Shown: positions 1 through 60,416 of the stretch, one piece after another
Position numbering within the stretch: position 1 is the stretch's first letter
Layout: each line of letters opens with the position of its first letter
Origin: Promethearchaeia archaeon
Lineage (GTDB): Archaea; Asgardarchaeota; Lokiarchaeia; Sigyniarchaeales; SOKP01
DNA length: 60,416 nucleotides
Reading direction: 5' to 3'
Assembly: GCA_046483985.1 (NCBI GenBank)
Contig: JAWOCD010000102.1
Location: 1-60,416 of the forward strand
Made by a program: the position numbers and the translations under genes
Notes under the pieces: generated by a model
What the model saw: the letters and a program-made list of their open reading frames with translations, nothing else
Told to the model about the DNA's origin: nothing
The model's database searches: none

Positions 1-882
1 ATTATCTCAAGTCCGAGCCGCACCACTACAATCCCACTCTCGTTTGGAAATACCACTGCATCATATTTCAACGCCACATGGATTTCAAAGAAGATCGATA
101 ATGGGGAATGCATCATCTATGCAAAAGTCTATGATGAATTTAATAATACAGCCATTTCCGAATCAGTAAATATTACCATTTTTAACGATGATATTCCGCC
201 GTCTATCGTATTTACCTCCCCCAAAGACGGAGCGTCCCACACCGAGAATACCGATATCACAATCCATGCCGTATTGAGTGATATTCACCATGACATAGCG
301 AACGCGACTCTGGTCATTGAAACAGAGAAACGGGAGATCCAAAAAATCTATATAAATAAAAGCATAATAAATTTCACGTGGAAACCCACTTTAGGGGAAA
401 GTGGAAATTGTTTTATTCGTATAGAAGCATATGATACGAAGAATAACTTAGGACGATCCGAAGATATTTTCATTTTTATCCAAAAATCATATCTTATGCG
501 AAATACATTAATCCTTTTTTCCATAATTTCGGTAGTAGCAGTTACCATCTTGAATAAATATGCGAAAAAGCTGCTCAGTAATAAAAAAATAATGGATTAT
601 TTCGGAGAGATCGGCGATTTTATTCGAAAGCCCTCGAAAGCAAAATTGAAGAGAATAGATCCCACGGATGTACTTCAGAAGGATAATCAAACCATTGAAG
701 CAGAATTAGACCGAGTAAATGAATTAATACTTGAAAAAAGATATAAAAAAGCCTTTTTGCTATCTGAGTTTCTTTTGCGACACCTCTCTGAGTTTAAAGG
801 AGATGAACGATTAATGGCGGAAATTCAGCTCATCTTAGAGGAAATTATGAAAGACCTCAGAGAAAGATTGGGGAGTAAATAG
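1..882 (+). CDS. C-terminal part of a membrane-anchored surface protein with Ig-like (Big) repeats, one TM helix and a cytoplasmic tail (5'-partial)
   Basis: Frame 1 is open from base 1 (IISSPSRTTT...NDDIPPSIVFTSPKDG...) into the listed ORF 274..882. Ig-like repeat signatures (AKVYDEFNN, IEAYDTKNN), many NxT/S sequons, hydrophobic NTLILFSIISVVAVTIL followed by a basic stretch. Confidence 0.7.
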   Translation: MISSPSRTTTIPLSFGNTTASYFNATWISKKIDNGECIIYAKVYDEFNNTAISESVNITIFNDDIPPSIVFTSPKDGASHTENTDITIHAVLSDIHHDIANATLVIETEKREIQKIYINKSIINFTWKPTLGESGNCFIRIEAYDTKNNLGRSEDIFIFIQKSYLMRNTLILFSIISVVAVTILNKYAKKLLSNKKIMDYFGEIGDFIRKPSKAKLKRIDPTDVLQKDNQTIEAELDRVNELILEKRYKKAFLLSEFLLRHLSEFKGDERLMAEIQLILEEIMKDLRERLGSK

Positions 883-938
883 ACTTTTTAATAATAATAA
901 ATTTATTTTTACAATATCAGATTTTAGTAGAGATTTAT

Positions 939-2237
939 ATGCAAGATTTTCAAAACGAAACATTATTGAATTTGGGAATATCCTCCTCACTCCTCCTTCT
1001 ATCTTTTGTCATTGGGATGTTTTTGCCGACTTTCTGGGTTTTATTACCCATTTTCATAGCGTTTGACAATTTTCTTTTAGTGAGGAAGGGTCGGGGAAAA
1101 TTAACCCAGTTCTCGAAACAAAATCTGCTGATTGTGACATATCTTGCCTTAAATCTTGGTTTTGCTTTTCTTATCGGATATTCCATCCCCCTTATGGAGA
1201 GCCATGGAAAATATAATTTTGCTCTTCTCATGCTTCCCTTATTAGTTCTTTTAAATGTTATCATCCTCAGAAGACATCAGTACTATTGCCAACAGGCTAA
1301 GAAAAAAAGTAAGGAAAAAGAGGAAGAAAAACAAGAACCGAAGAAGGGAAAGTCAGAGAAAAAGAACAAACCCGTTATAGAATTTGAAGGAAAAAAATAC
1401 CAATTCTCTGTAAATTCTCTCGTAATATTGGCTGTTGGAACCCCAATTCTTTCTTATCTCATCTATCTATTGTTTGATCTCCCCCAAAATTATTGGCTTC
1501 ATGAGATCGTGGTCAAACAGACGGCCTACTTCTTGAATCTGTTCTTTGATATGGGTGTAACCGTAAGTTATAACCCGATTGGGATGCAGCATTGGAGTTT
1601 TAATATCCCTGGAAGAGCCAGTATCCATTTTGAAACTTTTTGTACGGGTGTGCAGGCTATTTGTGTTTTTGCGGGATTAATTCTCTGCACGCCTCATAGT
1701 CAAGATGCAGAAACAAATAGAGATATTATTTGGAGAAAAACAAAATCATTGATCGTATCATCGGTGATTTTCTATGTTGTAAATATAATACGGATGTTAA
1801 TCCAATTAGAGTTATACCATCTAGGATATGCTTGGAATGATATTCATTATTCGATAAGTGCGGCAAGCTCTTTTATTGCAGCAATAATCATCTTATTACT
1901 CCATAAATGGATTCCAGAATTCATCATTTCTATCATTTACATCGGAACCCTTATATCACGTGCTATTAATAGGAGAAGGAAGAGAAATTTGATTACATCC
2001 ATAAAAAAAGATGGTAAGATCGAGATGGACCCTCTTAGAAAGTATTTAAGCTTAGAGAAAAAGGGGTATAAAGGAAGAATCAAACAAATAGCAAAACAAT
2101 TTGGCTATCACACTAAAAATGAACAGTTGATCATACCTCAACAAAAAGTGGATATGTTTATTTCCGAATTGGAGGAAGAAAATCCTTTTACTAAAAAAGT
2201 TGAAGAAGAATCAAAGAACCAGAATGAAATTAAATAG
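939..2237 (+). CDS. Exosortase/archaeosortase-family membrane transpeptidase with N-terminal TM extension and soluble C-terminal tail
   Basis: Multi-TM protein with catalytic-triad-like motifs FCTG (Cys), NIIR (Arg) and IHY (His). Confidence 0.8.
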   Translation: MQDFQNETLLNLGISSSLLLLSFVIGMFLPTFWVLLPIFIAFDNFLLVRKGRGKLTQFSKQNLLIVTYLALNLGFAFLIGYSIPLMESHGKYNFALLMLPLLVLLNVIILRRHQYYCQQAKKKSKEKEEEKQEPKKGKSEKKNKPVIEFEGKKYQFSVNSLVILAVGTPILSYLIYLLFDLPQNYWLHEIVVKQTAYFLNLFFDMGVTVSYNPIGMQHWSFNIPGRASIHFETFCTGVQAICVFAGLILCTPHSQDAETNRDIIWRKTKSLIVSSVIFYVVNIIRMLIQLELYHLGYAWNDIHYSISAASSFIAAIIILLLHKWIPEFIISIIYIGTLISRAINRRRKRNLITSIKKDGKIEMDPLRKYLSLEKKGYKGRIKQIAKQFGYHTKNEQLIIPQQKVDMFISELEEENPFTKKVEEESKNQNEIK

Positions 2238-2257
2238 TAAAATAAGTGCTTTCATAT

Positions 2258-3160
2258 ATGGAAACATTCAATAAAGAGCAGAAAATTATGAATATCGGGA
2301 ATGTAACGCTGGGCGGACAGCCCGGTGAGAATCCCACGGCGTTAGTTGCTTCAGTCTTTTACAAAAGTCACAAGGCATTAAAAGATGAAAAAACGGGTGA
2401 GTTTGATAAAGACCGTGTTGAGTCTGAAGTAAATGATTTTTTGGAAATTGTGGATGATATAGGAACTCAAGCTATAATAGATGTCATAGGGGGATATCCT
2501 GAAGCTTTGATCAATGAATGTTCTTTTATTGCGGATTTAGTGGATTGCCCTTTCTTAGTGGACGGATTAAATGATTCCAGTCGAATTCCGGCCATGAAAG
2601 GTCTGGGTGAGTTGGGGTTATTAGATAGAGCAATTTTCAACAGTATCGATAGTAATACTTCCAATGAAGACTTAGCAAAATTAAAGGAATATAATGTCAA
2701 AAATGCGGTTTTGCTTACATTTGGAGGGAGAGCAATATTTCCCAAACAAAAGATCACTCTTCTAAAAGAGAAGTTAATCCCCGCCGCTCAAAAGGCGAAT
2801 ATTGAAAACTCCCTCGTTGATACTGCGGTATTGGATCTTCCTTCGATGAAGGTCAACTCAGTAACTGCTCGATTGGTGAAAGAAGAACTTGGATTACCAG
2901 TGGGATATGCTCCCTCTAATGCAATTTTCGGATGGGATTATGTTAAAAAATATGGAAAAGAAGCCCGATATGCCTCTTTCGCCACAGTGATGGGATCTTG
3001 TATTAATGCAGGATGCGATTTTATCCTTTTCGGTCCGATTAAATTTGCGAAATATATAGTTCCTCCACTGGCCTTAATTGATGGAATCGACTCATATTAT
3101 AGAAAGCGGATACTAAGAGAATCTATTGCGGATAAAAACCCTTTTAAACGGATCTTCTAA
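2258..3160 (+). CDS. mtrH: Tetrahydromethanopterin S-methyltransferase subunit H family (pterin-binding methyltransferase), stand-alone
   Basis: N-terminal FxKEQ..IGNVTLGGQPGENPT motif, PFLVD, NSI, LVDTAVLD, GLPVG.APSN, DFILFGP. Probable ATG at 2258 (ORF track starts at GTG 2246). Confidence 0.85.
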   Translation: METFNKEQKIMNIGNVTLGGQPGENPTALVASVFYKSHKALKDEKTGEFDKDRVESEVNDFLEIVDDIGTQAIIDVIGGYPEALINECSFIADLVDCPFLVDGLNDSSRIPAMKGLGELGLLDRAIFNSIDSNTSNEDLAKLKEYNVKNAVLLTFGGRAIFPKQKITLLKEKLIPAAQKANIENSLVDTAVLDLPSMKVNSVTARLVKEELGLPVGYAPSNAIFGWDYVKKYGKEARYASFATVMGSCINAGCDFILFGPIKFAKYIVPPLALIDGIDSYYRKRILRESIADKNPFKRIF

Positions 3161-3170
3161 AAAGGACATC

Positions 3171-4682
3171 TTAGGCGATATAGCGGATTAAGAGATCTTG
3201 AGTCCGTTCCAAAAAGTTATCCAAATTTTTGTATATTTTTTCTATTATTTCCTCATCGTCTATTAAAAATAATAAAAAGATGGTAAGATTATTTTCAATA
3301 TGTCTCTTTTTTATAATGATGAGATTTGAGGGTGAAATTTTAAAGATTGATTCCTTATTATAACTATCCTTAAAATTCGAATAGAGTTCATAGAGTTTCG
3401 TGAACTGGGGGGCAGTCAATTGGAATACATTCTTGATCTCATGTCCATGACGCTTTAAATTTGCGTCCGTTTTCTCAATTAATTTTTCTGATTCCTCCGT
3501 ATAATAGTCAGCAAGAATTAATCCATCCACACTTAATATTAAAGAAATCAACGCACCAGTTTCCCTTGAAAATTTTTCTAAATTTCTTCTTATTAATTGT
3601 CTGTTTGGACTTAATTTTGAAATGCCCGAGGAAAATGCACGTAATATGGTGGGAACCGAAAAAATACTGGTAACATAGAAATCAACCTTATCTTGAGAGG
3701 TTATTTTCTCAATTTTACCCTTTACTTCTAAAATATTTTGTGTAATTCTCTGAGTATCAATAATATCTGGATCAGCTTTTGTCAGAATGAAAACAATAGG
3801 AGTATCTTGCTCAAGATCTTGATTTTTCTTCTGGATTTTCCGAAGAAATTCAAAACTTTCTTCGAACCGTTGTTCATCATTGATATCAATAAAATAAAAG
3901 ATCAAATCCGAATCGTAAAGATAGATCTGAGCTTTCTTAAGATATTTCTCTCTCAAGTTTTCTTGTCCTCCTAAATCCCAGAGCAAGAAGGTGGCGCCCA
4001 AGGCTCCAATCGTTTTTACATTCATGCCCTTAGTGGGTTTTAATCCTATTAATTTTGAATATTTTTTATCTAATGTAAGCAGAAAGGAGGTTTTTCCAGA
4101 ATTATCTAATCCTGCAAACAACACCTTCATTTTTCGCTGATTGGTAACGGGTAAATAGGGTTTCTCCTCTAATTCTTTTAATTTTTCAAGCAATTCCCTA
4201 AAGATTGGAGTCACTGTTTTTTGATCCGGATATCCATCTTTTATTTGGTTGTTGAGCTCTTTAAAGGTCTCCTTTAGAATCTTTTTATTTCGTTTAATAT
4301 TATTATAGAGAAAATTTCTTTTTTTTTCATGAACTAAGATTGCTAAAGCAGAAGGAACCATTCTTCCATGTTTTTTCGAATATATATACCTGAAATAGGT
4401 GAGCGAGCTCATCTGAAAGTCTGGGTGGGGAATAACAGCGAAATAGTTGAGTGTTTTCTTTTTCTGTTCACTTATCTCTTTATCAGCCACTAAAAGTCCT
4501 AAATTTTTTATAGAGATTTGGACATAATCACGGTAAGTGAATTTGAGATTGTCTTGTTTTGCTTCGGTCTTCTCCTTGTCCGAAACATCGGACGGAAACA
4601 AATATATCGGTTGCGGGCCCAATTTATCATATGCGCTGAATAAAATTGATTTGATAACTGATGTTTCCAATTGTTTTTCCAT
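3171..4682 (-). CDS. Multidomain small GTPase: N-terminal longin/uDENN-like domain, Arf/Rag-like GTPase, C-terminal roadblock-like domain
   Basis: G1 GLDNSGKT, G2 PT, G3 WDLGGQ, G4 TKAD, G5 TSI. N-terminus FSAYDKLGP; C-terminus ALISLILSVDGLILAD. Confidence 0.8.
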   Translation of the reverse strand: MEKQLETSVIKSILFSAYDKLGPQPIYLFPSDVSDKEKTEAKQDNLKFTYRDYVQISIKNLGLLVADKEISEQKKKTLNYFAVIPHPDFQMSSLTYFRYIYSKKHGRMVPSALAILVHEKKRNFLYNNIKRNKKILKETFKELNNQIKDGYPDQKTVTPIFRELLEKLKELEEKPYLPVTNQRKMKVLFAGLDNSGKTSFLLTLDKKYSKLIGLKPTKGMNVKTIGALGATFLLWDLGGQENLREKYLKKAQIYLYDSDLIFYFIDINDEQRFEESFEFLRKIQKKNQDLEQDTPIVFILTKADPDIIDTQRITQNILEVKGKIEKITSQDKVDFYVTSIFSVPTILRAFSSGISKLSPNRQLIRRNLEKFSRETGALISLILSVDGLILADYYTEESEKLIEKTDANLKRHGHEIKNVFQLTAPQFTKLYELYSNFKDSYNKESIFKISPSNLIIIKKRHIENNLTIFLLFLIDDEEIIEKIYKNLDNFLERTQDLLIRYIA

Positions 4683-4789
4683 ATTAATTAGGTCTTTGTT
4701 ATTAGATTTAATAGATTATAATCATTAGCGTAATTTATATTTATTATGTCACAACTTTCTTAATAAATTATGTCTTAGGTTAAATTAAT

Positions 4790-5749
4790 ATGCTCCAAGA
4801 TATTGCTGAATCTATTAGAACAAACAAAAATATTCTGGAAAAAAAAGAAGTTAATCCAATCGTTCAATATATAGACCAAAACTCCTATAAAAGTTCCCGG
4901 ATTTATTCAGATATCGGTGAAGATTCTGCAGCAATAAAGGATGAGGATATGTATGTGTTAATAACCACAGATAGAATCAAAACAAAATTTATTAAGAAAT
5001 ACCCCTTTGGAGCAGGATTTAGTTCTATTTTAGTGGGGATTGATGATATATATTGCTGCGGAGGGACTCCATTAGCCGCCAGTTTAATAGTTTCGTTTAA
5101 GGAAAAAGAAGAGGGACAAAAAATCATCCAAGGAGTTTGTGAAGGTTCCCAGAAATTTCAGATCCCCATCGTCCGCGGGCATACAAATCCAAACAGTCCG
5201 TGTTACGAACTAAGTATTACACTCGTTGGCGAAATTAAAAAGGATATATATATTTCTGCAAAGAACGCCCAGGTAGGTGATTATATTATCTTAGCCGTGG
5301 ATCACGATGGGAAGGTGGCAAGAGCCAGCAAATACTATTGGGATACCACGACCTTTAAGGATTCTGAGCGTATTTTATTTAAGCGGAGGGTTTTAAAAAA
5401 ATTAGCTGAAGAAAAATTAGTGAATGCTTCAAAAGATATTTCCAACGGTGGAATTTTTGGAACCCTCTTACAACTTGCCAAATATTCTAAAGTAGGGGCA
5501 AATGTAAATATAAACAAAATCAAAATTCCCGATACCTTATTAGAACATGGATACAGTTTAAAGGAATACATACGGATGTACTTGACGACTTCCTACATTC
5601 TTACCTCACCCCCAAAAAACTGTAAGCAAGTTATAGAATATTTCAAAGACCACCAAATGAGCGCAAATGTGATTGGCAAAATTATTAAAGATAAGAATCT
5701 ATTAAAAATAAATAACGGAAAAACTTCTATTGATGTTTTAAAATTTTAG
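4790..5749 (+). CDS. AIR synthase/PurM-like family protein (sll0787 / methanogenesis-marker-2-like)
   Basis: GEDSAAI, TTD, DDIYCCGGTP, GHT and KDISNGG motifs of the PurM/ThiL/SelD fold. Confidence 0.75.
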   Translation: MLQDIAESIRTNKNILEKKEVNPIVQYIDQNSYKSSRIYSDIGEDSAAIKDEDMYVLITTDRIKTKFIKKYPFGAGFSSILVGIDDIYCCGGTPLAASLIVSFKEKEEGQKIIQGVCEGSQKFQIPIVRGHTNPNSPCYELSITLVGEIKKDIYISAKNAQVGDYIILAVDHDGKVARASKYYWDTTTFKDSERILFKRRVLKKLAEEKLVNASKDISNGGIFGTLLQLAKYSKVGANVNINKIKIPDTLLEHGYSLKEYIRMYLTTSYILTSPPKNCKQVIEYFKDHQMSANVIGKIIKDKNLLKINNGKTSIDVLKF

Positions 5750-5776
5750 TATCTTCAATATTGAAATGAGTTAAAA

Positions 5777-6538
5777 ATGAAAGGACTTGGTCAAACTACT
5801 AGATCTGTAAAGGCTTTCTTCATATTATCTCTCCTTTTAGTCCCATTTATTTTCCAGATTTTGAGGGATAATGGTCAATTTATATCTTCCCAAGAGGAGA
5901 GATATGAATCAAGTCCAACAAGCAATATTATTCTCTCTGATTCACCAGCCGACAATATGAGTATTAATACCAAACATCCAAGACTTATATGGATTAAAGG
6001 GTCGATGAGATTAGAAATACGATCCAATATTACCGGACAAATCAAATATACCCTCACTGACGCCTCAGGCGGAGAATATTTTAAAATTGAAAATAATGGT
6101 TTTGATTTGGAAGGGAATAATAAAAAAAGCTCATGTAATATTGATATCGACCCCCACTTAATGAGCTTGCCCGGGAAATATGATATCTTTTTGTTAGTAT
6201 CCTATGTAAATGAAACCCAAGATCAATATGAGGAAGTTTATAATATGACCTTTGATGTAATTTTAGGTTTGGGGGATGTATATATATCGCTCTTACTTAT
6301 TATTTTTGGAACAGCAACATTAATAATATTAACGGGAAGAACAGAAATAGAAATGGATCAAGCACAAGGAGCCTCACAAGGTCCAACGCAAGCTCAAGTG
6401 CAGACGGTGGCTGATGCTCCAGAAGGGAAAATTAAATGTCCCCATTGCAAAGAGATAATAGAAGAGGGACTTACTTTCTGTCCCGAATGTGGTCACAGAA
6501 TTGCAGAGTTCCTCAGATATAATCCCAACCAAGAATGA
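5777..6538 (+). CDS. Membrane protein with extracellular domain and C-terminal zinc ribbon
   Basis: N-terminal signal/TM, second TM near aa 165-185, CPHC...CPEC zinc ribbon. Confidence 0.7.
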   Translation: MKGLGQTTRSVKAFFILSLLLVPFIFQILRDNGQFISSQEERYESSPTSNIILSDSPADNMSINTKHPRLIWIKGSMRLEIRSNITGQIKYTLTDASGGEYFKIENNGFDLEGNNKKSSCNIDIDPHLMSLPGKYDIFLLVSYVNETQDQYEEVYNMTFDVILGLGDVYISLLLIIFGTATLIILTGRTEIEMDQAQGASQGPTQAQVQTVADAPEGKIKCPHCKEIIEEGLTFCPECGHRIAEFLRYNPNQE

Positions 6539-6588
6539 GGAATTAATAAAAAATTAGAAAAGAAATTAATAATAGTATTATACAGAAA

Positions 6589-7080
6589 ATGATAAATTTA
6601 GAAGTGAAATTAACCGATAGCCCTGGTAGCCTCGTTGAATTGATCAAACCGATCTCAACAAATGGAGGAAATATTTATGGAATTTACCACCACCATGATA
6701 AAAAAATCAACAATATGATCCCCGTGAATGTCACTTTTGAGTTGCCAAAAAGAATTAAAGATATAAGACTAAAAAAAATTAAGAGCCAGTTAAATGAAAA
6801 AAATATAAAAATTGAAAAAATCACCGTAGATGTAGAAAAACGGCATATCATCATCATTCTAATGGGTCATGTCTTCGACACCGATATTGTAGACACAATT
6901 AATCGCTTGGCAGATAAAGGAATTAATGTTGCAGAACTTCAAGCCAAATTTACTGGGATAAATGAAATTTCTACAGTAAAATTTAGACTGGAATTTCCGG
7001 ATAGAATGAGCCAAAATGATTTACTAAATGAAATGAATAAAATATGTGAAGAAAAAGATCTCTTTCTCATTCGTTCTTAG
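6589..7080 (+). CDS. ACT-domain amino-acid-binding protein (archaeal homoserine dehydrogenase regulator type)
   Basis: DSPGSL..L..I...GGNI..I.H ACT signature and second domain with GHVFDTDIVDTI. Confidence 0.8.
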   Translation: MINLEVKLTDSPGSLVELIKPISTNGGNIYGIYHHHDKKINNMIPVNVTFELPKRIKDIRLKKIKSQLNEKNIKIEKITVDVEKRHIIIILMGHVFDTDIVDTINRLADKGINVAELQAKFTGINEISTVKFRLEFPDRMSQNDLLNEMNKICEEKDLFLIRS

Positions 7081-7112
7081 GATAAAATGGGGTTTTTGGT
7101 AACTGCTAAAAA

Positions 7113-8867
7113 TTAAAGCATACTGGGGGGAGGGGCTTCCAAACAAAAGCCGCATTTGCCAAATTGTTGAATGGTATCTTCCCAACAGTGTTGATGATAG
7201 GCTCTTTCACAATGTGGACATTCAATATAGCACGACTCCCCATCACTTGAAGCGATTGAGAGATGACAAGTAGGACATTCAATCTGATGGCAAATAACAC
7301 AAGATAAAGCCGAAACCTCGAAAATCTTTTTTGAAATCAGATTAAACAAATCCACCAAGTAACTGAATGGAGTCCACTGATTGAAAAAATCCTCAAATGA
7401 GTCTTTTAGATCTGTTTTTATTTTTTCGTGACTTTCTAACTCAAATTTATTAGTTACCTCGATATTGGGAACTTTCATCGGGTATTCCCTGGGGAGTTCG
7501 ATTTCAAAATTAAAAGTAATATCTTGGGATTTCATCTTCCCCTCCATACTGGCTTTTATAATATTTTGAGATGGTACGTATTCTATATCATTATAATCTG
7601 CTTTAAGTAATTCAAGTTCAAAATTAATTCTCGAATTCTTATCAACGAGCCACGAGATTTCTCTGACAATCTCCACAGCGTCTGATTCTTTTTCCTCCCA
7701 ATTCTGATAAGCATTGAGTTCCTCAATCGGCGTATTGATTATTTCTTGAAGCTCAGAGGTCATATCAATCTTAGGAGGGTGTGGATAGGTGATAAGGTCA
7801 ATATCCAAGAGATACTCTTTAAATCCGTAAGTTAAGAGATGAACACGTAGTTGCGTTGCACTATCTTCGATCATATCACATTGGTATTCACCAAGTATCT
7901 TTTTGGACTGTAGGTCAATATCCTTGATAAAATAGAGGTTTTGTTCGATTTCTTGCAGTACATCTACTACATGAGGTTTTTTCTTGGGATTCCATTTCCT
8001 TAAGGTTTCTAATGATTGTTCAGGACTTGGCAAAATTCTTTTTATATTATCCGGAAAGCTTATATGGGGCTTTTTGGGATAATCAGAAAAATCAACCTTA
8101 ATTACAAACGTTTTTGTAAGCGTTACAGTTAAATATACATTGATCTCCCCTAAGGATGTTCCCACTTGATCTATAGCATAATATTTTTGGATTAATCCCA
8201 ATTCCGTATTGATGGCAACACTCGAATGTGGTTTTTCCGTAATTGCGCTTTCCTCTGGGGTAGGTTGAGATTGCGTTTGCGGTTCTGGGGTGAAATATTC
8301 ATTAGGTAAGGTACCACTTGGCTGAGCTTGGCTCTCTGGCTTATTTTGCGGGGGATATTGGTTTTGAGGCTCGGGTGTCACGAATTTATTGGCAATTTCT
8401 TCGTCTTGCGGGGGATATGCATTCAAGTCGGGGGTTATATATTCTTCTGATTCTTCTGATTCTTGAGCAGTTTCAGATTGTGATTTTTCTTGAGGTACCT
8501 TCTCTGGGGATTCTTGTCTCTGGGTGATAGGAACTAAGGCCCCTTCCTCATCGGGTTTTGGTAAATTCAGTGCTTCTTGAATTTTTGCCTTAAGTTCTTG
8601 AACGATTTCCAGCACATGGGAATTAGGGGTCCAACTTAACACACTATTTAATTGGATGTTTCCCAAGAGATCAGACATCGCATTCCCAAATTTTAACTGA
8701 GGGGGGGAATTGGGAAAATTCTCGTTGAACATAATTTCTAACTCATATTTTTGGTCCCCCTTCTCAAAAACATAGCCGTATAAATGGTTTATATTTCCTG
8801 AAACCATCCAAAATTGAAATTTGGATGCAATCTTTTGTGCCTCAGAGAGGATTCGTTCTTTATTCAT
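7113..8867 (-). CDS. Putative E3 ubiquitin ligase: four UBC/UEV/RWD-like folds plus C-terminal C4HC3 RING (FANCL-like architecture)
   Basis: Four [YF]PxxP motifs (FPNSPP, YPKKP, YPHPP, YPMKVP), each followed by a conserved Trp and helix; P/E/Q-rich linker; CPTC...CPHC..YHQHCW...FGKCGFC. Confidence 0.7.
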   Translation of the reverse strand: MNKERILSEAQKIASKFQFWMVSGNINHLYGYVFEKGDQKYELEIMFNENFPNSPPQLKFGNAMSDLLGNIQLNSVLSWTPNSHVLEIVQELKAKIQEALNLPKPDEEGALVPITQRQESPEKVPQEKSQSETAQESEESEEYITPDLNAYPPQDEEIANKFVTPEPQNQYPPQNKPESQAQPSGTLPNEYFTPEPQTQSQPTPEESAITEKPHSSVAINTELGLIQKYYAIDQVGTSLGEINVYLTVTLTKTFVIKVDFSDYPKKPHISFPDNIKRILPSPEQSLETLRKWNPKKKPHVVDVLQEIEQNLYFIKDIDLQSKKILGEYQCDMIEDSATQLRVHLLTYGFKEYLLDIDLITYPHPPKIDMTSELQEIINTPIEELNAYQNWEEKESDAVEIVREISWLVDKNSRINFELELLKADYNDIEYVPSQNIIKASMEGKMKSQDITFNFEIELPREYPMKVPNIEVTNKFELESHEKIKTDLKDSFEDFFNQWTPFSYLVDLFNLISKKIFEVSALSCVICHQIECPTCHLSIASSDGESCYIECPHCERAYHQHCWEDTIQQFGKCGFCLEAPPPSML

Positions 8868-8945
8868 TTAATTCACAAATTTCAAGTAATTCATATTTTT
8901 ATCTTCATTTAATAAATATTCCTATAATTAACATTAACCTTATTC

Positions 8946-11132
8946 TTAAAAATCTTTTTTTTCTTTTTCTTCAGAAACTAAATCCGCAGCAGAGATAAAC
9001 CCAGCTTTTTTTCCTTTTTTCCCTTTTTTCCCTTTTTTCTGAACACTTTTGGTCCTTCCTTCTGGGATAAAGTTCATGGATGATTTTTTGTATAGACTGG
9101 GATCTAATTCTCCAATAAATCGTGAGGGACGTCCCGTTTTGATTTTTCTCCACATTTGAATTATCGCTGGAGTAAGAAGATAGAGTCTGTCTTTTGCCCG
9201 AGTTATAGCCACATAAAAAACTCTTCGTTCCTCTTCCATTTCTTCGGCATCTCCAATAACACGATGTGAAGGGAAATATTCTTCACAAAGCATTGGAATA
9301 AAAACTACTCTCCATTCCAAGCCTTTAGCTCGGTGAATTGTACTAAGAATCACAGGTGGATCTTCTTCTGTCTGATCTCCAGAAACAGTTGTCTTCGATT
9401 CAATGCTATTACGATTTAATGCAAGGATTTCTAAGAATTTCCTCAAAGTATCATACTGTTGTCCATAAATAGCAAGTTCTTCCAAATCATCAAGCCGTTC
9501 CTCCCAGTTTTCATAGGTATCTCTTACATGATCCTCGAGTAAATGAATAATTTTTTTTATGATAAGATCGGGGGAGTCTTGGGGGGTATAATCTACAAGC
9601 GGTGTGAGATGTTTAATAAGGTTTTTCCATCCTTTACTGGGAATACGAGAGCCCTTCATGGTCTTTTTAAAAAAGTTAGGATCGGTAACGGTTTTTAGAG
9701 GGTTTTCGGAGGCAACAAGTTCAGAGAAAATTTTAGTCCCAGAAGTGGTTCCAATACCGTTAACAATTTTAAAGATTCGCATCCACGCAATCTCATCATA
9801 GGGATTATCGATAATTCTCAAATGCACCAGAGTATCTTTAATATGAGCTTTTTCAAAAAAGGAAACACCCGCTCTTACCACATAAGGGATGTTATATTTT
9901 TGAAGAGCCAATTCAATTTTCATGGAATGAAACCCAGATCGAAAAAGGACCGCAATTTGATTTAGATCAAAATCTTCAGACCGAAGACTTAGGATTTCAT
10001 TCGCAACAAACTGCGCTTGCTCCTCATCGTCCGAAAGATTAACCCAAAAAGGCTTTAATCCGTTCGGGCGGGTGGGTTGCATTTCTTTTTGGTACTGTTT
10101 TTCATTATGCATGATAGAGTCATTTGCTAATTCAAGAATTTCTGGACAACTGCGATAGTTGTAGGTGATTTTATACACTTTACAATCGTCATATTTCTCC
10201 TCAAAATTAAGAATATTTTCAAAATTTGCCCCGCGAAAGGCGTAAATGCTCTGGGCATCATCGCCCACCACCATGACATTTTTGTCTGGATTTTGAGAAA
10301 CAATTTTATGGATAATCTCGTCTTGAATATGATTGGTATCTTGATATTCGTCTACCAACACATACTGAATCCGGCTGGCAATCAAGCGGGCAATATGTTT
10401 TTTATCGAGTAATTTGTTCCAATATACCAAGAGATCATCAAAGTCCACCAGGCCGTCCTGTGTTTTCTTTCTTGAATAGATTTTATATACATGTTTTAAT
10501 TTCTTTTCAATTAAATCATTATCAAACTGGGGATATTTCCAGAGAATCACCTCTTTTATGGATTTATCGCAGTTAATAGAATACGATAGAATTCTCTTTG
10601 CCATTTTTGCGGAGGGAAAACGGTTCTCTAAGTTCTCTACATTTGCCTCCTCAATCGAGAGTGTCATTAACGATTTGGCATCCGTTTCGTCCATTATATT
10701 ATAATTGGGCTTTACATCTAATGTCTTTGCATATTGCCGCAAAAATCGATTAGCTATAGAATGAAATGTGCCTGCCCAAATACCTTTGGGTCTTTTTCCG
10801 AGTAGATTCTCCACACGCTTAATCATCTCTTTCGCTGCTTTATTGGTAAAGGTAACCAGCATAATCTCAGATGGATCTACCCCAGATAATAATAATTTCG
10901 CTACAGAGTAGGTAATGGTTCGCGTCTTTCCCGAACCCGCCCCTGCAATAACTAACATAGCCCCCTCAATATTATTGACAATTTCTAATTGCTCTTCATT
11001 CAAATCTTCCTCGAAATCAATATCATTATAATCATAATCGAGTTTCGAAGGGCTCTCTTCAAGGGATTGAGCGAAATCATCTTCATAGTATTCGAACACA
11101 TATTCCTCTCCGTCCGGTTCTTTATCATTCAA
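8946..11132 (-). CDS. uvrD: UvrD/PcrA-family SF1 DNA helicase
   Basis: AGAGSGKT, TFTNKAA, GTFHS, VDEYQD, VGDDAQSIYAFRGA, NYRS, STIHRAKGLEW, EERRVFYVAITRA. Confidence 0.95.
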   Translation of the reverse strand: MNDKEPDGEEYVFEYYEDDFAQSLEESPSKLDYDYNDIDFEEDLNEEQLEIVNNIEGAMLVIAGAGSGKTRTITYSVAKLLLSGVDPSEIMLVTFTNKAAKEMIKRVENLLGKRPKGIWAGTFHSIANRFLRQYAKTLDVKPNYNIMDETDAKSLMTLSIEEANVENLENRFPSAKMAKRILSYSINCDKSIKEVILWKYPQFDNDLIEKKLKHVYKIYSRKKTQDGLVDFDDLLVYWNKLLDKKHIARLIASRIQYVLVDEYQDTNHIQDEIIHKIVSQNPDKNVMVVGDDAQSIYAFRGANFENILNFEEKYDDCKVYKITYNYRSCPEILELANDSIMHNEKQYQKEMQPTRPNGLKPFWVNLSDDEEQAQFVANEILSLRSEDFDLNQIAVLFRSGFHSMKIELALQKYNIPYVVRAGVSFFEKAHIKDTLVHLRIIDNPYDEIAWMRIFKIVNGIGTTSGTKIFSELVASENPLKTVTDPNFFKKTMKGSRIPSKGWKNLIKHLTPLVDYTPQDSPDLIIKKIIHLLEDHVRDTYENWEERLDDLEELAIYGQQYDTLRKFLEILALNRNSIESKTTVSGDQTEEDPPVILSTIHRAKGLEWRVVFIPMLCEEYFPSHRVIGDAEEMEEERRVFYVAITRAKDRLYLLTPAIIQMWRKIKTGRPSRFIGELDPSLYKKSSMNFIPEGRTKSVQKKGKKGKKGKKAGFISAADLVSEEKEKKDF

Positions 11133-11376
11133 ATTTTATCCCGCTTGATTTTCTTTTAATTATTGAAAATAATTCTACATAATAAGTTTAATCTTGGATA
11201 TTTAAATAGTAAGAGACTATTTAAGTAATAATAGGTAACTGTGCTAATGATATGTAATCTTTGTGGATTTGAAACGGAGCAAAGAGAGTAAAAATTTTAT
11301 TCTTGCCCAATTTACGACAAGTTCAGCTATTTCTCTTAGATTGTTGCTGGAGACTACCTTGCAACCCAAAGAAGTT

Positions 11377-12414
11377 TTAAAAATTAGCAAATCCTCGTTT
11401 TTTTGCGATATTCAACATATCGTTGAGTAGTGCTGAAGCTGCTTCTAAACCTCCTGCTCCGTGTCCCATCAAGAAAATCGGACCAGCAGAATCAGTCTGG
11501 ATTTCTACGGCATTCAAAGTGCCGCTTATATTCAAAGGCGAGTCTCGTTTTATAAGTCGTGGTTCCACGATGAGGGAATCATTTTCGGCAATGGCAAGGT
11601 GCTTTATAAAAAAACCGTCCGTTTTTGCCAATTCAATGGCTTGGGGAGTTACTTTTGTAATACCTTTTATTTTTACATCGTCTAAGGATTTCGACCATCC
11701 CAATAAGATATTTGCGAGAATTACGAGTTTGCCCGCTGCATCATATCCCTCAATATCTAAGGTTGGGTCTGCTTCTGCATATCCGAGTTCTTGTGCCTCC
11801 TCAAGCGCTAAGGAAAAGGAAACTCCCTCGGCGGTCATTCGACTGAGAATATAATTACATGTGCCATTAAGTATGGCTGTTATTTTTTTGATTTCGTTTC
11901 CCATTAGACAATTTTTAATCGAAAGTATGGGGACGCCACTAACCACTGTGGCTTCATGCTTTATATAACAGCTATTTTTTTCTGCTAACTCCTTTATCTC
12001 AGAATATTTTAAACAAAAAGGTCCTTTATTTGAAGCAACTACATCAATTTTATTATTTAACGAAACTTTAATGTGAGTTAAAGCAGGTTCGCCAGTTTCG
12101 GGATTGGTGGGTGTAGATTCCACACAAAGGTCTGGTAAATATTTCTCTAAAACTTCTGGTGCTTTTATTCCATCCTTCCAATCTGAGAACTGTCGAAAAT
12201 TACCTTGATTAAGAATTGATTCCAAGGTCAAACCTTCCTTATTAATTAATGCCCCATCAATTTCACAGATTCCAATTACCCGAAAATTAAAACCAAACTT
12301 AACTCTTAATCTTTCTCTTTTTTGATGCAACAGTTGTAAGAATTTCCTTCCCACCGTTCCCAGGCCAATCAAACAAATATCCATAATAGATTCATCGGGA
12401 CTCATTGCTGACAA
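11377..12414 (-). CDS. hom: Homoserine dehydrogenase
   Basis: GLGTVG, SNKGP, EATV..GVP, LNGTCNYIL, GYAEADPTLDIEG.DAA.K, GHGAG. Confidence 0.95.
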   Translation of the reverse strand: MSAMSPDESIMDICLIGLGTVGRKFLQLLHQKRERLRVKFGFNFRVIGICEIDGALINKEGLTLESILNQGNFRQFSDWKDGIKAPEVLEKYLPDLCVESTPTNPETGEPALTHIKVSLNNKIDVVASNKGPFCLKYSEIKELAEKNSCYIKHEATVVSGVPILSIKNCLMGNEIKKITAILNGTCNYILSRMTAEGVSFSLALEEAQELGYAEADPTLDIEGYDAAGKLVILANILLGWSKSLDDVKIKGITKVTPQAIELAKTDGFFIKHLAIAENDSLIVEPRLIKRDSPLNISGTLNAVEIQTDSAGPIFLMGHGAGGLEAASALLNDMLNIAKKRGFANF

Positions 12415-12533
12415 TAGACTCTTTTTGTTTTCTAATTAATTGAAAAATTCATAACTCTGACGTTATGATATATTAAAATCACCAATTATAAAAAAAGTTA
12501 ATATTTATATTTTTCGTGCCTTAAAATAAAAGG

Positions 12534-14864
12534 CTAAAAATAGATTGTTTCTAGGGACGGCAAATTTCTCACATATTCTGGAAGTTCTTCGAGCCCAGTA
12601 TTTCTTAAATCAAGGAGTTCTAATTTTGTTAAGTGTGATAAGTCGGGCAATTTGGTAATCGGATTATGACTTAAATGCAATTCTTTTAAGTTTTTTAATT
12701 TTTCTACACCCTCAATTGAAATAATTTTGTTATCTCGGAGATCTAATTTCTCTAATCTTTTTAAACTTTCAATGCCCTCTACATTTTTAAGATTATTAAA
12801 TAATAAGATTAACTCTTTTAAGTTTGTAAGAGACTCTATTCCATTTAAATTATCTAATTTATTACCTGAGAGATTTAAATATCTTAATTTGGATAATTTA
12901 TCTAAATTTTCAATCTTTTTTAGAAAATTAAATTTAAAATCAAGTTTTCGTAGGTTTTTTAGATTTTCTAAATTCTCTATTCTCTTGATTCGGTTAAAAT
13001 TAAAAGAAAGTAGCTTGAGGGACTTTAATGTGTTAAGGTGTTGGATCTCTTTGATTTTATTAAAAGAAAAACCTAATTTTTCTAAATGGGTAACTTGTTG
13101 AAGACCATTGATTACGGAAATATCTTCAATTTGCTTATTTGCCAGGTTCAGATAATTGTCCTTGACTTCAAAAATTTTATTTTTATAATAAACAACTTCA
13201 AAATTAAACTTCTTTAGGCGTGGTTTGAGAAATTCATAGATATTCTTATTGGGATTCTTGTTATTTTTGAGAATTAACATTGAGAGCAGAGATTTCTTAG
13301 AACCCTTGGGAAGTTCTTGAAAAATCCGAGTAAATAAATTAGGCGATTCGAAAAGGCTATTTATATCTCTCCAGATTCCCGAATATTCGGGATCAATATC
13401 AAGAACCTTTTTATAGGCTTTAATTGCTTTATCATAAATCTTATGTTTTTTATAAAGACGTGCTAAACTTTCCCAGATCTCTATATTGTCCGTTTTAATA
13501 CAACTGAAATCTAAACTTTCAAATTCTTCCTTATCCAAATAATCTAAATATCCTTCATTGATTAAATACAATGAAACGGATCTATATCCTGCTTCTAATC
13601 GGGAGGCAATCTCCTCCTTAAATACCCTTCGGGCAAGCGGGTCTCCTGCTTCGGTCAATTTTTTAAGCAAAGGAAATGCGATATTTCTATGCAATATTCT
13701 TGTATCATAATTATTATCTGCCCACGCTTGAAGATTAGAACAATGACCCCAAAATTCTAATTTAGAAGATATCTTATAATCACTATTAGTTCTAAATTCA
13801 AGAGAATTATCCAATCTTTCCGCTGCCTCGTCAATTGAATCAATAGATTGCAAGGAGGATATCTTTTCTTTTGGTATGTCTAATAGAAGAAATTTGCATT
13901 GATTAAATTTCTTTCCGTTTATATAAATATTCGTTTTGCCTTTTTCTAACTTTAATGATAGATAATCGTTTACATAAAAGATATCTTCATCTTTCTGTCG
14001 TGCTTTTTTTAAAGAAGGATATCTCTCTTGGTCTCGTGAAGGAGATATGGGGTAATCAGAAGAATGATTATTCTCTTCTTGCTCTTCCATATGAAGTAGC
14101 TTTTGAGTCAATACATTCAGAACATCTGTGGCAGAATTTAAAATATCAGGAAACTCTAGAATGGAAGGATCTTGTAATAAATCATTCAGATATTTACTTG
14201 CGAGCCGAGTGTTCTCTTCCTGGATAAGGTGAAGAATTAGATCCAATCGATTCTCGAACTCGGTAATCTTTTCCGGATATTGTTGATGGTCAATATTTTC
14301 AATTGGGACTTGTGAATTTGGGAGAAAATCTAATATCTTTACCTCATTCTCAGTTTTTTCATCCTTCAATAATTTTTCTAGCAAAAGATTGAAGAGAATT
14401 TCTATATTCTCCCCTGTCCTGGAGGAAACTTTAACATATTCAAATAAATTGTAATTTTCCTTAAAGTTTAAAGCATACTCGTCATTTACGGAGATTTCTT
14501 GGGTCAAATCTAATTTAGTTCCCACTAATAAAATAGGCAATTCTGGATTATATCGCCTGCAAATATTCACCCATCCTTCGATATTTTCAAGACTCTGAGG
14601 CCTTGTTAAATCGAAAGTAAGAATAGCCCCATCGGCCCCTAAGACAAACGGTTCCAGACAAAATCGCCAGCGTTCTTGACCAGCAAAATCCCAAAAGGCA
14701 AGAGTGATTGGAGAACCTTGATGAGTAACCGTCTTGCAAGACCACGCAATTCCACGAGTCATAGGAGTATTTGGATTAAAAGTCCCGTCAATGTACCGTT
14801 TGAGGAGAGTAGATCGGCCTACGCCTCCTTCTCCGGTCACTATAATTTTCTTTATACGAGACAT
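12534..14864 (-). CDS. Rab-like GTPase fused to a conserved ~140-aa domain, a TPR and SDS22-like leucine-rich repeats
   Basis: GEGGVGRS, WDFAGQERW, TKLD, SSR; TPR-like WESLARLY...AIKAYKKVLDIDP; about nine LxxLxLxxNxI repeats. Confidence 0.85.
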   Translation of the reverse strand: MSRIKKIIVTGEGGVGRSTLLKRYIDGTFNPNTPMTRGIAWSCKTVTHQGSPITLAFWDFAGQERWRFCLEPFVLGADGAILTFDLTRPQSLENIEGWVNICRRYNPELPILLVGTKLDLTQEISVNDEYALNFKENYNLFEYVKVSSRTGENIEILFNLLLEKLLKDEKTENEVKILDFLPNSQVPIENIDHQQYPEKITEFENRLDLILHLIQEENTRLASKYLNDLLQDPSILEFPDILNSATDVLNVLTQKLLHMEEQEENNHSSDYPISPSRDQERYPSLKKARQKDEDIFYVNDYLSLKLEKGKTNIYINGKKFNQCKFLLLDIPKEKISSLQSIDSIDEAAERLDNSLEFRTNSDYKISSKLEFWGHCSNLQAWADNNYDTRILHRNIAFPLLKKLTEAGDPLARRVFKEEIASRLEAGYRSVSLYLINEGYLDYLDKEEFESLDFSCIKTDNIEIWESLARLYKKHKIYDKAIKAYKKVLDIDPEYSGIWRDINSLFESPNLFTRIFQELPKGSKKSLLSMLILKNNKNPNKNIYEFLKPRLKKFNFEVVYYKNKIFEVKDNYLNLANKQIEDISVINGLQQVTHLEKLGFSFNKIKEIQHLNTLKSLKLLSFNFNRIKRIENLENLKNLRKLDFKFNFLKKIENLDKLSKLRYLNLSGNKLDNLNGIESLTNLKELILLFNNLKNVEGIESLKRLEKLDLRDNKIISIEGVEKLKNLKELHLSHNPITKLPDLSHLTKLELLDLRNTGLEELPEYVRNLPSLETIYF

Positions 14865-15207
14865 TTTATCTTTCTCCTCTTTTTTTAGAATTAGTAAATC
14901 TTTATAGCAAAATTGTTATTATTCATTATAATAAGGTAAATCTAAAAATAAAAAGCTTGAGCTTTATTTTTTATTGGTTTTGGAATCTTGAAGGGATTTG
15001 AAAAGTTAAACTATGAATTCTCTGGAAAAACAGGAACCGATGAGGGATATTCTTTGGCTCAAGACGAGGGGAACTGGTTTAAAGTGACAAGCATTCCGAA
15101 CGATAACAATCTCTCAATTATATTATATTTATAAAAAAGGAATATTTTTTATAAATTGTTATTCTCATTTTTATAAAGCGGTGGATATTACTCATAATTG
15201 AGACTTC

Positions 15208-15810
15208 ATGGGAAACTTAGAAAAAGCCTTGAAGAACTACTTTGATGAGTTAAGTACAGAAGTTATTCAAAACTTGGGCAAAGTTCTAAGATATATGTCA
15301 AAAGAAAGAAAAATAAGCTATCACATTATTAAAGATATCGTTTCAAACGAGCCCGAAGATTTTCTCTTGCAACTATTTGAGTTAAAATTATTAATACCTC
15401 CCAAGAGTTTTCAAAGTTCATTAGAATGGAACAACCAAATATATAATCCGCAACCAAGTAATGAATATAAATTACCTAAGATTATTGAGATTTTAGTTGA
15501 AACTGCCATTACTTCAGGCGATTGGAATCCAAATAATGCCATAAGAGTCATCTTTAGAAAAAAGGGTGATCCGGATTGGAAAAAAATCCCCTTCCTAATT
15601 GAAGAAATGAAGAAATATATAAAATACCAGCAGATCAACGGAAATCAAATTAGAAAAAGTTGCACCAGAGTCGGGTTGAAAAATAGAGCGAATAGCCTCA
15701 TCGCAGAATTAAAAGGAGCATATGTAATAAGTCCTAAGCTCTCTGCATCGTTTTTTAAAACTATTAAACAAGGTTCACCAATTTATGAGGTTAATCCTTC
15801 TGTGGTTTAA
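15208..15810 (+). CDS. Hypothetical protein, possibly winged-helix
   Basis: 200-aa ORF with ATG; C-terminal LIAELKGAYVISP...YEVNPS resembles a wHTH end. Confidence 0.6.
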   Translation: MGNLEKALKNYFDELSTEVIQNLGKVLRYMSKERKISYHIIKDIVSNEPEDFLLQLFELKLLIPPKSFQSSLEWNNQIYNPQPSNEYKLPKIIEILVETAITSGDWNPNNAIRVIFRKKGDPDWKKIPFLIEEMKKYIKYQQINGNQIRKSCTRVGLKNRANSLIAELKGAYVISPKLSASFFKTIKQGSPIYEVNPSVV

Positions 15811-15860
15811 TTTTAAATAAAATTTCCCAATCCGATTGCCAAAAATGATCCCCCTATTCT

Positions 15861-15886
15861 ATCCTTAAGTCCTTTAGGGCGAGGAT
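15861..15886. repeat. Degenerate IS200/IS605-type end hairpin
   Basis: ATCCTT-AA-GTCC-TTTA-GGGC-GAGGAT: imperfect stem with the same TTTA loop as the TnpB right-end hairpins in this window. Confidence 0.4.
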
Positions 15887-16192
15887 GAGTTTTTCCCTAA
15901 TCTTAACCTAGGAATGGGATTAACCAAAAGACTTAAATAACGGAAACCCTATATAATATGATTTCTCTGGACTAATACTTTAGAATTGTTCATATGTGAG
16001 TAAGTCAATTCACGTTTAATCATTTAAATCATTTTTTGTGCATTTTTTTCTTGAGAACCTATAAAAAATACCCGTCTTTTTGGAAATTCGCTCATTATTT
16101 TCTTTCTGATTTAAGATTTATAAAGTGTCTTATCCTTAATAATTAATAATCAATAACTAAACAAAAAATATAAAATAGAAAAGGAGAAATTT

Positions 16193-18058
16193 ATGCCGAA
16201 AACATTAAAAGATTTTCATGTTGATGAAGATAAAGTATGGTTTACCGGAGGATACTGGCCCGAAGGTGTACCCAAACAGATTTACGAGATTAAGGATATT
16301 GAAGTTTTGCCTTTGCCTAAAGGAATGGAACGGCAAGCAAATAAGTTTGATTTATGGGGTAATGATCTGTGTTTATTTGCTTTAGGTCCGTATGTTGAGA
16401 GAATTACCTACAGAGACTTATGGAATAAGGCAAAAAGATTTGCAACTTTTCTCCATGATGTATGCGAAGTACGGAAGGGAGATGTAGTGGCAATTGATTT
16501 ACCCAACTCCCCAAATTTCGTAATTGCTTATATGGCAACTATTTCGCTAGGAGCAATCGTTGCGGGTGTTAATCCGCAGTATAAACCTATGGAATTATTA
16601 CACGAGCTGGAAATTACCGAAGCGAAAGTAATCGTGATTATGGACGCCTTGTATCTTTTGGTCAAAAATGCCTTACCAAAAACAGAGGTTGAACACTTAG
16701 TATCAACTAATCTCTTAGACTTTGTCACGGCACCTAAGCCAATCTTTGAAAAAATCCGCGATAATGTTCCCAATTTTCAAGATAAGGTACCCGATGAGAC
16801 GGATGATTATAAAGTTCATCGGATGAAAACGGTGATTGAAGAGACTGAGGCAAAAGATCTTGAGGTAGATATTGATCCTTGGGAAGACCCTGCGTGTTAT
16901 CTCATGACAGGTGGAACCACGGGACTACCAAAAGCTGCATCGTTAACCCATGCAAACCTATATCTGAACTTGAAACAGTTAGAACCATGGACAGATTTAA
17001 AACCAGGTATGATAACTATCGGCAGCATTCCGTTTTTCCACAGTTTCGGAATGACTTGTGTGATGAATGCATCGCTAGCACTCGGATTACCAATGCTACT
17101 CTTTCCTAAACCCCCTAAAGAGGAGGATTTATGTACCGTCATTAACCAACTGGAGGCTCCAAAGGGAATCATCTATACAGGAGTAGAAATGCTCTTTAAA
17201 CGAATCACAGACTTTGCAGAAGAGATGGGCGTGGAAAAGTTCAAAGAAAAATACGATATCTGGAAAAAATTAAAGTATGCAACTCAAGGAGCTGGTCCTT
17301 TACACGACTACGTGCGAGAACCTTTCGAGGAAATATTTTGTACAATCCGAGTTGGGTATGGACTCACAGAAACCTCTCCGGTAGTAAGTGTCGCGCCGTT
17401 TTGGGGTCCAAATAAGACTGGAAAGTTGGGATTACCCCTCCCTGGAACGGATTGGGCGATTTTCAATCCCGATCCGGATGAATTTGATAAGGGACCTATC
17501 TGTGATGGGACAAAAGAAAGAGGTAATTTTGGAATCGGCCATACTGGTGAAATTTGCGTTGCTGGACCCCAAGTAATGAAAAAATATAAGGGAGAACAAA
17601 AAGAGCAAGAAGATAATCTCAAACAGTGGGGCGGTAAGCGATGGTTAATGACCGGTGATATCGGTTATATGGATGAACACGGTTTTTGTGAAATCCGCGA
17701 TCGTAAAAAATCTCTTATAAAGGTTTCTGGCCATTCTGTATTCCCTAAAGAGGTAGAAGAGCTAATGGGGATGCATGAAATGGTAGATGAGGTAGCTATT
17801 GCAGGATTACCAGATAAACATCGAGGAGAAGTTGCAAAAGCTTGGGTAGTGCTCAAAGAAGGATACAAAGACGGAGAAGATATTACCTCGGAGGATTTAA
17901 AAAAATGGTGCTATGAAAACATGGCCAAATGGAAAACTCCCAAGTATATCCAGTTTGTAAGGAAATTACCGGTGAGTATGACCGGCAAGGTCCAAAGGCG
18001 AGAATTAAAGGAGAAAGACCTCTCGCGATTAGAAAAAGGGCGGGAAATCAAGGGTTGA
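16193..18058 (+). CDS. Long-chain fatty acid--CoA ligase (AMP-binding)
   Basis: MTGGTTGLPKA, GYGLTETSP, TGDIG, DRKK, LPVSMTGKV. Confidence 0.95.
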   Translation: MPKTLKDFHVDEDKVWFTGGYWPEGVPKQIYEIKDIEVLPLPKGMERQANKFDLWGNDLCLFALGPYVERITYRDLWNKAKRFATFLHDVCEVRKGDVVAIDLPNSPNFVIAYMATISLGAIVAGVNPQYKPMELLHELEITEAKVIVIMDALYLLVKNALPKTEVEHLVSTNLLDFVTAPKPIFEKIRDNVPNFQDKVPDETDDYKVHRMKTVIEETEAKDLEVDIDPWEDPACYLMTGGTTGLPKAASLTHANLYLNLKQLEPWTDLKPGMITIGSIPFFHSFGMTCVMNASLALGLPMLLFPKPPKEEDLCTVINQLEAPKGIIYTGVEMLFKRITDFAEEMGVEKFKEKYDIWKKLKYATQGAGPLHDYVREPFEEIFCTIRVGYGLTETSPVVSVAPFWGPNKTGKLGLPLPGTDWAIFNPDPDEFDKGPICDGTKERGNFGIGHTGEICVAGPQVMKKYKGEQKEQEDNLKQWGGKRWLMTGDIGYMDEHGFCEIRDRKKSLIKVSGHSVFPKEVEELMGMHEMVDEVAIAGLPDKHRGEVAKAWVVLKEGYKDGEDITSEDLKKWCYENMAKWKTPKYIQFVRKLPVSMTGKVQRRELKEKDLSRLEKGREIKG

Positions 18059-18358
18059 CGAGTCTTATACTACACAGACCTGTGCAAAATGTGGAAGAAG
18101 GGCGAAACTCGATTTGTCCGAGCGTGATATTAGTTGTGAATGTGGTCATAAGATGGATAGAGACTTAAATTCCGCTGTTAATATTATGGTAAAGTTTCTC
18201 ACATCTGCTGACCTATCGCATCAACCCTCTTTGAAGGAGGAATCCTTTCTAAAGCAATGGAACGGATTTTCTACGACACACAGCCCTAAGATATGCCCAC
18301 CAGCTAACGCTTAGTGGACTCGTAGGAATCCCCGTCCTTTAGGACGGGGAGACTTCAA
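18055..18358 (+). mobile_element. tnpB: IS200/IS605 remnant: 3' fragment of tnpB plus omegaRNA region and right end
   Basis: DESYTTQTCAKCG...CECG..MDRDLNSAVNI; hairpin TCCCCGTCC-TTTA-GGACGGGGA (18329-18350); ends TTCAA; near-identical inverted copy at 59969-60272. Confidence 0.9.
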
Positions 18359-18379
18359 TTTCTTTTTATTATCTACTTG

Positions 18380-19087
18380 TTATTTTACTTTCTGAAGTTT
18401 TTGGCGAGAGAGATGATCTGCCAAATATAACGGCTCAGGTTGGCGATGGTTAAAAGAAATGTGGAGGGCGAGATCAACTACAAAGTCGAGAGATACTAAA
18501 AAACCCTTACTCACGAAGGCGGGCTTTGAATTGTCTCGTAAGCACACAGCATAGCCGATTTTTTGACCATCCAATAAAACTGGGGTTTTATTCCCTTTAA
18601 CTCTTTCTAGTTCCCTCCAGTTTGAGTGCCCGATAAATTCACTTTTAGCCACTCCAATACTGGAAATATCCAACGCCACACCGAGATGGGTCGCTTCCCC
18701 GAATTTTCGGGGGTGAATAACCCCGTGACCGTCAGTTAAGATGACATCTGGTTTAGGATCTAATGCTAAAATCGCTTCAGCCATCAAGGGCACTTCTCGA
18801 AAACCCAAAAATCCCGGCGTATAAGGAAAGAGAATATCACATTGTGAATAAGATACGGCAGCTCGTTCATTTTTCTTACAGTCCCATAAAACCGCACAGC
18901 ATATTCCCCACTCTGGGTTTTTTACCGCAGGATAGGAGATATCAACGCCTGCAATGAATGTAATTGAATTTGGATCAGTAAGGATCTGTCTTGTTTTTTC
19001 TAATTTGGGTCGAATTTTACTGTATTTAGTCTGAAGTGCCAAGGCCTCTGACTTTGAAGTCGTTCCCTCTAAAAGTTCGTGAATCAT
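18380..19087 (-). CDS. nfi: Endonuclease V
   Basis: AGVD, FPYTPGFLGFRE, DGHGVIHPRKFGEA.HLG, IGVAK, PEPL.LAD. Confidence 0.95.
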   Translation of the reverse strand: MIHELLEGTTSKSEALALQTKYSKIRPKLEKTRQILTDPNSITFIAGVDISYPAVKNPEWGICCAVLWDCKKNERAAVSYSQCDILFPYTPGFLGFREVPLMAEAILALDPKPDVILTDGHGVIHPRKFGEATHLGVALDISSIGVAKSEFIGHSNWRELERVKGNKTPVLLDGQKIGYAVCLRDNSKPAFVSKGFLVSLDFVVDLALHISFNHRQPEPLYLADHLSRQKLQKVK

Positions 19088-19095
19088 TTTTCGGT

Positions 19096-20010
19096 TTACT
19101 TACGGCTAGTCAATATTTTAAATGCTAAGATTCCTTTAATATGAATTTTTAATATTCGAAATGGGCATCGTAAGAGAAATTTTATATCTGTCTTTGTAGT
19201 TTTTCGTAGTTCTAAGAATCGTTCATAAAACAGCCTCGCATTCTTTTTATAATGCTTATTTTTCTCAAGTTTAATAAACCGTTCGCAAATCACATTTAAA
19301 GATTCACTATCTTTAAAGGAATAATAATTAGAAGCCCTTAATGCCCATTTCACAGCTTCTAATTGATACTTCATGGGATCCAAATGCTTAATAGGAGTAA
19401 TAAAGATAGAAAACAAGGAAATCATCAAATTCATGACTATTGATTTAATCATTTCTAAGGGAGGGATTTTAATCCTTCTTTTTACAATATCCCGTAAGTC
19501 TTTTCCGTACAATACGTTACTATTATCTATGACGCTCGAGAGCACAATTTTTCGTGGTGCAAATAATTTAGAAAAGAACTTGTTAACTTGAAAAATCCTC
19601 GAAAATTTTGCGTGTTGCCAATAACTTTTTCGGGTAAGAAAATTGCTTACAAACATCCCAGTTGTTTGTTGGATGACACCCAAGACTTTTTTAAAGAATT
19701 TATCATCAATATCACGGAAATTGTGGCGAATCTCCAAGCTGATCAAATATTTTTCCATCTGACGAATCAACCAATTGGTTACGGAATCTTCGAAAATGAT
19801 AAGTAAATCACAGTCGGAAATTTCCGTGTTTTCCTTTTGTTTTTTTCTCTGGCTTCCAAAGATGATAATAGATAAGACTTTTGATTCGCGAACCCGTTTT
19901 TGAACGATTTTTACGACATCTCTAATATAATCTCGGGAACGAGGGGCTAAATCCGTGGTACTCCTATGAATTTCCTCGTTTAATGCTTTAGAAATTTTTT
20001 GATTAAACAA
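19096..20010 (-). CDS. Pol-beta-superfamily nucleotidyltransferase with helical C-terminal domain
   Basis: IIFGS...SDCDLLII motif; LYGKD. Confidence 0.75.
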   Translation of the reverse strand: MFNQKISKALNEEIHRSTTDLAPRSRDYIRDVVKIVQKRVRESKVLSIIIFGSQRKKQKENTEISDCDLLIIFEDSVTNWLIRQMEKYLISLEIRHNFRDIDDKFFKKVLGVIQQTTGMFVSNFLTRKSYWQHAKFSRIFQVNKFFSKLFAPRKIVLSSVIDNSNVLYGKDLRDIVKRRIKIPPLEMIKSIVMNLMISLFSIFITPIKHLDPMKYQLEAVKWALRASNYYSFKDSESLNVICERFIKLEKNKHYKKNARLFYERFLELRKTTKTDIKFLLRCPFRILKIHIKGILAFKILTSRK

Positions 20011-20068
20011 TTTAATTAAAAGCCTTCATTTCAGTTAGAATTTTATCTATATAATAAATATAAAACTA

Positions 20069-22084
20069 TTAAATTCTATTAGCAATCCTGTAAGCTCGGT
20101 ATGTGGCTTCCAATACTGTTTCGGGTTTTCTTGCATCGCCTATCTTCTTGATTTTAATGCCCAAATCCTTCACATCATCGTAAAGTGAATCCTCCGACTT
20201 CACTCCCGTTGCATAATAGACCCTATCAATATCTTTCAGAACCTTTTCTTCCTCCGTTTCTGTAGAATATTTAACATAATCCTTACCGATTTCCGTGACT
20301 CTGGCATTATTTTTAATATCAACTCCAAGTTTTTCGCATTTTTCGAATAAAACCCATCTGGTAGTCTTCCCCAAATTTGCGCCGCATCGTGGTAACTGTT
20401 CCAAAATGGTTACATTTCGATCTCCTGTATATAACATGTCAAGTGCCTTATTCACCTCTAATGCATCGTAAAAGGTAAGAAACTCAAACTGTTTTGGTTC
20501 AAGAGACCCAAATTTAGCGAGATATAATGCAACTTCAATCCCAGTGGCTCCTCCGCCGATGATTACATTATTTTTACCTACGGGGGCATCATTTGATAAC
20601 ACGTCATTGGCCCAATATACATGGCCTTGGTCAATTCCCTCAATTGGTGGTTTATTTGGGACGGTACCTGTAGCAAGAAGTACTATATCCGGGGCAAAAC
20701 CCCTAATTTTACCGAGATCAACCTTTTCATTCAAATGTACATTAATATTGAGTTTCTGTAACCAATACTGATAATTTTCAATCATCCTTTTAAATTCATG
20801 GCGTCCCGGTGGTTTCCAAATGATATTTAATAATCCCCCAATTCTATCATCTTCTTCGAAAAGATGAACGTTATGACCACGTTTTTTTGCAATTCTTGCG
20901 GCCTCGAGACCGGCAGGTCCCGCACCAACTATCATCACTTTTTTTTGCTCTTTCACGGGATTTAATTCCGTTTTTGCTTCTCTTCCAGCCCGGGGATTTC
21001 TAAGGCATGTTATGGACCGCATAGCAAACACATTATCGAAACATCCTTGGTTACATCCCACGCAATAAATTATGTCGCGTAAGTTTCCTGCTTTTGCTTT
21101 CTTTGGCAAATATGGGTCTGCAATAAGACCACGTCCCATACAAATAGCGTCCGCTTGATCCGCTAATAATGTCTCTTCGGCAATTTTCGGATAATTAATC
21201 CGATTGGAAGCAAATACGGGGATTGACACAGACTCTTTTATATTTTTTGCGAGATATGTAAAACACCCTTCAGGGACATCCATTGTAAGTTGCGGAACTT
21301 TGGTTTCATGCCATCCTCCAGTGACATTAATGTAATCAATTCCGGCACTTTCATAAGCCTTCGCAATGGGGGGTTTATCCTTATATGTCAAACTTCCCGG
21401 CACAAAATCATCTCCAGCCATTCGCATCCCTACAACAAATTCATCGTCTACTTGATCCCTTATTTTGTTAATAATCCCCAAGGGGAATCTTAATCGATTT
21501 TCAAGACTTCCCCCGTACTCATCCTCTCTCTTATTTACAAGGGGAGAAAGAAATTGATCAATAAGATACCCCGCGGAACCACAAATTTCCACGCAGTCAA
21601 AGCCCGCTTTCTGAGCCCGTAAAGCTGCATCTGCAAAGGCTTTTTGTTCCTGTTCTATTTCCTCAAGCGTCATTCGTTTGGGAGTTGATTTACTAAAGTT
21701 ACTGTATTCCGCAGACGAGGAGAGAGGTGTTGTTCCAATAATCTGAGGAAAGGAATAGCGTCCAGAGTGGTACAGTTGGGCTCCCACCTTTACACCCTCC
21801 CGTGCTTGATGAATAGCTTCGGTAAATTCCTTCATTTTAGGTATATATTTGTCGTCATCAACGGCAATCATCATAGGGACTCCCTTTCCATATAAGCTTA
21901 CATAACACCCTCCCACTAATATTAATCCTGCACCGCCCTTTGCACGCTCTGAATAAAAATCGATTAAATCTTGAGTCATAAAACCCTTATCAGCAAGATT
22001 TAAATGCATGGCAGGCATAACAATTCTATTTGACAGTTTCATCCCTTGTATTGAAAGGGAAGAGAATAATCTAAAAAATTTCAT
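20069..22084 (-). CDS. fadH: 2,4-dienoyl-CoA reductase (FadH-like OYE/Fe-S/FAD oxidoreductase)
   Basis: NRIVMPAMH, GYLIDQFLSP..NKREDEYGGSLENR, GGWHE, CVGCNQGCFD, GAGPAG. Confidence 0.85.
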   Translation of the reverse strand: MKFFRLFSSLSIQGMKLSNRIVMPAMHLNLADKGFMTQDLIDFYSERAKGGAGLILVGGCYVSLYGKGVPMMIAVDDDKYIPKMKEFTEAIHQAREGVKVGAQLYHSGRYSFPQIIGTTPLSSSAEYSNFSKSTPKRMTLEEIEQEQKAFADAALRAQKAGFDCVEICGSAGYLIDQFLSPLVNKREDEYGGSLENRLRFPLGIINKIRDQVDDEFVVGMRMAGDDFVPGSLTYKDKPPIAKAYESAGIDYINVTGGWHETKVPQLTMDVPEGCFTYLAKNIKESVSIPVFASNRINYPKIAEETLLADQADAICMGRGLIADPYLPKKAKAGNLRDIIYCVGCNQGCFDNVFAMRSITCLRNPRAGREAKTELNPVKEQKKVMIVGAGPAGLEAARIAKKRGHNVHLFEEDDRIGGLLNIIWKPPGRHEFKRMIENYQYWLQKLNINVHLNEKVDLGKIRGFAPDIVLLATGTVPNKPPIEGIDQGHVYWANDVLSNDAPVGKNNVIIGGGATGIEVALYLAKFGSLEPKQFEFLTFYDALEVNKALDMLYTGDRNVTILEQLPRCGANLGKTTRWVLFEKCEKLGVDIKNNARVTEIGKDYVKYSTETEEEKVLKDIDRVYYATGVKSEDSLYDDVKDLGIKIKKIGDARKPETVLEATYRAYRIANRI

Positions 22085-22157
22085 AACCTATCACATATAA
22101 TTTTGAAAAATTAAAAAGGGTTAGTTATCCAAAATTTGGAAAACATAAAAGATTGAG

Positions 22158-22949
22158 TTATCGAAAATAAGAATCCAACTCTTTAGAAGACTTTTTTGAT
22201 CCCTTCATAAACGCATCTGCTTGCTTTTTAAAATTGTCTAGAGCATCTTCGGCATCTTCTACTTTCTTATCCAATTCGGTATAGTCCATGTCAATCTCTA
22301 AATATGCACTTAAGACTTCCACCAGACTCTTAGAGGCTTCCGGATCAACATTCATCATGGGCATCGGGATTGTTTCGGCTAAAAGACAAATCCCAGGAGC
22401 GTAACCTTTCCTCCCCGCCCAAGTCGGCATAATTCCATTTGCTCCAGCAATAGCACCACTCTCCATTTTCATTGTATTTTCAAATTCCAGAAACTCGTCA
22501 AGCTTTACTTTGTCGGTGCTGCTAATATTAACTTTTGACCGATCCTCGGTTTTTTTATCTGAAATCAACGCACCAGCACTTATATAGATCTTAATTTGCC
22601 CGTCAGTTAGCTCATCTATTTTTTCACAAAATTGTCTCGAAAAATCATATACACCCTCAGGATTCTTCGGTTGTGTGTGGGAAATTAAAGCGAGAATGTC
22701 TGGCTTGTTCTCTTCTTTGCGGGATTTATAAAAGACCTCAGCAGTAGGTAGCTCTAGCTGGCCATTATCCACCCGACTTTTTGCAGGAAAATCAAAATAT
22801 TCAATTTCTAAATAAAGGTCGGCATTTAAAGAATTTTTAATAGATTCAATGGCTAATTTGCCTATTAGTCCTATTCCAGCCCAGCCAACAAGAACCGCAA
22901 CATCGTTCTCAAATGCAACATCAAATTTTTCTTCGATATTAAAATACAT
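22158..22949 (-). CDS. PAC2-family proteasome assembly chaperone
   Basis: GWAGIGLIGK, GAIAGANG, CLLAET, DPEAS, coiled-coil tail. Confidence 0.85.
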   Translation of the reverse strand: MYFNIEEKFDVAFENDVAVLVGWAGIGLIGKLAIESIKNSLNADLYLEIEYFDFPAKSRVDNGQLELPTAEVFYKSRKEENKPDILALISHTQPKNPEGVYDFSRQFCEKIDELTDGQIKIYISAGALISDKKTEDRSKVNISSTDKVKLDEFLEFENTMKMESGAIAGANGIMPTWAGRKGYAPGICLLAETIPMPMMNVDPEASKSLVEVLSAYLEIDMDYTELDKKVEDAEDALDNFKKQADAFMKGSKKSSKELDSYFR

Positions 22950-23055
22950 CGGTTAGGATCTTTTATGGGTAATTTAGATTTAAGTTTAAAAATAATAGGA
23001 ATAAATTAAAAATACGGGTTCATACTAAAGAATTTTTAAGATCAAATAAATTTTT

Positions 23056-23805
23056 TTATTTCTCGTAATCGATCTTGCTGTAATACTGAAGTTCTTCGAA
23101 AAAGTTATCTATCTTCTCTAACATACCAATCTTCTTCAAATTCAGTATCCCAAGATAAAAGTCCTTTAAGGGAGGAAACTCAACCTCGTCCGGATCTTTT
23201 CCCTCTTCACGGGCACGATCCTTTACTAATTCTTTTGTAAGATAGATTAAGTTGTCAAGGTAAAAATATCCGATTTTTCGGGAAAAATTATCCGCAGCTT
23301 CATAGATATATTGTTCTAAAGGCTCCTCGGGATCAAATCCACGATATTTAGCAACATGAGGATAAGTAAGATCAACATTTAGATATTCAAACAACATCTG
23401 CTTAGCTTCATCAAATACCGATTTATCTCCATTCCAATCTTCAATAATATCATCATATTTGGATTCAAATTCAAAGAGAAACTTTTCCAGCACTCTTTCC
23501 ATAAGGTCGATATTCTCTTCTGTAATTGTTCCGGGTTTGAAAATAGCCATAAGCCGAAACGTGCTTCCTTCATAGAAAATAACTTCCGTATCATCTTCAA
23601 GTTTATAGAGTTTCATATCTCCATAGAAAAGATCAAGATCTGCACTGATTTCATAAGCTTCTTCCCGTATCTCTTCAGTTACTCTGCTCATTGGGTGATA
23701 AAAGTTAAAGATTACTCTTCCAGACTCTCTCAAAGAAATTTCCAAATCAAGTAGCCCCTTAATTACATAATAGCGAGCCAATTTTTCTTGTTGTTCGATA
23801 CTCAT
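23056..23805 (-). CDS. Hypothetical protein with longin-like domain
   Basis: Beta-strand run VIFYEGSTFRLMAIF followed by helix F..EFE..Y...WNGDKSVF, resembling longin-like domains of Lokiarchaeal proteins. Confidence 0.55.
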   Translation of the reverse strand: MSIEQQEKLARYYVIKGLLDLEISLRESGRVIFNFYHPMSRVTEEIREEAYEISADLDLFYGDMKLYKLEDDTEVIFYEGSTFRLMAIFKPGTITEENIDLMERVLEKFLFEFESKYDDIIEDWNGDKSVFDEAKQMLFEYLNVDLTYPHVAKYRGFDPEEPLEQYIYEAADNFSRKIGYFYLDNLIYLTKELVKDRAREEGKDPDEVEFPPLKDFYLGILNLKKIGMLEKIDNFFEELQYYSKIDYEK

Positions 23806-23848
23806 TATTGTATATAATTATTTAGTTTTTTCTATATTTATATTTTAA

Positions 23849-24910
23849 TTATTCATTTAAAGGATCTAAAGATTCTCCGCAGTTAGGACAATATTTCTTA
23901 GGCACTCTGACATAATAACCACAAAAGGGACAATAATAACCTTTTTTAGTTTGATCTTGCTCCTGGATTGTTTTTTTTGGTTCTTGTGGTTGGGTTTGGG
24001 TCCCTTTGGACTGATCACGATACGGAGATTCATAAGGTGTTGGCTGTTCATATCTCTCTTGTTGAGGTGATTGCCATCGGGATTGAGATTGAATTTCTTT
24101 TTTAATTTTAAGATTAGAATATAGGGGAGTCAATAAAGAGATTAAGAGAGGTCCTAAGAGAATACTCGGTAAATCCATGAGAACATTAAGAAAAATGACC
24201 ATACCAAGGCTACCACTAGCTGGAAAGAGGTCAGAGAGAAATGAAATTGAAAAATTAGCTACGTAATCAATTATTACCACAATCAAAAATAAGCCGATTA
24301 ATCTCGTTTTAGCACCGCTTACTTTGGAAAGCGATTTAGCCTTGTTGATTTGTCTTCCTTGATCCCCATGAAAAGTAAACAGATAAAAGATAAAATAGAG
24401 GTAAATCACCACATTGGGAATATAAAACAAGACCGCACCAATCGACATCCCAATTGCAAAAAGTAAAATTACATAAATTAAGCGTCTATTCCGAAAAGTA
24501 TTCTTAAATTCGGTCCAAAAGTCAGTCTCTTCTCCATTGTATTTCTTCACTAAATAATTACTTACCGATGCCATGGCAGATATCAAGAATAGCAGTAGTA
24601 TTAACGAGTTGAAAAATGTGAGAGCTGAACTCAACAACAAATAGGAAGTCATTTTATCATACTGTGCCTCAGTAAATTGAAGTTCGTTAGACCCCAAAAG
24701 CCCTTCATAGACATCAACCATCTCATTAGTCAATTGAGTAACCTGCGCACTTAAATCATACAATAAAATGACTTTTAAAATGCTTGAGGTTACCAGAAAA
24801 ATGAGAAATGGGATGATAATTTTTACATAATTTGAGATGAATAATTGAAATCCATCAGAGAGAATGTCTCCAAAACTTTTAGTGCCTTTTTGCTGTTTAT
24901 TATTAATCAT
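23849..24910 (-). CDS. Multi-TM membrane protein with C-terminal zinc ribbon
   Basis: About 6 TM segments, Q/P-rich linker, CPFC...CPNC. Confidence 0.75.
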   Translation of the reverse strand: MINNKQQKGTKSFGDILSDGFQLFISNYVKIIIPFLIFLVTSSILKVILLYDLSAQVTQLTNEMVDVYEGLLGSNELQFTEAQYDKMTSYLLLSSALTFFNSLILLLFLISAMASVSNYLVKKYNGEETDFWTEFKNTFRNRRLIYVILLFAIGMSIGAVLFYIPNVVIYLYFIFYLFTFHGDQGRQINKAKSLSKVSGAKTRLIGLFLIVVIIDYVANFSISFLSDLFPASGSLGMVIFLNVLMDLPSILLGPLLISLLTPLYSNLKIKKEIQSQSRWQSPQQERYEQPTPYESPYRDQSKGTQTQPQEPKKTIQEQDQTKKGYYCPFCGYYVRVPKKYCPNCGESLDPLNE

Positions 24911-24971
24911 TAAATATAAATAAAAAACATAAACAAAAAAGTTTTTTTATATTTTTATAAAAATTTATTGA

Positions 24972-26960
24972 ATGCAGATAATTATTAAGTATAGATATTT
25001 AAAAGAAAGAAAGTATTTCATCAAAAAAGTAGCAATGTATGGACAACCCCCAAAAACTACCCGGCACGCCCCTGGTATCTTTGATTATCTTGAATTTTTT
25101 TCTACTAAGACTTTAGCATATTCTGTATTCTTTGCAACCCCAATTGGAATTGGGTTATTTTCTGCAATCTTACATTCCGTTTTTATGCGGAAATTTGAAT
25201 TTTTATCGTTTTTCTTTTATTTTCTCTTGATCACTCTAATCTTTTTTGCAATTGTGTTGGGAGGCGTTCTAATCACCATCGGATTATATTCCAAAAAAGC
25301 CCCAGTGTTAAAATTACCACCGAAAGGATGGGGGATCCAATTAAATAGCCTTTTTACCGCAATCATTGGAGGCAGCTTCATAGTAGGAGAAATCTTGACA
25401 ATTCTTCTTGAAAACATCACCTTTCAAGAAGTGTTTTTTATCTTGGGAACAATTGTTTCTTATGTGGTTGCCTTTACTATCTACTTCTCGTTCACGACAG
25501 TAGAGCAACCGGGTTATTTAATATTATCATTAATTCAACCCATCATTGGAATTATCTTATACAGTTTATATACCGCTCAAATTTCGGTTCAATTCTTCAT
25601 CCGGGCTATCATTTTTTTCTGTTCATGCGCATTTTTGTATGCTCTTCCGTATGCCCGAGGATTATTCCATGTTTCTAATATTTACCGAGATGCAACTGGT
25701 TTAAGTGGATATGGATTTATCAGAGCCTTTGTGCTGTCTATGATGACTGACGGAAATGATGAAAAAATAGAAGAATTATTTGATAGAGTCGGCGTTGATT
25801 CAGAAGTGGAAGTACAGTACTTAGCAATTAGGAGACAAAAAAACAAAAAGCTTAAAGGGCTCTTTCTTCTGCCCGATATCCATTTCGGACCCTTTAAAAC
25901 ATGCGGTTCCTCGGACCTCCCCGAAAATCTTTATAAAGAATTCGAAGATATTCCAGGTACGACGGTTTATCATACCACTAATGATCACTCTAAAAATCTC
26001 ACAACAGAAGAAGAAGTGAAAAAAGTTTTGGGAAGGATTAAAAATAAAGTTGAACATATGAAAAAGAATGAAAAAATTGAATGGAAAAGAAAGGTTTCAA
26101 ACTTTAAACGCGATATGGAAAATTCCGCAAAATTAATCGGGATCATAGTGGATAACGTACCGATAGTCTTCCTAACTCGGCATCCTCTTCCCTCAGATGA
26201 CATAGAATCTACGGTCGGGAAAGAAATACGAGAGAATGCAACTAATAAGGAATTTAATTATAAAGATATCATGATAATAGACTCCCACAATTCCATTATA
26301 GGAGATGAAATTCATATAAAAAAGGACAGCCTTGAAGCTAACGACCTAATAGACGTTGTGAATAACTACCTTCGGGCGAACCAAAAAGAGGATAATGAAG
26401 AAGAAATGCTCTACGGAGTGGCAAAAGATTCCTTGGAAGAATATTCAGAGAAAGACGGGATCGGTTACGGGGGCATGGTAGTTCATCTCTTTCAAAATAA
26501 AAAGACAAAACAAAAAACGGCTCTTATCCATTTTGATGCAAATAATGCATATGTGGATATCCGATCCTATATCTTAAACAAACTTCAAAATCGAGGTATT
26601 GATAAGGGTGAAATGACCACCTCAGATTCGCATACCGTCGCCCGGCAGTTTAGTAGCCGCGGTTATTCTCCAATTGGGGACAAAATCAAGATCGATTATA
26701 TTCTAGACAAAGTCGATGAATTAATTAAAAAGGCTGAAGAAGATCTTGAACCCGTGGAATTTCACTATGAAAAATCGCTTGAAAGGGATATACGGATTTG
26801 GGGAGATCTCAAGTATTTCGATGCCATTATGAAGACTTTAGAGGAATGTATACACGTATCAGAGCGATTACTCACATTGTCATTAATTGTGCCAACCTTT
26901 TTCTCGCTTATACTGTTATTGTTCTACTATAATATTCAATTAGGAGAAATTATAAATTAA
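24972..26960 (+). CDS. DUF2070-family membrane protein
   Basis: N-terminal TM bundle; HFGPF..CGSS.LP, H..NDH, DSHN, DANN, TSDSH motifs. Real start may be ATG 25035. Confidence 0.85.
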   Translation: MQIIIKYRYLKERKYFIKKVAMYGQPPKTTRHAPGIFDYLEFFSTKTLAYSVFFATPIGIGLFSAILHSVFMRKFEFLSFFFYFLLITLIFFAIVLGGVLITIGLYSKKAPVLKLPPKGWGIQLNSLFTAIIGGSFIVGEILTILLENITFQEVFFILGTIVSYVVAFTIYFSFTTVEQPGYLILSLIQPIIGIILYSLYTAQISVQFFIRAIIFFCSCAFLYALPYARGLFHVSNIYRDATGLSGYGFIRAFVLSMMTDGNDEKIEELFDRVGVDSEVEVQYLAIRRQKNKKLKGLFLLPDIHFGPFKTCGSSDLPENLYKEFEDIPGTTVYHTTNDHSKNLTTEEEVKKVLGRIKNKVEHMKKNEKIEWKRKVSNFKRDMENSAKLIGIIVDNVPIVFLTRHPLPSDDIESTVGKEIRENATNKEFNYKDIMIIDSHNSIIGDEIHIKKDSLEANDLIDVVNNYLRANQKEDNEEEMLYGVAKDSLEEYSEKDGIGYGGMVVHLFQNKKTKQKTALIHFDANNAYVDIRSYILNKLQNRGIDKGEMTTSDSHTVARQFSSRGYSPIGDKIKIDYILDKVDELIKKAEEDLEPVEFHYEKSLERDIRIWGDLKYFDAIMKTLEECIHVSERLLTLSLIVPTFFSLILLLFYYNIQLGEIIN

Positions 26961-26997
26961 AATATATATTTCAAATCAAATTTGAATAAATAAAATA

Positions 26998-27885
26998 ATG
27001 AGAGAAGTTATTGTAAAATTCCAAGCATTTAAAGAAATGGTTAAATTCTTATCTCAATATTCATCTAATAAGATCCCAAAAGAAGAATGGGTAGAATCAA
27101 TGGGTTTCCTTTTTTGCAATGTTGAAGATGATTATTATATTATTGAAGATGCCGTAGGAATGACATCAGGTACTGAATTAGATGTAAATCTGTCCCCTAT
27201 GAAATTTGGAAATATTAATGAGATTGAACGGGAACATAAAGGCTTCCTCGGTGGTTGGTGGCACACACACCCAAACCTTTCGCTATTTTTTAGTGAAACG
27301 GATAAAAAAAATCAAGTTTTCTACCAACAAAATAATCCAGATGGCTTAGGTATTGTATTCGATCATACGATGATTGATCATGATTTTCTGGGATTTAAAA
27401 TCTTTCGATTACTTCACCAATATAGTGAGGAAGTACAAGAAGTACCCTATCAAGTTTTGGGATTTCCAGAAAAAGGTCTAAGAGAGAGTTTAAACTTACT
27501 TGGAACAGACGAAAACATCATTAATTCTTTAGTGGAAGAATATGCTGGTAAGGAGTCCGCAATTAAAATCGATTTTAATACTCTTAGCGAACCGTTAGTC
27601 GATGACCCGCTCGGAGACAGCAAATGGATTGAAATGGAAGGGGATGATCTTATGGAAAAGGATAAAGTTATGAAAGCCTTAAAAAAGTACAAACTCGCCG
27701 CGAATATATTGGAATCCACAGAATACCAAAAAGAGTATGCTCACTTGCTTTTAAAACTTATTGAAAATTGCCTAGCACACAATTATATCGAGAATGCAAA
27801 GGAAGAATTTGAGAACAATAGAAAAATGCTAGAAACCCATATTGAAACTGAAAAATTTGAAGAGATCAGTCAGAAACTTAGCTAA
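26998..27885 (+). CDS. JAB/MPN+ (JAMM) metallo-isopeptidase with helical C-terminal domain
   Basis: E (ESMGFL) plus complete HxHx7SxxD (GWWHTHPNLSLFFSETD), GIVFD. Confidence 0.9.
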   Translation: MREVIVKFQAFKEMVKFLSQYSSNKIPKEEWVESMGFLFCNVEDDYYIIEDAVGMTSGTELDVNLSPMKFGNINEIEREHKGFLGGWWHTHPNLSLFFSETDKKNQVFYQQNNPDGLGIVFDHTMIDHDFLGFKIFRLLHQYSEEVQEVPYQVLGFPEKGLRESLNLLGTDENIINSLVEEYAGKESAIKIDFNTLSEPLVDDPLGDSKWIEMEGDDLMEKDKVMKALKKYKLAANILESTEYQKEYAHLLLKLIENCLAHNYIENAKEEFENNRKMLETHIETEKFEEISQKLS

Positions 27886-27994
27886 AGTTTTCAAAAAAAA
27901 ATAAACATTTATTAAATTCTTTAGTGAAAGTTTAATTTATAAAAGATATTTTTATATCTATCTTAAAATTTCAATATGAGGTAATTAATTTAAT

Positions 27995-28723
27995 ATGGAT
28001 TTAGGAACGCTCGAAATTGTCAGTGGAACATTCTCCATCATATTTGTCTTGATTTCATCTTATGTTGGCGTAAGAATAGCCAAACGCTATTTTGACACGA
28101 ATCAAAAGGAATTCTTGTTCGTCGGAATTGCATGGATTGGGATTGTAAGTCCATGGTGGCCGTCGTCAGTCTCTTTTTTATCCGCTTTGATAACCGGAAA
28201 AGGAATTTCGGATGGATTATACTTTATTATAGGAAATGCATTCATCATCTTCTTTATGAATTGTTGGCTGGCTGCTTTTACCGAATTGATATATAAAAAA
28301 CTCCAGAAGGTGATAATGATTGGATTTTCCATTTGGAATGTGATTTTTGAGATCTTCTTGTTTTATTATATATTCACAGGCCAAACGTCAATGATTGGTA
28401 CCTTAAATGGAGTACTTGATGTTAGATACGAGGGGCTTACCATGATATTTTTAATAACTATCATTGTTATCTTGTTTTCCACTGGAATATTCTTCGGAAG
28501 GGAGTCCTTAAAGTCCGAGCATAAAGAAATTAAACTCAAAGGAAAACTCTTAATTTGGGCAATATTTTTATGGTCGGTCGGTGCTGCATTAGACTCCGTA
28601 ATTCCATTGAACCTTATTACCCTGCCGATTACGAGAATTATTTTAATAACGAGCTCTATTTTATTTCTAGGAGGGTGGATTCTGCCAGATTGGATGAAAA
28701 AGATATTCTTAGACAATAAATAA
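27995..28723 (+). CDS. 7-TM membrane protein of unknown function
   Basis: Seven hydrophobic segments; ends GWILPDWMKK. Confidence 0.75.
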   Translation: MDLGTLEIVSGTFSIIFVLISSYVGVRIAKRYFDTNQKEFLFVGIAWIGIVSPWWPSSVSFLSALITGKGISDGLYFIIGNAFIIFFMNCWLAAFTELIYKKLQKVIMIGFSIWNVIFEIFLFYYIFTGQTSMIGTLNGVLDVRYEGLTMIFLITIIVILFSTGIFFGRESLKSEHKEIKLKGKLLIWAIFLWSVGAALDSVIPLNLITLPITRIILITSSILFLGGWILPDWMKKIFLDNK

Positions 28724-28831
28724 TTTACGATTTTTCTTTTTTCTTTTTAGTGCTTTTACTGGACTAACATACAAGAAAGGAGATAGTTCATTTCCTCCAT
28801 TTTCCTTTACAAATGGAACCGCACGTCCCAT

Positions 28832-29074
28832 TTAATTTTCTATTAATAAGCCTTTCTTAATTAAATCTTCTATCGTATCATTTAATTGATCTTCGGGTAA
28901 GTTAATCTTTTTATCCTTTTTAATCCCAAGTAGGACATTATATTCCTCAGAATTCAAAAATGCAAATTTATGGGCAACCTCGATGATTTGTTCGGGCATG
29001 CCATCCTCAAATCTTATCCCTCGACCTATTAATTTTTTTACTGGTTTTAATTTTAAATTTATTCGTTCAGTCAT
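28832..29074 (-). CDS. Small hypothetical protein
   Basis: 80-aa ORF with strong AAGGAGGT ribosome-binding site upstream on the - strand. Confidence 0.65.
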   Translation of the reverse strand: MTERINLKLKPVKKLIGRGIRFEDGMPEQIIEVAHKFAFLNSEEYNVLLGIKKDKKINLPEDQLNDTIEDLIKKGLLIEN

Positions 29075-29360
29075 TTTAAAACCTCCTTATTTACTTTTAT
29101 TTATTTGAAAATATATTCTTAGTTTATAAAAATGCATTGAAGTAGAATCAATGTGATACTCCTTAGAACAAAATAAGATCGGAGATTTAAATTTATACCC
29201 CCTTCGATTGGTTAATCAATTATTTAGAAACGAACATTATTGAGAAAGATTTGCATAATTATGACCATCTACACTATCTTTTTTGGACATTTCTCTCATT
29301 TCTGAATCTTCATTCGCTATAAGTTAAAAAAAAATTTAAAAAATTAAAAAGAGATAATTA

Positions 29361-30602
29361 TTAATAATCCTCGTCTCCGATTTTGGAGGGGATTTCTTTC
29401 ACGTCCGCCGCGAGCTGAGCTGCTAATTCCTCTCCTTTTTCTAATTCTTCTGCATTCGGGTAACCCTTGAACGGGAGGGGATCATATAAATCCCACTTCA
29501 TCCTTTCGGTCATTTCATTGAACACTCGCTCTGCTCCACCACTCCAGCCAAAGGAACCAAAGAATAGGGCTTTTTTGTACCAAATATGTTTCTTTTTTAA
29601 TAAGTCCATGAGATATTTCATGGGGGGGAACATATCATACTCATAGGTAGGTGTGCCAATGATTAAACCTGCCGATTTATACACATCAGACAGAATAAAG
29701 GACACATCATCGTTAGGTACCCTATAGACTGTTACGGGGACATTCTGGCTTGAAACTCCTCGGAGAATTGCATTGAGCATAACTTCTGTATTGCCATACA
29801 TTGAGCCCCAAACCACGCAGACTTGCGGTTCGGCGTAATCTTGATTATAACTTGCATATCGCTTATATTTTTTGATCACCACCTCTGGTTTCCCCCTCCA
29901 AACTAAACCGTGCGCCGGAGCCACTATGTCAATATCCACGTCCTCTAATTTCTCTATAGCCTTATCCACTTGGGGGGAAAACATAGAGACAATATTAGCA
30001 TAATAGCGGAGCATTTCACTTTCCCAGTAGGACTTACTCGCGTCAGAGGTTTTATCATCAAAAATCGTGCCGCGATGAACTCCAAAAGCTCCGAAGGCAT
30101 CACCTGAAAACAATGTCTTAGACTCTTCTTCATAGGTAACCATTGTCTCGGGCCAATGGACATTCGGAATCTCTGTAAAATGAAGTTTCTTACCGTTTCC
30201 GAGGTTTAATTCATCATCCGTTCCTACCACAATTACATTATCTTCGATTCCATAAAACTCTCTTAAGAGTTCAGCACCTTTTTTTGTAGTAACAAATTGT
30301 AAGCCAGGGGACAAAGAATTGACCATATAGGTAAATCCCGTATGGTCTGGTTCTAGATGATCCAAAATAACATAATCTATATCTTCAATCTTCACGGGGA
30401 TGGATTCTAAGTTCCGAATGAAAGTGAGGGCTGCCCCGCCCCATTCTCGGACTAATTCAACAACAGCCGTTTTTTCACCTTTCACCACATAGGAATTCAA
30501 TGCAACTCCATGAGGGATCGGCCAAATCCCTTCAAACAAGTCTTCTGTCTGAACGTTCGCGCCAACCCAATAAACGCCATCTTTTAATTTAATTGCACTC
30601 AT
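29361..30602 (-). CDS. fprA: Flavodiiron protein (FprA, O2/NO reductase)
   Basis: HLEPDH, HWPE, FSGDAFG, APAHG, SMYGNTE, FGSFGWSG. Confidence 0.95.
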   Translation of the reverse strand: MSAIKLKDGVYWVGANVQTEDLFEGIWPIPHGVALNSYVVKGEKTAVVELVREWGGAALTFIRNLESIPVKIEDIDYVILDHLEPDHTGFTYMVNSLSPGLQFVTTKKGAELLREFYGIEDNVIVVGTDDELNLGNGKKLHFTEIPNVHWPETMVTYEEESKTLFSGDAFGAFGVHRGTIFDDKTSDASKSYWESEMLRYYANIVSMFSPQVDKAIEKLEDVDIDIVAPAHGLVWRGKPEVVIKKYKRYASYNQDYAEPQVCVVWGSMYGNTEVMLNAILRGVSSQNVPVTVYRVPNDDVSFILSDVYKSAGLIIGTPTYEYDMFPPMKYLMDLLKKKHIWYKKALFFGSFGWSGGAERVFNEMTERMKWDLYDPLPFKGYPNAEELEKGEELAAQLAADVKEIPSKIGDEDY

Positions 30603-30792
30603 AATGTATTTAAAAGTAAAGATAGTCTTATATTAAAATTTAGCTCATATATTTCAAAACCTTAACACAGAAATAGTGGAACAAAACTGGATTTGAAAAA
30701 AAGAAAAAAACTTTTTGAGGATTTGAATGTGAGAGGTTAATTATCTAAAATCATAATGTCTCTCCTCTTAGTAACCAAGAAACCCACTAAAA

Positions 30793-32667
30793 TTAGCTTT
30801 CTTCTAGATTTTTCTCATAGAGAATAAAATGCCGTCCGGGTTTATAGTAATCCTTTATCGCAGTTTTTCCCTTCACTTCTATGGTTTTCCCCTCTTTAGA
30901 GCTGATATTAGTATATCCTGCTTTTTCAAATAATTTATGGGACGGGCTATTTTCTGGATCAACAGTAACTTCAATGCGAGATAAGCCATATTGTTGTAGA
31001 TGATTCTCTAACTTATCAAGTAAACGCGTTCCGATTCCCATACCTTGATATTCTGAGGCTACCCCAATCTGCCAGAAAAAAAAGGTTTTTTCATCTTTTT
31101 GAGACTGGATTCCCCATAGAATCGCAATTATATTATTGTTAGAATCTTCAGCAACAAAACACGTATTTGCACAGTAGCGAAATAAAATTCTATATACATG
31201 CACGGGATAGCACTCTAATATCCTTATTCCTTCCACAAAATCATGAATTTTTATATATTCACTTTCGTTTACGGTTCGAAAATTTAATTCTGGATTTTTC
31301 ATGGGTCTTAATCTTGAGACTTTTGACGCTTTTTTTTCAATTAATTTTTTAGTTCCTATGTCTGGACGATATTTAAAATTTCCCTCAATTTTAGAAATAG
31401 CATTCTCAACTTTCTTATTCGCGTTTTGAATGGAGTTGTTTTTAGCGATAAATGAAATTCCTCGCTCTGAGCCAACATTTAATCGATCTTGATCATCAAG
31501 ACCACAACTGTAGTATATATTTACTCCATTTTGTTGTATCTCCTCTTTATCAAAGGAAACTTCAAGCGTTTGATAAAGTTCTTGAGGATATTTGGGAGGA
31601 ACAATATATTTACATACAGTCGCTTTTGCTTCAAATTGAAGCTCTACCTTTTTTCCATGTAGTAATTTAAAGATGACATCACAGACATTATTTTTCATAA
31701 TAGAGAGCGTATTTATCCATTCAGGATCACCTGGTCTGAAGTTATATTCCACCAGTTTAATGCCATTTTTCGTAATTATAAATTGCCCATAGAGGAATCC
31801 TTGGGTTCTTTCTCCTGTTTCAGAATGATAGGCTTCAAGAGTATCTCTCATTATTCGCATTGCGATATCAAAATCCCTTTGTTGCATAAAGGGAAGCAAA
31901 AAATCAGTCGTTGCATATGAACCCATACTTGCTGTATTCGGTCCGTTGCCTCCGGGTAACAATTTTTTAAAATCTTGTACTGTGGGTGTAGGTAAGACTC
32001 GATTCTCATGTACAAAACATTGGATACTAAATTCCTCTCCCTTCATTCTTTCTTCAATAATAACTTTACTTGTCTCTCCAATATTGTTTACCAACACTCG
32101 ATGTATATATTGTTTTACTTCCTCTGGAGATGCTAGCTGGTCCCCATATACCTTTACTCCAAGCCCTTCTGTAAGACCTATTGGTTTTACTGCGACTTTC
32201 CATTCAAGCTGTTCGGCAAACGTAGTCGCTTCTTCCCCATTATCGAAAACCTCAAAAGTAGGGGCTCCACCAACATTATGACGTCTCATTAATCTCCTGG
32301 TATAGGCTTTATCGGTTTCCAATCGGGCTGCTTCTTTTGTTGGACCGAAACTTGCGATTTCATTTTTCTCTAATTCGTTTATCACACCATTTTTAAGCGG
32401 CTCAGCTGTGGTCACCAGAACTAAATCAACATTTTTCTGCTGTGCAAATCTCACAATCCCGTTAATATCATCGAATTTTCCTAGAGTATAATCATCAACT
32501 AAAGAGATGATTTCGGGATTTTTGGTACTTAAATAAGCACATACCTCTAGATCTTTTTTCTGTTTAATATTCTCAATCGTTATTTGCTCCTTGGACCAAC
32601 TACCCACGATAAGTATTCGGTTTAGGGAGTCGGGAATTAAAGATGAATTACTTTTGGATTTATTCAT
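30793..32667 (-). CDS. Fusion of a divergent PurD-like ATP-grasp ligase and an EctA-type GNAT acetyltransferase
   Basis: aa 1-445 PurD fold ([57 protein letters not shown]); aa ~460-624 GNAT ([30 protein letters not shown]). Confidence 0.85.
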
Positions 32668-34010
32668 TCTTCAGTTTCACTTATCTGCTCATTTGTGTTT
32701 CTTCTTTTTAGACGTTCGCACTTTTCTGGTGTTAAGGGTGAGGGAACCTTCTTATTACTGGAAAGCAATTTAGTAATCCCTATTGCCTTGGAAACAGATT
32801 CAGTCTCCTCTAAATTTAAGCGAAGTGTACAATTCGCACATTCCCTATCACAAAAGTCAGTTTCATACGAATCAGGTTCTTTATAACTACAGATGACGCC
32901 TTCGTAGTTCCGGAGTATAACTTTATTGGTACCCCAAGATATTAAATAATCCGGCATAATGGGTATTTTACCACCGCCCCCTGGAGCGTCAATTACATAC
33001 CGGGGGACAGCAAAACCAGTAGTATGTCCAATTAAATGTTCCAGTATTTCAACACCTTTACTAACGGGAGTGCGGAAATGCTCCAATCCAGGGGAAAGAT
33101 CGCACTGAAATAAATAATATGGTCTTACCCGATTTTGGACAAGTTCATGTACTAATTTCTTCATAATTCGTGGACAATCGTTGATTCCTGCCAATAAAAC
33201 CGATTGATTTCCTAAGGGGATGCCCGCATTTGCTAATTTTTTCAAAGCTGTCCGAGAAGAAGAAGTAATTTCACGTGGGTGATTAAAATGAGTATTTACC
33301 CATAAAGGATGATGTTTCTTTAACATGTTAACTAGATCGTCCGTAATCCTATAAGGTAAAACTGCTGGCATCCTGCTTCCGATCCGTACAATCTCAATGT
33401 GCGGGATCTCGTCTAGTTGACTAAGGATCCAATCGAGGTATTCATTGGATAACATAAGGGGGTCACCTCCAGATAATAGAACATCTCTTACTTGAGGCGT
33501 TTCTCGTAAATAATCTAACCCTTTTTGAATATCCGATTTTGAAGGTATTGAGTTAGGATCGCCCACTTTTCTTTTTCGAGTACAATGTCGGCAATACATT
33601 GAACATCTATTGCTAACAAGAAAAAGCACCCTATCAGGATAACGATGAGTAATGCCTTCGACAGGACTATCCTTTTCTTCTGCCAAGGGATCCTCAACCT
33701 CATAATCCCCCACATTAAGCTCTCTTGGATCTAAAAATGCTTGTTTGTAAAGGGGGTCCATCTCATAATTATCAACATTAATTAATGAGAGATAATAGGG
33801 GGTGATTGACAATGGAAATTTTTGAATTGTTTCTTTTAGTTTTTTCCGTTTTTTACTATTAAATTCAATTCCCATAACCTCTTCAAAGGTTTGAATTGTC
33901 TTAATTGAATGTTCTAATTGCCAATTCCAGTCCCTCCATTTCGCTAAAGTTCCTTCTTTAGCAATTTCTTCAGATATTCTTTTTTGTTTTTTCTTATAAT
34001 CTACCATCAA
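32664..34010 (-). CDS. ablA: Lysine 2,3-aminomutase (radical SAM/PLP), AblA type
   Basis: [19 protein letters not shown] and IDAPGGGGK (both Lys-binding Asp positions retained), C-terminal FCDRECANC; GGAGG RBS upstream. Confidence 0.92.
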
Positions 34011-34527
34011 AATTTCCTCCCTTCTTACTTACGATTTTACGACATTTAAATGATCCCGACTTTTTGGGAATTTTCTAAAAATGAATTAAAAATAAATAGA
34101 GAGATCTCAAATAATCGGGGATTTGAAAGTTGATCTCATCAACAATATCTTGTCTTTTTTGATTCGTTAAATCTTTCTCTATGTGCATCTTATTTTAAAT
34201 CAAGTTAAGATAAAACACTCTATTCCTCTTTATTTATGGTTTGAGCATCCCAACTTAGAACATCAATGAATTGAATCGAGCTATCCAAAAAGGGCAAATA
34301 GCTCAATAATTAAAACATAATGAAATTCTAAAGTTTCCATTTCTTTCTCCGTTTAAAGCATTAGTTAAAAAATCTCTTAAAGTTTCTTCATCTTCAAAAC
34401 ATTAAAATGGGCCTAAGACATATTAAATAACAATATTCCTTACTTTAATATTAATATCATATTACATAAAAATTTACCTTCCTTTAATATCAATTCTCTA
34501 ATTTACAAATATTTCTCTTTTTATTCT

Positions 34528-34556
34528 TTCTGGTATATGAAAATTATATACCAGAA
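34528..34556. promoter_or_regulatory. Perfect 11-bp inverted repeat, candidate operator between divergent ablA and GTPase genes
   Basis: TTCTGGTATAT-gaaaatt-ATATACCAGAA; partial copy AATTATATACC near 34620-34630. Confidence 0.45.
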
Positions 34557-34646
34557 GTAGATAATACCCAGATATTATTCTGATTCATATTCTTTCGTTA
34601 GCATTTATACATATAGAATAATTATATACCTACAATTTGATGAAAT

Positions 34647-35177
34647 ATGGAAAGCTCTCAGATTAATGACTTGGTAAAGATAAGTCTAATCGGTCAACCA
34701 GGGGTAGGAAAAACAACAATGATGAAACTTATCGCAGAGAAGGAAATAAACCGGGTATACTTACCAACCCAAGGTTTCGATCTTAAAACAGTTAAATTCG
34801 GTAATTATAACCTGAAGGTATGGGATTTCGGCGGTCAAAAAAATTATCTCAAACGTTATATGAAAGAATACTTAATTGGTTCTGATCTCGTGTTTATTGT
34901 CACCGATTCAAGTCCGCGAAATGTACTAACATCTCGTGAGTTAATCGATTTTACCAATAATATCGTGGGAAGCGAATGCAAAATAGTAGCAGTGGCCAAT
35001 AAACAAGATTTAGTCAAAAAAGATGGACGAATGAGCTCAAGTCGTGTAGAAGATGTGCTTCACGTCGAAACTTTAGGTTTAACCGCGATTGATCCTTCTC
35101 AACGCAGTAAATTAATGAAACACATAAAAACAGAACTTGAAAATGTATTAAAAAGGAAGATAAAGGTGAATAATTAA
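34647..35177 (+). CDS. Small GTPase (Arf/Rab-like)
   Basis: GQPGVGKT, PTQG, WDFGGQ, NKQD, TA. Confidence 0.92.
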   Translation: MESSQINDLVKISLIGQPGVGKTTMMKLIAEKEINRVYLPTQGFDLKTVKFGNYNLKVWDFGGQKNYLKRYMKEYLIGSDLVFIVTDSSPRNVLTSRELIDFTNNIVGSECKIVAVANKQDLVKKDGRMSSSRVEDVLHVETLGLTAIDPSQRSKLMKHIKTELENVLKRKIKVNN

Positions 35178-35179
35178 GC

Positions 35180-35740
35180 ATGAGATTTGAGCAGAATGAA
35201 CTCTTTGGGGCGGCTTTAATCGGGTTTGATATGATCGATGGTCCATTTCTGAAATGGAAAAAGGAATTTGATAACTCTGTAAATTCGGTAAATCTTAACG
35301 ATTTTGCCATGAACTTTTATCTTGCCTTCCGAGGAGGAAACTCCGGAAAAAAACCAAGAGCAATATTATACGATAATTTTTATATTGTTGCCTTTCCAAG
35401 GGATTTGGAATTGTGCTGTCTCTTTATGAAACCACGAGGTATTGAAAAGAATATCAATGAATTAAACAAGGTCGCGAATCGGATAATTAATAAGGTAGAA
35501 GTTGAAAAAGCAAAAGAAGAGGAAGAGGGCAAACAAGAAACTGACGAGGATACCGCTGAGGAAATCAAGCGACTCATTATTAACTTGCTGAATGGAACCA
35601 AAATGACAACCCCTGAATTACGAAAATATTTTAAATTGAGCAACTCAGGAATTTGGAAAATTATGTCTGATTTGGAAAGCGCTCAGAAAATAAAACGGGT
35701 CGATAAAGACGGCAGAGCAATTGTCTGGACCGCAAACTAA
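35180..35740 (+). CDS. Longin/uDENN-like domain fused to C-terminal winged-helix HTH
   Basis: LIGFDMIDGP N-terminus; IINLL..MTTPELRKYFKLSNSGIWKIMSDLE..KI wHTH; 2-bp gap after the GTPase. Confidence 0.65.
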   Translation: MRFEQNELFGAALIGFDMIDGPFLKWKKEFDNSVNSVNLNDFAMNFYLAFRGGNSGKKPRAILYDNFYIVAFPRDLELCCLFMKPRGIEKNINELNKVANRIINKVEVEKAKEEEEGKQETDEDTAEEIKRLIINLLNGTKMTTPELRKYFKLSNSGIWKIMSDLESAQKIKRVDKDGRAIVWTAN

Positions 35741-35767
35741 TTTTTTTATTCTCCTTATTTTTTTGTT

Positions 35768-36577
35768 TTATCTGTGTCTATGTTTCCAGCCTTCCCTTTT
35801 GGTTTTATAGCGTGAAAACATCATATAACAGATATCTGGTAATTCTTTGTCTTGATTATTAAGGGTAATATAGCGTAGAATATGATTGATGGTAAAAATC
35901 GCTACTAATTCAATATGATAACTCCCGATTTTTTCTAGATTTTCCCCCGAGTAGGAAATATCCAAGCCCCTTTTATTTTGATATTTAATTTCCACAAATA
36001 TACCGGGAAATACTTCCTTTTGAATCATCCAGCCATTAGAAGCTTTTTCGACTTTAGCGCCTAAGAATTGTTCGAGCAATTCTTTATCTCCCTCTTTTAG
36101 CAATCTGAAAGGGTCTTTTCGCTGGACTAGGACTTTTTCCATTAATTCAGTTTTTGTATCGTAGTCTTTTTCAAAAGGTTCTTGATCTTCAATAGAACGT
36201 TTTAAAAACTCTAGAACAACATCGATATATGTTACAGTATCCTCTCCTGGTACCATTCGTACATGGTCACCCGAATATAAAAACTTAAGCTCGCCTTCGA
36301 TCATATCACCGAATTCGTTCCCAAAATATGTGTATAGAATGTGAATATTCACTTCAGGGAACATTTCAATTGTAATTGTCCAATCTTCGCTAAAGTCTTC
36401 CAAGTTTTCCAGCTCTGCTCCAATATCTTCCTGCACAATTTGCTCAAGCATCTCCATATCGATATCTTTAAATAATGACCATTTTGCCTTACTAAAATCT
36501 TCTAATTCTTTCCCATGTGGTCCAGTTTTCCCGGTCGCATCTATCTGACCTACGGTATAATATTTCTGACTTGTCAT
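35768..36577 (-). CDS. DUF3786-like protein with internal duplication
   Basis: W.I..EMFPEVNI...EF...FLYSG...VPGED and a second copy WMIQKEVFPGIFV...YSG. Confidence 0.55.
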   Translation of the reverse strand: MTSQKYYTVGQIDATGKTGPHGKELEDFSKAKWSLFKDIDMEMLEQIVQEDIGAELENLEDFSEDWTITIEMFPEVNIHILYTYFGNEFGDMIEGELKFLYSGDHVRMVPGEDTVTYIDVVLEFLKRSIEDQEPFEKDYDTKTELMEKVLVQRKDPFRLLKEGDKELLEQFLGAKVEKASNGWMIQKEVFPGIFVEIKYQNKRGLDISYSGENLEKIGSYHIELVAIFTINHILRYITLNNQDKELPDICYMMFSRYKTKREGWKHRHR

Positions 36578-36585
36578 ATATTAAA

Positions 36586-37920
36586 TTATATTCCTCTTTT
36601 TTTGAATTTTGCGATAAAAAAACCAAGAGTGTTCTGCAGAGTAGGAAAAAGCCTTCCAGTTCCTTGAATCGTCTTCCCCCCCATTATATAACTAGAGGAT
36701 AACCATTTCGGTAAATTTAAGGGTTCTAATTGATCCCGAAATTTCAGCATCTGGAATTCTGCCTCTTCTGGGTAAAGAGAACAAACTGAATACACCAAAA
36801 CACCTTCATTTTTTAGCAAATGTAAGGCACTTTTTAACAGATTTTCTTGGAAGATAAGATTTTGATTAAGAAACTCCCAATTTTGTCTCCATTTAAGTTC
36901 CGGATTTGACACAAAGGTTCCACTGCCCGTGCAAGGCGCATCTACGAGAATTCTATCAAATTTTACACCCTCTCGGATAGGCGGAGAAATTGCATCAGCA
37001 TTCAGAGAAACAACTTGCTCAGCACTTAACTTATTGAGTAAATTTCTTGATTGGATAATTCTTTCAAAAGAGAAATCATTAGCAATAATTAAAGCTTCAT
37101 TATTTGATTTTTGAGCCATTAAACTGGTTTTAATTCCCGGAGCCGCACACATATCGAGCAAAAAATCCCCAGATTGCGGCTTCAAGCATTTTATAACCAC
37201 TGAAGAGGCTTTATCATGAAAGAGAATATACCCTTGGCGATATAATTCACTCTCAAGCAAAGTCGTTTTGTATTTTTTGGGGATATAGATAATCTCAGGA
37301 AGATGCTCATCGAATATGAGATCTTTATCGCTTAAATTTAGAAATTTGGTGAGTCTTTTGATGACCTCCTCGTTCGATATTTTTTGATTAAGATCATTAA
37401 TCCGAAGCGATTTAAATGGTGCATTTCCCATTTTATCCATATATTCGTATTCCTTTTGAATTCGATTTAAAGAAAGATAGTCTTTAAGTCTATCAATTGT
37501 AAACGAAGGAATAGAACTCTTGATACTGAGGATTTCTTTCCTTTCTTTATGTTGAAGGGCCTTTTTCATGGAAAAAGAATTGACATTTTGTATAAATTGA
37601 TTAATTAGTTTCTTCAAATCAGAATTGAATATTGTTCCTTTTTCCAGTTCATTTTTTAGTCGATCTAATTTTGCTCGCTCATAATAAAACCGATAGCTGA
37701 GATAAAACAGAGTTGCCTTGACGGATGGATCTTGTACGTGACCAGTTCCCATATACCTTAGCGTCTTGTTAATAATATAATTGAGCGTATTCCAATGTCG
37801 GACGATTTCATTGTAATAATGGAGGATAAAGGAATTAATGCGAGCATTTGGAGGTAATTGATAGATATCGTTCGCTAAATATTTCTGGACATGTTTAATC
37901 AACCGAGTTATCTGCATCAT
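36586..37920 (-). CDS. RsmB/NOP2 family RNA m5C methyltransferase
   Basis: DMCAAPGIKT, ILVDAPCTGSG, LVYSVCS, GFFIAK. Confidence 0.92.
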   Translation of the reverse strand: MMQITRLIKHVQKYLANDIYQLPPNARINSFILHYYNEIVRHWNTLNYIINKTLRYMGTGHVQDPSVKATLFYLSYRFYYERAKLDRLKNELEKGTIFNSDLKKLINQFIQNVNSFSMKKALQHKERKEILSIKSSIPSFTIDRLKDYLSLNRIQKEYEYMDKMGNAPFKSLRINDLNQKISNEEVIKRLTKFLNLSDKDLIFDEHLPEIIYIPKKYKTTLLESELYRQGYILFHDKASSVVIKCLKPQSGDFLLDMCAAPGIKTSLMAQKSNNEALIIANDFSFERIIQSRNLLNKLSAEQVVSLNADAISPPIREGVKFDRILVDAPCTGSGTFVSNPELKWRQNWEFLNQNLIFQENLLKSALHLLKNEGVLVYSVCSLYPEEAEFQMLKFRDQLEPLNLPKWLSSSYIMGGKTIQGTGRLFPTLQNTLGFFIAKFKKRGI

Positions 37921-38050
37921 TTCAGTTTATGAAGATATCTTTATTCACGAATCTAATATAAAATAATAAGTATTTCACAAAAGAATTAAGTATTGAGAAT
38001 TCTATTAATTTATTGAATTTGGATATAATATTGAGTTTGTTGAGGATAAT

Positions 38051-38788
38051 TTGATTCCAATTATTATTGACGGACGGTCAAATGTGGGTAAAACTTCGTT
38101 AGTTAACCATATGCTTAATCCCACTAGGAGTAAAAAACCAGAAAATACTATTGGAATTAATTTTGGACTTAAAAACTATTTTCTCTTCAATCAAAATGTC
38201 TCTGCACTTTTCTGGGACTTAGCTGGTAAGCCAAAATATGATTTTCTTAGAGTGAGTTTTTATAAAAGAGCAGCTTGTTTAATTTTGGTCTGCGATGTAA
38301 CCCTTCGAAAAACGTCCAAGCGGTTTGATTACTTTATCGAACTTGCAGACGAGATGGGGCTGAATAGGGATAAGATTATTCTCTGCGGGAGTAAATCAGA
38401 TTTGGATAAACGAACGCGATTAACCACTGAAAAATTAACCCAATTAGCCAATACCTACGGTCTGTCATGTAGTATCCCAACATCTATAGTATCGAATACA
38501 AACGTGGACATTTTATTTGAATATGCACTAACCTTAGGATTATATTCCTTGGGAAGGATTAAAGAATCCCAATTTAGTTTTTACAAAAAGAATTTACAAG
38601 AGATCTTTAAATATAATTTTAAATCATTTCCCCAGGAGAAACGAAAATGTTGGGTATGCAAAAGAACGATCTATTTCGATGAATTTATCGAATCCAACTC
38701 TTTCTTATCCAATAAACGCCTCAAAAAGTTATGGACTTCCGATTATCTTGAATTTTATTGTTGTTCTTGCTATAAGGAGAAATCTTAG
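38051..38788 (+). CDS. Divergent Rab-like GTPase with C-terminal Cys-rich zinc finger
   Basis: GRSNVGKT, TIG, WDLAGK, SKSD, TS; tail CWVC...YCCSC. Confidence 0.8.
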   Translation: MIPIIIDGRSNVGKTSLVNHMLNPTRSKKPENTIGINFGLKNYFLFNQNVSALFWDLAGKPKYDFLRVSFYKRAACLILVCDVTLRKTSKRFDYFIELADEMGLNRDKIILCGSKSDLDKRTRLTTEKLTQLANTYGLSCSIPTSIVSNTNVDILFEYALTLGLYSLGRIKESQFSFYKKNLQEIFKYNFKSFPQEKRKCWVCKRTIYFDEFIESNSFLSNKRLKKLWTSDYLEFYCCSCYKEKS

Positions 38789-38883
38789 GGCTATATCTCG
38801 TAGAAAACCTTTTCCATTTATCCAGAAAGGATTCTTTAGCTATAAGTTAAAATTAATAATTTAAGATAATTTAAAATATCATA

Positions 38884-40041
38884 ATGAAAACTTCAATCTT
38901 GAAAAAAAATCTCGGCTTGATTATTGCGATATTCGGTTATGTCTATTATCTTAGCCTTCTTGCTACTTTTTGGGTCTTTATCACCGGGATTTTACTTATT
39001 TTTTTATTCATTATGCTTCCAGTCTTTCTCCTTGGTTTTATAAAACGGAGAAGACCAATTTTATTCCGTAGATTTAAAGCCCTCGGATGGGGTCTTTTAT
39101 TCATGGCACTCCTCCTCTTTCCAGCTTTTTGGCAAGTCCCTCAACAGATAAACGTGAGAGTAAATAAAAAAAATAAACTGATTACCCCCAAAGCGGATGC
39201 AGTTAACGACTACGCAGACCAATTCAAGAACGAATATAGTAACTATTCTGAAATGAGTTTTGAACAGATCGGGACAGCGGTGAGAAATTATACATTTCAA
39301 GAAGTCGAATGGGAGCTTGATATTCTAACATATGGAATAATGGCACATCAAGCGACTCCCTCGGAATGCATTACACGGGGGACGGATGATTGTCAGGGTC
39401 AAGCAGTTGTTATGGCTTCTCTTCTATTAAATTTGGAATATGAACATGTGTGGGTGGTGGAAACTCCTTTTCATTGGTGGGTGTTATTATCTGAAGAAGC
39501 GCTTCCCGATGGTTGGGAAAAGGAAGTTGAGACATTTCTAAAAAGGGATGATGTACATCAAATAAACCGTGGGGGCACCAATGATCTCGGAGAAAGGAAT
39601 TGGGAAGAACCATTGATGATTTTCAACCACGAAGAACTTTTGTATCCGTACAGTCCTTTGGAATCTATCTGGATTTGTCTAACCACCGGACCGTATTTCC
39701 AGAGACAACTCACTCCATTGTTATTTAGCCATCAAATTCTCTTTCTAATAGCTGGTATGTTTGCATTAGCCTTCCCCTTTGTGGGATGGGCAAGCTATCA
39801 ATCCTCCAACAAAACTACATCTTCCATGAAAAAATTAAAAATCAAGAAAAAACTTCTCTTAAAGAAGTGGATCATTAGTGGATTATGTTTAGTTGGAGTT
39901 ATGGTATTGTGGGGTATAATTGTCCAATTCACCTCGCTTATGAATTTTGGGACTCTCATTGCAATGATTGGGTTCAGCGTGTGGGGAATATTAGCTTCAG
40001 AGCCTAAACTCTGGAAAGCAATAGGAATAACCAAAAAATAA
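38884..40041 (+). CDS. Membrane protein with transglutaminase-like domain
   Basis: GTDDCQGQAVVMASLL and FHWWV motifs flanked by TM helices. Confidence 0.75.
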   Translation: MKTSILKKNLGLIIAIFGYVYYLSLLATFWVFITGILLIFLFIMLPVFLLGFIKRRRPILFRRFKALGWGLLFMALLLFPAFWQVPQQINVRVNKKNKLITPKADAVNDYADQFKNEYSNYSEMSFEQIGTAVRNYTFQEVEWELDILTYGIMAHQATPSECITRGTDDCQGQAVVMASLLLNLEYEHVWVVETPFHWWVLLSEEALPDGWEKEVETFLKRDDVHQINRGGTNDLGERNWEEPLMIFNHEELLYPYSPLESIWICLTTGPYFQRQLTPLLFSHQILFLIAGMFALAFPFVGWASYQSSNKTTSSMKKLKIKKKLLLKKWIISGLCLVGVMVLWGIIVQFTSLMNFGTLIAMIGFSVWGILASEPKLWKAIGITKK

Positions 40042-40110
40042 CTTCAGTACATTATTTTCCTTTAACACGTCGTATGAAAAATCCCAGCAACCTGTTTTCC
40101 CGAATTTATG

Positions 40111-40157
40111 ATATCCCCTCCCTAAAGGGATGGGGACTTCTTTCGCAGATCGTTAAA
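40111..40157 (-). mobile_element. IS200/IS605 left-end-like remnant
   Basis: Minus strand TTTAACGATCTGCGAAAGAAGTCCCCATCCC-TTTA-GGGAGGGGATAT; hairpin with TTTA loop; terminal 14 nt repeated at 53440-53453. Confidence 0.6.
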
Positions 40158-40188
40158 CAATAGAAGATTTAAAACTTAAGTGCTGTGC

Positions 40189-42147
40189 TTAAGGACTTCT
40201 TTTATTAAGCCACTTTTGAAAATTTTTAGTAGGTTTAAACCCCCAGATGGCATTCTTTCCCGTTTCCTTTTCAAATTGGAGGATATCTGTTTTCTCGAAT
40301 TCAGAATGGTTTTTGATCAGCAATCTTTTCCAGAGCCATCGTTTAAATGCAATTGTTGGTTTTTTACTCCAGAGAGCGTTTTTAGATGGATATTTTCGTT
40401 CAAAATCGGCAATATCATCTTGAGAGTAGCAGAGTAGTTTTTTAATCAAACAATCGGGAAAAGAATCTATTTCGCAATTAATTAATTCAATTTCTTCCAA
40501 CTCATTAAGGTTATTAAACTGCTCTGGAATAATGGAGATACTTGTATCTGATATTTTGAGAGTTGTTAATCGCGACAAATTCGTTAATGGAGTTATATCT
40601 GTAATACGTGTCCCATTTAAGTTCAGATGACGTAAGTTCTTGAGGTTTTTTAAGGGTTCCAAGGAAGATATATAATTAAATGAGAGCGATAACACTTCAA
40701 GTTGTGTTAAATGAGAGAGTAAACTAAGATCATTGATAAAATTATTATTTAAATGAAGTTCTTTCAATTGTTTTAGGTTCTCTAAGCCTTTTAGCGATTT
40801 AATTTTATTATTCTGCAAATCTAATTTCTTTAAATTCTCTAAATCCTCTAATCCACTAAGATCGACGATGGAATTATTCGCTAAGTTAAGGAATTCCAAC
40901 TTTTCTTGATTTTTTAAGCCTTCTATGGCTTCAATATAGTTATATTCCAAATGTAATTCAAGTAGTTCTTGAGCATTAGACAAACCCTTGATTTGACGGA
41001 TATTATTATGGTTCAAGTTTAAAATCTTTAATTTGGGTAAAGATTGAAGACCATCCATTTCTTCTATGTCATTATAATATAAATCTAATCCCTCTAATGA
41101 AATTAGTTCTCTGAGCCCTTCAATATCGGAGATAGCTTCAATCTCTCTATTATAAATTACTAATTTATTCTCAATGTAATGCTCTTGTGTTCCTATATCT
41201 ATATAACGTCTACTTGAGCGAACTTCAAAAATCTCTCCCTCATAGAAAGTAAATAAGATATTATACTTTTTTAAGAGATCTTTAAAAGAATCGAGAAATA
41301 ATTTATAAGAATTTGAAGGGATCCTGTTACTTCTGTCAACTACATTTCTAAAAATAGTATTTATTATATTTTCTTCGATATTTTCTAATAAATCGGTTTC
41401 AACCTTCTTAATAAACAAGGCGCCATATTTTTTTTTACAATTGTTAAGTAATTTTTGTTTTAACGTGTCAAGAGCTAAAAAAATATCGTAATCTTCGTTG
41501 ATTTTCAGATAATCGTTTGTTCCTCCCTCTAAAAGGTTATAAAAAAAATAATTATCTAAGATAAAATTACATTCTTCGTAGATCGAATACGACATATTTG
41601 AATCGATAAATGTATTTTCTCTGGCTAACGCTCGGATCACCTCAAAGTCGATTGAATCTATGAGAGCATTCCATTCATCTGCCGTTAAAAAACCAAGATA
41701 ATTTTGATTTATTAAATATTTAATGACGGCGGGATAATTACTGGCTAATCTGCGAGCAATTTCTTCCCGAAATACCATTCGGGCATCTGGATCGCCCGCC
41801 TCGGTTAATTTTTTTAACAGCGGAAACGCAAGATTACGATGTAAAATCCGAGTATCATATTCATTTTCCGCCCATGCTTGAATATTAGAACAGTGGGCCC
41901 AAAATTCAACTTCAGAAGAGATTAACTTTTTCGTTCTTGTAAAATTTCCTTCTAAAGAGGTATCTAAGATTTCTTCCGCTTCATCAATAGAATCTATTGA
42001 ATCCAATTCGGGGATAGAGTTTTTATGAATATTTAAAAGTAGGAATTTACACTGCGTAAACAGTTCATTATTTACATAGATATTTGTCCGCTGATTTTCC
42101 AATTTCAAGGTTAAAAATTCGTTTATTTTAAATGTTTTAGATTCCAT
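40189..42147 (-). CDS. Leucine-rich-repeat protein with conserved N-terminal domain and two C-terminal ~28-aa repeats
   Basis: N-domain shared with 12534..14864; about 11 LRRs; FERKYPSKNALWSKKPTIAFKRW and FEKETGKNAIWGFKPTKNFQKW. Confidence 0.85.
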   Translation of the reverse strand: MESKTFKINEFLTLKLENQRTNIYVNNELFTQCKFLLLNIHKNSIPELDSIDSIDEAEEILDTSLEGNFTRTKKLISSEVEFWAHCSNIQAWAENEYDTRILHRNLAFPLLKKLTEAGDPDARMVFREEIARRLASNYPAVIKYLINQNYLGFLTADEWNALIDSIDFEVIRALARENTFIDSNMSYSIYEECNFILDNYFFYNLLEGGTNDYLKINEDYDIFLALDTLKQKLLNNCKKKYGALFIKKVETDLLENIEENIINTIFRNVVDRSNRIPSNSYKLFLDSFKDLLKKYNILFTFYEGEIFEVRSSRRYIDIGTQEHYIENKLVIYNREIEAISDIEGLRELISLEGLDLYYNDIEEMDGLQSLPKLKILNLNHNNIRQIKGLSNAQELLELHLEYNYIEAIEGLKNQEKLEFLNLANNSIVDLSGLEDLENLKKLDLQNNKIKSLKGLENLKQLKELHLNNNFINDLSLLSHLTQLEVLSLSFNYISSLEPLKNLKNLRHLNLNGTRITDITPLTNLSRLTTLKISDTSISIIPEQFNNLNELEEIELINCEIDSFPDCLIKKLLCYSQDDIADFERKYPSKNALWSKKPTIAFKRWLWKRLLIKNHSEFEKTDILQFEKETGKNAIWGFKPTKNFQKWLNKRSP

Positions 42148-42284
42148 TTTTCCTATAAATCATCCATTTGTATTATTAATATAAGAAGTAACCTATATAA
42201 ATCGCATTATTACACTTTATATTTTATAAAAATAGGAGTTAAGATTTTATTCTTCAAATTTGAAGAAGTGAGGAATTTCGTTCG

Positions 42285-42806
42285 CTATAAATTAAAATTG
42301 ATTGTCTTTTTTGCATTTTCAAAAAGAATAATGCCCAGAGTTGCCAGAATTATTTCGGTTATCAAAACTTGCAAGAAAGTTAGCCAAATGGGAAATCCAA
42401 GAACAAATTTTATTATTATAGCTACATATACCGAAATAATAATTGAATATAAAACACCGCCCAAATATTTGAGGGTTCCTTTATTCCGGAAATATACAAT
42501 ACAATAAAGAGCTGGAATATTCACGATACACGAAAGAAGGTCAATTAATCCTAAGGGCGACGTGAGATTCACAAAAAAAACCCCAATTACATTTCCTACA
42601 ATGCCCTCCCACGGAAATATAATACACATTCCAACAACAAGTTCGGCTACTCGAAATTGAAGGCCGAGATAACTGATAGGTTGAAAAACATAGCCTAAGG
42701 CAGTATATAACGCCGCAGTGATGGCAATAATTGTAACTCGTAAAGAGAGGGGCATTTCTGTATACCCTTTAGTTCTTTTTTCCATGTTTAATTTTTTTTC
42801 ATCCAT
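42285..42806 (-). CDS. queT: QueT-family ECF S-component (putative queuosine-precursor transporter)
   Basis: AALY..L....PISY..LQFRVAE, NLTSPLG.ID. Confidence 0.85.
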   Translation of the reverse strand: MDEKKLNMEKRTKGYTEMPLSLRVTIIAITAALYTALGYVFQPISYLGLQFRVAELVVGMCIIFPWEGIVGNVIGVFFVNLTSPLGLIDLLSCIVNIPALYCIVYFRNKGTLKYLGGVLYSIIISVYVAIIIKFVLGFPIWLTFLQVLITEIILATLGIILFENAKKTINFNL

Positions 42807-42887
42807 CTAACTCACATATAATTTATTAAATTATTTAGTATTCTATTTTTTAATATATTAACTTTAGGAAAGATTCGTTTAAGACTT

Positions 42888-44222
42888 CTATTTGGTTAAT
42901 TCGTCTTCCTCACGTAGTTTTTGGCGTTGTTCGCTCAATTTATATTCATACTCTTTCGGATCAAGCATGACGAAGAAGATAATTCCGAGGTTCTGTAGTA
43001 CAGCCATAGTTATAAAGATTACGATATAGAGTTCATAAATATCTCCCGTAAATCCTTTTGCGGCGGCAAAAATCATTCCAACTATTGATATGCCTAGCGT
43101 CGTTCCAAAATTCGCAAAGGAATTACAAATAGAAAAATAAGTACTGTCCATTTCTGGATATTGTTTCGAGACCTCTCCCGCAACTGCAGAGTAAGCGCTA
43201 TTTCTCCAGCCCCAAGTGGATCCCAGAAATGCAGAAAGGATAAATAAAAGCCAGAGTGTAACCGGAAGTAACATGAGTAATAATGCTGCAGAGGTAACTA
43301 GGAATGAAGAATATACTGCTAATTTACGTGATTTCTCGTCTGATAAATATCCTCCAATCAAGGCTCCAAATATGACCCCTATTCCAATGACCATCGCTAC
43401 AATAGCTTGTGGAAAATAAAGGTTAATATTTTCTTCCAAAAGAGAGATTGAAGCGCCTTGCGCACCCACAAGTCCCCATTGGACGAGAACATACAGCGAA
43501 ACATAGAGCACAATTACCCCATCTACAATTGCATTTAAGAAAGCAAATCCGTATACTTTCCAATTTCGCTTATTGGTAAACATGAGCTTCAAGTTTTTTG
43601 CAATCTCAACGTCTTCATAATAAGTTTTTTCCTTGATGAATAGCACTAATGCAGAGAAGACCATCATCATAACACCTAATATAATAAAAATGAATTCAGC
43701 AGGGATAAATGAGATGGAAAACGCCAAAAAAGGACCGCCCACGATTGAGCCTAATGATCTAAAACTCCAACATGTTCCTTGCGTTTTCCCCAACTTTTCC
43801 TCGGGACATAAGTCTAAGATCATTCCGTCTATCGCGGTATCGCCCATCGCAGTTCCAATATTAATCAAAAAGCCGGCAATAGTAAAAAGGATAATAGCGT
43901 TATTTGCAGTGATTAAAAACGGCACAATAATCCAAATGAGACCACCTAATGAAATAGGGAGTGTGATATAAGGTTTTCGGCGACCTAATTTCTTGGTTCC
44001 GTATTTATCACTTAAGATCCCGAATAGAAATTTTATAGCCCATGGTGCCAATGATATAGAAGCCAAAAAGCCGATAGCGGAGCCGTCTATTGTGGTAAGC
44101 AGATTAAGTAAATATATAGGGATAACGATTGCAACTATTGATTGGTTAACCCCTTGGGTAAAATAGTTAAGAGCGAATATGCCTGTGTAAGTATTTTTGT
44201 AATTAACGTTCAATTGAGTCAT
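42888..44222 (-). CDS. MFS transporter (AmpG/BT1-like)
   Basis: YFTQG, PWAIKFLFG.LSD, GRRKP, DTAIDG, GGYLSD; about 12 TM. Confidence 0.9.
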   Translation of the reverse strand: MTQLNVNYKNTYTGIFALNYFTQGVNQSIVAIVIPIYLLNLLTTIDGSAIGFLASISLAPWAIKFLFGILSDKYGTKKLGRRKPYITLPISLGGLIWIIVPFLITANNAIILFTIAGFLINIGTAMGDTAIDGMILDLCPEEKLGKTQGTCWSFRSLGSIVGGPFLAFSISFIPAEFIFIILGVMMMVFSALVLFIKEKTYYEDVEIAKNLKLMFTNKRNWKVYGFAFLNAIVDGVIVLYVSLYVLVQWGLVGAQGASISLLEENINLYFPQAIVAMVIGIGVIFGALIGGYLSDEKSRKLAVYSSFLVTSAALLLMLLPVTLWLLFILSAFLGSTWGWRNSAYSAVAGEVSKQYPEMDSTYFSICNSFANFGTTLGISIVGMIFAAAKGFTGDIYELYIVIFITMAVLQNLGIIFFVMLDPKEYEYKLSEQRQKLREEDELTK

Positions 44223-44300
44223 TATAGATTTAATATATTCCTATCTTAATTTTTAATTAAAACGTAATAGTAGATAGAGTAATATTGAATTTAAGTTTGA

Positions 44301-44374
44301 TTGAAGCCCCCGCTCCCTAAATAAGGGGAATTCCCACGAATCACTAAGCGTTGGTTGGGGGATATATCTCAGGG
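44301..44374 (-). mobile_element. Stand-alone TnpB omegaRNA 3' part/right-end remnant
   Basis: Aligns by eye to 59969-60043 (shared TTGAAG, CCCTAAA, ATTCC.ACGA, CACTAAGCGTT, ATATCT.AGGG); lies just after the nre stop. Confidence 0.75.
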
Positions 44375-44380
44375 AGTTAT

Positions 44381-45715
44381 TCAGATAAAATCGTCCAGCG
44401 TCTTTTGTTCTTGAATGAAATTGATAATCTCACTGCTATGTTTCCAATATTTCAGCTTAATCATTAAGCCGTCAGCCATATGGTTAAGAGAGGTCTCGAA
44501 ATTATCGAATTTTTCTGGTTCTTTCTTTAAGGCATTTTTCACGGTTTCTCGAATGACCCAAACTCCCAGAGGAACTACATATCCGCCAGAAACCTCACGA
44601 AAAATAAGGACACGGGCTTGTCTCCGAATACGATAGAGGTATTCGCACACGGATTTTCGAGCGGCATAATAGGCGCCAGTTATATTACTTGCATAAGATT
44701 TTCGTCCACGGTAAAACTCATAATCGGTCATAATTTGAGGGGTCGATTGTTGCTGAACGCCTCTAATATTTCGATTCCATAAGGAATTAGGTGCCCACAC
44801 TTCGTTCATTTCATACAAGAATTTCCCGGGAAAAAGCAAGATCTTGAAATGATTATCTAAAAAGGTCGCTTCAAACATCCGATAATCGTTGATTTCTGGG
44901 AATTTCTTAATCTCCTCAATGAGTTTTTTGGAGATTACGGAATCAATTGCCGTAATGGACCATCGTGTAGGAACCAATTTTCTTCGCTTTTTCTCGCCCA
45001 ATAATCCCGCTGAGAATACACGTTGGATAATGGAAAGCGGAACATTTCCGTCCAAATACAGATGATCCGAAATCGCCTTTTGGGCATTCAAGTCCGTATC
45101 GGATACGCAATAATCCACTTTTGGATGAACTTTAACGTTTTCTACGATTCTTAGTTTTTTTGTTTGTCCGATTGGGCCAAGCGGGAGAGAATGGTTATCC
45201 ATGGTCATTGCAAATCTCATTTTGCGTAATTTAGTCTCTGTATCGACGGGACGCGCAGCCATTGAGAGCAGTTGAGATCGTTCTAAGAATCTCTGTTCTT
45301 TCAGAGAAGGAGTCGTTTTAAGTTTAGGCTGTTGTATTTTTACATTCATTTTGAAATTATTCCTGACCATACTGCTTCGATAGGAAATGATTTCTTGCAT
45401 CTTTTTTCCGTACCATAACTCCGGGGCATCTAGAACATGAGCATCAGGAGAATTTATACTCGTATTCAGTTTTTTTTTATCAAAAGGAACTAACGGACCG
45501 ATGTTTACACGAGGATAATTATATCTGCCTACAAAAAATCCCGGTGGGCTGGGACCGAACAGCTCGACATTTCTTTCTGTTTTCCCGATCTCAAATGGAA
45601 CTACTTTTTTCATAATGGAACTTTTCAGTAAGATGGGACATGTTTCTTTCCCGCACAGATGGCGTGCTCCTTTACATCTGAGGCAAATGTTTTTTTCTGT
45701 CGGCGGTCGAACCAA
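44381..45715 (-). CDS. nreA: Nre-family archaeal DNA repair protein with PIP box
   Basis: CLRCKGARHLCGKETCP, SPPGFFVG, RKLVPTRWSITAID, GAYYAAR, PLGVWVIRE, C-terminal QKTLDDFI. Confidence 0.92.
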   Translation of the reverse strand: MVRPPTEKNICLRCKGARHLCGKETCPILLKSSIMKKVVPFEIGKTERNVELFGPSPPGFFVGRYNYPRVNIGPLVPFDKKKLNTSINSPDAHVLDAPELWYGKKMQEIISYRSSMVRNNFKMNVKIQQPKLKTTPSLKEQRFLERSQLLSMAARPVDTETKLRKMRFAMTMDNHSLPLGPIGQTKKLRIVENVKVHPKVDYCVSDTDLNAQKAISDHLYLDGNVPLSIIQRVFSAGLLGEKKRRKLVPTRWSITAIDSVISKKLIEEIKKFPEINDYRMFEATFLDNHFKILLFPGKFLYEMNEVWAPNSLWNRNIRGVQQQSTPQIMTDYEFYRGRKSYASNITGAYYAARKSVCEYLYRIRRQARVLIFREVSGGYVVPLGVWVIRETVKNALKKEPEKFDNFETSLNHMADGLMIKLKYWKHSSEIINFIQEQKTLDDFI

Positions 45716-45929
45716 TCTAAAATGCTCCTTATTTTACTTTAAGATAATTTATCCTCTTTAATTATATATAAGGATGGAGGTAATAAATTTTTAATAGTTA
45801 TGAAGGAAAATTGAACTACCATGCTAGTGGTAAATATAATAAACAATAAATAGCATCCTTAAATTCAATAAAAAATCAATATTATCATAAACAAAAAATT
45901 ATAATGAATAAAAAGATGAGGAAATTAAA

Positions 45930-46406
45930 ATGAATTATTTGGTCGTTTTTTATACAAGAACGGGAAATACCAGAAAAATAGCTAATTTTATTGCAGAACA
46001 ACTCAACGCTGATATTGAAGAATTAATCGATACGAAGAAAAGGAAGGGGTTCATTGGGTGGTTCCGTTCGGGTTTTGATGCATTTCGGGAAAAAACCACG
46101 GATCTGCGTGTCACACAAAAGAAACCAGAAAATTACGATGTCATCATATTGGGAACACCCGTGTGGGCAAATAAGATGACTCCGGCCTTGAGAACGTATA
46201 TTTTGGAAAAAAAGGATAAATTTAAGAGGGTAGCATTTTTTTGTACAGAAGGATCAACCGGGGCAGAGAACTTGTTTTCTTCCCTAAAAGGTCTCTGTAG
46301 CAAAAGCCCAGTTGCTACCAAAGAAATTGTAGCAAAACAAGTTAAAACTGGGGAATATATAGCATTAGCCAAAGAATTCATACAAGAAATTCAAGAACAC
46401 GTTTAA
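45930..46406 (+). CDS. Flavodoxin family protein
   Basis: YTRTGNT, GTPVW, AFFCT. Confidence 0.9.
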   Translation: MNYLVVFYTRTGNTRKIANFIAEQLNADIEELIDTKKRKGFIGWFRSGFDAFREKTTDLRVTQKKPENYDVIILGTPVWANKMTPALRTYILEKKDKFKRVAFFCTEGSTGAENLFSSLKGLCSKSPVATKEIVAKQVKTGEYIALAKEFIQEIQEHV

Positions 46407-46461
46407 TAAAAATCCAATTGCTATTTTACCTTTTTCTTTCTCTTATTAGGAGAAGAAGCCC

Positions 46462-47484
46462 TTATGCCCGAGACAAGAGCTTAATTAATGCTCGCGGGAT
46501 TTCGTGGTAACTTTCCACGGCATAGAACTTTCCCTTACCCACCTCTGCGATTTTTTTACAGGTTTTCATGCCTTGTTCCGCATCATTTTCGGCGGGCATT
46601 CCGATCACATGCAATTTTGGATAATGGCGGGCGATTCCAAGAGGATTTTTCCCTCGATTAAAAGCCCCATCGGTGATAAGAATTCCAAACTGATTTTTCT
46701 GGTGATGCTTCAACTTCTCAAGTTCCTTTAGTCCCTTTTTCAAACCGATATGAATATTAGTGAATCCAACAGCTTCGGAATCAAGAATTTCATCGATTAT
46801 CTTATCGATTTGCTTTCGCTCATCCATTTTTTTCATAACCATCGCCGTCGAATTGAAAAGAACTATCGAATAGTGCTCTTTATCCATATTATACGCTAAT
46901 ACTGAAGTTGTTAATGCTGCATTTAACAGTAAGCTGCCGTACATACTGCCAGAACAGTCCAATACCATTACCACTTTTCGTTTTTCTTTCATCCGCTTAA
47001 TTCCAAAAATATCATTATAGGTGAGGGTCTTATTGTGGACTTTCAACGGATGTTGTTGGATGGTTTCATCTAAATCAAATTCTGCCATTCCAGGCTTATA
47101 ATACGGAACTAACTTTCGATGAGATCCCTTAAGTCCCTTGCTGGTAATCTTTAATGAGGTCCGAATAATACTTTGTCGGGCTAAACGGCGAAAGATTGCT
47201 TTATATTCTTCGGAGATTGGGCTTCGGATAAAAAAATACAATTCCGGCATCACTGAACTGGCTTCTTTGGATTTCTCGCTAAAGAATTTCAGTCCCTCTT
47301 GAGAATCCAAAGCATCAGTAGCGGCATAAACATTCGATTTTAAAAGACCCATCACTGCCTCTAAATTTTTATGTTTAATCGCTAGATAGGTCATATCTTT
47401 TACATTTTTGTAATCCAAACTGTTTGCCAAATTTCTGTAATATTTTGGGCTTTTTTTCTTTTGGCGCAAGATTTCATGGCGCAA
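46462..47484 (-). CDS. von Willebrand factor A domain protein (MoxR partner); start uncertain, frame open up to 47625
   Basis: MIDAS DCSGSM, GFTNI, ITDG; FDLDET. Confidence 0.88.
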   Translation of the reverse strand: MRHEILRQKKKSPKYYRNLANSLDYKNVKDMTYLAIKHKNLEAVMGLLKSNVYAATDALDSQEGLKFFSEKSKEASSVMPELYFFIRSPISEEYKAIFRRLARQSIIRTSLKITSKGLKGSHRKLVPYYKPGMAEFDLDETIQQHPLKVHNKTLTYNDIFGIKRMKEKRKVVMVLDCSGSMYGSLLLNAALTTSVLAYNMDKEHYSIVLFNSTAMVMKKMDERKQIDKIIDEILDSEAVGFTNIHIGLKKGLKELEKLKHHQKNQFGILITDGAFNRGKNPLGIARHYPKLHVIGMPAENDAEQGMKTCKKIAEVGKGKFYAVESYHEIPRALIKLLSRA

Positions 47485-47573
47485 GATTTCATCATCTGGC
47501 GGTTGATCCGTCCGACGTACAAATAATCTTTTACTCTCTTTCTCCTCGGAGTGCTCTTTGGAGAAGTCATCGA

Positions 47574-48452
47574 TTATTGAAAATCCGTTTGGTTTAACAC
47601 TTGCAGAACGATATTTGTAATGATATCATTTTTGGTGCGAGTAATGCCATCTTCTAATTCAATTTTATTGAAAAGCGCCATTATTGCTGAATTCACCCAC
47701 ACCTTGGAGCTATCCAATCCTTGCTCACCGTAGTTATTTACAAGTGCGGCTAAATCAATACCTCCTCGAATAGAACTACCTCTCCGGAGGGAGGGACGCT
47801 CCCTCGTTTCTTGAATGACTTTTTGGGAAATAATTGCAATTCTGTCCCCATCCTTTCCGTTTAATCCAACCTCTTGTTTAATGATTGCTCTTTCTTCTTC
47901 TGGAGGTTGATATTCCAATTTCACCCAAATGAATCTGTCCTTTAATGCTTCTCCGAGCACAGATACTCCAACATGAGCTGCTGGATTCTGGGTGGCAATC
48001 ACAAAAAATCCATCAGACGCTTCTATTGTCTTTAGTTTCGGAATTTTAAGTATTCGCTCATCTAACGAGGTAAGTAAAGCATTTTGAGTACTTTCAGGCA
48101 TTCTATTAATCTCATTTATGAACAAGCATCCCCCATTCATCATGGCTTCAGCTAATGGCCCGTATAAATAGGAGTCTTCAATATATCCGTCTGCTATTAC
48201 CATCGGAGGATTCCAATATCCCACTAAATTGTGGGTTAGCGTGTCTTCACTGCAATCGATCCGGAAAAAATCCTTATCAAAATAATCTGCCACTGCTCTG
48301 GCTAAAGTAGTTTTTCCAACTCCTACTTCTCCTTCGATTAGGATATGTTTTCCGACCGAGTGCGCAATGATTATTTTCTCTAATTCGTCTTGCCTACCAA
48401 TAATATTGAACTTTTTCTGTATTGTCTCTATGAGTTCAGAAATCTTATCCAT
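47574..48452 (-). CDS. MoxR-family AAA+ ATPase
   Basis: GEVGVGKT, LFINEINR, ATQNP, ALKDRF, GSSIRG. Confidence 0.92.
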   Translation of the reverse strand: MDKISELIETIQKKFNIIGRQDELEKIIIAHSVGKHILIEGEVGVGKTTLARAVADYFDKDFFRIDCSEDTLTHNLVGYWNPPMVIADGYIEDSYLYGPLAEAMMNGGCLFINEINRMPESTQNALLTSLDERILKIPKLKTIEASDGFFVIATQNPAAHVGVSVLGEALKDRFIWVKLEYQPPEEERAIIKQEVGLNGKDGDRIAIISQKVIQETRERPSLRRGSSIRGGIDLAALVNNYGEQGLDSSKVWVNSAIMALFNKIELEDGITRTKNDIITNIVLQVLNQTDFQ

Positions 48453-48643
48453 AGTATAAATAATTTGCCATTCGAAAAAAAGTTTATGTATTCTCTGTAA
48501 CTCTGAGAATCTATAGTCTCTTCAGAAAAGGTTTTTCAAAGAACATAATTTTTCAATTTTTTTAGAAGATAAAGTTTTATTATAATATAAATAAAAAAAA
48601 GGTTTTCAAAATTAATAAAAATTCTAAATATCTTGCTATTATA

Positions 48644-50677
48644 GTGTTCTCTCTTTTAATTTTATGTATTATAATCCAAGTAGGAGATATCTACCCCCCT
48701 AATTCAAGGGTATACAAGAAAGAAAAGATTAACATAGAAGCATCAAATTCGAATCCATCCGATTTTGATGTTTTAAATTTCTGGGAAAATGAAATGCAAC
48801 GAGTAAATGAAACGGATTTAAACATTGAATATAAAGAGAATAATACTTTGGATTATGAAAATCCTTATTCTGGAAAAAAATATGAATTTATCAAACAAGA
48901 AATAGCTTTTAATTCCCCAAATTGGGTAGGACAATCTCAAGAAACGCTGCAACTTCAGGGATACCTCATATATCCCGAAAATACAAAAAATAGTAATTCT
49001 TCCAATCCAGGATGTCTCTGTATGCACGGATTAAATGGAAATGTTAATGAGAGTTTTCGCCTAGCCTTTCAATACCTGGAAAAGGGATTTATCGTTTTAG
49101 CGTATGATCACCCCGGGCATGGAAATTCAGAAGGTGCAAAACCATCACCCAAAAATTTTTATTTTGAAGGGGATTTTAACAAGACCTCTCATAATTATCT
49201 AACAATCTGTGGCGCTATACAAGGTTTAAGAGTTTTAGAAAATCAATCGTTAATTAACAAGTCCCAAATTATGGTCACAGGAAGATCTTATGGAGGCTTA
49301 AATACAATGTGGCTCTCCGGAATTTCTGGAGAGCGGATTGCTGGAGCCGTCCCATTCATCGCGGTTGGAGATATTAAACAGGTACTCAAATTTCCAAATA
49401 AAATGTTTTTCTGGATATGGAGTAAATCTCCCGAAGATATTCCCAATAGTTTTTGGGAGAATCAAAATCTGCGGTTTGATCCCATCTATTACTTACATTC
49501 GGCGAAAACACCTCCTATGTTTTGGCAATTTGGAACCACCGATGAATTTTTCCCATATACCAGCGTCAATGGCACATTAGATGCCGTGCCCCATAAGAAT
49601 AAGTTCATTCAACTTTATCCAAACGGTCATCATGGACTGGAAGGATATCAAAATACGACAAAATACTTTATCGATTATATAATAAAGGATGGTCCAAGTC
49701 CCCCCAATATCACTTTAGAAAGTGATAATGAGAAGGGTTCTACAATAATTGGAGATTCGTTAGGGACAAAGATAAATGTTGAGACAGAGAATGAGATTGC
49801 TTCTGTAAAAGTGGTGTATAAATATTTAGACATTGTCGGAGCCCGTTGGGAATCGGCAGAACTAACCAGCACAGAAGATGATAGTTGGGAGAGGGATCTA
49901 TCTGCTTCCTTATTAAATTCCCGTATCAATTTTTATTTTATAGTCACATTTAAAGGGAAAGATAATGTATGGTTCTCTTCGAAAATCTATACAGGGGGGA
50001 TGTTTCACAGTAACATCCATTTCATTTTTTTGTTATCGATTATTGGTATTATATCCTTAGTTGTTATCTATTTTCTCTATCGAAGATATAAGAACGATGT
50101 TTTGAATCAACCAGAGGATATCCAAACTGAAGCCAAGAAGAATTTAATTCTTGAATCTGTACTTGTCGGAATGATGGAAATCTTATTTTTGATATCGCCA
50201 TTCCTTGTATGGACAGTTATCGATGATGGCATAGTTACGTGGACACATCTCTATTTGTTTAACAATATTTATTCGGTAGATACTCTATTTGGGATTTTAA
50301 CGCCCTTTATAACTGAGGCTTTTCTAATATCGTGGATTAGTTTAGCAATTCTGAGTATCATGAAACCCATATTGTCGGGAGTACTTCGAATTTGGTATCC
50401 CCTCACCGCATTGATCGTTATTGGTTTTTTTACCAACATGATCTTCAGTAGCGGGACAACTGGAGGAGATTTTGGTCGGGGTTACGCAGGAATTGGAGTA
50501 TATGTGATGCTTCTTTCAAATATTGGGACTATCATAATTGGAATTTGGAAACGGAAATATCAAACGGATCTTGGAATTCGGAAATCGAAAACGAATTGGT
50601 ATAATCTCGATCACTGGTTAAGAATAAAAACTCAGAAAGGCGAAGAAAACTTAGAGGATTCAACTACTCACGCCTAA
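48644..50677 (+). CDS. Extracellular alpha/beta hydrolase with C-terminal multi-TM anchor
   Basis: MHG, DHPGHG, GRSYGG nucleophile, TDEFF, GHH; signal-like N-terminus and several C-terminal TM. Confidence 0.85.
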   Translation: MFSLLILCIIIQVGDIYPPNSRVYKKEKINIEASNSNPSDFDVLNFWENEMQRVNETDLNIEYKENNTLDYENPYSGKKYEFIKQEIAFNSPNWVGQSQETLQLQGYLIYPENTKNSNSSNPGCLCMHGLNGNVNESFRLAFQYLEKGFIVLAYDHPGHGNSEGAKPSPKNFYFEGDFNKTSHNYLTICGAIQGLRVLENQSLINKSQIMVTGRSYGGLNTMWLSGISGERIAGAVPFIAVGDIKQVLKFPNKMFFWIWSKSPEDIPNSFWENQNLRFDPIYYLHSAKTPPMFWQFGTTDEFFPYTSVNGTLDAVPHKNKFIQLYPNGHHGLEGYQNTTKYFIDYIIKDGPSPPNITLESDNEKGSTIIGDSLGTKINVETENEIASVKVVYKYLDIVGARWESAELTSTEDDSWERDLSASLLNSRINFYFIVTFKGKDNVWFSSKIYTGGMFHSNIHFIFLLSIIGIISLVVIYFLYRRYKNDVLNQPEDIQTEAKKNLILESVLVGMMEILFLISPFLVWTVIDDGIVTWTHLYLFNNIYSVDTLFGILTPFITEAFLISWISLAILSIMKPILSGVLRIWYPLTALIVIGFFTNMIFSSGTTGGDFGRGYAGIGVYVMLLSNIGTIIIGIWKRKYQTDLGIRKSKTNWYNLDHWLRIKTQKGEENLEDSTTHA

Positions 50678-50776
50678 AGGCGTGAAATTCATATTCTCTA
50701 ATGCATGATCAGTACATTAGACTATATAGATTGGTTCTTCAATCTTGAACTACTCACGCCTAAAGGCGTGAGATTC
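50659..50776 (-). repeat. Two 32-bp direct repeats (IS200/IS605 right-end-like hairpins) separated by 54 bp
   Basis: 50659-50690 and 50745-50776 differ at 2 positions; each has TCACGCC-TAAA-GGCGTGA; minus strand ends GTAGTT(C/G)AA. Confidence 0.85.
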
Positions 50777-52396
50777 TCAAAGAATTTTTTCTCTCAACTT
50801 TTGGAGATCCCATTTCTTAGCCCGAAGATACAGAAGGGCAAATAGTGAAAAAAGACCTGTTGACCATAACATCCACGAAAGCAGTTGATAAGTGTTTAAA
50901 TTCAGTAAGTATTCCGTGAAATCTTCAATATAATCCAACTCAAGAGCGTAGAAAAGTTCATGTAATCTCACTTCATTCGGATTGAGATTTATTCCTACAA
51001 CTTCATGGGTATTTTGTTTCAAGACACTAAATACATCAGTAACATTATAATTTTCTGTGTTATTCAGTTTTATTTTTACAAAAGTATTCAATTCTCTATT
51101 ATCATGTATATCAGAGCCTCCTATGCAAGCTAAACTTTTATTAAGGCAAAATTCTCTAATTCTCAGATCTTGCGGATGGGCTCCGTTTACAATTTCAAAG
51201 CCGTCTACCCCCCAATCGTTTAATTCTTCCAGGGAATAGGGAGTTCCGAAACCCCCATCTGGATTGTCATTATAATTATAGTGATTGACCATGACAAATC
51301 CGCCATTATCTTTAACATATTTGATAGTTTCTTCGGCATTCATTGCTTTTGGACCCTCCTCGGTCTTTGATTCAAGGGGTACAATTGTTTCTTTCAATCC
51401 AAATATATTCAGATGGATTCCATTTTCATGATCGGTCCATTCCATGGAATAAAAAACCTTGAAATCCAGATTATGCTCTTCCACATACTTACTGGCCGCT
51501 TCAGCACCCCTTAAATTATCGTGATCAGAAAAGGCAGCCCCATCTATCCCATGGGCCATATACCAATCTACTCTCTCTTCAGGTGAAATCCAACCATCTG
51601 ACATATACGTATGGATGTGGAAGTCCAAAAGAAATTCATCTTCTTCTAAATCAGTCTCTATTTCGTGCATCGGAAAATGCACAGTTAATAGAATCATCCC
51701 TGATCCGGCAACTAAGAAGGATATTCCCATAACATATACGAATTCTCTCCTAAAAATGCGAAAGTACTTAACTGGTTTTGTGTGCGCTTTAGGAAGGTTA
51801 TAGCGCTTTTTATTTTTGTAGTTTAATTTTAATTTCGGATGAATATACTTTATAAGTATAACAACAGCCTTTAGGATAATTAAAGTTACGGAGATAAAAA
51901 TAAAAGTTTGAAGGATGGCCATCCAGTAAAGATTCACATAAAGAAAGCCCACTGTTAAAAATATAATCCAAACCAGTAGCAATCCTAAAAGTATGGCCAC
52001 TGAACTCACCATAAACGAAAATCGAATCAAGTCTTTCACCGGATACCAGAGAAGTTTCGCCTTCTTCGATTCTAAATACCCTTTTTTCTTTAAATGAAAA
52101 TAAACTATCCTATAAATTATAACTGTAGAGATAATACCTGCAGATATATTATATCCATTTAAAACTAACGATAAACCTATAATGGGTTCTAGAAAGTAGC
52201 GTAAAAGTGGAATTTGAGACCTATATTGGTCGGAAACATCTTTCATAGCCAACCAATCATAGAAAATAATCTCCTTGTTCGCAGTGAATGCTAACCCAGT
52301 AAGTGTTATTATCCACCCCAGAAATAGGATTATAATAACAGATAGTACTTTATTTTTTTTTAGGAATCCCCTTATTTCCATATTAAGATAAAACAT
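50777..52396 (-). CDS. Membrane-bound PHP-domain phosphoesterase
   Basis: DFHIHT..SDG, SDHD, EWT, HLN, NHY, GGSDIH plus several TM. Confidence 0.85.
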   Translation of the reverse strand: MFYLNMEIRGFLKKNKVLSVIIILFLGWIITLTGLAFTANKEIIFYDWLAMKDVSDQYRSQIPLLRYFLEPIIGLSLVLNGYNISAGIISTVIIYRIVYFHLKKKGYLESKKAKLLWYPVKDLIRFSFMVSSVAILLGLLLVWIIFLTVGFLYVNLYWMAILQTFIFISVTLIILKAVVILIKYIHPKLKLNYKNKKRYNLPKAHTKPVKYFRIFRREFVYVMGISFLVAGSGMILLTVHFPMHEIETDLEEDEFLLDFHIHTYMSDGWISPEERVDWYMAHGIDGAAFSDHDNLRGAEAASKYVEEHNLDFKVFYSMEWTDHENGIHLNIFGLKETIVPLESKTEEGPKAMNAEETIKYVKDNGGFVMVNHYNYNDNPDGGFGTPYSLEELNDWGVDGFEIVNGAHPQDLRIREFCLNKSLACIGGSDIHDNRELNTFVKIKLNNTENYNVTDVFSVLKQNTHEVVGINLNPNEVRLHELFYALELDYIEDFTEYLLNLNTYQLLSWMLWSTGLFSLFALLYLRAKKWDLQKLREKIL

Positions 52397-52494
52397 TGGA
52401 AATTAAAAAGTTATACGATCATGTTCGAAGTTATTTTTTTATTCTTATAATTTATTATCAAAATAGATAAGAAACATAAAAAGGTGAGTTAATT

Positions 52495-53394
52495 ATGAGC
52501 CGTAAAGAAAAAGAATATCACGTGGGATTTTTTTATGGAGCCGACCCAGACACCGTTACATTGGCAAAAAAATTTGTCGGTCATCTCATTAATGATGACG
52601 ATTTCTGTAAGGCTTGTGAAGACCTAGATGAGAACCTCAAATGTGATAAATGCAGGGAGAAAGTACATAGCTTCTCCGATTCAATTTATTTCTTCAAAAA
52701 AATAGGGCAAAATGTACCTCCGTTCATCGAAGAACCTTTAACTTTTTTACCCAAACAAATACCAGCAGTTGATTTTCTTATAGTGGTGGGGATCCATCCA
52801 GATTTACTTTCTGGGTTACCAGAATACAGCAAAAAGCACAATATCCCCGCGGTTATCGCTCCAATCGAAGATCCGCAATGGATTCCCCCTGGATTGCAGG
52901 TGCAAGTACTCAAGGAATTTGAGAGCCATAACGTTCAAGCGAGTCTCCCGAAACCATTTTGTTCCTTAAATGATGAGGAAGATCAATATAATAAGGTAGG
53001 CTTCAATTTAACAGAAGAACATGGGTTAATTAAAGAATTTATTCGTCATTTCCGAATTGGAAAGCCAAAAGTTTCATTTTTGGTTGATAAGAAGCAGGAA
53101 TGGATAAAAAACTCTCGCGTACTTCGATCTGCTCCATGTGGATCTACATATTATATCGTGCAACAATTAAATTCAAAATATTTCAATAATGGTAAGCATA
53201 TTGGAGATGAAAGTTTAAACGAGAAAATAAGCAGTGCACACCACGCATATCCATGTAATGCCTCAATGGATCAAGATACAATCCTAAGGGATACTGTTTT
53301 GCACGTAGGGGGTTATCTTGTCAGAAAGGCTGTAAGAGAAGCGTTAAAGTTAGAAATAGACGAGGAAATTAAATTGAAATACATTATTAAGTGA
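52495..53394 (+). CDS. DUF166-family protein
   Basis: FIEEP, IHPDL, PKPFCSL, IGKP, RSAPCGST, HHAYPCNASMD, LH. Confidence 0.85.
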   Translation: MSRKEKEYHVGFFYGADPDTVTLAKKFVGHLINDDDFCKACEDLDENLKCDKCREKVHSFSDSIYFFKKIGQNVPPFIEEPLTFLPKQIPAVDFLIVVGIHPDLLSGLPEYSKKHNIPAVIAPIEDPQWIPPGLQVQVLKEFESHNVQASLPKPFCSLNDEEDQYNKVGFNLTEEHGLIKEFIRHFRIGKPKVSFLVDKKQEWIKNSRVLRSAPCGSTYYIVQQLNSKYFNNGKHIGDESLNEKISSAHHAYPCNASMDQDTILRDTVLHVGGYLVRKAVREALKLEIDEEIKLKYIIK

Positions 53395-53400
53395 GGAAAC

Positions 53401-53453
53401 TTGAACTACCATGCCATAAAAGACTTGAACTCATTTTAACGCAGATCGTTAAA
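53401..53453 (-). mobile_element. Minimal IS200/IS605 scar with left-end-like and right-end-like termini
   Basis: Starts TTGAACTACCATGC (also at 45811-45824; compare TTGAACTAC at 50745) and ends CGCAGATCGTTAAA (identical to 40144-40157). Confidence 0.5.
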
Positions 53454-53522
53454 AACTTTTTAAGAATCTTAATCTAAAATTAATTATCAAACTATAGAAA
53501 ATGTTATTAAAGGTGAATTAAA

Positions 53523-54599
53523 ATGGCAGAAGCAGGTCACTTTATCATTGGACTCTCTATTGTTATCCCGATTATTTATTTAACAGATGGAAAGTTTAAT
53601 AAGAAAGTTGCCATCATCTTTTTACTCAATAATTGGCTTGGGCCCGACCATGGACAAGTTTTCTCAAATCTTTTGGGTTTAGAAGAGCTAATAGGCTTGG
53701 ATTTTCATTGGTTTTTACCCTTCTTATTATGGGCAATTCCTTTGGCCTATTTTTATTCCTATTTTTCTCGTTTTTCCGTAGAAAGGAACCCAAGGTTTTT
53801 AACCATTTCGGATGATAAAAAGCGGGATGTGAATTGGAAAAACGCCTATCTTCTCTGCATTTCAGGCGGACTTCTTCATACAATTATTGATGCTCTATTC
53901 CGTCACAAGATTTACGATTCTACGATCAAGATATTAGATGGAGTGATCGAGCCAAAAATTGGGGAACTCAATAATCTTGCCTCTTTCGGCATAGATATTG
54001 GTGTGTCTCATATATTGATCACTTATTTTATTGCAATCTTTGTAGTTTTTTTTGGACTGTATATATTGGATAAGGAATTCAAAAAAGTTTTGCAGTTTTA
54101 TATCATATATGCAGCGCTTATCTTTTGTATCACTCTCTTTTTTGTTGGAAGTGAATATGACACCGCCGTAGTCGTTTTATCCGTCTCGTTTATTGTTTTG
54201 CCGCTAATGCTCCTGTTCTATGTAGATAAAGAAGTTAAAAGAAATCCCACATCAGTAAAAGGAAAGCCGAGGATAAACCCAGAATTGGGATTAAAACTAA
54301 TCGGTGGAATTTCATTGTTATTAGCCGCCGTCTTTTTAATATTCGGAATGGCGCTGATAATGAACCCCACTCTGCTTGAATCCTTGGAGACTGGAGAGCT
54401 TTTCATTATTATATTAGGAATCTTATTAACTTTTGTCGGAAGCATTATGTTAATCGGTGCCGCGGGTTTATTTTTGAGAAAAAACCACTCCAGAATTGTT
54501 CTCATGTTTTCTTCGCTTCTGATATTTATCTTGATCTATCCGCTATTTATCTTCTTCTATCTGGCTCAAGATGATGTAAAGACACTTTTCAAGGAATAG
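53523..54599 (+). CDS. Multi-TM protein, possibly membrane-bound metal-dependent hydrolase (YdjM-like)
   Basis: N-terminal GH, GPD, FH and LLHTIID motifs; about 10 TM. Confidence 0.6.
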   Translation: MAEAGHFIIGLSIVIPIIYLTDGKFNKKVAIIFLLNNWLGPDHGQVFSNLLGLEELIGLDFHWFLPFLLWAIPLAYFYSYFSRFSVERNPRFLTISDDKKRDVNWKNAYLLCISGGLLHTIIDALFRHKIYDSTIKILDGVIEPKIGELNNLASFGIDIGVSHILITYFIAIFVVFFGLYILDKEFKKVLQFYIIYAALIFCITLFFVGSEYDTAVVVLSVSFIVLPLMLLFYVDKEVKRNPTSVKGKPRINPELGLKLIGGISLLLAAVFLIFGMALIMNPTLLESLETGELFIIILGILLTFVGSIMLIGAAGLFLRKNHSRIVLMFSSLLIFILIYPLFIFFYLAQDDVKTLFKE

Positions 54600-54642
54600 A
54601 ATTAGAATTAAATTTTTCTTTTATTCTTTATTTTTTTATGTA

Positions 54643-55299
54643 ATGATTTCGTCTTATTTTAATGCGAACCAACCCGAATTTCGGAATACCCATATTTTGG
54701 AAAGGTCTGAAGTGCAGTTTGCCTCGAATATTTTTGCACGAGCCTTCATGAATAATCCCATCACAGTCTATACCATTCCAAATAAAAATCGGAGAAAGAA
54801 AAAAGCGAAATATATGTTTGAATATCTTCTTCGCTATGGAGTGAAGTATGGATTAGTGATGAGTCCATCCCATGAATTAGAGGGAATTGCAATTTGGTTG
54901 AGCAGCGCTTATACTAAAGAAACCTTAAATCAGCAATTACGGTCGGGAGTTCTGAAGGTAATATGGAAACTAGGATTAAAATTCGTTAAAAAGCAATTAA
55001 AATTGGGTAAGGTAATTAAACAAGTCAAGCAAGAATCGCTCACGGATGTAAAGGAAGATTATATCTATTTATATTCCTTCTGCGTGGATCCAAAATATCA
55101 AGGAAGGGGATATGCTGGAAAACTCTTAGGGAATATGATTGAATTCTCAGAGAGAACGGGGGTACCTATATATCTTGAAACGGCACATGAAGAAAATATC
55201 TCGCTATATGAACACTTTAAATTTGAAATTAAGGGAAAAAAGCTTATTCCGGATTCTGATTATGTAATGTACGGGATGCTCCGAACAAACCGAAAATGA
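54643..55299 (+). CDS. GNAT N-acetyltransferase
   Basis: VDPKYQGRGYAGKLL, YLET, N..LYEHF.F. Confidence 0.9.
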   Translation: MISSYFNANQPEFRNTHILERSEVQFASNIFARAFMNNPITVYTIPNKNRRKKKAKYMFEYLLRYGVKYGLVMSPSHELEGIAIWLSSAYTKETLNQQLRSGVLKVIWKLGLKFVKKQLKLGKVIKQVKQESLTDVKEDYIYLYSFCVDPKYQGRGYAGKLLGNMIEFSERTGVPIYLETAHEENISLYEHFKFEIKGKKLIPDSDYVMYGMLRTNRK

Positions 55300-55357
55300 G
55301 ATTAAATTTAAAAAATTTAGGCTAAAATCATTAAAAAACAACGAAAAATTTAGGATA

Positions 55358-55603
55358 ATGGATGAAAACGATAGAGAAATTCGTATTAAACTGAGTGGTC
55401 TTCTCCAGGATAGGTTTGAATGGATCAAATCTTCTCTCGGGATCAGACAAGAATCCGAAGTTTTACGGTTCTTAATTCATCATTTTTATCGCAATAACTA
55501 CAAGGAAAACTCTCATTCAAACAAAGAGAGGGGCACTAAGAAAGGGACAATGTTAATTGATAAAATTATGGAAAAATATCGAGACGGGATGGATACATTA
55601 TAA
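55358..55603 (+). CDS. Small ribbon-helix-helix-like DNA-binding protein
   Basis: IRIKL beta-strand followed by two helices (SEVLRFLI). Confidence 0.55.
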   Translation: MDENDREIRIKLSGLLQDRFEWIKSSLGIRQESEVLRFLIHHFYRNNYKENSHSNKERGTKKGTMLIDKIMEKYRDGMDTL

Positions 55604-55857
55604 AATCAAAAGCATATTTCTACTCCACTATTTTTTTAGCATAAAAACACTTGAAAAAGAGTTAATAGAGTCAAAAAATACCATTAAGTATAAAAAATGA
55701 AAATTAAAAAAAAGTATAAGGTTCAATAACAATTTTATAGGAGTGTTCTTACTTACTCGTTTCTTATTATTACTTACTACTTACTTATTATATATAGTAG
55801 TAATGTGTTTCACATTACAAATTTCAGATTTATTGCAGTTTAGTACGTATGTACAAA

Positions 55858-56115
55858 TTAAAAACGATAATTACTATTCCTACTGCGTTCGTAGGGATTA
55901 GCTTGTTCGGTTACGACAACATTTGAGGCTTGAGGGCCTTTCTTGCCTTCTGTGACCTCGAATTCAACTTTGTCGTTTTCGTTCAGCTTTTTGTAAGTGT
56001 CATCGTCCCCTTCAATAGCGGAATAATGAACAAATACATCTTCGCCTTCTTCTGTAGTAATAAATCCATAGCCTTTACGGCTATCAAACCATTTAACTGT
56101 TCCTTCTTTAGTCAT
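55858..56115 (-). CDS. cspA: Cold-shock domain protein
   Basis: [26 protein letters not shown]. Confidence 0.95.
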
Positions 56116-56410
56116 GTTTATTCATTTATTTTACAATTTTTGATCATTGGACAATTTGAAGTCATTCCAATTAATCTAATAACAAAAAGTTAGGGCGTAT
56201 AATAAACTTATGGGAAATTTTGTAAGAAAGAATTTTTTTTCTTCCAAGAACTGAGATTATCCAATTCAAAGAAAAATTTTTCGCACTTTAGTGGTAAAAA
56301 AAAGAACTAAGAAAATCTTAAGCATTCATTAGTCATTTTCTGGATAGGTACGAATTGTCAAAACTGCAAAAATACAGAAATAAACAAGATAAGAATTCTC
56401 TAGAATCCCT

Positions 56411-57898
56411 TCAGTAAGCGAATGGATGGTCTTTAATCACACTAATATGCATTTGGATCAGTTTTTCGATCTCCTTGAGCATACTGCGTTTCTTATTTTC
56501 GCAAAATGAGATTGCAGTTCCTCCCGAACCCGCTCTTGCCGTCCGACCAATACGATGTACATAGGTTTTAGGCACATCAGGAAGATCATATTGAATAACA
56601 TGGGAAATATCATCCACATCAATACCGCGTGAAGCAACATCGGTGGCTACCAGCACGCGAGTTTTTCCGTTGCGAAAGTGTTTAAGGGCTCTCTGGCGTG
56701 CGGTCTGCGATTTATCTCCATGTATGGATTCAGTGTTGACACCTTTCCGTTTCAAATGTTTTACAAGTCTCTTGATACTGCGCTTTGTGCGCATAAAGAG
56801 CAAAACACGTTTAAAAGCTGGGTCGCGGAGCAAATATTTCAAAAGTTCTCGCTTTTTCCTTTTCGATGTAAAAAACACCGCTTGCTTAATAATGTCTAAG
56901 GTGGGGTTTTCAGGAGAAATGTGTACTTTAAGTGGGTTGTGTTGGATATTTTTCGCAAGTTGAACGATCTTGTTAGGAAGTGTGGCCGAAAAGACCAAGG
57001 TTTGGCGGTTTTTATTGGGTATTTTTTTCACTATCCGGCGAACATCGGGGATAAACCCCATATCAAGCATTCTATCACCTTCATCCAATACAAAAACCTC
57101 AACAGACCTAAGATCTACATGACCTTGACTCATCAAATCCAGTAATCGCCCAGGCGTTGCGGCAACAATATCAACGCCGCGTTTTAATTGCTGAACTTGC
57201 GGATTTTGTCCAACCCCTCCATAAATGACGGTGGATCTTAATCCCGTATACTTTCCATAGGTGTTGAAACTGTCTTTAATTTGGATGGCAAGTTCTCTAG
57301 TAGGAGCAATTATTAATACCTTTATTCGACGCTTTTTATTGCTCTTTTTTGAACTCTCAACCAACCGCTGCAAGATAGGAAGCGCAAATGCGGCAGTCTT
57401 CCCCGTTCCGGTCTGGGCACACCCTAATAAATCACGACCCTTAAAAACGAGTGGTATCGCTTGTGCTTGAATTGGCGTGGGCTCAATATAGCCAGCATCA
57501 TCAACCCCATGTAATAATTCAGGAATAAGATCGAGATCCGAAAAAGAGACCTCACTGCTTTTTTGTTCAGTCTTCTGAGGTGGCTCGCCTTGAAGATTAG
57601 ACGGGGCAAGGTCTTTAAAGGATATCGCATCATTTCTTCCTTCCGCATTTTTCAGATATTCATTCTCAATAAGTGGTTTCGCATTCTCCGCAGCAAGTCC
57701 TTTTTTCTGATTTTTGACTGTAAATGTAATACGATCGCCCGAATAAAAACAAATCTCATCGCTATGGCAGATGGCAGAATGATGTAAAAATACATCTTCG
57801 TCAATATTTTTAGATTCTATAAATCCATACCCTTTCTTTTCGCTGTACCATTTAATTGTTCCTTTCATCCTTTCTGATTGTTTTATCATAATAATCAT
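56411..57898 (-). CDS. Cold-shock domain fused to RhlE-like DEAD-box RNA helicase
   Basis: N-terminal GTIKWY..KGYGFI..VFLHHSAI; PTPIQ, AQTGTGKT, PTRELA, TPGRL, DEGD, SAT, HRIGRTARAG. Confidence 0.92.
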   Translation of the reverse strand: MIIMIKQSERMKGTIKWYSEKKGYGFIESKNIDEDVFLHHSAICHSDEICFYSGDRITFTVKNQKKGLAAENAKPLIENEYLKNAEGRNDAISFKDLAPSNLQGEPPQKTEQKSSEVSFSDLDLIPELLHGVDDAGYIEPTPIQAQAIPLVFKGRDLLGCAQTGTGKTAAFALPILQRLVESSKKSNKKRRIKVLIIAPTRELAIQIKDSFNTYGKYTGLRSTVIYGGVGQNPQVQQLKRGVDIVAATPGRLLDLMSQGHVDLRSVEVFVLDEGDRMLDMGFIPDVRRIVKKIPNKNRQTLVFSATLPNKIVQLAKNIQHNPLKVHISPENPTLDIIKQAVFFTSKRKKRELLKYLLRDPAFKRVLLFMRTKRSIKRLVKHLKRKGVNTESIHGDKSQTARQRALKHFRNGKTRVLVATDVASRGIDVDDISHVIQYDLPDVPKTYVHRIGRTARAGSGGTAISFCENKKRSMLKEIEKLIQMHISVIKDHPFAY

Positions 57899-58261
57899 AT
57901 ATTTTGTATTTTATGGGCATTTCCTCATAAGCAACCTCGTAAAATGGTTAATAGTGATTGGAAAACATTATGAACAGGGTTCCCTATTAAAATAATTACA
58001 TACTCAGAAGAAGGTATAATAGTTGATGCATATTCTTTCTATGCATCCCATTATTCACTCAATAAATCTTCAATTTTGAATTGAGAAGTAAAAATTTCTA
58101 AAAAATTACCCATTACTGACTAAGAAAGAGTTACATCACCTATATATTCTTAGTATTTGAACGTCTATTTTAATAAAATTTCGATATTAATCAAAGTTTT
58201 CACTGAATAAATATTAGTCAGTGAGCGGATAAAGAAATAAAGGAAAAGGGAAAAAGGAATC

Positions 58262-58921
58262 TTATTTTTTTTCGCGTAAATCCTCGGTGAAAAAAGACTC
58301 TCCGTAATGAGAAAAAAGGACCGCTGCGGGGTTATGAACAGTCGATCGATCTTTTGCAATTAATGTGGTCACGGGCGCGTCGGACAACTCGGTAAAGGTT
58401 ATATCGTGTCCCACGCAAAGCCCCACAATTATATTCAAATCTGTTCCAAATTTGTTCAATACCAACGCTTGACCTGCGGGATTACATGTGATCCATCCGA
58501 TTGTATAGCCCGTCTTAGATTTCATAGTATACTTCTCTGGTACCCCCACATCGGTCTTTTTAATCGAGCCAGTTTTACAGCACACGGAGCAGACTTCAAA
58601 ATCGTACTTCTCCAAAATATCGGCAATTTTACGTGCTTCATTTAATAACCCCACGCAGAATGCTAAACCAAGCCTTTGATATCTTCGTTCCTTTGCATAT
58701 TCGATTGTATCTTTTAATCGGGGCCATTTAATATAGCCTTTTGCTTCTACGGTGGACGCAACTCTTGTAGCTTTTTTTATTTGATCATCCGTCTGATACA
58801 TTTCTTCTGCTTCTTGAAGCTTCTCCGCCGAAGTTCTCATAGGACAATTCTCTAATTTACTCTTTCGGCCTACGGAACAAAAATTTATGCTATTACATTT
58901 ATGACAAGTTGGCAATTTCAT
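58262..58921 (-). CDS. DUF1847-family Cys-rich protein
   Basis: AFCVGL, CCK, CNPAGQA, GLCVGHD, KDR..HNP. Confidence 0.88.
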   Translation of the reverse strand: MKLPTCHKCNSINFCSVGRKSKLENCPMRTSAEKLQEAEEMYQTDDQIKKATRVASTVEAKGYIKWPRLKDTIEYAKERRYQRLGLAFCVGLLNEARKIADILEKYDFEVCSVCCKTGSIKKTDVGVPEKYTMKSKTGYTIGWITCNPAGQALVLNKFGTDLNIIVGLCVGHDITFTELSDAPVTTLIAKDRSTVHNPAAVLFSHYGESFFTEDLREKK

Positions 58922-59016
58922 AATATTTCACTATTTCTAAATTCATTTTTACAATTAATAAACCTTAAATTTTACTTCCCATCGTTCATTCTTACATCTA
59001 AATTTTGGTTTGGAAA

Positions 59017-59298
59017 ATGAAGAAAAAAGTAGTAAAATTACTGTTATTGATCTTGCATTGGATTATTATTCTTAATTTTGCCTTCGAGATCTTCTATGGC
59101 GCCTATCAGGTGTTCTTTGCCCTAGCAACTGAAACCACGGGGGGTGCATTATTCGGGAGGGCGACAGATATTTCTTATGAGCTGATGGTCACCCGAAGAT
59201 TGTATGCAATTGAGACATGGATTGCTATCGCTGGCTTAGCAATTTATTTGGCAATTACAGAAATTAGACCGCGCTTGAAAGAACTCGAAGAAAAATAA
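59017..59298 (+). CDS. Small two-TM membrane protein
   Basis: Two hydrophobic helices; RRLYAIETWIA..GLAIYLAITEI; probable ATG at 59017. Confidence 0.7.
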   Translation: MKKKVVKLLLLILHWIIILNFAFEIFYGAYQVFFALATETTGGALFGRATDISYELMVTRRLYAIETWIAIAGLAIYLAITEIRPRLKELEEK

Positions 59299-59320
59299 TT
59301 TTAATTCTATGAAAAAGCGA

Positions 59321-59941
59321 TTAAAGAAATGGAATTTCAATTAGATCAAATAGGAAAGTAAACAGTTCAATCCAGAACGGATACATAAATCCTAAGTACA
59401 GAAGTGCAAATACAGCTCCACTGATAATTCCTGCAATAACATCACTGGGGTAATGCATCCCTAATATTAATCGACTCATCCCCATTAAGAGCCCCATTGC
59501 TAAAAAGAGGATCAATAAAAAATGACTTTCAAAATAAAATGAAAATAATAGACCGTAAAAGAGAAAGAAGGTGGAATGCCCGGACGGAAAAGACCGGCTT
59601 TCTCGAATAAAATCATCATTCTTTTTCACTCCGTGTTCTTTTAGTTTACGATAGGGGCGTCTTCGGTTTATAAACCCGTAGCGTAAGATAAGAAACAGCA
59701 CAATTGACTGGCAATAGCCTCCGAAAAACAGAAAGAACAAGAAATAATTTCCTTGCATTTTATTGAGAATGAAAATTATAATTCCGATCGCCAGCCAGAA
59801 AATCGCATTCCCCATTAATGAATACACCTTTGCCAAGGGACGCATTTTCTTCGCAGTTTCGTCTTGATATATTTTCAAGAACCAATGTATGTCCCACTGC
59901 TCGATCTTATCTAAGAGTCTCGGTGAATTTTTTTCATTCAT
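59321..59941 (-). CDS. PAP2-family phosphatase
   Basis: RRRP, SFPSGH, SRLILGMHYPSDV. Confidence 0.92.
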   Translation of the reverse strand: MNEKNSPRLLDKIEQWDIHWFLKIYQDETAKKMRPLAKVYSLMGNAIFWLAIGIIIFILNKMQGNYFLFFLFFGGYCQSIVLFLILRYGFINRRRPYRKLKEHGVKKNDDFIRESRSFPSGHSTFFLFYGLLFSFYFESHFLLILFLAMGLLMGMSRLILGMHYPSDVIAGIISGAVFALLYLGFMYPFWIELFTFLFDLIEIPFL

Positions 59942-59968
59942 AACTTTATTTACAGAATGTAGAGAAAA

Positions 59969-60416
59969 TTGAAGTCTCCCCGCCCTAAAGGACGGAGATT
60001 CCTACGAGTCCACTAAGCGTTAGCTGGTGGGCATATCTTAGGGCTGTGTGTCGTAGAAAATCCATTCCATTGCTTTAGAAAGGATTCCTCCTTCAAAGAG
60101 GGTTGATGCGATAGGTCATCAGATGTGAGAAACTTTACCATAATATTAACAGCGGAATTTAAGTCTCTATCCATCTTATGACCACATTCACAACGAATAT
60201 CACGCTCGGACAAATCAAGTTTCGGCCTTCTTCCACATTTTGCACAAGTCCGTGTGGTATAAGACTCGTCAATTCTTATTACTCTTTTACCTATTTTTTC
60301 TGCCTTATAGGTTAAGAATTGGACAAATCTCCCCAATGAACCCGTGTTTTGTAGTGAGTGGTTAAGTGTTTTGTTGGCTTTGTTTTGTCTGGGTGATTTT
60401 GTAGTTTTTTTCTTCC
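59969..60416 (-). mobile_element. IS200/IS605-family element, right part (tnpB 3' end, omegaRNA region, right end); continues beyond the window
   Basis: Right-end hairpin (CTCCGTCC-TTTA-GGGCGGGG) ending TTCAA on the - strand; tnpB frame open to the window edge. Confidence 0.9.
60013..60416 (-). CDS. tnpB: TnpB RNA-guided nuclease, C-terminal part (5'-partial)
   Basis: LTYKAE..G, IDESYTT.TCAKCG, CECG, DRDLNSAVNI (zinc finger plus RuvC-III). Confidence 0.9.
   Translation of the reverse strand, partial: KKKTTKSPRQNKANKTLNHSLQNTGSLGRFVQFLTYKAEKIGKRVIRIDESYTTRTCAKCGRRPKLDLSERDIRCECGHKMDRDLNSAVNIMVKFLTSDDLSHQPSLKEESFLKQWNGFSTTHSPKICPPANA

Follow-up and report, generated by a model that had tools for sequence, protein, structure and literature searches.

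A predicted RING-type ubiquitin ligase with FANCL-like tandem pseudo-E2 lobes in Lokiarchaeia-type archaea

The gene P0001 (7113..8867, minus strand) of the window, by which the whole stretch of 60,416 nucleotides analysed is meant, encodes a protein of 584 amino acids, as given by the ORF listing and the translation. The protein is probably a ubiquitin E3 ligase of the RING type belonging to the Asgard ubiquitin system, and its FANCL-like plan appears to have arisen within Lokiarchaeia-type archaea by repeated duplication of a UEV domain. Four E2-like lobes are followed in it by a C-terminal RING finger, the first lobe being set apart from the others by an acidic linker. The reading frame is real, with more than 300 full-length homologues sharing 51–79% identity. 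The full module, lobes together with RING, occurs in families f1–f3 of a single class and was not found outside that class in the sample of the phylum, 0 of the about 190 sampled genomes from the phylum's other families containing it. All of the features described below lie on the minus strand, and their positions are those of the window.

Pseudo-E2 lobes and the acidic linker

The lobes are marked by [FY]Px2-3P turns at residues 51, 263, 361 and 462, with a conserved Trp downstream of each (79, 292, 390 and 498), and a pattern of helix, four strands and helices is common to all four units in the AlphaFold models. Lobe N (residues 1-102; 8562..8867) has a UBC fold without the catalytic Cys and is UEV-like; it was modelled with pLDDT 68-90, reaching about 84-90 in its C-terminal half, and Pfam UQ_con was matched on residues 38-111 with 41.1 bits (cut-off 27). 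The alignment to Rad6/UBE2A placed Gln72 at the position of the E2 Cys and showed the HPN element to be absent. The retention of the fold, with both the catalytic Cys and HPN replaced, points to an inactive UBC domain of the UEV type. Apart from those of the RING the protein has a single Cys, C330, which lies where lobe 2 begins and does not occupy the E2 active-site position.

Lobe 1 (residues 215-312; 7932..8225) and lobe 2 (residues 313-404; 7656..7931) were both modelled by AlphaFold as pseudo-E2 units, the former UEV/UBC-like, with the turn YPKKP and W292, and the latter UEV/RWD-like, with YPHPP and W390. The VIA comparison of lobe 1 with the N-terminal UEV of BRE gave Z 8.4, and that of lobe 2 with the UEV-like domain of VPS37A gave Z 10.2. 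Lobe 3 (residues 405-520; 7308..7655), containing YPMKVP and W498, is a canonical RWD domain: the Pfam RWD profile (PF05773) exceeded its gathering score on residues 416-508 (34.3 bits, cut-off 22.8), and the RWD fold was found in comparison with the corresponding domains of RWDD1, RNF25 and GCN2 (VIA Z 9.8-10.8, with Z 10.7 for RNF25). Lobes 2 and 3 are joined in the AlphaFold model through one long common helix, and taken together they resemble in VIA the double RWD domains of FANCL (3zqs) and Knl1, with Z 9.8 in both cases.

The comparison of the lobes with each other by hhalign gave E-values of 4.5e-11 for lobes 1 and 2, 2.4e-10 for lobes N and 1, 3.7e-7 for lobes N and 2, and 5e-5 for lobes N and 3. 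Therefore the repetition of the lobes is well beyond chance, and lobes N, 1 and 2 are internal duplicates of each other.

The linker (residues 103-214; 8226..8561) is predicted to be disordered from its composition and pLDDT. Over 111 residues (104-214) Glu makes up 18%, Pro 17% and Gln 13% of it, acidic residues outnumber basic ones by 23 to 7, the AlphaFold pLDDT is below 50, and both its length and its sequence vary among the homologues. Within it lies a conserved short linear motif (residues 141-156; 8400..8447), for which the alignment of 40 sequences gave the consensus EEYITPDLNAYPPDF; P146 and D147 were invariant, and Y143, T145, L148, Y151, P152 and P153 were kept in at least 90% of the 40 sequences. 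The motif was docked on no domain by AlphaFold (pLDDT about 26-31), and no second copy was found in a six-frame search of the genome. The sequence-only reading had proposed four UBC/RWD repeats devoid of the E2 catalytic HPN..C, with an acidic P/Q-rich linker after the first repeat. The repeats were recovered by the motifs, by Pfam (UQ_con and RWD), by the AlphaFold models and by hhalign; Gln72 in lobe N and the location of C330 confirm the loss of the catalytic element, and the linker agrees with the proposal in both composition and pLDDT.

RING finger and its predicted zinc insert

The RING finger (residues 521-577; 7137..7307) contains eight core ligands, namely C523, C526, C550, C553, H558, C561, C572 and C575. 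Seven of these are invariant down to 20% identity and C550 is nearly so; the CVIC pair (C523 and C526) is kept without exception by the relatives down to this level. The eight ligands occur in cross-brace order together with the hydrophobic residues Ile525, Trp562 and Phe574, which are invariant in the long forms and occupy the positions at which canonical RINGs contact E2s. A cross-brace geometry is predicted from this arrangement.

Loop 1 of the RING carries an inserted putative zinc knuckle (C531, C534 and C546; 7230..7277), recognised by its co-variation with position 560. Where the insert is present, position 560 is His (159 sequences), Cys (3) or Ser (1), and where it is absent the residues are N, N, A, N and G; P0095 and P0159 are among the natural forms devoid of the insert. 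The three Cys and H560 are thus predicted to form a third zinc site, the elements of which co-vary and are lost together in variants. The Cys and His residues listed in the sequence-only reading are all present, but their assignment was found to be reversed: judging from the alignment, CVIC, which had been regarded as an extra element in front of the RING, is its first ligand pair, and CPTC is a dispensable insert.

A comparable insert in RING loop 1 is present in the RING-H2 of Rbx1/Roc1, the three-zinc RING of cullin ligases, where it binds zinc with the His of H-x-H-C as the fourth ligand and with an equivalent ligand order. Unlike Rbx1, P0001 has Cys with C-x2-C spacing as the fourth core ligand, not C-x-H, and contains no cullin-binding N-terminal strand; moreover, zf-rbx1 (PF12678) remained below its cut-off, with only 11 bits on the RING against a threshold of 31. 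RBX1 and RCHY1 were marginal matches to the RING in PDB sequence-profile searches, RBX1 ranking among the best with E 0.03-0.08, beside comparable matches to proteins other than RBX1.

When the RINGs of 40 members were compared with Pfam, Prok-RING_1 was matched in 39, zf-rbx1 in 37, zf-RING_2 in 24, C1 in 7, PHD in 5 and FANCL_C in none; RH_dom matched all 40, but with E 0.0015 or worse. Among the RING-type families Prok-RING_1 (PF14446, prokaryotic RING finger family 1) showed the most members and the lowest E (39/40 below cut-off, best E 3.3e-6), its gathering score of 29.1 bits not being reached (P0001 11.2 bits, the short-form relative P0159 27.2 bits). The description of this family is silent on tandem UBC-like lobes.

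Residue 577 is Glu in P0001 and Lys or Arg in most relatives; many RINGs have a basic 'linchpin' near the equivalent position. The protein ends with a PPPxhh tail (7113..7136, including the stop codon), which was recognised from its conservation among relatives. Most long forms have it, as do relatives consisting of the RING only, whereas it is missing in a subgroup ending with CLR. The complex prediction for the RING with the operon E2 gave a score of 0.00 against a mark of 0.32, a value that is uninformative about binding either way.

Ubiquitin genes of the host and of its relatives

The host genome encodes Ub-like proteins (genes on C70 and C99), an E1 (L025:4830-6053), a JAB protease and two E2s that are catalytic (P0251 and a gene of C116). 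A Ub-like/E1/E2/JAB operon is located on contig C99, and the P0001 gene does not adjoin the ubiquitin genes. It is in relatives sharing 24-30% identity that an association with such operons was seen: the short form P0159 heads a ubiquitin-ThiF-UQ_con-JAB-RING operon, a short form in genome G237 is directly upstream of a ThiF E1 gene, and another is directly upstream of the gene of a zf-RING_2 protein. In a paralogue, a lobe-1-type domain is fused to a Prok-JAB protease. No link to ESCRT was found, the Snf7 and Vps28 genes being on contigs C8, C1 and C59, which are not those of the P0001 gene or of the lobe-1 paralogues.

Comparison with FANCL and other eukaryotic proteins

The AlphaFold model of residues 212-584 (pLDDT 85.8, pTM 0.72) showed three UBC/RWD lobes running straight into the C-terminal RING. 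In the Foldseek search of the PDB with this model FANCL was the best match over the full length (9a0j_L, E 5.4e-8; 7kzp_L, E 1.3e-7), followed by BRE (6gvw_C, the third-best match, E 7.3e-7), listerin and CENP-O. VIA aligned 313 residues with FANCL 7kzp_L at Z 9.2, and in the shape search of the ESM Atlas eukaryotic FANCL was nearest after the family itself, with listerin and RNF25 also near. The order of E2-like fold, double RWD and C-terminal RING known for FANCL (PMC4951507) is present in P0001 according to AlphaFold, Foldseek, VIA and the Atlas shapes, and the Foldseek and ESM Atlas matches indicate that the FANCL-like architecture is real. The sequence-only claim of such an architecture in an archaeon is thereby substantiated, the AlphaFold and Foldseek check suggested with it having returned UBC/RWD folds for the repeats and FANCL as the top PDB match.

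Like FANCL (3K1L, 3ZQS, 7KZP), P0001 contains three UBC-fold lobes without catalytic Cys and then a RING with a C4HC3 core ending in FGxCxxC, over about 370 residues. Unlike FANCL, it has an extra N-terminal UEV and the 111-residue linker, its lobes are recent mutual duplicates, its family was found in a single archaeal class among the genomes sampled, and its RING, in which the C4HC3 core is kept, carries the predicted third zinc site, whereas the RING of FANCL is not known to have more than two zinc sites. The protein had been described from the letters as a homologue or analogue of the Fanconi ligase. The analogue is upheld by the full-length structural match, but the homologue is not, in view of the Pfam FANCL models below threshold (see below), the mutual duplication of the lobes, which in hhalign resemble one another more closely than they do any domain of FANCL, and the predicted third zinc site. 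The FANCL-like layout was probably acquired independently, and P0001 is probably not a FANCL orthologue.

An older origin of the layout seems unlikely, if conceivable: the unit of tandem pseudo-E2 lobes and a RING might predate eukaryotes. The Asgard family, long and short forms together, would then be the sister group in archaea of FANCL, listerin and RNF25, the RWD-RING ligases of eukaryotes, and the FANCL body plan would be an inheritance from an Asgard ancestor and no invention of eukaryogenesis.

BRE/BRCC45 (BABAM2) has similar tandem UEV/RWD lobes, but has no RING and scaffolds the JAMM deubiquitinase BRCC36 in the BRISC and BRCA1-A complexes. The position of BRE in the Foldseek search, the sub-threshold Pfam BRE matches in 7/40 members (best E 2.1e-5), the paralogue joining a lobe-1-type domain to a JAB protease, and the C-x2-C-x4-H-x2-C (C4HC3) spacing, which is also compatible with PHD fingers, might suggest that P0001 is a non-catalytic ubiquitin-binding scaffold of this kind, its tandem UEVs organising a complex, possibly with a JAB deubiquitinase, and its Cys-rich tail being a PHD-like module for interaction or structure that recruits no E2. 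This is considered rather improbable, since the RING-family Pfam models reach far more members than those of PHD (5/40) or C1 (7/40), the structural neighbours of the finger are the RINGs of listerin and FANCL, the residues at the presumed E2-contact positions are invariant, and the short forms adjoin E1/E2 genes, as expected of an E3.

It is very doubtful that P0001 is a true relative of eukaryotic FANCL, i.e. its orthologue or direct precursor, performing a Fanconi-like monoubiquitylation, perhaps with UvrD. Such a relationship would agree with FANCL being both the best full-length PDB match and the nearest non-self Atlas shape, with the occurrence of FANCL_C clusters among the protein-language-model neighbours of the RING (0.85-0.88, at the level of a lead only), and with a UvrD helicase gene that ends 78 bp upstream of the P0001 gene on the same strand. 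However, among the 40 members no Pfam FANCL model was above cut-off (FANCL_C 0/40; FANCL_d1 4/40, best E 0.021; FANCL_d2 2/40, best E 0.004), FANCL_d3 was not among the matches listed, and FANCL was not retrieved in the PDB sequence-profile searches with constructs A2 and A3 (RING). The FANCL_C profile search of the genome gave no match on the P0001 gene, with weak matches in unrelated control genomes, and FancD2 (PF14631) had no match in the 97%-complete genome, a weak test in which the control genomes were matched nowhere; FANCL itself works on FANCD2/FANCI as its substrate and with the Fanconi core complex. The duplicate lobes, the restriction of the full module to one class and the predicted third zinc site also argue against this relationship. 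The adjacency of UvrD is common only to a 77%-identical relative (L005) and is absent at L001, L003/L004, L006 and L007; the neighbours at these four other loci are glycan, sulfate-activation or IleRS genes. The idea of a repair operon with UvrD was rejected on the basis of this distribution, and no support was obtained for a Fanconi-type DNA-repair role.

An RWD also abuts the RING in listerin (Ltn1) and RNF25, in which lobe 3 has its closest sequence signal among eukaryotic proteins, but these carry a single RWD in place of three or four UBC-like lobes, and listerin has a long HEAT solenoid. That the RWD-RING end of P0001 is the functional counterpart of these ligases in translation or ribosome quality control is extremely improbable. 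In favour of it, UBC_like (PF23009), a Pfam family found together with listerin families in ESM Atlas clusters, was matched sub-threshold on lobe 3 in 38/40 members (P0001 21.6 bits against 27), lobe 3 and the RING are matched jointly by the listerin RWD-RING (8aaf_e with E 9.6e-5, 9gy4_F with Z 8.2, and rows 3, 4 and 8 of the Atlas search), and the RNF25 RWD matches lobe 3 at the Z given above. Against it, P0001 contains neither HEAT repeats nor any other part that would bind ribosomes, a NEMF/RqcH or translation-factor neighbourhood was found at none of nine loci, and the listerin-type sequence matches are all below the family cut-off.

The preferred reading is that of a RING-type E3 ligase, the FANCL-like plan of which would have resulted when an inactive E2 (UEV) domain was duplicated repeatedly ahead of an RWD-RING unit. 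The positions of Ile525, Trp562 and Phe574 suggest that the RING may recruit charged E2~Ub. In FANCL the ELF domain is reported to bind ubiquitin and the double-RWD domain the substrate (PMC4951507), and by analogy the tandem pseudo-E2 lobes of P0001 may bind substrate and/or ubiquitin. The tethered N-terminal UEV might capture ubiquitin or an already ubiquitylated target, and the linker motif might dock a partner. Points against the ligase reading are Glu577, the PHD-compatible spacing of the finger, the location of the P0001 gene away from the ubiquitin genes of its own genome, and gene neighbourhoods that point to no substrate.

In full-text searches of the literature, multi-domain RING ligases built of inactive E2 folds (FANCL, listerin and RNF25), and likewise the RING-less BRE, came up only as proteins of eukaryotes. 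For Asgard archaea in connection with FANCL, RWD or RING a kinetochore paper alone was found, in which one RWD-like sequence from Asgard archaea is mentioned along with a UEV-like homologue. The P0001 family adds to the complexity known for the Asgard ubiquitin system, in that Lokiarchaeia-type archaea appear to have developed the E2 fold into non-catalytic modules that stand in tandem and are linked to a RING, and shorter versions of the family sit within ubiquitin operons. Inherited or convergent alike, this layout would provide a tractable prokaryotic model for pseudo-E2 lobes directing a RING ligase.

Lobes and structural likeness

The window belongs to an Asgard genome of the Lokiarchaeia/Promethearchaeia type, homologues carrying the label Promethearchaeia; its gene at 7113-8867 (-) encodes a 584-aa protein, P0001. 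Among 5.8 billion proteins searched, 307 were relatives, and the 120 matches listed share 51-79% identity with it over the full length, which shows a real gene under selection. The product consists of lobe N (residues 1-102), a linker, lobes 1 to 3 (215-312, 313-404 and 405-520) and a RING (521-577). The Pfam models UQ_con (residues 38-111, 41.1 bits, cut-off 27) and RWD (416-508, 34.3 bits, cut-off 22.8) were matched, and a [FY]Px2-3P turn (residues 51, 263, 361 and 462) is followed by a Trp (79, 292, 390 and 498) in each lobe. AlphaFold models of residues 212-584 (pLDDT 85.8, pTM 0.72) and of the full length (pLDDT 70.8) gave a common pattern in all four units: a helix, four strands, short helices and a long helix. 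Comparison of the family sub-alignments of the four lobes by hhalign related lobe N to lobes 1 (E 2.4e-10), 2 (3.7e-7) and 3 (5e-5), and lobe 1 to lobe 2 (4.5e-11). The repeats are statistically real; N, 1 and 2 are close duplicates and lobe 3 is a more canonical RWD. Gln72 replaces the active-site Cys in lobe N, and the sole Cys outside the finger, C330, lies away from the E2 active-site position and is not conserved in distant relatives. The sequence-only reading of four UBC/RWD-type repeats devoid of a catalytic E2 Cys is borne out by these data, modelling included. The linker (residues 104-214), described there as acidic and P/Q-rich, contains 18% Glu, 17% Pro and 13% Gln and is predicted to be disordered; its one conserved motif (residues 141-156, consensus EEYITPDLNAYPPDF) docked on nothing in the AlphaFold model and has no second copy anywhere in the genome.

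The predicted structure is FANCL-like, in agreement with the architecture first proposed. In a Foldseek search of the PDB, FANCL came first (9a0j_L, E 5.4e-8; 7kzp_L, 1.3e-7), with alignments of about 390-410 columns against targets of 370-373 residues, followed by BRE (6gvw_C, 7.3e-7) and then by listerin, CENP-O, the FANCL double RWD and Knl1. The TM-scores were low (0.25-0.29) and the rmsd high, so the lobe orientations differ. VIA-align, independent of Foldseek, aligned 313 residues to 7kzp_L (Z 9.2); lobes 2 and 3 together scored Z 9.8 both with the FANCL double RWD (3zqs) and with that of Knl1, lobe 3 by itself Z 9.8-10.8 with the RWD domains of RWDD1, RNF25 and GCN2, and lobe 1 Z 8.4 with the UEV of BRE. 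In an ESM Atlas shape search, eukaryotic FANCL formed the nearest clusters beyond the protein's own family, listerin and RNF25 being next, and FANCL d2-d3 superposed on lobes 1 and 2 at 3.4 Å over 176 residues.

The RING and its putative additional zinc ligands

Across 28 relatives, with identity down to 20%, C523, C526, C553, H558, C561, C572 and C575 are invariant and C550 nearly so; Ile525, Trp562 and Phe574 are invariant in the long forms. CPTC (C531, C534) and C546 are absent from five sequences of three or four lineages (P0095/P0148, P0159, P0190, P0215). Position 560 is His in 159/163, Cys in 3/163 and Ser in 1/163 sequences with this insert, and N, N, A, N and G in the five without it, the sequences being related and the counts not independent. 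The pairing of this loss with a changed position 560 points to C531, C534, C546 and H560 as a putative separate third zinc site, inserted in loop 1 of an eight-ligand C4HC3 RING. The Cys and His residues listed in the first reading are all present, but the roles of the two pairs are exchanged: CPTC, taken as the first pair, is sometimes missing, and the CVIC regarded as extra supplies the invariant C523 and C526. An equivalent arrangement of ligands, including a corresponding H-x-H-C motif, is found in Rbx1. The best PDB sequence-profile matches include RBX1, at marginal values (E 0.03-0.08) and alongside comparable non-RBX1 matches. Among 40 RINGs, Pfam matched RH_dom in 40/40 (best E only 0.0015), Prok-RING_1 in 39/40 (best E 3.3e-6), zf-rbx1 in 37/40, zf-RING_2 in 24/40, ANAPC11 in 18/40, C1 in 7/40, PHD in 5/40 and FANCL_C in 0/40.

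Residue 577 (window 7137-7139), two past the last RING Cys, is Glu, as in RING-only beta-helix relatives; most long-form relatives, the 77-79%-identical ones included, have Lys or Arg. The three-zinc RING with its PPPxL tail also terminates right-handed beta-helix proteins (P0171, P0175, P0181, and P0174 and P0189), with a NosD/Beta_helix body in Pfam and 52-62% identity to residues 520-583. Its presence on both lobe and beta-helix proteins makes this RING a mobile module of these archaea.

Ubiquitin and glycan genes around the family

The genome holds a complete ubiquitin toolkit. On contig C99 the Ub-like, E1, E2 and JAB genes of an operon are followed by one for a membrane protein having a RING-like tail, and a second catalytic E2 lies on C116. 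Among the short-form relatives (about 350-430 aa, three lobes plus RING without the N-terminal UEV), several are grouped with ubiquitin genes: P0159 is first in an operon with ubiquitin, ThiF E1, UQ_con E2, JAB and RING (L023), a ThiF E1 is directly downstream of one short form of genome G237, and a zf-RING_2 protein gene is directly downstream of another and of P0156. A 223-aa paralogue (L034:1554-2225 = G000:C42:11053-11724, +, G000 being the genome of the window) fuses a lobe-1-type UEV to a Prok-JAB/JAMM protease (34.1 bits, cut-off 25) with the HxH...S..D motif (HSHP...SQAD), which connects this type of lobe with ubiquitin handling and recalls the BRE-BRCC36 pairing.

Many of the family's genomes contain ORFs of about 225-240 aa that match the lobe of this paralogue. 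The C99 membrane protein is polytopic (388 aa, L025:7494-8660 = G000:C99:33493-34659, +), with a very basic Ser/Arg/Thr/Lys linker and a C-terminal CxxC...CPHC...H...CxxC finger that matched nothing in Pfam; it is a candidate membrane-anchored E3. Two further lobe-1-type paralogues, on C29 (282 aa, L035:1532-2380, -) and C50 (L016:922-2007, +), matched the family profile at E 1e-18 to 1e-21. The former, whose domain lies between seeming coiled-coil regions and which has no significant Pfam match, could be a UEV-Vps23-like ESCRT-I protein; its gene is apart from the ESCRT genes (C8, C1, C59).

A repair operon with the upstream UvrD helicase (8946-11132) is unsupported, this neighbour recurring only in L005, the locus of the relative with 77% identity; in four long-form loci further removed, the neighbours are instead glycosyltransferases, sugar epimerases, polysaccharide synthases, genes for sulfate activation and IleRS. 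Glycan-biosynthesis genes recur beside long and short forms with identity down to about 25% (L007:7091-7795, L024:4925-6843, L032:7505-9430, L033:7308-8597, also L001, L003 and L006), the window and its closest relative being exceptions. A GT4 glycosyltransferase and/or GtrA/DPMS membrane protein directly adjoins the family gene in three loci, the remainder having sugar nucleotidyltransferases, epimerases and polysaccharide synthases; this adjacency could reflect either ancient synteny or a functional connection with glycosylation. Genes for an Arf/RagA-type GTPase with flanking domains (3171-4682, -) and a Ras/Roc-TPR-LRR protein (12534-14864, -), typical Asgard 'eukaryotic signature' genes, are syntenic with L005.

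Origin and predicted function

Within the Asgard ubiquitin system, P0001 probably acts as an active E3. A BRE-like non-catalytic scaffold is unlikely: the rank of BRE after FANCL in Foldseek speaks for it, and the predominance of RING-type over PHD and C1 models in Pfam against it. A genuine relative of FANCL acting in repair is somewhat less likely still. The structural match speaks for it, and sequence comparison does not support homology, one of the two readings (homologue or analogue) first offered. No FANCL Pfam model exceeded its cut-off for the family, the family profile did not retrieve FANCL from PDB sequences, and the lobes are far more alike mutually than to any FANCL domain, pointing to their duplication inside the archaeal lineage. 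The range is restricted: in a sample of 250 genomes from the phylum, the complete module of three lobes plus RING is near full length in about 30/54 of family f1 (contig ends truncate it in several others) and occurs in one f2 and one f3 genome, f1-f3 forming one class; the other families, roughly 190 genomes, gave partial matches only (two lobes plus RING in f20, lobes without RING in f23). A search for FancD2 gave no match in the genome, an uninformative result since its control matched nowhere either. A listerin/RNF25-like quality-control ligase is very improbable.

The kinetochore-origin paper was the sole return of full-text searches combining Asgard with FANCL or with RWD and RING; it mentions a single RWD-like sequence from Asgard archaea and a UEV-like homologue. 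The P0001 architecture is described neither there nor in the papers covering ESCRT and the UEV-Vps23 protein of Asgard archaea. P0001 is read as a putative RING E3 with RWD/UEV modules. In FANCL, ubiquitin is bound by the ELF, FANCD2 by the double RWD and UBE2T by the RING (PMC4951507). As an active E3, P0001 would recruit E2~Ub through its RING, while the rigid tandem pseudo-E2 lobes may present substrate or bind ubiquitin, the linker motif could recruit a partner, and the flexible N-terminal UEV might capture ubiquitin or a ubiquitylated target.

Follow-up and report, generated by a model that had tools for sequence, protein, structure and literature searches.

What would an archaeal cell make with a lysine 2,3-aminomutase whose gene overlaps one for a purine-type ligase joined to an acetyltransferase? 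The question is raised by two genes on contig JAWOCD010000102.1 (positions 1-60,416; this whole stretch of 60,416 nt is referred to as the window) of a Promethearchaeia archaeon, assembly GCA_046483985.1 (GTDB lineage Asgardarchaeota; Lokiarchaeia; Sigyniarchaeales; SOKP01). The first-pass annotation had placed the unit at 30793-34010 and described its genes as translationally coupled. Both open reading frames, 32664-34010 and 30793-32667 on the minus strand, are confirmed, as is their ATGA start/stop overlap, read directly from the sequence at 32664-32667 (minus strand); only the start of ablA is likely to shift. The ORF listing begins ablA at TTG 34010, with ATG 34007 as the next codon. Since a putative Shine-Dalgarno-like GGAGG element (34016-34020, minus strand) lies 8 nt 5' of this ATG, the gene likely spans 32664-34007 and encodes 447 aa. 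Homologous loci have an equally tight junction or overlap between ablA and the ligase gene. The second gene encodes a 624-aa protein comprised of a PurD-derived ATP-grasp ligase domain (31330-32667, minus strand; residues 1-446), an interdomain linker (31282-31329, minus strand; residues ~447-462, with pLDDT falling to 65 at 451-460), and an EctA-like GNAT domain including the TAA stop (30793-31281, minus strand; residues ~463-624; PF00583, 65 bits). About 85 nt past the stop, a T-rich tract (T7CT7C, 30695-30710, minus strand) is a candidate archaeal terminator that may close the two-gene unit. The next gene, encoding a flavodiiron FprA-like protein (29361-30602), is 190 nt off, beyond an AT-rich, TATA-like stretch. 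Neighbours of the cassette within the window are small GTPases, RsmB and FprA, with no osmotic-stress genes among them. An Rfam scan of 29000-36000 (E<=0.1) returned no match, hence no riboswitch is seen in the 636-nt region 5' of ablA.

The aminomutase is the most conventional part of the cassette. The host protein matches the AblA equivalog TIGR03820 with 739 bits (cut-off 525), aligns to structure 2A5H with an E-value of 2e-146, and retains the CSMYCRHC motif of the CxxxCxxC cluster as well as the PLP lysine in GGGGK. It had been proposed that both lysine-binding Asp positions are kept, and the alignment bears this out: D304 and D341 correspond to D293 and D330 of 2A5H. The score against the EpmB model (242 bits, cut-off 369) likewise assigns the enzyme to the AblA type, and ablA is the sole KamA-family gene of the host genome. 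A role in lysine fermentation was considered and rejected, since genes of the kamDE, kdd and kce type are absent from the window and from the inspected related loci.

The ligase domain has the fold of PurD with one side of its pocket rebuilt. GARS_N/A/C domains cover residues 17-442 of the protein, followed by the GNAT domain at about 463-620. The AF2 model of the ligase domain (pLDDT 90.2) shows the N-B-A-C four-domain PurD fold, and PurD structures make up the whole of the top 15 Foldseek matches to this model (0.81-0.90 in TM by target, with 0.87-0.90 for the best). The match to the PurD equivalog TIGR00877 (323.7 bits; 325 in the genome search) exceeds the cut-off of 288 by a narrow margin. 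Throughout the family (45 paralogues) the ATP ligands K120, K161, E205, E212 and K234, the Mg ligands E307 and N309, and the glycine/acyl-phosphate residues D232, R311, D314 and E316 are kept. The ATP-grasp core is thus retained as first described, and the invariance of its catalytic residues over 45 members favours an active ligase. The last four residues are the mapped glycine ligands of human GARS (D217/R292/D295/E297) and of Aquifex PurD (D212/R287/E292) (PMC2978367, PMC8880213). Family-specific changes affect the GGREH loop (G to W24, R to K26), the GPE helix cap (TTA86-88), where PurD holds an anion, the Lys of the lid motif GKG (K to L169, next to G/A to D/E167), the GG of NTGGMG (AS246-247) and the Gly that precedes the C-domain Arg in the GGR motif (G/S to E401), together with A to W317 and A to S387. 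W24/K26, TTA86-88, D/E167-G-L169, AS246-247 and E401 are found in 41-45 of the 45 paralogues, whereas all 16 PurDs compared have the canonical residues. Gly at 167 and 246 occurs only in loci L035/L037 and L063, whose partner is no typical AblA. The motif differences reported in the first-pass annotation are all present, but the change of QDHK to QDFK does not discriminate, as a canonical PurD from the host's own family carries QDFK too. Its broader claim of a remodelled substrate side has to be narrowed: only the phosphoribosylamine side is altered, since every residue that binds glycine in PurD is kept. The binding mode of phosphoribosylamine in PurD itself is modelled only (PMC2978367, PMC8880213). 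As the protein exceeds the PurD cut-off of NCBI, it may retain some GAR synthetase activity.

The cassette ligase constitutes a distinct family and is not the PurD of the cell's purine pathway. As anticipated, the host genome encodes a separate canonical purD (contig 85), which scores 436 bits against TIGR00877, compared to 325 bits for the cassette copy. Four of five other carriers checked also have a second copy above the cut-off (415-509 bits); in the fifth, a Methanocellaceae genome, this copy is divergent and remains below it (235 bits). In the tree, all 45 sampled paralogues form a single clade apart from canonical PurD (SH-aLRT 100) on a stem of 1.13 changes per site, while the canonical PurD of the host clusters with PurDs of its own family and is vertically inherited. 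We infer that the ligase family derives from an archaeal-type PurD and was spread by horizontal transfer, with an accessory acquisition in the Asgard host. Even fragments of the cassette are found in only one other of ~400 genomes sampled from the host phylum. The GC content of the cassette (0.33-0.39) is indistinguishable from that of its flanks, so that the case for transfer rests on distribution and tree rather than on composition.

The GNAT domain resembles EctA and not AblB, in agreement with the initial description. Its nearest solved structures are the EctA entries 6SK1 and 6SJY (E 7e-13), and it shares the blocks TCxxAE, FxWQ and TVxPxN with EctA. The score against the EctA model TIGR02406 is 62.4 bits (cut-off 120.6), and the acetyl-CoA motif Q541-x-x-G544-x-G546 is conserved in the family. 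The AblB model TIGR03827, which does detect the AblB of Methanoperedens (348 bits), has no match in the 624-aa protein (E<=0.01) or anywhere in the host genome (97% complete). Ectoine synthase (EctC) has no match in the host genome, and the control genomes are equally without one.

Linkage was surveyed in 50 loci from 48 other species genomes, representing more than 10 phyla of bacteria and archaea. Fusions of a PurD-like ligase with a GNAT domain proved widespread, accounting for about 90 clusters in the top 120 matches, and wherever the sequence permits a call, the GNAT is either fused to the ligase or encoded directly 3' of it. In Methanoperedens and other carriers, two ORFs take the place of the fusion gene, with the break at the interdomain linker. 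Adjacency to ablA or kamA, suggested from the single locus, holds for most carriers (36 of 48): 33 loci have an AblA-type gene beside the ligase, a further 3 have a divergent KamA there, and in L050 AblA and ligase are fused into a single 890-aa protein. The remaining 12 of the 48 carriers have no KamA neighbour. All five tested carriers without adjacency encode an AblA-type gene elsewhere (762-784 bits in four of them); in Calditrichaceae and KSB1, two of these five, it is coupled with a gene for a Na:solute symporter. In the basal member L063 the partner is a threonine-synthase-like PLP enzyme instead of KamA, which suggests that the ligase-GNAT pair may take other diamino acids. The cassette is adjoined by MscS in 11 loci, by Na/H exchangers in 5 and by amino-acid ABC importers of the SBP_bac_3 type in 4, with Usp as a further recurring neighbour. 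The ligase was not seen among purine genes in the loci surveyed. Most carriers have no AblB adjoining the cassette; AblB and the ligase-GNAT pair occur together in four Methanoperedens loci.

In these four loci the cassette sits directly after MscS-kamA-ablB. PMC11337218 reports that the kamA-ablB genes of Ca. Methanoperedens are salt-induced and lists those behind them as 'genes of unknown function'. Full-text literature searches turned up no published description of the cassette. Its components recall several described systems. With the AblA/AblB pathway to N-epsilon-acetyl-beta-lysine it has in common an AblA-type first enzyme followed by a GNAT, as well as MscS neighbours; that pathway has and needs no ATP-grasp ligase, whereas the cassette adds one and has a small EctA-like GNAT in place of AblB. 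With PurD (TIGR00877; 2YW2, 2YS6, 2QK4, 1GSO) the ligase shares the four-domain fold and the residues for ATP, Mg and the glycine acyl-phosphate, but differs as a second copy in a separate long-branch clade with replaced loops, fusions to GNAT and AblA, and a horizontal distribution. EctA (L-2,4-diaminobutyrate N-gamma-acetyltransferase; TIGR02406, 6SK1) provides the nearest structure and curated model for the GNAT. For both enzymes the expected substrate is a diamino acid and the expected setting a solute pathway, with EctB and EctC as the partners of EctA and with AblA and the ligase as those of the cassette GNAT. The best functional analogy is Ngg of the NAGGN pathway (TIGR03103), which likewise combines GNAT and ATP-grasp in one chain and makes an N-acetylated dipeptide osmolyte, although from glutamine, compared to the beta-lysine proposed here. 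The two proteins are not homologous: Ngg has the order GNAT-then-ATP-grasp and belongs to another ATP-grasp subfamily, the domain order of the cassette protein is reversed, and its match to TIGR03103 (37.9 bits, cut-off 569) involves the GNAT part only.

Each of the computational checks proposed in the first-pass annotation gave the outcome expected there. The cassette is best explained as a self-contained unit of two genes and three activities. AblA would convert L-lysine to beta-lysine. The PurD-derived domain, no longer accepting phosphoribosylamine, would use ATP to activate an amino-acid carboxylate as an acyl phosphate and form an amide bond involving beta-lysine. The intact glycine-binding residues may accommodate beta-lysine either as acyl donor or as amine acceptor, and do not separate these two roles. 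The fused EctA-like GNAT would N-acetylate a free amino group and so remove the extra positive charge. The product would be an N-acetylated amide or dipeptide of beta-lysine not described so far; in the simplest case it would be a glycyl- or N-acetyl-beta-lysine conjugate, the amide of acetyl-beta-lysine, or a lactam of acetylated beta-lysine. Its most likely role would be that of a compatible solute. The gene anatomy, a canonical purD elsewhere in the genome, the monophyly of the family, its pattern of residue conservation and its linkage to AblA and the GNAT are shown directly; substrates, order of steps, product and osmotic role are inferred, and we consider this route to a new beta-lysine-derived compatible solute probable, with moderate confidence. 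The carriers without a KamA neighbour and the window's want of osmotic-stress neighbours are counted against it, as are the Methanoperedens loci that also have AblB, where a second acetyltransferase seems partly redundant.

Other readings retain the beta-lysine and change its fate. The metabolite might act in signalling, resemble a polyamine, be an antibiotic-like peptide or supply the cell envelope with a building block. ATP-grasp ligases are the makers of many secondary metabolites, the cassette has a patchy distribution and moves horizontally, and the window has no osmotic-stress neighbours. We nevertheless regard a non-osmolyte as unlikely, if still a serious candidate: with two to three genes the cassette is minimal and has no conserved NRPS, exporter or immunity genes, and the genes that recur beside it encode MscS, Na/H exchangers, Usp and solute importers. 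A related variant retains the osmotic role and dispenses with an external amine substrate. W24 and W317 would then fill the old phosphoribosylamine pocket, and the ligase would drive an ATP-dependent cyclisation of beta-lysine or acetyl-beta-lysine to an acetamido-caprolactam or a seven-membered, ectoine-like ring; we give this variant a slim chance. Attachment of beta-lysine to a protein or small carrier is very improbable. The idea draws on KamA-family enzymes, which provide beta-lysine for the modification of EF-P, and on RimK and LysX (LysW/RimK-type chemistry), which are ATP-grasp enzymes that modify proteins. The aminomutase is of the AblA and not the EpmB type, however, no small carrier gene is conserved in the cassette loci, and the ligase is PurD-derived and stands outside the RimK/LysX family.

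Two further readings deny the ligase domain its central part. The EctA-like GNAT could be a non-orthologous replacement of AblB, leaving the PurD-like domain a subsidiary function, for instance in regulation, recycling or some other reaction. EctA places its acetyl group on the terminal amine of a diamino acid, with the same regiochemistry as AblB, and EctA structures are nearest to the GNAT; moreover, the host genome is without AblB, and in most carriers AblB is not beside the cassette. A ligase in a side role would hardly be expected to keep its catalytic residues invariant in 45 members, to be the constant partner of the GNAT in all informative loci, or to be fused to AblA in L050, and in four Methanoperedens loci AblB coexists with the pair it is supposed to be replaced by. 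On balance we hold a simple replacement to be rather improbable. That the protein is a genuine second PurD, a GAR synthetase isozyme fused by chance to an acetyltransferase and incidentally adjacent to ablA, has next to no probability in our assessment, although it passes the TIGR00877 cut-off and keeps the PurD fold with its glycine and ATP ligands. A canonical purD exists separately in the host, as it does in four of the five other carriers checked, the paralogues form their own clade on a long stem with the phosphoribosylamine-side loops replaced family-wide, and the linkage and fusion to AblA and GNAT are conserved across two domains of life, never among purine genes in these loci.

The cassette documents how a core purine enzyme was duplicated, had the nucleotide side of its pocket rebuilt, and was fused with an acetyltransferase and, in one lineage, with a radical-SAM aminomutase. 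It appears to have been passed between archaea and bacteria of more than 10 phyla. Public records name members of the family phosphoribosylamine--glycine ligase; as the protein carries this name and passes the NCBI equivalog cut-off for PurD, metabolic reconstructions can wrongly credit a genome with purine synthesis. If cyclisation were true, anaerobes ranging from Asgard archaea to Atribacterota would be making cyclic compatible solutes of a new class. On the reading that we favour, amide formation and N-acetylation, the beta-lysine-derived metabolite behind the cassette is probably new, and probably serves anaerobic sediment organisms, Ca. Methanoperedens among them, as a solute under salt stress.

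The cassette consists of two genes on the minus strand of the window. The ablA ORF (32664-34010) encodes 448 aa counted from a TTG codon; the ATG at 34007, one codon further inside and 8 nt after a GGAGG motif, is the more likely start. The ligase-GNAT ORF (30793-32667) encodes a protein of 624 aa and shares four bases, ATGA, with ablA. A T7CT7C tract lies approximately 85 nt past its stop codon, and the next gene, likewise on the minus strand (29361-30602), encodes a flavodiiron FprA-like protein (metallo-beta-lactamase and flavodoxin). The latter lies 190 nt from the cassette, beyond an AT-rich stretch, and seems to possess a separate promoter region. Given the T-tract and this gap, the unit looks bicistronic. 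An Rfam scan of positions 29000-36000 of the window (E<=0.1) matched no family. The same pair of ablA and fusion gene is found on the contigs of homologues with 87% and 56% identity to the fusion protein of the window. A beta-lactamase-fold gene also follows the cassette copy with the 87%-identical protein (ENA contig). On the contig of the 56%-identical fusion, ablA is called in two pieces (L093:920-2233; a 277 aa radical SAM and a 156 aa LAM_C part), which may reflect a frameshift or an assembly error.

The first protein is assigned as a lysine 2,3-aminomutase of the AblA type, with 739 bits on TIGR03820 (cut-off 525) and scores below the cut-offs of the glutamate, arginine and EpmB aminomutase models. 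Its alignment to the Clostridium enzyme (2A5H, E 2e-146) retains the CxxxCxxC cluster, the PLP lysine and both Asp residues holding the lysine epsilon-ammonium group. Searches of the host genome (97% complete) found neither AblB nor a second KamA.

The second protein contains all three PurD domains (residues 17-442), followed by a short linker and a GNAT domain of about 160 residues. Its AF2 model is confident (pLDDT 90.2, pTM 0.72) and has PurDs as the closest solved folds throughout. The same 97% complete host genome harbors a canonical purD on a separate contig (436 bits versus 325 for the cassette copy), which clusters with the PurDs of the host's own family. A maximum-likelihood tree of 62 sequences places all 45 paralogues in a single clade, with an SH-aLRT of 100 and a stem length of 1.13 changes per site, which attaches to archaeal rather than bacterial PurDs; identity is 35-37% to the former and 25-27% to the latter. 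The separate canonical purD and the separate clade indicate that the cassette ligase is not the PurD of the cell. Among five other carriers tested, covering five phyla, four have a canonical copy above cut-off (415-509 bits) together with the paralogue (291-330 bits); in the fifth, a member of the Methanocellaceae (genome G045; L082, contig 15), the sole other PurD-like copy is very divergent, with 235 bits, which is below the PurD cut-off, and a branch length of 2.0 in the tree.

Residue roles were assigned from the literature on Aquifex and human GARS (PMC8880213, PMC2978367) and from alignments. Across the family, the ATP ligands (K120, K161, E205, E212, K234), the Mg ligands (E307, N309) and all four glycine/acyl-phosphate ligands (D232, R311, D314, E316) are kept. 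Twelve positions are conserved within each group yet differ between PurDs and paralogues (PurD to paralogue: G to W24, R to K26, GPE to TTA86-88, V to A159, K to L169, R to K235, GG to AS246-247, A to W317, A to S387); beyond these, D or E occurs at 167, and E401 immediately precedes the retained C-domain Arg. The replaced positions map to the GGREH loop, to the short-helix cap, which binds an anion in PurD crystals (PMC8880213, PMC2978367), and to the B-domain lid with the proposed phosphoribosylamine phosphate site. As the ligands are kept and the changes confined to these three places, the acyl-phosphate chemistry is predicted to be intact and the nucleotide side rebuilt. QDFK, quoted in the first-pass annotation as a departure from PurD, is not diagnostic, since a canonical PurD of the host's family has it too.

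The GNAT domain is EctA-like, yet not EctA. The closest curated model is EctA (62 bits, cut-off 120.6), the closest solved structures are EctA 6SK1/6SJY (E 7e-13), and profile comparison of the 624-aa protein gave no match to the AblB model. TCxxAE, FxWQ and TVxPxN blocks are common to the domain and EctA, and the acetyl-CoA motif Q-x-x-G-x-G is conserved.

The best 120 matches of a word-indexed protein search comprised about 90 fused and 28 unfused clusters, most of them named phosphoribosylamine--glycine ligase; a full-text literature search found no publication on the ligase-GNAT family. Scanning species-representative genomes for family motifs identified 50 loci, distributed over 48 bacterial (Calditrichota, Acidobacteriota, Atribacterota, Omnitrophota, Bacteroidota, KSB1, Elusimicrobiota, Planctomycetota, Chloroflexota, Gemmatimonadota, Aminicenantes) and archaeal (Methanoperedens, Methanocellaceae, Thermoplasmatales) genomes. 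According to tblastn, the GNAT is fused to the ligase or directly 3' at every one of the 50 loci with enough sequence. An AblA-type gene lies within the cluster at 33 of the 50 loci, and three further loci have a divergent KamA retaining both Asp residues; 12 have no KamA-family gene nearby and two are uninformative. In an unclassified bacterial MAG, a single 890-aa ORF (L050:5916-8540) fuses AblA to the PurD-like ligase, followed by a separate GNAT gene; we read this fusion as a Rosetta-stone link. Carriers without adjacent AblA encode an AblA-type gene elsewhere in all five genomes tested (four at 762-784 bits). In the Calditrichaceae (L083:1447-4245) and KSB1 (L085:53-2802) genomes of this set, the ligase-GNAT gene stands alone elsewhere and ablA is coupled to a sodium:solute symporter (SSF). 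In a basal family member from Euryarchaeota archaeon SCGC AAA252-I15 (L063:6612-9446), AblA is replaced by an overlapping upstream threonine-synthase-like PLP enzyme (PRK06381, 368 bits), and the ligase has canonical-like Gly at 167, 246 and 247; this variant may use a different diamino acid. Gly at both 167 and 246 is restricted to L035/L037 and L063, the members whose partner is atypical, which hints that these positions contact the product of the partner.

MscS channels are found beside the cassette at 11 loci in several lineages, Na/H exchangers at five and SBP_bac_3-type ABC importers at four; one locus additionally harbors Usp, dapB and a trehalose-phosphatase/glycosyltransferase pair. 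Four Methanoperedens loci share the order MscS-kamA-ablB-ligase-GNAT, then a 604-aa KamA-family gene. In Ca. Methanoperedens, kamA and ablB respond to salt by induction, and the genes downstream were termed 'of unknown function' (PMC11337218). The 604-aa radical SAM protein closing the cluster (L007:9858-11672) is extended at the N-terminus by about 190 aa; it also occurs in L041, L042, L045, L047 and L066, and unlinked in L089 and L090. It has Lys and Asn at the two lysine-binding Asp positions of LAM, which we take to be the glutamate 2,3-aminomutase pattern, but scores only 262 bits on the respective model (cut-off 650). The protein may be a source of beta-glutamate or another beta-amino acid.

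Plus-strand genes for Arf/Roc/Ras-family small GTPases (34647-35177 and 38051-38788) flank the cassette, and the named homologues of an RsmB-like gene (36586-37920) are from Promethearchaeota and other Asgard archaea. With Asgard-type genes on both sides, the cassette therefore belongs to an Asgard archaeal contig; its GC content is unremarkable against the flanks. Across 400 genomes sampled from the phylum, including 134 of the host's family, a full-length match occurs only in the host; one genome of its order has fragments, and 8 of 53 Methanoperedenaceae species genomes have the cassette. We infer an accessory, horizontally spread trait.

These findings fit a putative pathway in which lysine would be converted into beta-lysine, followed by ATP-dependent formation of an amide bond and one N-acetylation. 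Beta-lysine may act as acyl donor or as amine acceptor in the ligation. Because the glycine ligands are retained, glycine as donor and beta-lysine as acceptor would be the most conservative evolutionary path; intramolecular cyclisation by the ligase is kept alive as a candidate by the Trp substitutions filling the old pocket. For either product, an acetylated dipeptide of the glycyl-beta-lysine type or an acetylated lactam, charge bookkeeping favours a net-neutral compound through one ligation and one acetylation, which would suit a compatible solute.
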